Shown: positions 1-30,002, counted from the stretch's first letter. The stretch: 30,002 bases of DNA from an uncultured Clostridia bacterium (GCA_947629735.1 CANREX010000001.1:1-30002); one strand, 5' to 3'. Notes: generated by a model not told the origin, from the letters alone. Made by a program: numbers and translations.

Positions 1-303
1 GAGCAAATGAGAGCACGAATGTGCTCGATTGCGCCGAAGAATCCCCTCGTGGTGGTAGGGAGTAACTTTGAAACGGCTATTTCACTTAATAATTCCAGAC
101 CCATTCGACTTCACTCGCCTATCAGCTCGTTACGCTCAGGGTGACAGTAAGGTTGGGGCTATCGCCCTCGGGCAGGGTGACAGTGAAAAGGTATGTAGTG
201 CTGTTGCTCCCTCGGGTAGAATGATAGTAAGGGTGTTGCGGTGCTGTCACGTCCTCGGGCAGGGTGACAGTGAAAGGGTATGCGGGGCTGTCACTCCCTC
301 GGG
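1..303. repeat. REP-doublet (REPIN-like) element, truncated at the window edge, followed by four ~44-bp mini-hairpin tandem units
   Basis: Arm ...CCGAAGAATCC, a spacer, then an inverted arm AGACCCATTCGACT...GCTCAGGGTGACA (ends 146). CCTCGGG cores at 166, 210, 253 and 297. Spacer shared with 21881-21935. Confidence 0.8.
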
Positions 304-357
304 CGGGGGGTAAAAAGGGGTCGCCGCGGTTGCGGGCGGGAAAAGCGGCGGTAAAAT

Positions 358-394
358 GTATACCCCCGCTCCCTTTTCGGGAGCGGGGGTATAC
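358..394. terminator. Intrinsic terminator hairpin, probably for the EF-G2 gene (possibly bidirectional)
   Basis: Perfect 16-bp inverted repeat GTATACCCCCGCTCCC/GGGAGCGGGGGTATAC with a 5-nt loop; short A-tract on the left and T-tract on the right. Confidence 0.75.
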
Positions 395-399
395 TGCTT

Positions 400-595
400 T
401 TCTATGATTTAATTATATAACTTACTGCGGTTTTCTGTGTTATTATTCGCATGACTTCCGTCGGTTTTACTATTCTATGATTTAATCACAAAACTTTTTG
501 CAATTTTGCGCTGTTATAATTCACAAAACTTTCTGTGATTTTGTTGTGCTATTATTCACAAAACTTTCCGTCGATTCTGCGCTATTATTCACATA
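400..595 (+). repeat. Degenerate AT-rich tandem repeat (~33-39 bp period, ~6 units) with a TTATTCACA-like core
   Basis: Cores at 409, 443, 482, 517, 552 and 585; consensus approximately TATTATTCACAAAACTTT plus a variable tail. Confidence 0.7.
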
Positions 596-600
596 ACTAT

Positions 601-2655
601 TTAAGCTTCGCTGGCGGCGATGACTTTTTCAGCGAGGGCGGCGGGGAGTTCTTCATAGCGGCAGAATTCGGATGAGAATCTGCCCGTGCCGCGCGTAAGT
701 CCGCGTAGGTCGGTGGAGTAGGTCGCGATTTCCGAAAGCGGGGCTTCCGCGACGACGGTGGTTATCTCGCCGTCTGTATTGCTCTCGACGATGCGCCCGC
801 GACGTTTGGACAAATCGCCCATGACCGCGCCGAGGTACTCGTTGGGAACGGCGGTTTTGACCTTGACGATGGGCTCTAACAGCACGGGGCAGGCGTTTTT
901 CATTCCCTCGCGGAATGCGAGAGCCGCCGCGGCTTTGAACGCCATTTCGCTCGAATCGACCTCGTGATAGCTGCCGTCGAAGAGCACCGCGCGCACGCCC
1001 GTGACGGGATAGCCCGCCAAAACGCCTCGCCCGAGGCACTCCCGCAGCCCCTTTTCGACCGCGGGTATATACTGTTTGGGCACTGCTCCGCCGACGACCT
1101 CGTCGCCGAAGTCGAAGTCTCCGTCAAAGGGCTCGAACCTGACCTTGCAGTGACCGTACTGTCCGTGTCCGCCCGATTGTTTCTTGTGTTTGCCCTCGGC
1201 GATGGCGACTTTCTTTATCGTCTCGCGGTAGGGGATTCTGGGCTTTGAAAGGTTTGTCTTTATCCCGTAGCGGTTTTTCAGTTTTGCCGCGATGATTTCG
1301 ATATGCGTTTCGCCCTGCCCGCTTATAATCGTTTCGCCCGTCTCGGCGTCCTTTTGCAGGCTGAACGTGTAGTCCTCCTCGCGCATCTTGTTGAGCCCCG
1401 AAAAGATCTTGTCCTCTTCGCCCTTGACCGCCGCGCTTATCGCCATGGACAGCGTGGGTTTGGGGAAGCGTATCGGGTCGAACGCGATATTCGTGCCCAT
1501 CGCGCACAGCGTGTGGTTGGTGTCCGTATCGTCGAGTTTGTTGACCGCGCCGATATCGCCCGCGGTGAGTTCGGAAACGAGCTCTGTTTTCTTCCCGCAC
1601 AGCGCAAAAATCTGACCTATCCGCTCTTCCTTGCCCGTTGAGGAATTGAAAACCACGTCGCCCGACTTCAATTTGCCCCTGTAAACCTTGATGTAATTGA
1701 GCTTGCCCGTGTAGGCGTCGTAAGCCGTCTTGAAAACCTGCGCGGCGAAGGGCGCGTTCTCGTCGCATTCAACGTTTATCATCTCGTCCGCGCCGTAGTC
1801 GGTGGCTATGGAGTTGCGCCTCTCGTTTGCGGTGGGCATATACGTCACGATTTCGTCGAGAAGGTTGATTACGCCCCTGTTTTGCAGCGCGCTGCCCGCC
1901 ATTACGGGTATGACGCTGTTGGTCGCGATGCCCTTCCTTATGCCGTGGACGATGTCCGCCTTGTCCAGCTTGCCCTCTTCGAAGTACTTGTCGAGCAGAG
2001 AATCGTCGTTTTCAGCGGCGGTCTCCATGAGCGACGCCTGCATTTCTTTCATCTGGTTTTCAAGCGCGTAGGGTATGGGGATTTCCTTAGGTCCGCTCGT
2101 CGAAAATTCGTACGCCTTTTCCTGAATGGCGTTAATATAACCCGTCATCTTCCCGCCTTCCATTATCGGTATCTGAATGGGCGCGAGCTTGCCCGCATAC
2201 TTGTCTTTGAGCGCGGCGACGGTGGAGTAGTAGTCCGCGTTTGCCTTGTCCATGCCGTTTATGAAGATTATCAGCGGCTTGCCCAGCCTCAGGCAGTAAT
2301 CGACGACGCTCTCCGCGCCTATGGGCAGCACGCCGTTAGCGCCCAGCACGAGCACCGCCGCGCCGCACGCCGCGAGCCCTTCGTGGCGCTCGCCCTCGAA
2401 GTCGTAAAAGCCGGGGAGGTCGAGGACATTTATCTTCACGTCTTTCCATATTAAATACGCGCACGCGCAATTTATGGAAAATTGTTTCGCCTTTTCCAGC
2501 TCGTCGAAGTCCATTACCGTCGTGCCCGCGGCGACCGACCCCATTCTGTCTATCGCCCCGCCGTTGAACAGCATTGCTTCGCATAAGGTGGTCTTGCCCT
2601 CTCCGCTGTGACCTATCACGGCGATGTTCCTGATGTTCTTTGATGTTATGTTCAT
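601..2655 (-). CDS. fusA2: Elongation factor G paralogue (EF-G2/FusA2-type translational GTPase)
   Basis: 684 aa; IRNIAVIGHSGEGKTT P-loop, SGQGETHIEI, PYRETI, HKKQSGGHGQYG, SYHEVDSSEMAF, LLEPI; SD AAGAGGG. Confidence 0.92.
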   Translation of the reverse strand: MNITSKNIRNIAVIGHSGEGKTTLCEAMLFNGGAIDRMGSVAAGTTVMDFDELEKAKQFSINCACAYLIWKDVKINVLDLPGFYDFEGERHEGLAACGAAVLVLGANGVLPIGAESVVDYCLRLGKPLIIFINGMDKANADYYSTVAALKDKYAGKLAPIQIPIMEGGKMTGYINAIQEKAYEFSTSGPKEIPIPYALENQMKEMQASLMETAAENDDSLLDKYFEEGKLDKADIVHGIRKGIATNSVIPVMAGSALQNRGVINLLDEIVTYMPTANERRNSIATDYGADEMINVECDENAPFAAQVFKTAYDAYTGKLNYIKVYRGKLKSGDVVFNSSTGKEERIGQIFALCGKKTELVSELTAGDIGAVNKLDDTDTNHTLCAMGTNIAFDPIRFPKPTLSMAISAAVKGEEDKIFSGLNKMREEDYTFSLQKDAETGETIISGQGETHIEIIAAKLKNRYGIKTNLSKPRIPYRETIKKVAIAEGKHKKQSGGHGQYGHCKVRFEPFDGDFDFGDEVVGGAVPKQYIPAVEKGLRECLGRGVLAGYPVTGVRAVLFDGSYHEVDSSEMAFKAAAALAFREGMKNACPVLLEPIVKVKTAVPNEYLGAVMGDLSKRRGRIVESNTDGEITTVVAEAPLSEIATYSTDLRGLTRGTGRFSSEFCRYEELPAALAEKVIAASEA

Positions 2656-2694
2656 ATTTTTCCCTCTTATCCTGCATGAGCAGTTACTGTCATC

Positions 2695-2723
2695 ATTATA
2701 AAATATATTTGCCCGATTTTCAA
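2695..2723 (-). promoter_or_regulatory. SigA-type promoter for the EF-G2 gene
   Basis: Minus strand TTGAAA-17 nt-TATAAT, ending 39 nt upstream of the ATG at 2655. Confidence 0.7.
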
Positions 2724-3104
2724 TAGCAAAGACAAAAAAAGCCTTTATCCGCCCGTTTCGCCCAAACCCGCCGCACGCTCAAATTTCGAAGTTTTTTGTA
2801 AAAAACTGTATCGAAATAGCACTTTCTGATAATAATTAACAAAAAAATGAGCTATTTCACATTTTGAAAAGTCCATAAGAAAATTTAATACCTGTTTTTT
2901 TGACTTCCACGGAAGCGTTTCCCGTGAGATGAAAGGGGTAGGGAAATCAATATATTGTGGTGTTTGAGGTCTTAAAAGCACAATTTTCGGGCTGAGAAAA
3001 AGCAGGGGAAAGCGTTTTTTGCAAAATCGGGCGTAAATTGCGGCAAAACGGGGCAAAAAGGCTGTAAAACGGGCAAAAAAGCTCAAAAAAATGCTGAAAT
3101 TCGT

Positions 3105-3134
3105 TTGACAAACCGAAAGGTTTAATTATATAAT
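3105..3134 (+). promoter_or_regulatory. SigA-type promoter of the S10 operon
   Basis: TTGACA (3105-3110)-18 nt-TATAAT (3129-3134), with A-rich tracts upstream. Confidence 0.8.
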
Positions 3135-3136
3135 AG

Positions 3137-3390
3137 TCAAGCGCGTTTGAAAAAGTGCGTATGGGTTGACGCTTGAAGTTACTGAAAAATCCCGTTAAAA
3201 AGCGGCGGGCACAGATAATTCATGCCGACAAATGTAGGGGCTTTGACCCCTGCGACTAACCGTGGCTTTGGGTACACGCCGTCTTTACTCGGTGTTTTTT
3301 AATGCCCTTTGCCGCGATACACACGGTTAAGTTGACGCGCGGAATACTTTTCCGCGGCGGGAGAGCCGCCGCAAAAATCGTTAGTATAAA
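3137..3390 (+). promoter_or_regulatory. Structured 5' leader of rpsJ (candidate ribosomal-protein leader)
   Basis: ~260-nt leader with several stems: AGGGG/CCCCT, TAACCGTG/CACGGTTA, CGCGGAA/TTCCGCG, GCGGCGG/CCGCCGC. Confidence 0.5.
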
Positions 3391-3401
3391 AGGAGAAAAC
3401 C

Positions 3402-3701
3402 ATGGCAGGACAGAAAATCAGAATCAAACTCGTAGCGTACGACCACGAATTGGTAGACCTTGCGGCGTCGCGCATCGTAGAGACGATGAAAAAGAGCGGC
3501 GCGAAAATTTCGGGGCCCATACCCCTTCCCACCGAGAGGGAGGTCATCACCATTCTCCGTTGCCCTCACAAGGATAAGGACAGCCGCGAGCAGTTCGAAC
3601 AGAGGACGTACAAGAGAATTATAGACATCTACACGCCCAACGCGAAACTTTTGGACACCGTTCACCTTCCCGCGGGCGTAGATATCAAAATCAAACTTTA
3701 A
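3402..3701 (+). CDS. rpsJ: 30S ribosomal protein S10
   Basis: [29 protein letters not shown]; SD AAGGAG; first gene of the operon. Confidence 0.98.
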
Positions 3702-3802
3702 AACCGACAATATGGATAACCAACGGATTCAAGCCGACGCGGCGTCGCGGCGCTACTTGAAGCGAGTTATCCCGAAAAATATTTTTTGGAGGAACTTTAT
3801 CG

Positions 3803-4432
3803 ATGAATAAAGCAATCATCTGCCGCAAAGAGGGCATGACCCAGATATTTACGGCAGAGGGGAAAGTAATCCCCGTGACGGTTTTGCAGGCAGGGCCTTG
3901 CCCCGTCGTCCAGATCAAAACCGTGGAAAAAGACGGATACGCGGCATTGAAGCTCGGCTTCGGCGAAGCGTCCGAAAAATCGCTCACCAAACCCGAGCTC
4001 GGGCAGTTCGCAAAGGCGGGGGTCAAGCCCTGCAAGGTCTTGAAGGAATTCAGGCTTGCGGATATGAGCGCCTACACCGTGGGCGCGGAGATAAAAGCGG
4101 ACGTGTTCTCCGTCGGCGACAGGGTCGACGCGCACGGCGTCAGCAAGGGTCACGGGTACAGCGGCGTCATCAAGAGATGGAATCAACACCGCCTCAAAGA
4201 GACGCATGGCGTAGGCCCCGTGCACAGAGAGCCCGGTTCAATGGGCGCGAACAGCTCGCCTTCGCGGGTTTTCAAGAACAAGCATTTAGCGGGTCAGTAC
4301 GGCTGTGAAAACGTCACCGTACAGAATCTGGAAATCGTCAGGGTGGACGCGGAAAGGAACTGCATCCTTGTCAAAGGCTCTGTGCCCGGCCCCGACGGTA
4401 GTATCGTTACCATCAACGATACCGTTAAGTAA
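3803..4432 (+). CDS. rplC: 50S ribosomal protein L3
   Basis: [42 protein letters not shown]; synteny. Confidence 0.98.
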
Positions 4433-4446
4433 GGAGGACAAACGAG

Positions 4447-5073
4447 ATGCCCAGCATTAAGGTATATAAGATGGATGGCACGGAAGCGGGCACTTTGAAG
4501 CTCAGCGATAAAGTGTTCGGCGCGGAATACAGGGAAGAACTCATTCACCAGGCGGTAGTCGCGAGGCTCGCAAACGAGAGGCAGGGGACAAAATCCACCC
4601 TCACCCGTACGGAAGTAAGGGGCGGCGGCAGGAAGCCTTGGAGACAGAAGGGAACGGGCAACGCCCGCCAAGGCTCTATAAGAGCTCCCCAATGGGTAAA
4701 GGGCGGCGTCGTATTTGCGCCCAAGAGCCGTGATTTTTCCAAAGACATGAACAAGAAAGCCAAGACGGCGGCGCTTTTGAGCGCGCTTTCCAAGAAAGTT
4801 GCGGACGGCGAAGTGGTAGTCGTCGACCAGCTCTCCGTAAAGGAAGGCAAGACCAAGGAGATGGCGGCGTTCAGGCAGGCTTTGAAGCTCGACAAGACGG
4901 CTATTATATATATGGATAACGCGGACGAGAAAGTGATACTTGCGGCGAGGAATATCGAGCAGCTCTCCACTTTGCCCGTAGAGCAGATTTCCGTATACGA
5001 GGTGGTAGCCAACGCCAAGGTCGTTCTCACCAAGGCTGCCGTAAAGAAGATCGAGGAGGTTTACGGAGCATAA
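4447..5073 (+). CDS. rplD: 50S ribosomal protein L4
   Basis: [35 protein letters not shown]. Confidence 0.98.
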
Positions 5074-5363
5074 TGTTAGCGCAGGACATAATCATCAAGC
5101 CCCTTCTCACCGAAAAGGGATACGACGGAATAGCCGACAAGAAGTACACGTTCATCGTTGCAAAGTCGGCGAACAAGACACAGATAAAGCTCGCAATAGA
5201 GCAGCTTTTCGGCGTTGACGTGAAGAGCGTAAACACTGTAAACTGCAAGGGCAAGCTCAAAAGAATGGGCAGGAGCGAGGGTTACACTCCCGATTACAAA
5301 AAGGCAATCGTCCAGCTCAAAGAAGATTCAAAGACGATAGAGTTCTTTGATTCGCTGTCCTGA
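5073..5363 (+). CDS. rplW: 50S ribosomal protein L23
   Basis: [31 protein letters not shown]; TAATG overlap with rplD. Confidence 0.97.
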
Positions 5364-5378
5364 TAAGGAGAAATAACC

Positions 5379-6206
5379 ATGGCAATTAAGAGATATAAAC
5401 CGACTTCGCCTTCCCGTCGTTTCATGACGGTGCTGGCAAACGAACAGCTCAGCGGCGACAAGCCCGAAAGAAGTCTTTTAAAGGACAAGAGAAAGACGGG
5501 CGGCAGGAACAACGCAGGCAAGATAACCGTTCGTCACATCGGCGGCGGCAACAAGACGAAGTACAGAATAATAGATTTCAAGAGGAATAAGGACGGCGTA
5601 CCCGCAAAGGTCGCTTCCATTCAGTACGACCCCAACCGTTCCGCGAACATCGCGCTTTTGCACTATGCGGACGGCGAGAAGAGGTATATCCTCGCGCCCC
5701 TCGGGCTCAACGTAGGCGACAAAGTCGTCTCGGGCAAGGACGCGGATATCAAGGCGGGCAACGCGCTTCCCCTTGAAAATATCCCCGTAGGTACTGTAAT
5801 TCACGCGATAGAGCTTCAACCCGGCCGCGGCGCGCAGATAGCGAGGGCGGCGGGCATTTCCGCGCAGATAATGGCGAAGGAAGGCGCTTACGCGACGCTG
5901 AAGATGCCCTCGGGCGAAATGAGGCTGGTATCCGTAAAGTGCAGGGCGACCATCGGACAGGTGGGAAACCTCGAATACGAGATAGTGCACCTCGGCAAGG
6001 CGGGCAAGACGAGATATCTCGGCACGCGTCCCACGGTAAGAGGTTCGGTCATGAACCCCAACGACCACCCTCACGGCGGCGGCGAAGGCAAGAGCCCGGT
6101 AGGTCACGCAGGTCCTATGACCCCTTGGGGCAAGCCCGCGTTGGGATATAAGACGAGAAAGAAGAAGAAAACCACTTCCAAGTATATCTTGAAGAGAATC
6201 AATTAA
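5379..6206 (+). CDS. rplB: 50S ribosomal protein L2
   Basis: [44 protein letters not shown]. Confidence 0.99.
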
Positions 6207-6220
6207 AGGAGGAACGATAA

Positions 6221-6502
6221 ATGTCAAGAAGCGTTAAGAAAGGCCCTTACTATGAAGAAAGGCTGATGTCGAGAATAGAAGCAATGAACGCGTCGGGCGA
6301 CAAGAAGGTCATCAAGACCTGGTCGCGCGCAACGACAGTGTTCCCCCAGATGGTAGGACATACCATAGCGGTATACGACGGCAGGAAGCACGTGCCCGTA
6401 TATATAACCGAGGACATGGTAGGCTGCAAGCTCGGTGAGTTCGCCCCCACGAGGACGTTCAGAGGGCATGCTGCCAAGACGACGACGGCGGGCAAGAAGT
6501 AA
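6221..6502 (+). CDS. rpsS: 30S ribosomal protein S19
   Basis: [35 protein letters not shown]. Confidence 0.98.
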
Positions 6503-6516
6503 GGAGACAGAAAGTT

Positions 6517-6906
6517 ATGGCAAAGAACATGAAGATCAAAGCTGAAAAGATTGCCGCAACCGAGGATAAGCGTCCTTACGCAACGGCTAAATACGTCAGG
6601 ATTTCCCCCTACAAGGTGAGAACGGTTCTCGCCCTGATAAGAGGGAAGAGCGTTGAAGAAGCGGCTTCCATACTCACCTACTGCAACAAAGGCGGCAGCG
6701 AGGAAGTGAAGAAGGTGCTCCTGTCCGCGGCGGCAAATGCAGAGCATAACGACGGAATGGACAGGGGGGATCTGATAGTAGCGGAAGCGTTCGCGAACGG
6801 CGGACCTCACCTCAAAAGGATGCAGCCCGTATCCAAGGGACGCGGACATGCGATTTTGAAGAGAACGAGCCATATCACCGTCATACTCGACGCGAAGAAG
6901 ATATAA
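6517..6906 (+). CDS. rplV: 50S ribosomal protein L22 (short N-terminal extension)
   Basis: [27 protein letters not shown]. Confidence 0.97.
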
Positions 6907-6917
6907 GGAGAAAAAGT

Positions 6918-7589
6918 ATGGGACAAAAAGTTAATCCTCACGGTTTGAGAGTCGGCGTCATAAAGAGCTGGGACACCCAGTGGTATGCCGATAAAAAAGA
7001 CTTCGGTAAACATTTGAAGGAAGATAACGTCATCCGTACTTTTATCAAGAAAAAGTACTTCGACGCGGCAATTTCCAAAATCTGCATCGTAAGAGCGGCC
7101 AATAAAGTGGAGGTCACCATCTATACGGGCCGTCCCGGCGTGCTGATCGGCAAGGCGGGCGCGGAGATAGACGTCATCAAGAAAGACCTCGCAAAGCTCA
7201 CGAGCGGCAAGATAATAATCATCAACGTAAACAAAGTTGAAAAGATAGACCAGGACGCACAGCTCGTCGCGGAGGCGGTAGCTTCCCAGCTCGAAAAGCG
7301 CGTTTCTTACAGAAGAGCTATCAAACAGCAGCTTTCCAAAGTGTCCAAGTCGGGCGTAAAGGGCGTGAAGATCACGGTCAGCGGACGCCTCGACGGCAGG
7401 GAAATCGCGGGAAGCGAAAGTTATCACGAAGGTTCTATTCCCCTTCAAACGCTCAGGGCGAACATCGATTACGGTTTTGCGGAAGCGCATACCACGTTCG
7501 GCGTGCTCGGCGTAAAGTGCTGGATATACAAGGGCGAAGTGCTTTCGGGACAGAAAAAGCTCATAATCTCAGACGGAGGTGAAGAGTAA
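6918..7589 (+). CDS. rpsC: 30S ribosomal protein S3
   Basis: [35 protein letters not shown]. Confidence 0.98.
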
Positions 7590-8026
7590 TGTTAATTCCC
7601 AAGAGAGTTAAAAGAAGAATGCAGCACCGCGGCAAGATACGCGGCAGAGCGCACAAGGGCAATAAAGTAGCTTACGGCGAATACGGGCTTGTAGCGGAAG
7701 AGGGCGGAAGGATAACTTCCAACCAGATAGAAGCGGCGCGTATCGCGATGACGAGATTCATCAAGCGCGGCGGGCAGGTGTGGATAGACATATTCCCCCA
7801 CAAGCCCATAACCAAACACCCCGCGGAATCCCGTATGGGCTCGGGCAAAGGCTCGGTTGAATATTGGGTGGCTATCGTTAAGCCCGACAGAGTAATGTTC
7901 GAAATGGCGGGCGTATCGGAGGACGTCGCAAGGGAGGCAATGCGCCTTGCTTCGCACAAGCTCCCCGTTAAATGCAAGTTCGTCAAGAAAGAAGATTTAG
8001 AAGGCGGTGAAGCTAATGAAGGCTAA
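7589..8026 (+). CDS. rplP: 50S ribosomal protein L16
   Basis: [32 protein letters not shown]. Confidence 0.98.
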
Positions 8027-8210
8027 GGATATAATAAATTTGAGCGACGCAGAACTTAGCGCTAAGCTGTCGGAACTTAAAACGGAGCTTTTCAATCTTC
8101 GTTTCCGCCATGCGAGCGGTCAGCTTGAAAATCCTTTGCAGATCAACCTTGTAAAAAAGGATATAGCAAGGGTGAACACCGTGATCCGCGCAAGGCAGAT
8201 CAAAGGTTAA
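8016..8210 (+). CDS. rpmC: 50S ribosomal protein L29
   Basis: [24 protein letters not shown]; ATG at 8016 preferred (SD GGCGGTG) over GTG at 8007. Confidence 0.96.
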
Positions 8211-8221
8211 GGAGAAAGGCA

Positions 8222-8482
8222 ATGGAAGAAAGGACATCTTTAAGAAAGGAAAGGGTAGGACTTGTCGTTTCCGATAAAATGGATAAGACGGTCGTCGTAG
8301 CCATCACCGAAAAGAGCAAGCACCCCCTCTATAAGAAGACGATAACCAAGACGACGAAGTTCAAGGCGCACGACGAAAACAACGAGTGCGGCGTGGGCGA
8401 CACCGTAAGAATCGTCGAGACGAGGAAATTTTCCAAGGATAAGAATTGGCGCGTAGCCGAAATTATCGAAAAGGCGAAGTAA
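8222..8482 (+). CDS. rpsQ: 30S ribosomal protein S17
   Basis: [29 protein letters not shown]. Confidence 0.98.
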
Positions 8483-8677
8483 TTTTCCGCCGCTGCCGCG
8501 GCGCGTATGCGCTTCGGCGGGGCGATAGGGCGGCACGGTGAGGTAACTTTGAAAGTATAGGGAAATCGCGAAAAGTTTTTTCGGAAATTTCCGCCTCACC
8601 CTCTGAACGGCAAAACGCGCCCTTAAAGGGCGGGCAAAGTAAGAGTTGTAAGTTAGACATAAATAAGGAGAATTTAT

Positions 8678-9046
8678 ATGATACAACCTCAGACGAGGCT
8701 CAAAGCGGCCGACAACAGCGGCGCTAAGGAGCTTATGTGCATAAAGGTGCTGGGCGGCTCATTCAGAAAGACGGGCAACATCGGCGACGTCATCGTCTGC
8801 TCGGTCAAGACCGCGACTCCCGGCGGCGCAGTAAAGAAAGGCGACGTCGTAAAGGCGGTCATCGCGAGGAGCAAGCAGGGCGTAAGGCGCAGCGACGGCA
8901 CTTATATCAGATTTGACGACAACGCGGCGGTGATAATAGGGCAGAATCAGGAGCCGCGCGGCACGCGTATTTTCGGACCGATAGCAAGGGAACTGAGAGA
9001 GAAAAACTACATGAAGATAATCTCCCTCGCGCCCGAAGTTCTTTAA
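8678..9046 (+). CDS. rplN: 50S ribosomal protein L14
   Basis: [39 protein letters not shown]. Confidence 0.99.
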
Positions 9047-9059
9047 TAGGAGAAATGCA

Positions 9060-9488
9060 ATGAACGTAAAATTGAATGATAACGTATTGGTTATCACCGG
9101 TAAGGATGCGGGCAGGCAGGGCAAGGTAATAGCCACTTCTCCCAAGAACAACACGGTGAAAGTAGAAGGGCTCAACATACAGAGCAAGTCCAAGAAGGCG
9201 AGGAAAGCCAACGAAGTTTCGCAGATAGTCAAGCAGGAAGGCGCGATAGACGCTTCCAACGTAATGGTCGTATGCGACGCTTGCGGCAAGCCCGTAAGAG
9301 TAAAGCACGCTTTCGTGGACGGCAAGAAGATCAGGGTATGCCCCAAGTGCGGCGCGAGCCTCGACAAGGCTTACGGCGGCAGGGGCAAGAAGGCTGCGCA
9401 GGTCAAGGAAGCTCCCAAAAAGCGCGTCAGAAAGCGCGCCGCAAAGAGCGAGAGCGCAGAGCAGCCCGCAGAGGATAAGGCCGAATAA
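9060..9488 (+). CDS. rplX: 50S ribosomal protein L24 with C-terminal extension
   Basis: KOW motif [25 protein letters not shown]; 142 aa. Confidence 0.96.
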
Positions 9489-9502
9489 GGAGGATACGGA
9501 AA

Positions 9503-10060
9503 ATGGCAGAAAAGAAATACGGCAGCAGAGTCGCACAGCAGTACGCCGAAGAGATCGTACCCTATCTCACGAAGAAATTCGGCTACAAGAACCCCATGGA
9601 AGTCCCCAAACTCGTAAAGATAATAATCAGCTCGGGGCTGGGCGATATCAAGGACAACGCAAAGTCCATTCAGATGGCGGTAAATGAAATCAAGCAGATA
9701 ACGGGACAGCAGCCCATACTCACCAAGGCGCGCAAATCGGTCGCGAACTTCAAGGTGAGGGAGGGCATGAACGTAGGCATCAAGGTTACCCTCCGCGGCA
9801 ACAGAATGTATGATTTCTACGATAAATTCGTGTCTATCGCGCTTCCCCGCGTGCGCGACTTCCGCGGACTTTCCGCAGACAGCTTCGACGGCAAGGGCAA
9901 CTACAACATGGGCGTCAAGGAACAGCTTATCTTCCCCGAGATTCAGTACGACCAGGTCGAAAAGATCCGCGGCATGGATATATGCTTTGTAACGACGGCT
10001 AAAACGGACGAAGAAGCGAGAGAGCTTTTAAGGGCGATGGGTATGCCCTTCAAGAAGTAA
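9503..10060 (+). CDS. rplE: 50S ribosomal protein L5
   Basis: [36 protein letters not shown]. Confidence 0.98.
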
Positions 10061-10071
10061 GGAGAACAAAT

Positions 10072-10257
10072 ATGGCAAAGAAGTCAATGATAAACAAGCA
10101 GCAAAGACCTGCTAAATATTCTACCAGAGCGTATACGAGATGCTCTATCTGCGGCAGACCCCATGCGGTTCTCCGCAAGTACGGAGTATGCCGTATATGT
10201 TTCAGAAACCTTGCTTACAAGGGTGAAATCCCCGGCGTCAAGAAGTCGAGCTGGTAA
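10072..10257 (+). CDS. rpsZ: 30S ribosomal protein S14, zinc-binding type Z
   Basis: 61 aa; RCSICGRP...[18 protein letters not shown]. Confidence 0.97.
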
Positions 10258-10272
10258 TAAAGGAGGTTAGAT

Positions 10273-10665
10273 ATGACAGATCCCATAGCAGATATGCTCA
10301 CGCGTGTGCGCAACGCCATCGCGGTAAATAAAGAAACTGTTGAAATTCCTTCCTCCAACATGAAGAAGGCTATCGCCGACATTATGTTACAGGAAGGTTA
10401 CGTATCTGACGTAAGGCTTGAAGACGACGGATATGCCGGCAAGCTGGTGATAACGCTCAAATACGCAGGCAAGAACAAATCGGTTATCAATTCGCTCAAA
10501 AGGGTATCGCGCCCCGGTCTGCGCGTATACGCGAGCGTAGAGGATATGCCCAAGGTTATGGACGGGCTGGGTATCGCCATAATTTCGACCAACAAGGGCG
10601 TAATGACGGATAAGCAGGCAAAGGTCGCAAACGTAGGCGGCGAAGTGCTCTGCTATATCTGGTAA
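10273..10665 (+). CDS. rpsH: 30S ribosomal protein S8
   Basis: TDPIADMLTR, RVSRPGLRVY, GIAIIST, GGEVLCYIW. Confidence 0.98.
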   Translation: MTDPIADMLTRVRNAIAVNKETVEIPSSNMKKAIADIMLQEGYVSDVRLEDDGYAGKLVITLKYAGKNKSVINSLKRVSRPGLRVYASVEDMPKVMDGLGIAIISTNKGVMTDKQAKVANVGGEVLCYIW

Positions 10666-10678
10666 GGAGGCTTGAAGA

Positions 10679-11227
10679 ATGTCGAGAATAGGTAAAATGC
10701 CCGTAGTCATTCCCGCGGGAGTGACCGTGAATTTTGCGAACGGCGTCGTAACCGTCAAGGGCGCTAAGGGCACGCTCACGCAGAAGATCGAAGGCGATAT
10801 AATCATAAAGGTAGAAGGCGCGCACGCGCTCGTCGAAAAGGCTGTCGACAGCCCCGAGCTCGACGCAAAGCACGGACTTTACCGCGCGCTTCTCCACAAC
10901 ATGGTGGTAGGCGTTTCGGAAGGATATTGCAAGACGCTCAAAGTAAACGGCGTAGGCTGGAAGGTGGCGAAGCAGGGCAAAAAGCTCGTGCTCAACGTAG
11001 GTTTTTCACACCCCATCGAAGTGGAAGAGCCCGCGGGCGTCACATTGGCATGCCCCAACCCCAACGAGATAACCGTATCGGGAATCGATAAGACGCTCGT
11101 CGGACAGACGGCGGCAAACATCAGGACGATAAGAGAGCCCGAGCCTTATCACGGCTACGGAATCGCGTACAGCGACGAAGTTATAGAGCGCAAGGAAGGC
11201 AAGACGGGAGGTAAGGGCAAGAAGTAA
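10679..11227 (+). CDS. rplF: 50S ribosomal protein L6
   Basis: MSRIGK.PV.IP, VGFSHP, PEPYHGYGI.Y. Confidence 0.98.
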   Translation: MSRIGKMPVVIPAGVTVNFANGVVTVKGAKGTLTQKIEGDIIIKVEGAHALVEKAVDSPELDAKHGLYRALLHNMVVGVSEGYCKTLKVNGVGWKVAKQGKKLVLNVGFSHPIEVEEPAGVTLACPNPNEITVSGIDKTLVGQTAANIRTIREPEPYHGYGIAYSDEVIERKEGKTGGKGKK

Positions 11228-11358
11228 TTTCGGATTGCGGCATTTCGCCGCGCCGCACGCCCGCGCACTCCGCACCCGAAGAGGTGCAAGCGGGTCTGCT
11301 TTTCCGAAGGATAAACCGCGAAAAATGCGGTTGATTGCTCTGATTTAAGGAGTTTATT

Positions 11359-11727
11359 ATGATAAAGAAGATCGATAAGAATCAGGAAAGACTTCGCCGT
11401 CACACGAGGGTGAAGAAAAAGATCAAGGGAACTGCCCGGACGCCCAGACTGAGCGTTTATCGCAGCCTCAACCATATCTATGCGCAGATCATAGACGATG
11501 AAAAGGGCGTGACGCTCTGCTCGGCTTCCACCATGGAAAAGGAAGTAAAGGCGCAGATAGGCGAAATGACCAAGACGGACGCGGCAAAGGTCGTAGGCAA
11601 GACCTTGGCGGCGCGCGCGCTCGAAAAGGGCGTAAAGGAAGTCGTGTTCGACAGGGGCGGCTACCTTTACACGGGAAGAGTGCAGGCTGTGGCAGACGGC
11701 GCGAGAGAAGCCGGACTTAATTTCTAA
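11359..11727 (+). CDS. rplR: 50S ribosomal protein L18
   Basis: [32 protein letters not shown]. Confidence 0.98.
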
Positions 11728-11738
11728 GGAGTAAGGTC

Positions 11739-12278
11739 ATGGAAGAGAAGAAAGAAAAATCCGCAAGAAGAAACGACAGACCTAAGAGAAGGGAAGAGGA
11801 CGACGGCTTCATCAAAAAGCTGATACAGGTAAACAGGGTAAGCAAGACCGTAAAGGGCGGCAGAAACATGCGCTTTGCGGCTTTGGTAGTGGTCGGCGAC
11901 GGCGCGGGCTCTGTGGCGTACGGAATGGGGAAGTCCAAGGAAGTCCCCGAAGCCATAGAAAAGGCGACGCAGCAAGCCAAGAAGAATCTTACCAAGGTCA
12001 ACCTGCAAGGAACGACCATTCCCCACGGCGTGATCGGCGTATACGGAAGAGGCACGGTTCTGATGATGCCCGCATCGGAAGGTACGGGCGTCATAGCGGG
12101 CGGTCCCGTACGTGCCGTCATGGAAGCGGCGGGCGTAAAGGATATCCGCACCAAGTCGCACGGGACGAACAACCCCATCAACTGCGTAAAAGCGGCGATA
12201 GCGGGTCTCGTTTCGCTCAAATCCCCCGAAGAAGTCGCTGCGGCGAGGGGCAAGTCCGTAGAAGAAATTTTAGGTTAA
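11739..12278 (+). CDS. rpsE: 30S ribosomal protein S5
   Basis: [35 protein letters not shown]. Confidence 0.98.
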
Positions 12279-12291
12279 TCGGGAGGGCGTT

Positions 12292-12465
12292 ATGGTAAAA
12301 GTTACGTTAGTTAAAAGCGCATCCAACGAGCCCGCTACGGTAAAAGCTACCGTAAAGGCGTTGGGACTTAAAAAAATCCGTTCGACCAAGACTTTGGAGA
12401 GCACTCCCGCAAATCTGGGACAGATCGAAAAGGTCAAATACCTTTTGAAGGTCGAAGAAGTTTAA
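12292..12465 (+). CDS. rpmD: 50S ribosomal protein L30 (57 aa, not in the ORF track)
   Basis: Hand translation [57 protein letters not shown]; SD GGAGG; lies between rpsE and rplO. Confidence 0.93.
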
Positions 12466-12476
12466 GGAGAAGAAAA

Positions 12477-12923
12477 ATGAGAATAGATACATTACAGCCC
12501 GCAGAGGGCGCAACCGCTTCTCCCAAGAGATTAGGCAGAGGAATAGGTTCCGGAAAAGGCAAGACGAGCGGCAAGGGACATAAAGGTCAGTGGGCGCGTT
12601 CGGGCGGCGGCGTACGTCCCGGTTTCGAAGGCGGTCAGATGCCCCTTCACAGGAGAATCCCCAAGAGGGGTTTCCACAACAAGTGGGCGACGTCCTATCT
12701 CATCGTCAACCTTTCGCAGCTTGGAAGCGTGCCCGCGGGCACGGTGGTGGACTACGATTACGTCGTAGCCAACAGCCTCACGAAGAACGTCAAGAACAAC
12801 GGCGGGCTTAAAGTGTTGGGCAAGGGCGAAATCAACGTAGCCCTCACCGTAAAGGCGGCAAAGTTCTCCGAAAGCGCGAAAGAGGCGATAGAAAAAGCCG
12901 GCGGCAAGGCGGAAACCGTCTGA
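12477..12923 (+). CDS. rplO: 50S ribosomal protein L15
   Basis: [37 protein letters not shown]. Confidence 0.98.
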
Positions 12924-13007
12924 TTGCCGCCCGCGCGGCGTTTTCTCTCCGCGCGGGGCAGGTTTTAACGGAAACGGCGTAAAACCCGTTTTGAAGAGAG
13001 GTTTAAC

Positions 13008-14360
13008 ATGTTTGAAACAATAAAAAATTGTTTTAAGAATAAGGAAATCCGCAAGAAGATATGGATAACCCTCCTGCTTCTGCTCATATTCCGTCTGGGC
13101 TGCTATATACCCGTACCCGGCATAAACGTTCAGGTATTCAGCGAAGCGATAGAAAACGTATCGTTTCTTGAAATCATGTCGGCAATTTCGGGCGGTTCGC
13201 TGCAAAACGCAACGCTGTTTGCGCTCGGCATCAGCCCCTACATCAACGCCTCCATTATCATACAGCTGTTAAGCGTGGGAATTCCCGCCCTCGAAAGGCT
13301 CTCCAAACAGGGCGAAGAAGGCAGGAAGAAGATAGCCCAGCTCACCCGTTATCTCACCATATTGCTCGCGGTAGGTCAGTCCGTGGGAATAGTAATCAAT
13401 TTCGGCATGATACACGGTGAAGGCGTAATGCTTAACTTCTTCGGCTCGCTCACCCCGATAGGCGAGACGGGCGCGAAGTGGCTGGCGGGCATATTCCTCG
13501 CGGTAGTATACACCGCGGGCGCGATGCTCGTAATGTGGATAGGCGAAAGGATAACGGAATACGGCATAAGCAACGGCATATCGCTTATAATCTTCATCGG
13601 CATACTTTCCACGGCGGGCAATCAGCTTGTGGCAAAGTTCACGCAGGCGTTCACGGGTACTCCCGAAGTGCTGTGGGAAGTCGCGGGCTTCATAATACTT
13701 ACGGTGTTTGAATTCGCCGCGATCTGCGCGGTCGATCTGTCCGAAAGGCGGATACCCGTACAGTACGCAAAACAGGTCAAGGGCAGGAGAATGTACGGCG
13801 GACAGTCGTCGGTGATACCCATGCGCATATCGGGCTCGGGCGTAATGCCGCTGATATTCGCGTTCACCATAATAAGCGCGCCCGCCATGATAATAAGTTT
13901 CGCAGCTCCCGGCACGCCCGCGGAGACGGGACTTACCCAATGGTTCTCGGGCAACTCGCCCTATTGGTACGGTCAGCTGATATATATGGTAGCGCTGTGC
14001 GTGCTCATATTCGGGTTCTCGTTCTTCTACGCGATGATGCAGTTCAACCCGGACGACGTCTCCAAGACTATTCAGCAGAACGGCGGCTTCATACAGGGCA
14101 TACGCCCCGGCAAGCCCACCGCGGATTACCTCAAAAAGATAAACAACAGGATAACGCTCTTCGGCGCGATATATCTGACGATAGTGGCGTTGATACCTTC
14201 CATACTCGCGGTAATACTCACCGCTTGCGGCATGTCCACCGACCTCATCTCGGTGTTCTCCACGACGGGAATACTCATCGTCGTATCCGTCGCGCTCGAA
14301 CTCGACAAGCAGTTGCAGTCACAGCTCATGATGAAAAACTACAAGGGCTTCCTGAAATAA
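13008..14360 (+). CDS. secY: Preprotein translocase subunit SecY
   Basis: FALGISPYINASII, GISNGISLIIF, RRIPVQY, IRPGKPT.DYL; multiple TM segments. Confidence 0.98.
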   Translation: MFETIKNCFKNKEIRKKIWITLLLLLIFRLGCYIPVPGINVQVFSEAIENVSFLEIMSAISGGSLQNATLFALGISPYINASIIIQLLSVGIPALERLSKQGEEGRKKIAQLTRYLTILLAVGQSVGIVINFGMIHGEGVMLNFFGSLTPIGETGAKWLAGIFLAVVYTAGAMLVMWIGERITEYGISNGISLIIFIGILSTAGNQLVAKFTQAFTGTPEVLWEVAGFIILTVFEFAAICAVDLSERRIPVQYAKQVKGRRMYGGQSSVIPMRISGSGVMPLIFAFTIISAPAMIISFAAPGTPAETGLTQWFSGNSPYWYGQLIYMVALCVLIFGFSFFYAMMQFNPDDVSKTIQQNGGFIQGIRPGKPTADYLKKINNRITLFGAIYLTIVALIPSILAVILTACGMSTDLISVFSTTGILIVVSVALELDKQLQSQLMMKNYKGFLK

Positions 14361-14378
14361 TATCGCGGGGAAAGGTAA

Positions 14379-15005
14379 ATGAACATTGTATTGTTGGGCG
14401 CGCCGGGCGCAGGCAAAGGCACTCAGGCGAGCATGATAGAGGAAAAATTTTCCCTCGTGCACATATCGACGGGCGACATCTTCCGCGCGAATATCAAGGG
14501 CGGCACGCCTATCGGCAAGATAGCCAAAGGTTACATCGACGCGGGCAAGCTCGTTCCCGACGAGGTTACCTGCAAGATAGTGGAAAACAGATTGGGCGAG
14601 GAGGACGTCAAGGGCGGCTTTATGCTCGACGGCTTCCCGCGCAATATCTTTCAGGCGGAACAGCTCGATAAGTTTGCGAAAATCGACGTGTGCGTGAATA
14701 TAGACGTGGACATCGACCTGCTCATGGACAGGATATGCGGCAGAAGGGTGTGCGCGTGCGGCGAAAGCTATCACGTTTCCACGCTGAACGGAGAGACGAA
14801 GTGCAAAAAGTGCGGCGGCACGCTCTATCGCAGGGACGACGACAACCCCGAGACGGTGCAGAAGCGGCTGGACACTTATTTCAAGGAGACGGCTCCCGTC
14901 GCCGATTACTACAAAAAACAGGGCAAACTCTTCACCGTAAAGAGCGGCAAAGGCTCGCCCAAGGAAGTGTTTGCGGTAATCGCGGAGAAGCTGAAAGAAT
15001 ATTGA
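14379..15005 (+). CDS. adk: Adenylate kinase
   Basis: LLGAPGAGKGTQA, HISTGDIFR, LDGFPR, Cys-containing LID, RDDDNPE. Confidence 0.98.
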   Translation: MNIVLLGAPGAGKGTQASMIEEKFSLVHISTGDIFRANIKGGTPIGKIAKGYIDAGKLVPDEVTCKIVENRLGEEDVKGGFMLDGFPRNIFQAEQLDKFAKIDVCVNIDVDIDLLMDRICGRRVCACGESYHVSTLNGETKCKKCGGTLYRRDDDNPETVQKRLDTYFKETAPVADYYKKQGKLFTVKSGKGSPKEVFAVIAEKLKEY

Positions 15006-15012
15006 ATCGTAT

Positions 15013-15759
15013 ATGGTTAGAATAAAGACTGCGGAGGAAATCGCGCTGATGCGCGAACCTTGCAGGATAGTCAAAGAGACGCTCGAATACGTCGGCAAAC
15101 ATATCTGCGCGGGCATGACCACAAAGGAAGTGGACGACCTCGTCTACAAATATATAACTTCCTGCGGGGCCGTTCCGTCGGAATTGGGCTATTGCGGCTA
15201 CCCCGCAAGCTCGTGCGTGTCGGTAAACGAAGTGGTCGTCCACGGAATCCCGGGAGACAGGGTGATAGAGGACGGCGACATAGTGAGCGTGGACATAACC
15301 GCGGAAAAGAACGGTTTTCAGGGCGACGCGTGCAGGACTTTTCTCATCGGCAACGTGTCGGAGGAAAAGCGCAGGCTCGTCAAGGTGACGGAGGAATGTT
15401 TCTTCAAGGCGATAGAAGGTCTTAAAGAGGACACTCCGCTGTACGACATAGGCTATGCGGTGCAGACCCACGCGGAAGCGCACGGCTACGGCGTGGTGCG
15501 GGCGCTCACCGGTCACGGCATAGGCAGGGAAATGCACGAGGACCCTTCCGTCCCCAACTACGGCAGAAAGGGCACGGGCATGCGGCTCAGAGCGGGCATG
15601 ACGATCTGCATAGAACCCATGATAAGTATGGGCACATGGCGGGTGAACTTCGATAAGGACGACGGCTGGACGGTGACGACCGCCGACGGCAAGCCCGCAG
15701 CCCACTATGAGAACACGGTGCTGATAACCGCGGACGGCGTGGAAATTCTGACGCTGTAA
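15013..15759 (+). CDS. map: Methionine aminopeptidase type I
   Basis: CVSVNEVVVHGIP, VSVDI, GHGIG..MHEDP, CIEPM, AAHYENT. Confidence 0.97.
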   Translation: MVRIKTAEEIALMREPCRIVKETLEYVGKHICAGMTTKEVDDLVYKYITSCGAVPSELGYCGYPASSCVSVNEVVVHGIPGDRVIEDGDIVSVDITAEKNGFQGDACRTFLIGNVSEEKRRLVKVTEECFFKAIEGLKEDTPLYDIGYAVQTHAEAHGYGVVRALTGHGIGREMHEDPSVPNYGRKGTGMRLRAGMTICIEPMISMGTWRVNFDKDDGWTVTTADGKPAAHYENTVLITADGVEILTL

Positions 15760-15778
15760 CTTTCAGGCGGTGGCGTGT

Positions 15779-16072
15779 ATGAATGTAAAGATACCCGAAA
15801 AGGGCATGGTTGCGTTAAGTCTGCAAGGGCGCGACAAGGGCGCGTTTTACGTCGTGAGCGAGGTGCTCGGCGGCGGCAAAGTTGCGCTTGCCGACGGAAA
15901 AAAGCGGACGGTCGCGTCGCCGAAAATCAAAAATTCAAAGCATCTGCGCTTGTTCCCGCGGAACGTATCCGAATACGGCGTCACATGGCCGTGGGATAAA
16001 GCGACCGACAACCGCATCGCCCGCTATTTAAAGGAATTCCGGGCGGCGGATAAAGATATATCGGAGGAATAA
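15779..16072 (+). CDS. KOW-domain RNA-binding protein (eL14-like) typical of the clostridial map-infA interval
   Basis: [20 protein letters not shown]....PK.KN.KHL; ATG at 15779 with SD-like AGGCGG. Confidence 0.8.
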
Positions 16073-16076
16073 GGTT

Positions 16077-16298
16077 TTGTCTAAGGACGACGTAATCGAA
16101 ACCGAGGGCAAGGTAATTGAGTGCCTGCCCAACGCAAATTTCAAAGTTCAGCTCACCAACGGGCATATCATCACGGCTTATATTTCGGGAAAGCTGCGCC
16201 TCAACTATATCAGGATAATAGAAGGCGACAGCGTAAAGCTCGAAATGAGTCCGTACGATCTGACCAAGGGGCGCATAACCTGGCGTTCCAAAGTATAA
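16077..16298 (+). CDS. infA: Translation initiation factor IF-1
   Basis: [27 protein letters not shown]; TTG start with GGAGG upstream. Confidence 0.98.
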
Positions 16299-16410
16299 AG
16301 CGGCAAAACGCGCGGTACAGACCGCAGAGTAAAGCGGCGAAAACCGCAATGTAAAGCAGTGCAGTCCGCAGAGTAAAGCGGCGCAGACCGCGCAATAACG
16401 GCAAAACACA
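16296..16410 (+). repeat. 22-bp tandem repeat (4 units plus a partial unit)
   Basis: CCGC at 16322, 16344, 16366 and 16388; unit approximately AGACCGCAGAGTAAAGCGGCGC. Confidence 0.75.
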
Positions 16411-16455
16411 CGCGCCCGCATAAAGAGCGGGGAATAACATTTAGGAGATAGAGAA

Positions 16456-16572
16456 ATGAAAGTAAGGCCTTCTGTAAAGCCCATGTGCGACAAGTGCAAG
16501 ATAATAAAGAGAAACGGCAAGGTGATGGTCATCTGTTCCAAGAACAAGAGCCACAAGCAAAGACAAGGTTGA
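16456..16572 (+). CDS. rpmJ: 50S ribosomal protein L36 (38 aa, zinc-ribbon type; not in the ORF track)
   Basis: Hand translation [38 protein letters not shown]; SD AGGAG. Confidence 0.97.
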
Positions 16573-16654
16573 CCTTAAAAGCCGTATATGCGTAAAATCC
16601 GCGGAAAAAAGAGCTTATTTTTTAAAAACCGAGCTTAATTTTTGCGGTATTTTC

Positions 16655-16684
16655 TTGCAATTTTGTAAATAGCTGTGATATAAT
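16655..16684 (+). promoter_or_regulatory. Internal SigA-type promoter upstream of rpsM (alpha operon)
   Basis: TTGCAA-18 nt-TATAAT with extended -10 TG (TGATATAAT). Confidence 0.6.
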
Positions 16685-16944
16685 GTACGTTGCAGTATTT
16701 CCGAAAAAGTGCCGACCGTGTCAAAAAAAGCACGGTTTTCGGCGCGCTTTTGCGTCTTTTTAAACGCCTTTTAAGGGCAAAAAGGGGGCGTAAAAGCGGG
16801 GAGATAAGCGCAAGAAACAATAAAAACACCACCCCGACACATGCGGGAGCGACATTCCGATTTTAAAAGTTTGCGCGGTGCGGGGGTTCACATATTTCAA
16901 AAAAACAAATACCAAAAGCAAATTAAACGGAGGAAATAAATCGT

Positions 16945-17319
16945 ATGGCACGTATTGCCGGTGTAGATTTACCCAGAGAAAAGAGAATAGAAATCGGTCT
17001 TACCTATATATTCGGTATAGGTCTCTCCACTTCTAAAAAAATTCTTGCGGCTACCGGAATCAACCCCGATACGAGGGTCAAGGATCTGGACGAGACGGAC
17101 GTCTCACGGCTCAGAGAGTATATCGATCATAATTACAGAGTTGAGGGCGAACTCCGCTCGGAAGTCTCTCTCAACATCAAAAGGCTTATGGAAATAGGTT
17201 CTTACAGAGGTATCCGCCACAGAAAGGGCTTGCCCGTAAGAGGACAATCTTCCAAGAGAAACGCGAGGACGAGGAAAGGTCCGCGCCGCACCGTCGCCAA
17301 GAAGAAGGGCGCGAAGTAA
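16945..17319 (+). CDS. rpsM: 30S ribosomal protein S13
   Basis: [36 protein letters not shown]. Confidence 0.99.
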
Positions 17320-17342
17320 GACTTAAAGGAGGATGAAGCACA

Positions 17343-17741
17343 ATGGCAGCAACTACAAACAAGACCGCGTCGAGAAAGCGCAAAGAGCTTAAAAAGATCG
17401 ACAAAGGTCAGGTTCATATACAGTCTTCTTTCAACAACACGTTGGTTACCGTAACCGATTTGCAGGGGAACACAATCACGCAGTCGAGCGCGGGCGCGCT
17501 CAAATTCAAGGGTTCGAGGAAGGGTACGCCTTTCGCGGCTCAGATGGCTACGGAAACCGCCGTCAAGGCGGCAAAAGAGCACGGTCTGCGCACGGTGGAG
17601 GTCTATGTAAAAGGTCCCGGGGCAGGAAGGGAATCCGCAATCCGCGCGATAGCGAACTGCGAAGTGGAAATCACCCTTATAGCGGACGTATCGCCCATAC
17701 CCCACAACGGATGCAGACCGCCTAAGCGTCGCAGAGTATAA
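17343..17741 (+). CDS. rpsK: 30S ribosomal protein S11
   Basis: [31 protein letters not shown]. Confidence 0.99.
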
Positions 17742-17759
17742 TCGGAGGAGAGAAAGACT

Positions 17760-18383
17760 ATGGCAACATACAGAGAAGCAAAATGCCGCCTTTGCAGAAG
17801 GGAAGGCGCAAAGCTCTTTTTAAAGGGCGATAAATGTTATAACGGCAAGTGCCCGTTCGAAAAGTGCCCGGTAGCTCCCGGCGTACACGGCGCGGGCAGG
17901 AAGAAGGTTTCCGAATACGGTCAGCAGCTCAGGGAAAAGCAGAAGGTTAAGCGCATTTACGGCGTGCAGGAAGGTCAGTTCAGGGCATATTACGAAAAGG
18001 CCGACCGCATGAAGGGCATAACGGGTGAAAACATGCTCTCCCTTTTGGAAAGAAGACTTGACAACGTCGTATTCAGAATGGGCATAGCGGTATCGAGGGC
18101 GCAGGCGAGGCAGCTTGTAAATCACGGACATTTCCTCGTAAACGGCAAGAAGGTCAACGTTCCCTCGTTCATAGTAAAGGCGGGCGACGTGGTAAGCGTT
18201 AAGGAAAGCAAGGCTTCCAACAAATATTTCGAGGCGGTAAAGGGCGCGAAAGCGGCGAACATGCCCAAGTGGCTGGAATTCGACCCCGAGAAGCTGGAAG
18301 GAAAGATTATAGCTCTTCCTGCAAGAGACGACGTAGACAGTCAGATTGCAGAACATAAGATTGTCGAATTGTACTCCAAGTAA
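17760..18383 (+). CDS. rpsD: 30S ribosomal protein S4
   Basis: [41 protein letters not shown]. Confidence 0.98.
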
Positions 18384-18407
18384 TATAAAAAATAAGGAGA
18401 AAGTCAA

Positions 18408-19361
18408 ATGATCGAAATGGATATGCCCAAAATAGAGGTAGTGGAAAGCGAGGACCAGTCGTACGCAAAGGTCGTAGTTGAACCTCTCGAAAAGGGCTTC
18501 GGTCTTACGATAGGCAACTGTCTGAGAAGAATACTTTTATCCGCACTTCCCGGCGCGGCGGCGCAGGGTATAAGGTTTCTCGACGGCTCTGTCAAGCATG
18601 AATTTTCCGCTGTACCGGGCGTCAAAGAGGATGTCACCGAGATAATTCTCAATTTGAAGTCGCTTGCGATAAAGACCAAAGTTACGGACAAGGACTACAT
18701 CAAGGTAGTTCACCTTTACAAGGAAGGTCCGGCGGACGTCACCGCGAGCGATATAGAGCAGGACGCGGAAATAGAGATCATAAACGGCGACCAGCATATC
18801 TGCACGATAGACGAAGGCGGCAAGATCGACATGGAAATAACGATAGGCCGCGGCAGGGGCTATAAGGGTGCGGATCATACGCGCACGGAGCTTATCGATT
18901 ATATCCCCATCGATTCTATCTACACGCCCGTAAAGAAAGTCAATTACAGCGTGGAGAACACGAGGGTAGGTCAGAACACGGACTTCGACAAGCTCATGCT
19001 CGAAGTATGGACCAACGGCGCGTTTTCCGCAAAGGAAATCGTATCGTTGGCGGCAAAGATAATGCAGGACCATATCTCGCTGTTCGTGGATCTCTCCGAT
19101 ACCATAAGGGATATGGACATACTCGTCAAGAACGAGGACGACCGTCACCAGAAGATACTCGCCATGGCGATAGAGGACATGGATCTTTCCGTGCGCTCAT
19201 ACAACTGCCTGAAACGCGCGAATATCCACACGGTGGAAGATTTAACAAAGAAGACGGAAGACGAGATGCTCAAAGTGAGAAATCTCGGCAGAAAGTCTTT
19301 GGATGAAGTCATCTTGAAACTTCAATCCTACGGACTTTCGTTAGCAAACAAGGAGGACTGA
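18408..19361 (+). CDS. rpoA: RNA polymerase alpha subunit
   Basis: EPLEKGFG.TIGN.LRRILLS, GVKEDV, LSVRSYNCLKRA, RNLGRKS. Confidence 0.99.
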   Translation: MIEMDMPKIEVVESEDQSYAKVVVEPLEKGFGLTIGNCLRRILLSALPGAAAQGIRFLDGSVKHEFSAVPGVKEDVTEIILNLKSLAIKTKVTDKDYIKVVHLYKEGPADVTASDIEQDAEIEIINGDQHICTIDEGGKIDMEITIGRGRGYKGADHTRTELIDYIPIDSIYTPVKKVNYSVENTRVGQNTDFDKLMLEVWTNGAFSAKEIVSLAAKIMQDHISLFVDLSDTIRDMDILVKNEDDRHQKILAMAIEDMDLSVRSYNCLKRANIHTVEDLTKKTEDEMLKVRNLGRKSLDEVILKLQSYGLSLANKED

Positions 19362-19365
19362 TTTT

Positions 19366-19872
19366 ATGCCCGGAAAAATAGGAAGAACATCTGAACAGAG
19401 AAACGCGTTGTTGAGGAATCAGGCGTCCGAGCTGTTGTGGTACGGCAAGATAAAGACCACCGCGGCAAAGGCGAAGCAGCTTCAACCCTACGTAGAAAAA
19501 ATAATAACCAAAGCCATGAGCGTATACGACCTCAACGAGGAAACCGAGATAAAGAAGACGGACGCAAAGGGCAAGGAAGTTACGCAAAAAGTCATTAAGG
19601 ACAGCCCCAAAAAGCTCGCGGTACGCCGCGCGCTGATGGGAAAACTGCGCGACTTGCAGGAGATAAAGGGCTTCACCGAAAAGAAGAGCGAGTACAAGGC
19701 GAGGACGAAGGATATACAGCACCCCCTCATGGAGAAGCTGTTCAACGAGATAGCGCCCAAGTACGCCCAGCGCAAGGAAGAAAGCGGTCAGGGCGGCGGC
19801 TATACCCGCATCTATCTTTTGGGCGAACGTCGCGGAGATGCTGCGGAAGAAGCCATTATAGAGCTTGTCTGA
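19366..19872 (+). CDS. rplQ: 50S ribosomal protein L17 with internal insertions
   Basis: GRTSEQR.ALLRN, IKTT.AKAK, GGYTRI, RRGDAA; 168 aa. Confidence 0.96.
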   Translation: MPGKIGRTSEQRNALLRNQASELLWYGKIKTTAAKAKQLQPYVEKIITKAMSVYDLNEETEIKKTDAKGKEVTQKVIKDSPKKLAVRRALMGKLRDLQEIKGFTEKKSEYKARTKDIQHPLMEKLFNEIAPKYAQRKEESGQGGGYTRIYLLGERRGDAAEEAIIELV

Positions 19873-19948
19873 TTTTTTAAGATTTTTTAAGGCAAAGTTA
19901 AATGCGCGGCGGGCGCACGCGATATGCGTCCGCCGCATAAATATTTTT

Positions 19949-19979
19949 GCGCCGCACCATGTGCGGCGCTTTATCCTTT
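19949..19979 (+). terminator. Intrinsic terminator of the ribosomal operon
   Basis: GCGCCGCAC-CAT-GTGCGGCGC followed by TTTATCCTTT; a further hairpin lies just upstream (19902-19938). Confidence 0.65.
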
Positions 19980-20203
19980 ATACCCGTTTTGCGCGGTTAT
20001 CATTTTATAGCTTATCCATATATTTTTATCGCCGTTGCGGTTTTCGCCATATGTCTTTTTTGCCGAAATGTTTTTCCGCCTTTAAAATTTGCGCTCCGCA
20101 TATGAAATGGGCGTTTTTTTTTACAGAATAAGGAAAATCGCGCAATAAAAGTCAGCCGATTCGGCAAAATTCGCGCTATTACAAAGAAAATTTGTAATTT
20201 CGA

Positions 20204-20231
20204 TTGACATAACGCGCAAGTATGATATAAT
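20204..20231 (+). promoter_or_regulatory. Strong SigA-type promoter of the small membrane-protein gene(s)
   Basis: TTGACA-16 nt-TATAAT with extended TG. Confidence 0.75.
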
Positions 20232-20266
20232 ATATTCGATTAAAATTTTAAAAGGAGATAAGAAAA

Positions 20267-20491
20267 ATGGATGCTTGGTTTCACAAACAGAATAAGCTCA
20301 TTCAGGTCATCTTGCTCATCATTCCCGTTGTAAACTGGTTTGTCGAGATTCTTGTAAGATGGTCGGCTGTTTTGAAGAAGGGCGGGCTCATCAGCATAGT
20401 CCTTGCCATCATCGTAACGTTCGGCGGTCTGTTCATCGGCTGGGTAGACGCTATCTGGACGTTGCTCTTCAACAAACTGTTGGGCGAGTAA
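20267..20491 (+). CDS. Hypothetical small membrane protein (paralogue 1)
   Basis: 74 aa, highly hydrophobic; SD AAGGAG; own promoter; clear similarity to 20608-20844. Confidence 0.85.
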   Translation: MDAWFHKQNKLIQVILLIIPVVNWFVEILVRWSAVLKKGGLISIVLAIIVTFGGLFIGWVDAIWTLLFNKLLGE

Positions 20492-20503
20492 ATCGAAAGC
20501 AAA

Positions 20504-20538
20504 CAAATTCAGCCCGCCCTTTGTGCGGGCTGAATTTG
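20504..20538. terminator. Hairpin/terminator between the two paralogues
   Basis: Perfect 14-bp inverted repeat CAAATTCAGCCCGC/GCGGGCTGAATTTG. Confidence 0.65.
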
Positions 20539-20607
20539 CAAAAAAAGTAATTAAAATAAATTGACGGTCATAAATTATTATCGGTCATCAATTAAAGGAG
20601 AATATCT

Positions 20608-20844
20608 ATGTCGTTTGATAAGTGGTTTAACAGCCAGGACACGCTCATCAAGGTTATTCTGCTCATTCTTCCTTTCGTGGGCTGGATAGTGGAATTGCTC
20701 GTAAGGCTGAGCGTTGCGCTTAACAAGAAAGACGTCGTCAGCATTGTGGTATTCGTCCTCTTCCTCGTATTCGGGTGGGGCTGGATACTCTGCATTATCG
20801 ACCTCGTTTATCTTATCGTTAAGGGACATCTCATTCTGGCGTAA
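20608..20844 (+). CDS. Hypothetical small membrane protein (paralogue 2)
   Basis: 78 aa hydrophobic; SD AAGGAG; 25 of 44 N-terminal residues identical to paralogue 1 by hand alignment. Confidence 0.85.
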   Translation: MSFDKWFNSQDTLIKVILLILPFVGWIVELLVRLSVALNKKDVVSIVVFVLFLVFGWGWILCIIDLVYLIVKGHLILA

Positions 20845-20860
20845 AGAAAGAAAAACAAAG

Positions 20861-20893
20861 AAGAGGAACGGACAATCGCCGCTCCTCTTTTTT
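20861..20893. terminator. Bidirectional terminator between convergent genes
   Basis: AAGAGGAACGG/CCGCTCCTCTT stem (one mismatch), with A-rich left flank and T-run right flank. Confidence 0.6.
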
Positions 20894-20918
20894 CATGCGC
20901 TTATATCTCGTTGACGTC

Positions 20919-21455
20919 TCAGATTTCCGCGCTGTCGTAAATTTTGCCGTCGAGCGTCTTGAACAAAAACACGCCGTCCTCGTACAAAATGTAGCCGCGC
21001 GTGTTTTTTTCGTCCTTGGGCAGCGCCACAGAGCCCGGGTTGAGGTGGAGGTAGCCGCCCTCTTCAACTGCGTTCAGAGGCACGTGCGTGTGACCCGTTA
21101 TGTAGACGTCTCCCTTTTTAAGCGGCGGCACTGCCCTGTGCCCGTGCGAGAGGGTGATTACAACCCGCCCGTCGCTTATCGCGGCGTAGTCGGACGAGAT
21201 GTTGAATGAAAGCACCATCTGGTCGACCTCGCTGTCGCAGTTGCCGCGCACCGCGATTATTTTGTCCGCGAGCGGGTTTAACATTTCGTATACCTTCGCG
21301 GGCGCATAGCCCTCGGGCAGCGGGTTTCTCGGACCGTGATAGAGTATGTCGCCCAAAAGGACAAGCCTTTCCGCCTTTTCTCTTGCAAAACATTCCAAAA
21401 GCTCTTCGCACCATTTTGAAGAGCCGTGAATGTCGGAGGTTATTAGTAGTTTCAT
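20919..21455 (-). CDS. yfcE: YfcE/MJ0936-family metallophosphoesterase
   Basis: SDIHGS, LGDILYHGPRN, VRGNCD, SHGH, GHTH, NPGS; true start MKLLITSD at 21455 with SD AAGGAG (the ORF-track extension to 21707 is not credible). Confidence 0.9.
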   Translation of the reverse strand: MKLLITSDIHGSSKWCEELLECFAREKAERLVLLGDILYHGPRNPLPEGYAPAKVYEMLNPLADKIIAVRGNCDSEVDQMVLSFNISSDYAAISDGRVVITLSHGHRAVPPLKKGDVYITGHTHVPLNAVEEGGYLHLNPGSVALPKDEKNTRGYILYEDGVFLFKTLDGKIYDSAEI

Positions 21456-21471
21456 AATTGATATCTCCTTA

Positions 21472-21623
21472 GCTGCCGCTAAACGTATATAAATAAGTTC
21501 ACAAAAATTTGCGCGCGGTTGCGCGCCCGCAAATTTTTCGTGAGGGTGAGCGGCTCTGCCGTTCTTGCCGCCATTTAAGGGCGCGCGAATTATATTATGG
21601 CGGCAATTCACACCGCCGAGGTG
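21472..21623. ncRNA. Dispersed structured element, copy 1 (candidate ncRNA or MITE-like repeat)
   Basis: Colinear conserved blocks shared with 29841-30002; two stems with compensatory differences. Confidence 0.55.
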
Positions 21624-21831
21624 CAGGTATGCACAAATTGAGACGAGCGCGGAGCTTCTCAAAACAGCACAGTGCGCTGTTTTGCCGCGCGAGATGAGTG
21701 AGCGCATATCGTTCCGCGCGAACGGCGACCGAACACGGCGTTGCCCTTACGCCGTGTGAGAGCGCTGCGCAAAATCGCGGTTTTGCTTGCGCCGTTAATA
21801 ATTTGGGAATGTGCTGCGGTATTTTAAAAGT

Positions 21832-22265
21832 TGTCATTTCGACCGATTGAGAGCGCGTAGCGCTCGATTGAGTGGAGAAATCCCCTCGTGGTGGTAGGGA
21901 GTTGCGGTGAAACGGCTTTATCTCTTAATAATACCGGATTCTTCGACTGCGCACCTGCGGTGCTTGCTCAGAATGACAGTAAGGGAGAGGGGGGATAGGG
22001 GTGTCGCCCTCGGGCAGAATAACAAAGGGTGTCACCCTGAGCGGAACGAGCCGTAAGGCGAGTGCAGTCGAATGGGTCTGGTTGGGGTATGCCGCAAAGA
22101 AAATTCCTGAGTGCAATGAAATACCGGATTCTTCGACTTCGCTAACGCTCCGCTCAGAATGACAGTAAGGGAGAGGGGGGATAGGGCTATCTCGCTCGGG
22201 CAGAATGACAGTAAAAAAGAATGTGTTCACTCCGCATTGTCATTCCGTCCACGGGCAGAATGACA
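21832..22265. repeat. Cluster of two REP doublets (21832-21978, 22030-22164) plus mini-hairpin derivatives
   Basis: TGTCA...TGACA termini; arms TGTCATTTCGACC..GGAGAAATCC, GGATTCTTCGACT..GCTCAGAATGACA and TGTCACCCTGAGC..GTCGAATGGGTCT; a ~90-bp block is duplicated ~190 bp apart. Confidence 0.85.
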
Positions 22266-22335
22266 GTAAAAATAATAATCGTCTCAATCTAACATAAATA
22301 ATGTGTGCGCTTATCCATGCAAAAAAATGCGGTGG

Positions 22336-23124
22336 TTATCCTATAAGCTGCTTCATTTTTTCGATTACGCCGAAGTCGGCGTTGGAAGCAATTATCTCGC
22401 CAATCCGCTCTTTCAATGCGGGGAAGCCGTTGGCGGTGACGTACGCCCGCCCCGCCGCGGCGAGCATTTCGTAGTCGTTCATGTGGTCGCCGAACGCGGC
22501 GCACTCACCCTTTTCCACGCCCAAAAAGTTCATCAGCGCGCAAAGCGCCTTGCCCTTGTTTGCGCCCTCTCGGCAGACGTCCACCCAATCGTAGCCCGAA
22601 ATGAGTGTGCGCAGCCCTTTGATGAGGGGCGGCAGAATTACCCCGCCGTGTTCCGCAGCGGGAAGGCTGTCCCAGACGGAGATTTTCAGCGCGGTGTTAT
22701 TCATCGCCGCCGTGCGCAGGCTTTCCACCTTTTCCGTCGCCGAATAGGAGCGGTTGAGCGTCCGGATAAACCTCGGGCAGTCGTCCTCGTAGTACGCGCA
22801 GTCCGCGCAGGAGAGCACGGGGTACAGCCTGTCCACGCCGCGGATAATTTCCAAAGCGCGCACAATATCCGCCTCGGGCGTGGGGTCGGAAAAGATGACG
22901 TCGCCCTTGTAATACACAAGCCCGCCGTTTTCGGCGATTATGGCGACGTCGTCCAGCACGGGCGCGAACAGCTTTTTGAGGTTAGGCAGCTGCCGCCCGC
23001 TCGCGGGAGCGAAGACCCCGCCCGCCGCCGTGAATTTCTTTATCAGCGGGAATGTCTCTTCCGGCATTATCTTTGTGGGAGGGAGCAGCGTCCCGTCCAA
23101 ATCGCTCGCAATAAGTTTCAGCAC
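22336..23124 (-). CDS. Cof-type HAD-IIB family hydrolase
   Basis: IASDLDGTLL, ASGR, NGG, NKGKAL, AFGDHMNDYEML; GTG start. Confidence 0.93.
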   Translation of the reverse strand: MLKLIASDLDGTLLPPTKIMPEETFPLIKKFTAAGGVFAPASGRQLPNLKKLFAPVLDDVAIIAENGGLVYYKGDVIFSDPTPEADIVRALEIIRGVDRLYPVLSCADCAYYEDDCPRFIRTLNRSYSATEKVESLRTAAMNNTALKISVWDSLPAAEHGGVILPPLIKGLRTLISGYDWVDVCREGANKGKALCALMNFLGVEKGECAAFGDHMNDYEMLAAAGRAYVTANGFPALKERIGEIIASNADFGVIEKMKQLIG

Positions 23125-23130
23125 GCGTAA

Positions 23131-23159
23131 ATTATATCATATCGGCGCGCCCCCGTCAA
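23131..23159 (-). promoter_or_regulatory. SigA-type promoter giving a probably leaderless cof mRNA
   Basis: Minus strand TTGACG-17 nt-TATAAT (extended TG), then 6 nt to the GTG; no SD. Confidence 0.7.
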
Positions 23160-23165
23160 CCGACC

Positions 23166-24611
23166 TCAAAAGAGCGGTGAAAATATTTTCAGCGCCGCGC
23201 GGGCAAGCCTGCGCGGCGCGCCTGTCCGCATATCCCCGATTTTTTCGCATATGACGAGGCACTCCTTGAAATCGGCGTACGCACTCTCGGCGAGCTCGCC
23301 GCCCGCCCATATCCCACATTCATAGTTGAGCCGCATGGAGCGGAAGTCGAAATTGTAACTGCCGAGCAGCGCCTCGTCGTCGCACAGCACGCACTTCGCG
23401 TGCAGAAACCCCGGCTTGAAGCGATACACCTCTATCCCGTATGCGCGCAGCTCTTGTGCGTACGTCAGCGAAATTTCAAACGTGATTCGCTTGTCGGGAA
23501 TGTGGGGAAGGATGAAAACCACCCGCACGCCCCTTCCCGCGGCGTATATAAGCGCGTCTTTCAGCTTTTCGCCCACGCACAGATAGGGCGTGAACACGCA
23601 CACCCGCCTCTCGGCGGAATAGATCTTGGCGGCGATGAGCTCTTCGCAACAGCCGTTTGCGTTGGCGGGCTCGTCCGCAACTATCCTTATCTCCCGCCGC
23701 CTGCCGCAACTCTTTCCGCCGTTGCCGCCGATTCCGCCTTGTCCGCTTTCGTCGTTGTCGTTCTTTTCGCCTTTCCCGCCCTGAATTTTTTCGGGCAGAT
23801 AGCGGTTGTCCGCGTAGAAGTCTTTCAAAAATATCCTTTCGTAGTCGAGCGCGACGTCGCCGCGCAGCATGACCCCGCCGTCCTTCCAATAGCCGTAGGG
23901 GGAGTTTATGTTGGCGTATTCGTCGGCGATGTTTACCCCGCCCAAAAACACCGTTTGCCCGTCGATTGCGGCGATTTTTCTGTGGTTGCGGCAGTTCAGC
24001 CTGCTCACGGGGAAGGGCAGAAGTTTGTTGAATATCTTTATTCTCGCGCCCGCCTTTTTCAGCCGTGAAAAGTCCTTTTTGGGCGTTCTCCCCGCGCTTC
24101 CCAGCCCGTCGCAGATTATCATGACGTCCACCCCGCGCGCGAGCGCGCTTTCCAGCCGCTTGCACAGCCCGTTCCAGATTTTCCCCTTGGAAATTATATA
24201 GTATTCGAGGTAGACCCTGTATTTCGCGGCGGCGACGCACTCTTCGAGTCGGGCGAGATATCTCTCCCCGTCCTTGAAATATTCGCACTCTTCATACGAC
24301 GACAGGGGAGGAGGAAGGGGGTTGTCGCGCCGCCTCTCTATCCCCGTGCAGGAAAACGCGTACAGCGCCGCCCCCAGCACGGGCAACGCCGCAATGAGCG
24401 CAAGCCACGCGCATTTGTAGTCGCCCCGCCCGTCGCGGCAGAGCAAAAACAGCGCGCACCCGAACGAAAAAGCGTACCCTATCGCCCCGCCGAGCGCCGC
24501 GGGCAGCAGCGAGTGCAGACAAAGGCATAAAAAAATTATTGCCGCAAAGATCACGGCAATAACGAGTATGCAGAAAAACAGACGTGAAAACAAAAATTTT
24601 ACAACGCGCAC
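23166..24611 (-). CDS. cls: Cardiolipin synthase (PLD superfamily)
   Basis: N-terminal TM helices, AWLALIAALPVLG..LY (PLDc_N-like), two HKD motifs NHRKIAAIDG and LHAKCVLCDD, GSYNFD.RS. Confidence 0.88.
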   Translation of the reverse strand: MRVVKFLFSRLFFCILVIAVIFAAIIFLCLCLHSLLPAALGGAIGYAFSFGCALFLLCRDGRGDYKCAWLALIAALPVLGAALYAFSCTGIERRRDNPLPPPLSSYEECEYFKDGERYLARLEECVAAAKYRVYLEYYIISKGKIWNGLCKRLESALARGVDVMIICDGLGSAGRTPKKDFSRLKKAGARIKIFNKLLPFPVSRLNCRNHRKIAAIDGQTVFLGGVNIADEYANINSPYGYWKDGGVMLRGDVALDYERIFLKDFYADNRYLPEKIQGGKGEKNDNDESGQGGIGGNGGKSCGRRREIRIVADEPANANGCCEELIAAKIYSAERRVCVFTPYLCVGEKLKDALIYAAGRGVRVVFILPHIPDKRITFEISLTYAQELRAYGIEVYRFKPGFLHAKCVLCDDEALLGSYNFDFRSMRLNYECGIWAGGELAESAYADFKECLVICEKIGDMRTGAPRRLARAALKIFSPLF

Positions 24612-24750
24612 GGCAGACTTCGCTCCGGATAATATGTATCCGCGCCCGCCCGAAAAGCCGCGTTAAAGCGCATTAAAAGCCGTAGTATCCGGCGGTATTT
24701 TATGACTTCGCCATACTTGCGCGGGAAAAAGCCGCGTTAAAGGGGATATG

Positions 24751-25767
24751 TCAGAGAATGAGTTTCAAGACGGTCATCTCGCTCGCATGGGCGGCGGCTT
24801 CCGCGCGCGCCGTGAGCAGAGCGGGCAAGTCGAATTCCGTCAGAACATTCTTTTCGAAGTCGGCAAGGTCGATTGCCTCGTGCACGAGCATGTTTATCGC
24901 CGTCTCAATATAGCCGAACCCGTCGGTGACGGCGTAGACTTTCAGGCTCTTTTCAAACAGGAAAGACATGTCGAGGTTTATTCCCATCTTGTTGAACCCG
25001 CCGAATACGACGTCTTTCCGCCTTGCTACGACCGTCGCGGGGACGGAGGAGGGCAGCTTGCAGCAGGTGGTGTAGATTGCCGCGTCGCAGCTCTCGCCGC
25101 TCGTAGCGTTGTTTATGTTGGTGGGGAGGGAGTCGTCCGCGGGGAACGCGTAAAACACGCCGCTGCGGTTGAGCCTTTCTATGTTCTGCGGGTAGTTGTC
25201 GATAACTATCGGCACGAGTTTGTGATACATTGCGACCTGCGCCAGGATAGTTCCCAAAAATCCGCCGCCGATTATCCCAACGCGCTTGCCCGCGGAGAGA
25301 TTGAGGTTGTCGAAAATATTTTCCGCCAAAGCGACGTGTTCTATGCAGAGCGCGTGCATGTCGTCTACCGCGTCGGGTATAACGGAGACGTTGGAGTAGT
25401 CGCACACGACGAAATCGCGCATAAAGCCGTCGAAGTCGTCCCCCGCGAGTTCCACCCTTTCACATTCGTAGCGGTTGCCCGACTTGCAGGCGAAGCATTT
25501 CCCGCAGGAGTGCACGGCGTTCAGATATACGCGTGCGCCCTTTTCGAGCCCGTAGCACGCCTCGCCCGTTTCCGTAATTATGCCTATCGCGAACCTGCCT
25601 ATCGTCTTGGGGTAGTTCACGCTCTTCGCGCCCGTGTAGCAGAACGCGTCGTAGTTTGAAAGCAGGACGTGGCTGACCCTGACCTTTACCTGGTTAGGAC
25701 CTATTTCCGTTTCCTGCTGCGGTTGTCTTTCGAGGTTACCTTTACCCAACAATACCCAATTATCCAT
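24751..25767 (-). CDS. Medium-chain dehydrogenase/reductase-fold protein lacking canonical catalytic-zinc ligands
   Basis: Structural-Zn CGKCFAC...C and Rossmann IIGGGFLG present; LSNYD and GRF in place of ICGSD and GHE. Confidence 0.8.
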   Translation of the reverse strand: MDNWVLLGKGNLERQPQQETEIGPNQVKVRVSHVLLSNYDAFCYTGAKSVNYPKTIGRFAIGIITETGEACYGLEKGARVYLNAVHSCGKCFACKSGNRYECERVELAGDDFDGFMRDFVVCDYSNVSVIPDAVDDMHALCIEHVALAENIFDNLNLSAGKRVGIIGGGFLGTILAQVAMYHKLVPIVIDNYPQNIERLNRSGVFYAFPADDSLPTNINNATSGESCDAAIYTTCCKLPSSVPATVVARRKDVVFGGFNKMGINLDMSFLFEKSLKVYAVTDGFGYIETAINMLVHEAIDLADFEKNVLTEFDLPALLTARAEAAAHASEMTVLKLIL

Positions 25768-25775
25768 ACGCCCAT

Positions 25776-25804
25776 ATTATACGACGGGCGGGCGAATAAA
25801 TCAA
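25776..25804 (-). promoter_or_regulatory. SigA-type promoter of the MDR-fold gene (near-leaderless)
   Basis: Minus strand TTGATT-17 nt-TATAAT, 8 nt from the ATG at 25767. Confidence 0.6.
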
Positions 25805-25886
25805 TCTTTTTGCCGATAAAACCTTAAATTGCGCCCGCGGCTTGCCCTTAAATAGTCAAAAATTTGTAATTGAGCGGGAAAAACGA

Positions 25887-25915
25887 TTGACTTTGCGCGA
25901 CTTATTCTATATAAT
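25887..25915 (+). promoter_or_regulatory. SigA-type promoter of rpmE
   Basis: TTGACT-17 nt-TATAAT. Confidence 0.75.
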
Positions 25916-25956
25916 AGTTTAGCATTTATCAATGAAAATATTAGCGAGGTGAAAGA

Positions 25957-26160
25957 ATGAAGCCCGAAATACATCCCGAATATCACGAAGTTACGGTAGT
26001 ATGTGCTTGCGGCGCGACTTTCAAGACGGGTACAACCAAGAAGGTCGATACGCTCAAAGTGGACATATGCAACAAATGCCATCCTTTCTTTACCGGCAAG
26101 CAGAAACTTGTCGATACGGGCGGCCGTGTTGATAAGTTCAAGAAAAGATACAATATCTGA
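25957..26160 (+). CDS. rpmE: 50S ribosomal protein L31, zinc-binding type
   Basis: [38 protein letters not shown]. Confidence 0.98.
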
Positions 26161-26223
26161 AATGATGGAAAGCGGCTGCAAATTTTATTTTGAGGTCGCT
26201 TTTTGATTGCGGAAGCGAAAACT

Positions 26224-28035
26224 ATGTCGGAAAAGAGAAAAAAGCCCATATGCTCTTCCGTCGGCGGACAGGCGGTGATGGAAGGCGTGATGATGATGGG
26301 CAAAACTTCATATTGCGTCGCCGTGCGCGATCCGTACGGCGGAATAAGCGTGGAAAGGACGCGCATCAAAAAAGCGTCGATCTTTTCGCGCATACCTTTC
26401 GTGCGCGGGATAGTGAACATGGTCAAATCCCTCGGGCGGGGGCTCAAAGCGCTCATGCGCAGTTCGGAAGTCTTCGCGAGCGACGAGGAAGAGCCCGGCA
26501 GGGTGGAAAAGTGGTTTGCCGAAAAGTTCAACGCCTCTTTTATCCATATTCTGACGGTGTTCGCGGCGGTCCTCGGGGTAGTCCTCGCAATTGCGCTGTT
26601 CGTGTGGCTGCCCAATTTTTTGGTGGGGCTGCTCAAAGGTTGGTTTCCCTCGCTCGACGGCACGGTGTGGGAATATCTGATTTTGGGCGTGATAAAGCTG
26701 TTTATATTCCTCGCCTACCTCGGGCTTATCCTGCTGCTTAAAGACATAAAGCGAATGTACAGATATCACGGCGCGGAGCACAAGACGATAAACTGTTATG
26801 AAAAGGGACTTCCGCTTACCCCCGAAAACGTCGAGGGCTGTTCCCGCATACACGACAGGTGCGGCACTTCGTTTTTGTTCATAGTGCTCATCATCAATAT
26901 CGTGATAATAGGCGTCGTGAATTGGGCGCTCAAAGTGCACACGATAGAGCCGTCTTACTTGCAAGTTCTCGCCAAAATAGGCATAGAGATAGTGCTTTTA
27001 CCCGTGATAACGGGCGTTTCCTATGAAATTTTGAAGCTGCTCGCGCATTTCCACGGACCGATATCAAAGATATTCAAATCCCCCGGCATGCTGTTGCAGA
27101 AGGTGTTCACCACGCGCGAACCCGACAGGGAAATGATAGAAGTGGCGATAGCCGCGTTCAACGCCGCCATGGAGATGGACGCCGACCCCGCCCTGCCCGA
27201 AGTCAAGTTCAACACGGGCGGCACGCTCAAAAATATGCTCGCGGAGACGAAAAAGCAGTTTGCCGAAAAGGACATCGACGAGAGCGACGCGGAGTGGATA
27301 TATGCGCTCACCCTCGGCATAAACAGGAGCGATTTGGACAAGACGCGCATACTGAGACCCGACGAAACGCGCGCGATAGGCGAGCTCGTTGAAAAGCGGC
27401 TCACGGGCAGACCCCTTTGGTATATAATAGGCGACGTGGACTTCTACGGCTGCAAGATAAAGGTGGACGAGAGGGCGCTCATTCCCCGCCCCGAGACGGA
27501 GGAATTGACCGACCTTGTCGTGAAAATTTTGGAAGAGGGAGACAAGGTGCTCGACATGTGCACGGGCAGCGGCTGCATTGCGATAGCGCTCGCCAAGCGC
27601 TGCAAGGACAAAAAAGTGCAGGTGACGGCGGCTGACGTCTCGGACGCGGCCATAATGCTCGCAAAGGAGAACGCGAATTACAACTCCGCGGACGTCACGT
27701 TCGTGCAGAGCGATTTGTTCTCCAAGGTGCACGGCAGATTCAACGTAATAGTCTGCAATCCCCCCTATATAAAGACTTCGGAGATTGCCTCGTTGCAGAG
27801 CGAGGTGAAGAATTTCGAGCCGCGCATAGCCCTCGACGGCGGCGACGACGGCTTGGAGTTTTACAGGCGGCTCGCAAAAGAAGTTTCCCGCTATCTCGCG
27901 CGGGACGGCATGCTCGTGCTCGAAGTGGGCGAAGGGCAGGCGGAAGCCGTGCTCAAACTGTTTGAAAAGCGCGATTACGCCATGGTCTGCAAGGACATGA
28001 GGGGCGTAGACAGATTTTTGAAGATAGCGTTTTAA
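26224..28035 (+). CDS. prmC: Fusion: DUF1385 membrane domain + release-factor glutamine methyltransferase PrmC (HemK)
   Basis: N-half GGQAVMEGVMM, YHGAEHKTI, HDRCGTSF, TTREPD; C-half PLWYIIG..DFYG, LIPRPETEEL, DMCTGSGCIA, NPPY; one frame. Alternative TTG start at 26203. Confidence 0.88.
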   Translation: MSEKRKKPICSSVGGQAVMEGVMMMGKTSYCVAVRDPYGGISVERTRIKKASIFSRIPFVRGIVNMVKSLGRGLKALMRSSEVFASDEEEPGRVEKWFAEKFNASFIHILTVFAAVLGVVLAIALFVWLPNFLVGLLKGWFPSLDGTVWEYLILGVIKLFIFLAYLGLILLLKDIKRMYRYHGAEHKTINCYEKGLPLTPENVEGCSRIHDRCGTSFLFIVLIINIVIIGVVNWALKVHTIEPSYLQVLAKIGIEIVLLPVITGVSYEILKLLAHFHGPISKIFKSPGMLLQKVFTTREPDREMIEVAIAAFNAAMEMDADPALPEVKFNTGGTLKNMLAETKKQFAEKDIDESDAEWIYALTLGINRSDLDKTRILRPDETRAIGELVEKRLTGRPLWYIIGDVDFYGCKIKVDERALIPRPETEELTDLVVKILEEGDKVLDMCTGSGCIAIALAKRCKDKKVQVTAADVSDAAIMLAKENANYNSADVTFVQSDLFSKVHGRFNVIVCNPPYIKTSEIASLQSEVKNFEPRIALDGGDDGLEFYRRLAKEVSRYLARDGMLVLEVGEGQAEAVLKLFEKRDYAMVCKDMRGVDRFLKIAF

Positions 28036-28046
28036 CGCATGTGCTT

Positions 28047-28086
28047 TTTCCGCGCGGCAGGGCTGCCTTTCGCGCGGAAATATTTT
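28047..28086 (+). terminator. Hairpin between prmC and prfA (possible terminator or processing site)
   Basis: TTTCCGCGCG/CGCGCGGAAA 10-bp stem followed by TATTTT. Confidence 0.45.
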
Positions 28087-28217
28087 AAATTGTAAAGAAT
28101 TTGCCTAATTTATTGATAGAGCCGCGGTGACGTCAACCGAATTCGCGGCAAAAACTGCGGATATAGCCGCGGAGTTGTCCTTAAAAACAAGCGCGAATCT
28201 TTGCATGGTCGGTGGAT

Positions 28218-29288
28218 ATGAACGGTAAAATAGAGGAAATTTATTCAAGATATATAACGCTCACGGAGAAGCTGTCCGACGGGTCTTTGCCCGCGGGCGG
28301 CGCGGAGTGGACGCAAATCGCCAAGGAGCAGTCCGAACTCGCCCCCGCCGCGGCGGCGTACGAGCAATACCTCAAATGCGAGCGGGATATGCAGCAGGCG
28401 CAGGAAGCCTTGAAGAGCGAGGGCGACGCGCAGATGCGGGAACTTTTCGGCGAAGAGGTGTATTCCTGCAAGAAGAAGATGGCGGAGATAGCCGAAGAGA
28501 TTAAGGCGCTTTTACTGCCCAAGGACAAGAACGACGACAGGAACTGCATAATGGAGATACGCGGCGGCGCGGGCGGCGAGGAAGCGGCGCTCTTCGCCGC
28601 GGAACTCTACCGAATGTATCTGGGCTATTGCGAAAAGCACAGGCTAAGGGTGGAGGTCGTCGACGAAAACGACACCGAGCTCGGCGGGATAAAGGAGATA
28701 GTGTTCAACGTGACGGGAAAAGACGCGTACAAACAGCTCAAATTCGAGAGCGGCGTACACCGCGTACAGCGCGTGCCCGAGACCGAATCGCAAGGGCGGG
28801 TGCACACTTCCACGGCGACGGTCGCCGTCCTTCCCGAAGCCGAGGACGTGGACGTCGAGATACGCGACGAGGATATACGGGTGGACGTCTACCGCTCTTC
28901 GGGCGCGGGCGGGCAGAAGGTCAACAAGACCGAGACGGCGATAAGGATAACGCACATTCCGACGGGGATAGTCGTCACCTGTCAGGACGAGCGCAGCCAG
29001 CTGAAAAACAAGGACAAGGCGTTCAAGGTGCTGCGTTCCCGCCTGTACGATTATTACAGCGGGATAAAGACGAGCGAGCAGGACATGCGCCGCAAGTCGC
29101 TCGTGGGCAGGGGCGACAGATCGGAGCGCATACGCACCTACAATTTCCCGCAAGGTAGGGTGACCGACCACAGGATAGGCTTGTCGCTGTTCAATATAGA
29201 GGGCTTCATGGCGGGGGACATCGACGAGATGACGACCGCCCTCGCCGTTGCCGAGAGGGAGAGATTGCTCTCGGGCGGCGAAGATTGA
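28218..29288 (+). CDS. prfA: Peptide chain release factor 1
   Basis: EIRGGAGGEEAALFA, GVHRVQRVPETES.GRVHTS, GAGGQ, RIRTYNFPQGRVTDHRI; follows prmC. Confidence 0.97.
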   Translation: MNGKIEEIYSRYITLTEKLSDGSLPAGGAEWTQIAKEQSELAPAAAAYEQYLKCERDMQQAQEALKSEGDAQMRELFGEEVYSCKKKMAEIAEEIKALLLPKDKNDDRNCIMEIRGGAGGEEAALFAAELYRMYLGYCEKHRLRVEVVDENDTELGGIKEIVFNVTGKDAYKQLKFESGVHRVQRVPETESQGRVHTSTATVAVLPEAEDVDVEIRDEDIRVDVYRSSGAGGQKVNKTETAIRITHIPTGIVVTCQDERSQLKNKDKAFKVLRSRLYDYYSGIKTSEQDMRRKSLVGRGDRSERIRTYNFPQGRVTDHRIGLSLFNIEGFMAGDIDEMTTALAVAERERLLSGGED

Positions 29289-29371
29289 ATTTGATTTTGA
29301 GCGCGTTGACGTCAAAAAACAGTTAAAAATTGCGCGTCTCGGGCGGGGAAACGCCTAAATTTTTCCAAAAG

Positions 29372-29400
29372 TTGACATTTCGCGCGGGAAATAGTATAAT
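29372..29400 (+). promoter_or_regulatory. Consensus SigA promoter giving a probably leaderless regulator mRNA
   Basis: TTGACA-17 nt-TATAAT, 6 nt before the ATG at 29407. Confidence 0.8.
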
Positions 29401-29406
29401 GTGCCT

Positions 29407-29781
29407 ATGAAGAGAAATCAATCGGCGGAAGATTATCTGGAAACAATTCTGCTGCTTTCGCGGCAGTTGGACTACGTCCACCAGGTGGAAGTCGCGCGGG
29501 CTACGGGAGTATCCCAACCCGCCGTCCAGAAAGCGCTGAAAATTTTGGAAAGCAAGGGCTACGTCACCTGGGACGGGCTGCATATTTACCTCACCGAAGG
29601 CGGCAGAGACTACGCCGAGGAAGTGTATTGCAAACACTGCACTATCCGCCGCTTTCTTGAACTGCACGGTGTGAATTCTTCGGACGCGGACAACGACGCG
29701 TGCGAGATGGAACATGTGATTTCGCCTGCGAGTATGGAGATGATGAGGGAGTTTGTTGAGAAGAATAAAGGCGGCGAGTGA
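29407..29781 (+). CDS. DtxR/MntR-family metal-dependent transcriptional regulator
   Basis: SAEDYLETI, wHTH, LTEGG..YA..VY.KH, DACEMEH; 124 aa with no FeoA-like C-terminal domain. Confidence 0.9.
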   Translation: MKRNQSAEDYLETILLLSRQLDYVHQVEVARATGVSQPAVQKALKILESKGYVTWDGLHIYLTEGGRDYAEEVYCKHCTIRRFLELHGVNSSDADNDACEMEHVISPASMEMMREFVEKNKGGE

Positions 29782-29787
29782 GTGTAA

Positions 29788-29840
29788 GAGCAAAAGGGGC
29801 GCGGGCGGAGAGGTTTTCTCCGCCCGCGCCCCTTTTGCTC
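29788..29840. terminator. Bidirectional intrinsic terminator
   Basis: Perfect 24-bp inverted repeat GAGCAAAAGGGGCGCGGGCGGAGA/TCTCCGCCCGCGCCCCTTTTGCTC with a 5-nt loop. Confidence 0.8.
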
Positions 29841-30002
29841 GCTGCCGCTAAACGCAGATATGCGGCGCAAGACAAATTCACAAAATTCTCGCGCAGCCCG
29901 TGCGCTGTGAATTTTCGTGAGATTGAGGGCTACTCGCCCTCTGCCTGCGATTTTTAAGGGCGCGCGAAATATATAATCGCAGGCATTCACCTCGCCGAGG
30001 TG
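29841..30002. ncRNA. Dispersed structured element, copy 2 (runs to the window edge)
   Basis: Same block order and stems as 21472-21623. Confidence 0.55.

Follow-up and report, generated by a model that had tools for sequence, protein, structure and literature searches.

The segments of DNA at 21472-21623 and 29841-30002 share a series of motifs in the same order, and one of their hairpins has a different stem sequence in each segment, with both versions fully paired. This raises the question of what kind of element the two segments represent. A preliminary description, made from the sequence alone, had proposed an undescribed multi-copy RNA or ssDNA element, with a MITE as the other candidate. 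The window, that is, the whole 30,002-nt stretch of DNA that was analyzed, is the first contig of a 1.40-Mb draft genome of an uncultured Clostridia bacterium (163 contigs, 93.6% complete). Our analysis indicates that both segments belong to a longer repeat, here named unit A, which is probably an interspersed DNA repeat that is neither coding nor autonomous and is confined to a single genus of uncultured gut Clostridia with small genomes. It is one of several module types that build mosaic arrays between genes. The family is previously undescribed, but it is of a kind that is already known (SPRITE, BOX, REP/BIME, and MITE-like repeats).

Extent and copies of unit A

All of the motifs that had been listed were present, in the order given, in both segments, and homology between copy 1 (21472-21623) and copy 2 (29841-30002) was well above chance (nhmmer E=2.4e-13). 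Copy 2, which is cut at its 3' side by the contig end, scored 113 bits against the covariance model described below. The preliminary description had counted two copies; BLAST and nhmmer instead found approximately 20 matches or fragments in the source genome, and H1 was intact in 18 of these. Many of these copies were located near contig ends, so much of the fragmentation of the assembly is owed to the unit A family. Short high-copy repeats make up 3-4% of the source genome, and unit A accounts for part of this share.

The 152 nt first delimited are only part of the unit, which measures approximately 200-220 nt with H4 and has five hairpins (H1, H1.5, H2, H3, and H4); its core (H1, H1.5, H2, and H3) is approximately 145 nt long. 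Hairpins 1 and 2 had been drawn correctly, including the bulged C and the A-tract and T-tract arms between TTCAC and GTGA in the first, the TTGCCGCCAT/ATGGCGGCAA stem in the second, and the TGCCTGCGATT/AATCGCAGGCA stem around a nearly identical loop in copy 2. The description was incomplete, however, in that H1.5, H3, and H4 had been overlooked (Table 1). The first of the shared motifs, GCTGCCGCTAAACG, is present in both copies but is part of a separate 25-36-nt module (H0) that is absent from most copies in other species, which begin at TTCAC.

In copy 1, a 120-nt repeat (module B) is nested within unit A and interrupts it; in metagenomic contigs of DNA from other unit A copies, 21640 is followed directly by 21762. 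The H4 region, which has a T-rich tail, corresponds to positions 176-222 of the nhmmer profile, and its inner stem is variable, with the variants of relatives staying paired. The 5', middle, and 3' parts of unit A were found on their own as well. By self-BLAST, an 814-bp repeat mosaic (21469-22282) with up to 84 partners makes up the whole intergenic region around copy 1, and 1-278 and 29793-30002 are likewise repeat mosaic. Unit A is approximately 50% GC and contains no conserved ORF. A small ORF in copy 1, with an ATG after GAGGTG, was rejected as non-coding because the ATG lies inside H3 and is missing from the GCGAAA.. allele.

Table 1. Coordinates of unit A, its parts, and adjoining features in the window.
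Feature	Position	Strand	Remark
H0, 5' adaptor module, (TA)GCTGCCGCTAAACG..ATAA	21472-21497	+	stops in all three frames; common to repeat family D; outside core
H1, TTCAC / A-tract / GC-rich stem / T-tract / bulged C / GTGA	21498-21543	+	bidirectional, intrinsic-terminator-like
H1.5, short hairpin GAGCGGC-tct-GCCGTTC	21548-21564	+	loop is the module B insertion site in other copies
H2, 10-bp stem TTGCCGCCAT/ATGGCGGCAA, conserved 22-nt loop (TTTAAGGGCGCGCGAA-TATAT(T/A)AT)	21565-21606	+	
Conserved linker TTCAC(A/C)C.GC.GAGG, then H3, then conserved CAAATTG	21607-21640	+	
H3, GTGCA-ggta-TGCAC	21621-21634	+	
Module B, nested 120-nt repeat with conserved TAAGGGCAAC hairpin loop, between H3 and H4	21643-21762	-	compared with uninterrupted copies
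H4 and 3' end of unit A: outer GCGC/GCGC, inner GCAAAA/TTTTGC, then CGCCGTTAAT-ATTT	21763-21809	+	
Rest of repeat mosaic, other module families	21810-22282	.	fills gap to HAD-hydrolase stop codon at 22336
GC-rich native-type terminator hairpin of mntR-like gene, directly 5' of copy 2	29788-29840	+	
Copy 2, H0 long form (GCCGC..GCGGC hairpin)	29841-29876	+	
Copy 2, unit A core (H1 allele B, H1.5, H2 allele TGCCTGCGATT)	29877-30002	+	contig end at model position 128/145

Covariation of the hairpins

Copies from the source genome and about 15 related species were aligned. In an alignment of 49 copies made with MAFFT only, 92.9% of cells in the stems of H1, H1.5, H2, and H3 were paired, and double changes occurred at 28 of 39 pairs; with partners shuffled, 78.7% were paired, with the arms slid, 38-48%, and none of 500 shuffles reached any observed measure. 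A covariance model, R1, was built, and re-alignment of 71 copies to it gave 95.2% of cells paired and double changes at 37 of 39 pairs (74.9% shuffled, 37-49% slid; 0 of 500 shuffles reached the observed values). Since the structure itself guided the re-alignment to R1, the MAFFT value is the more cautious of the two. In the R1 alignment, double changes affected 18/18 pairs of H1 (93% of cells paired), 5/6 of H1.5 (94.5%), 10/10 of H2 (98.2%), and 4/5 of H3 (98%); for H4, they affected 6 of 12 predicted pairs in 13 sequences. The 71 copies had 42 distinct 5'-arm alleles of H1, 22 of H1.5, 25 of H2, and 17 of H3. A long-range GTGA-TCAC pairing enclosing H1.5 and H2, which RNAalifold drew from the full MAFFT alignment, was not adopted because it shows no variation among 13 sequences and because many relatives have TTCCC in place of the second TTCAC.

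Between the stems, loops and linkers were invariant or near-invariant (AAGGGCGC..TATAAT, TTCAC, GC.GAGG, and CAAATTG), and they were kept across species whose orthologous proteins are just 55-76% identical. The bulged C of H1, an asymmetric feature, was also nearly invariant. Conserved loops and linkers, massive stem covariation, and a kept asymmetric bulge are points against reading unit A as a DNA repeat, and a functional RNA would show all three. Unit A could accordingly be a functional structured RNA that has been multiplied, either a cis-acting 3'-UTR module or a small RNA whose loops and linkers (AAGGGCGC.., GCUGAGG, and CAAAUUG) bind a protein or targets. The very strong covariation in four hairpins favors this explanation, as does the stability of single-sequence folds, which was above that of shuffles for the + strand RNA (z = -2.7; -2.0 for the - strand RNA and -3.3 for DNA). 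We nevertheless regard a functional RNA as unlikely, and the composition of the stems is one reason. Stem cells were 94.1% Watson-Crick, 1.2% G-U, and 0.6% A-C (which is G-U on the opposite strand), with no strand bias, and hairpin-by-hairpin folds agreed with approximately 1% G-U. Long-lived RNA stems are usually richer in G-U and show strand asymmetry.

How the stem sequences differ among copies also bears on the question. The changes between the two window copies had been taken as selection on structure. Family-wide, structure-preserving covariation is overwhelming, but the differences between the two window copies are those of two pre-existing, reassorting alleles. In the source genome, H1 and H3 alleles occur in all four combinations, H1 and H2 alleles likewise, and copy C15 has a chimeric H2. 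Since all four allele combinations are present, the window copies differ by two circulating alleles and not by compensations made in place. At one orthologous site, two species have unit A with different H1 alleles.

Distribution and insertion polymorphism

Of 40 other species in the genus that were searched with R1, 33 contained unit A, with 1 to 76 or more copies in each; six species had more than 30, and the 41 genomes of the genus together gave over 500 matches. The other 7 species had 0 copies, although completeness was 94-99% for six of their assemblies and 83-85% for the seventh. Outside the genus, R1 gave two weak single matches in a set of 150 genomes representing 95 genera of the order. 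Phages, plasmids, and IMG/VR were searched for unit A with no match in any, and an origin from these sources was rejected. Presence in most species of the genus is in keeping with a functional RNA; 0 copies in seven species against more than 60 in others is not. R1 can be used to mask or annotate unit A repeats in gut metagenomes.

Copy 1 had been said to end immediately before the yfcE SD on the minus strand, and the sequence bore this out: it ends one base before the reverse-complemented SD of a YfcE-like (Metallophos_2) gene. In the source genome, 878 bp of repeat array (21458-22336) separates this gene from a HAD-hydrolase gene. In at least 13 related species, the two genes abut, with the stop codon overlapping the start codon (..TTATGA..). 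The overlap reads AAGGAG..TTATGA in these relatives (L031-L057 compared), which suggests translational coupling. Diverged copies of the junction were seen at both sides of the array (ATGAAGCAGCTTATAGGATAA at the HAD end and TAAGGAGATATCAATTATGA at the yfcE start); these AAGGAG..TATGA copies may be a decayed old target duplication. Copy 1 is antisense, with its H1 beside the yfcE-like SD, and forms part of the 878-bp insertion, which split a HAD-yfcE gene pair that had overlapped ancestrally. At least one gene pair that appears to be translationally coupled has, on this evidence, been split by the repeat.

Copy 2 lies downstream of an mntR-like gene. Nearly all of 27 relatives had no unit A at this place, and most had plain terminator hairpins; two relatives alone had unit A matches, approximately 300-500 nt further on. 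Strain variants were looked up by exact protein, which yielded one informative contig for the mntR-like protein and none for the yfcE-like protein. The informative contig comes from a second strain of this species: the MntR-like protein is identical, and over 660 nt the DNA is 97.9% identical. The contig keeps the mntR-like terminator and H0, after which a different module replaces the A core.

The terminator itself differs between the two strains (29788-29840 in the window, L133:590-640 in the second strain): AAAAGGGG..CCCCTTTT is AAATGGG..CCCATTT in the other strain, with both arms changed and flanks approximately 98% identical. This symmetric change looks like a compensated palindrome change made in one step. 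The difference between the strains has the pattern expected from one-step template switching within palindromes, a process shown to give rise to hairpins and to maintain them (PMC8794818). Because such template switching and the recombination of hairpin alleles can both yield covariation, covariation alone is no proof of an RNA gene. Unit A is therefore a caution for ncRNA discovery, with textbook covariation (37 of 39 pairs) in a DNA repeat that has almost no G-U.

Nesting and reassortment

Modules B and C occurred, in either orientation, inside H1, H1.5, and H4 as well as between H3 and H4; in three copies (C85, C142, and C138), module B lies in the H1.5 loop, in the orientation opposite to that in copy 1. 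At the DNA level, copies of unit A come and go and are rearranged, their hairpin alleles recombine, and smaller modules insert into their hairpins. Gain, loss, and module swaps between strains and species stand against a functional RNA, as does the persistence of units broken by 120-nt insertions. The preliminary proposal of a multi-copy, structured element with conserved single-stranded loops was correct. The dedicated ncRNA that it also implied is not supported, given presence and absence among genomes, reassortment and nesting, a range of 0 to 76 or more copies, approximately 1% G-U, and variable orientation.

Gene context and orientation

H1 is an 18-20-bp hairpin between an A-tract and a T-tract and was flagged as terminator-like on both strands. 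Like a SPRITE, it combines a long duplex, flanking A- and T-tracts, and a location near the 3' ends of coding sequences. By our own gene calls, the upstream gene was co-oriented with unit A in 43 of 61 copies. With a stricter coding test applied to 71 copies, 24 were co-oriented and 16 opposite (24/40). The orientation of unit A relative to genes, about 60-70% co-oriented, is a bias and not a rule. In 20 of the 24 co-oriented cases, the upstream stop codon was 0-15 nt before TTCAC, and in one further case it was inside the element. In opposite-oriented cases, copy 1 included, the H1 end was 10-30 nt from the start codon of the divergent gene, with little beyond the SD in between. This spacing to stop and start codons makes the H1 end consistently the gene-proximal boundary of the arrays, with other modules accumulating 3' of it. 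The orientation of the downstream gene was near random (27 same and 20 opposite).

H1 is probably a bidirectional Rho-independent terminator, or a 3'-end stabilizer or barrier for the adjacent gene, a role predicted from its structure. A terminator role has been proposed for SPRITE in pneumococci (PMC3049150). Antisense copies would put a strong terminator directly before the SD of a gene, so H1 may be leaky or may not be primarily a terminator. Unit A is a clean natural case of a terminator-like hairpin spread to dozens of gene ends.

Two of the alternative explanations can be weighed against this context. In its cis-acting version, the functional RNA would be a terminator with processing or stability hairpins that is transcribed together with the upstream gene. 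The orientation bias and the tight stop-codon spacing agree with such a module, and the spacing could reflect a 3'-UTR function at the RNA level. However, 30-40% of copies are antisense to the neighboring gene, and a consensus scan of 21300-22400 for sigma-70 promoters found 0 sites. The second alternative, which we consider highly improbable, is that unit A is a Correia-like portable cassette of terminator and promoter that punctuates transcription: H1 would stop the upstream transcript, TATAAT in the H2 loop would start the next one, and H3/H4 would form its leader. TATAAT is near-invariant in this loop, and in compact cases the next co-oriented gene is 5-50 nt past unit A, which leaves no space for another promoter. 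Sigma-70-like promoters have also been reported in Correia and other MITEs (PMC10969869). In contrast to what a promoter would require, there is no -35 element at 16-18 nt and no TG extension, in line with the 0 sites of the consensus scan; a TTGCCG-like hexamer in the 5' arm of H2 is approximately 23 nt away. Part of the conservation of TATAAT can be explained by A-T extension of the H2 stem, and the near-random orientation of the downstream gene does not fit a promoter either.

Search for known families, mobile-element hallmarks, and partner enzymes

The statement that the segment matches no known RNA family was borne out: at the Rfam gathering threshold, the window element and 17 loci of relatives gave no matches, and at E<=10, region 21400-22320 gave noise alone. 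The lack of an Rfam match counts against a functional RNA. No match of unit A to IS ends was found, and the family has more than two copies, with covariation; the observations that the preliminary description had named as refuting it were therefore not made. TAAGGGC was considered as a genome-wide uptake or Chi-like motif and rejected, as it is not over-represented (189 observed, 177 expected).

A MITE, the other candidate named at the outset, is closer to what we found than an ncRNA is. Unit A is small, non-coding, multi-copy, and dispersed. Terminal inverted repeats and target-site duplications, by comparison, were not demonstrated. The ends show a weak A/T-rich resemblance in source-genome copies only (5' TTCACAAAAATT and 3' AATTATTTGGGAA, with TTCACAAAAATT resembling the reverse complement TTCCCAAATAATT), and the 3' ends of relatives vary. 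Neither a target-site duplication nor a precise empty site was found at the compared sites, where divergence and module replacement blur base-exact boundaries. No related autonomous IS with unit A ends was found in the source genome, and the larger repeats of that genome, considered as autonomous elements, proved to be ordinary paralogous genes.

Three enzymes were considered as partners and rejected. Y1/RAYT does not co-occur with unit A copy number. The sole Y1 transposase found in the source genome (IS200-type, at C23) is not flanked by unit A repeats; Y1 was present in 8 of 30 other species, three of which (G005, G021, and G023) have 0-3 unit A copies, and the high-copy genomes G004, G010, G020, G024, and G043 have no Y1. 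For TnpB (omega-RNA/PATE), no TnpB zinc ribbon was found in the source genome. DUF559 does not co-occur with unit A and is absent from both the source genome and G024, which has 69 unit A copies; the DUF559 ORF of G010 has modules of other types, not unit A, on its flanks.

Two of these genes have surroundings of their own. The Y1 gene (G000 C23:13488-13958, L029) encodes 156 aa, bears no relation to the repeat families, and has flanking hairpins of its own. Directly 3' of it, an open frame read by eye resembles the C-terminal end of an integrase-like gene, into which the Y1 gene may have inserted. In G010, the DUF559 (Vsr-like nuclease) ORF (L129, G010:C1:121673-124990, at 1501-1818) lies in an array, approximately 700 nt downstream of a unit A copy.

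Another explanation, to which we assign a low probability, is that single unit A copies are isolated ends of a larger foldback element in which two copies form an inverted doublet with H1 outwards; the element would be REPIN-like, or a transposon with an enzyme gene that has been lost, was not assembled, or lies elsewhere. The high-copy relative G024 has four A(+)...A(-) inverted pairs approximately 385-540 nt apart and a fifth approximately 1 kb apart. The H1 hairpins of these doublets are at the outer ends and abut the flanking genes, and arrays generally have the 5' end of unit A at the gene-proximal boundary. However, the centers of the G024 doublets differ, contain other repeat modules only, and have no conserved ORF; no such doublet is assembled in the source genome. 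The lack of co-occurrence with Y1/RAYT and the finding that the larger source-genome repeats are paralogous genes, not IS elements, also weaken this explanation.

Comparison with known repeat systems

By analogy, the closest counterpart of H1 is the pneumococcal SPRITE, and the closest counterparts of the modular arrays are BOX elements and BIMEs. SPRITE (PMC3049150) is, like unit A, a small non-coding interspersed repeat near gene 3' ends that is confined to close relatives and clusters with other repeat families, with elements inserted in each other. Its duplex of approximately 18 bp with AAAA/TTTT flanks resembles an oversized Rho-independent terminator, as H1 does, and no target-site duplication, empty site, or transposase has been established for either. 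The two have no sequence similarity, so that the likeness is a functional analogy and not homology. H1 differs in having additional TCAC/GTGA closing pairs and a conserved bulged C, and it is the first of five hairpins, the remainder of which have invariant loops. Unit A is also approximately 50% GC and not AT-rich, and its host is an uncultured gut Clostridia genus.

BOX (boxA-boxB(n)-boxC, in pneumococci) and the BIMEs of E. coli (REP mosaics) share with unit A the combination of modular hairpin units in intergenic arrays, a variable number of modules, and arrays that differ among strains. The modules of unit A are different and longer. REP and BIME depend on RAYT, none of which is present with unit A, and unit A showed neither the TIR nor the TSD that have been reported for BOX. 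Unlike those of BOX and BIME, unit A alleles differ from one another chiefly in stem sequences that are fully compensated.

REPIN/RAYT systems resemble unit A in their hairpin repeats with near-perfect stems, a conserved recognition motif, and sometimes inverted doublets, and recognition as folded single strands has been proposed for them. In contrast, the source-genome Y1 is an ordinary IS200-type gene unflanked by the repeat, the highest-copy relatives have no Y1, and unit A is far longer than REP. Classical bacterial MITEs (Correia/CREE, ERIC, and RUP; PMC10969869) are likewise <500 bp, non-coding, multi-copy, and intergenic, with stable hairpins, and they can affect termination, promoters, or mRNA processing. 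Unit A differs from them in that it has no clear end-pairing TIR, TSD, or related autonomous IS, and it folds as a series of local hairpins in place of a single long foldback.

Possible basis of hairpin maintenance

If unit A is a DNA repeat, as we favor, a trans-acting protein may recognize the near-perfect stems, the invariant loops and linkers, and the bulged C on a folded single strand. The conserved asymmetric bulged C of H1 points to a folded single strand, of DNA or RNA, as the recognized form. Intra-hairpin template switching or gene conversion may also keep the stems perfect. More speculatively, and with a small chance of being correct in our judgment, unit A could be the substrate of an unrecognized folded-strand system without Y1/RAYT, TnpB, or DUF559, in which an enzyme would read the AAGGGCGC..TATAAT loop and the bulged-C hairpin, or it could be a co-opted genus-wide RNA 3'-end module (terminator and protein-binding hairpins) that punctuates compact operons.

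Other modules of the arrays

Module B (21643-21762; also at C85, C142, C138, C151, and other contigs of the source genome, G000) is approximately 120 nt long and has approximately 20 or more self-BLAST partners. Its hairpin has a constant TAAGGGCAAC loop and varying stems (GGCAAATG/CATTTGCC compared with CACGGCG/CGCCGTG), and the module nests in unit A at two different sites, in both orientations. Its depth was very high in rabbit-gut DNA runs. In one RNA run (X14), which is available as contigs only and is uninformative either way on unit A, contigs covered 21658-21761, within module B, and membrane-protein genes, and none lay over unit A.

The regions 21810-22282 and 1-278 contain additional repeat families, for which self-BLAST found up to 84 partners. 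They include units bounded by inverted motifs of the TGTCATTC(C/T)GAGC ... GCTCAGAATGACA type and GGGAGGGG-rich pieces, and together with unit A and module B they fill whole intergenic gaps. H0 (GCTGCCGCTAAACGCAGATAA..) heads a family of approximately 170 nt, family D, at 15 or more loci of the source genome (G000 C7:20244-20409, C150, C30, and others). Family D is more abundant than unit A in this genome, and in the second strain it occupies the site that holds copy 2 in the source genome. In three loci of relatives (L024, L027, and L096), a third small module of approximately 55 nt (..CGAGCGTAGCGACGG..TTATTATAAATATTTCAGATAAT..) was seen within H1 or H4 of some unit A copies.
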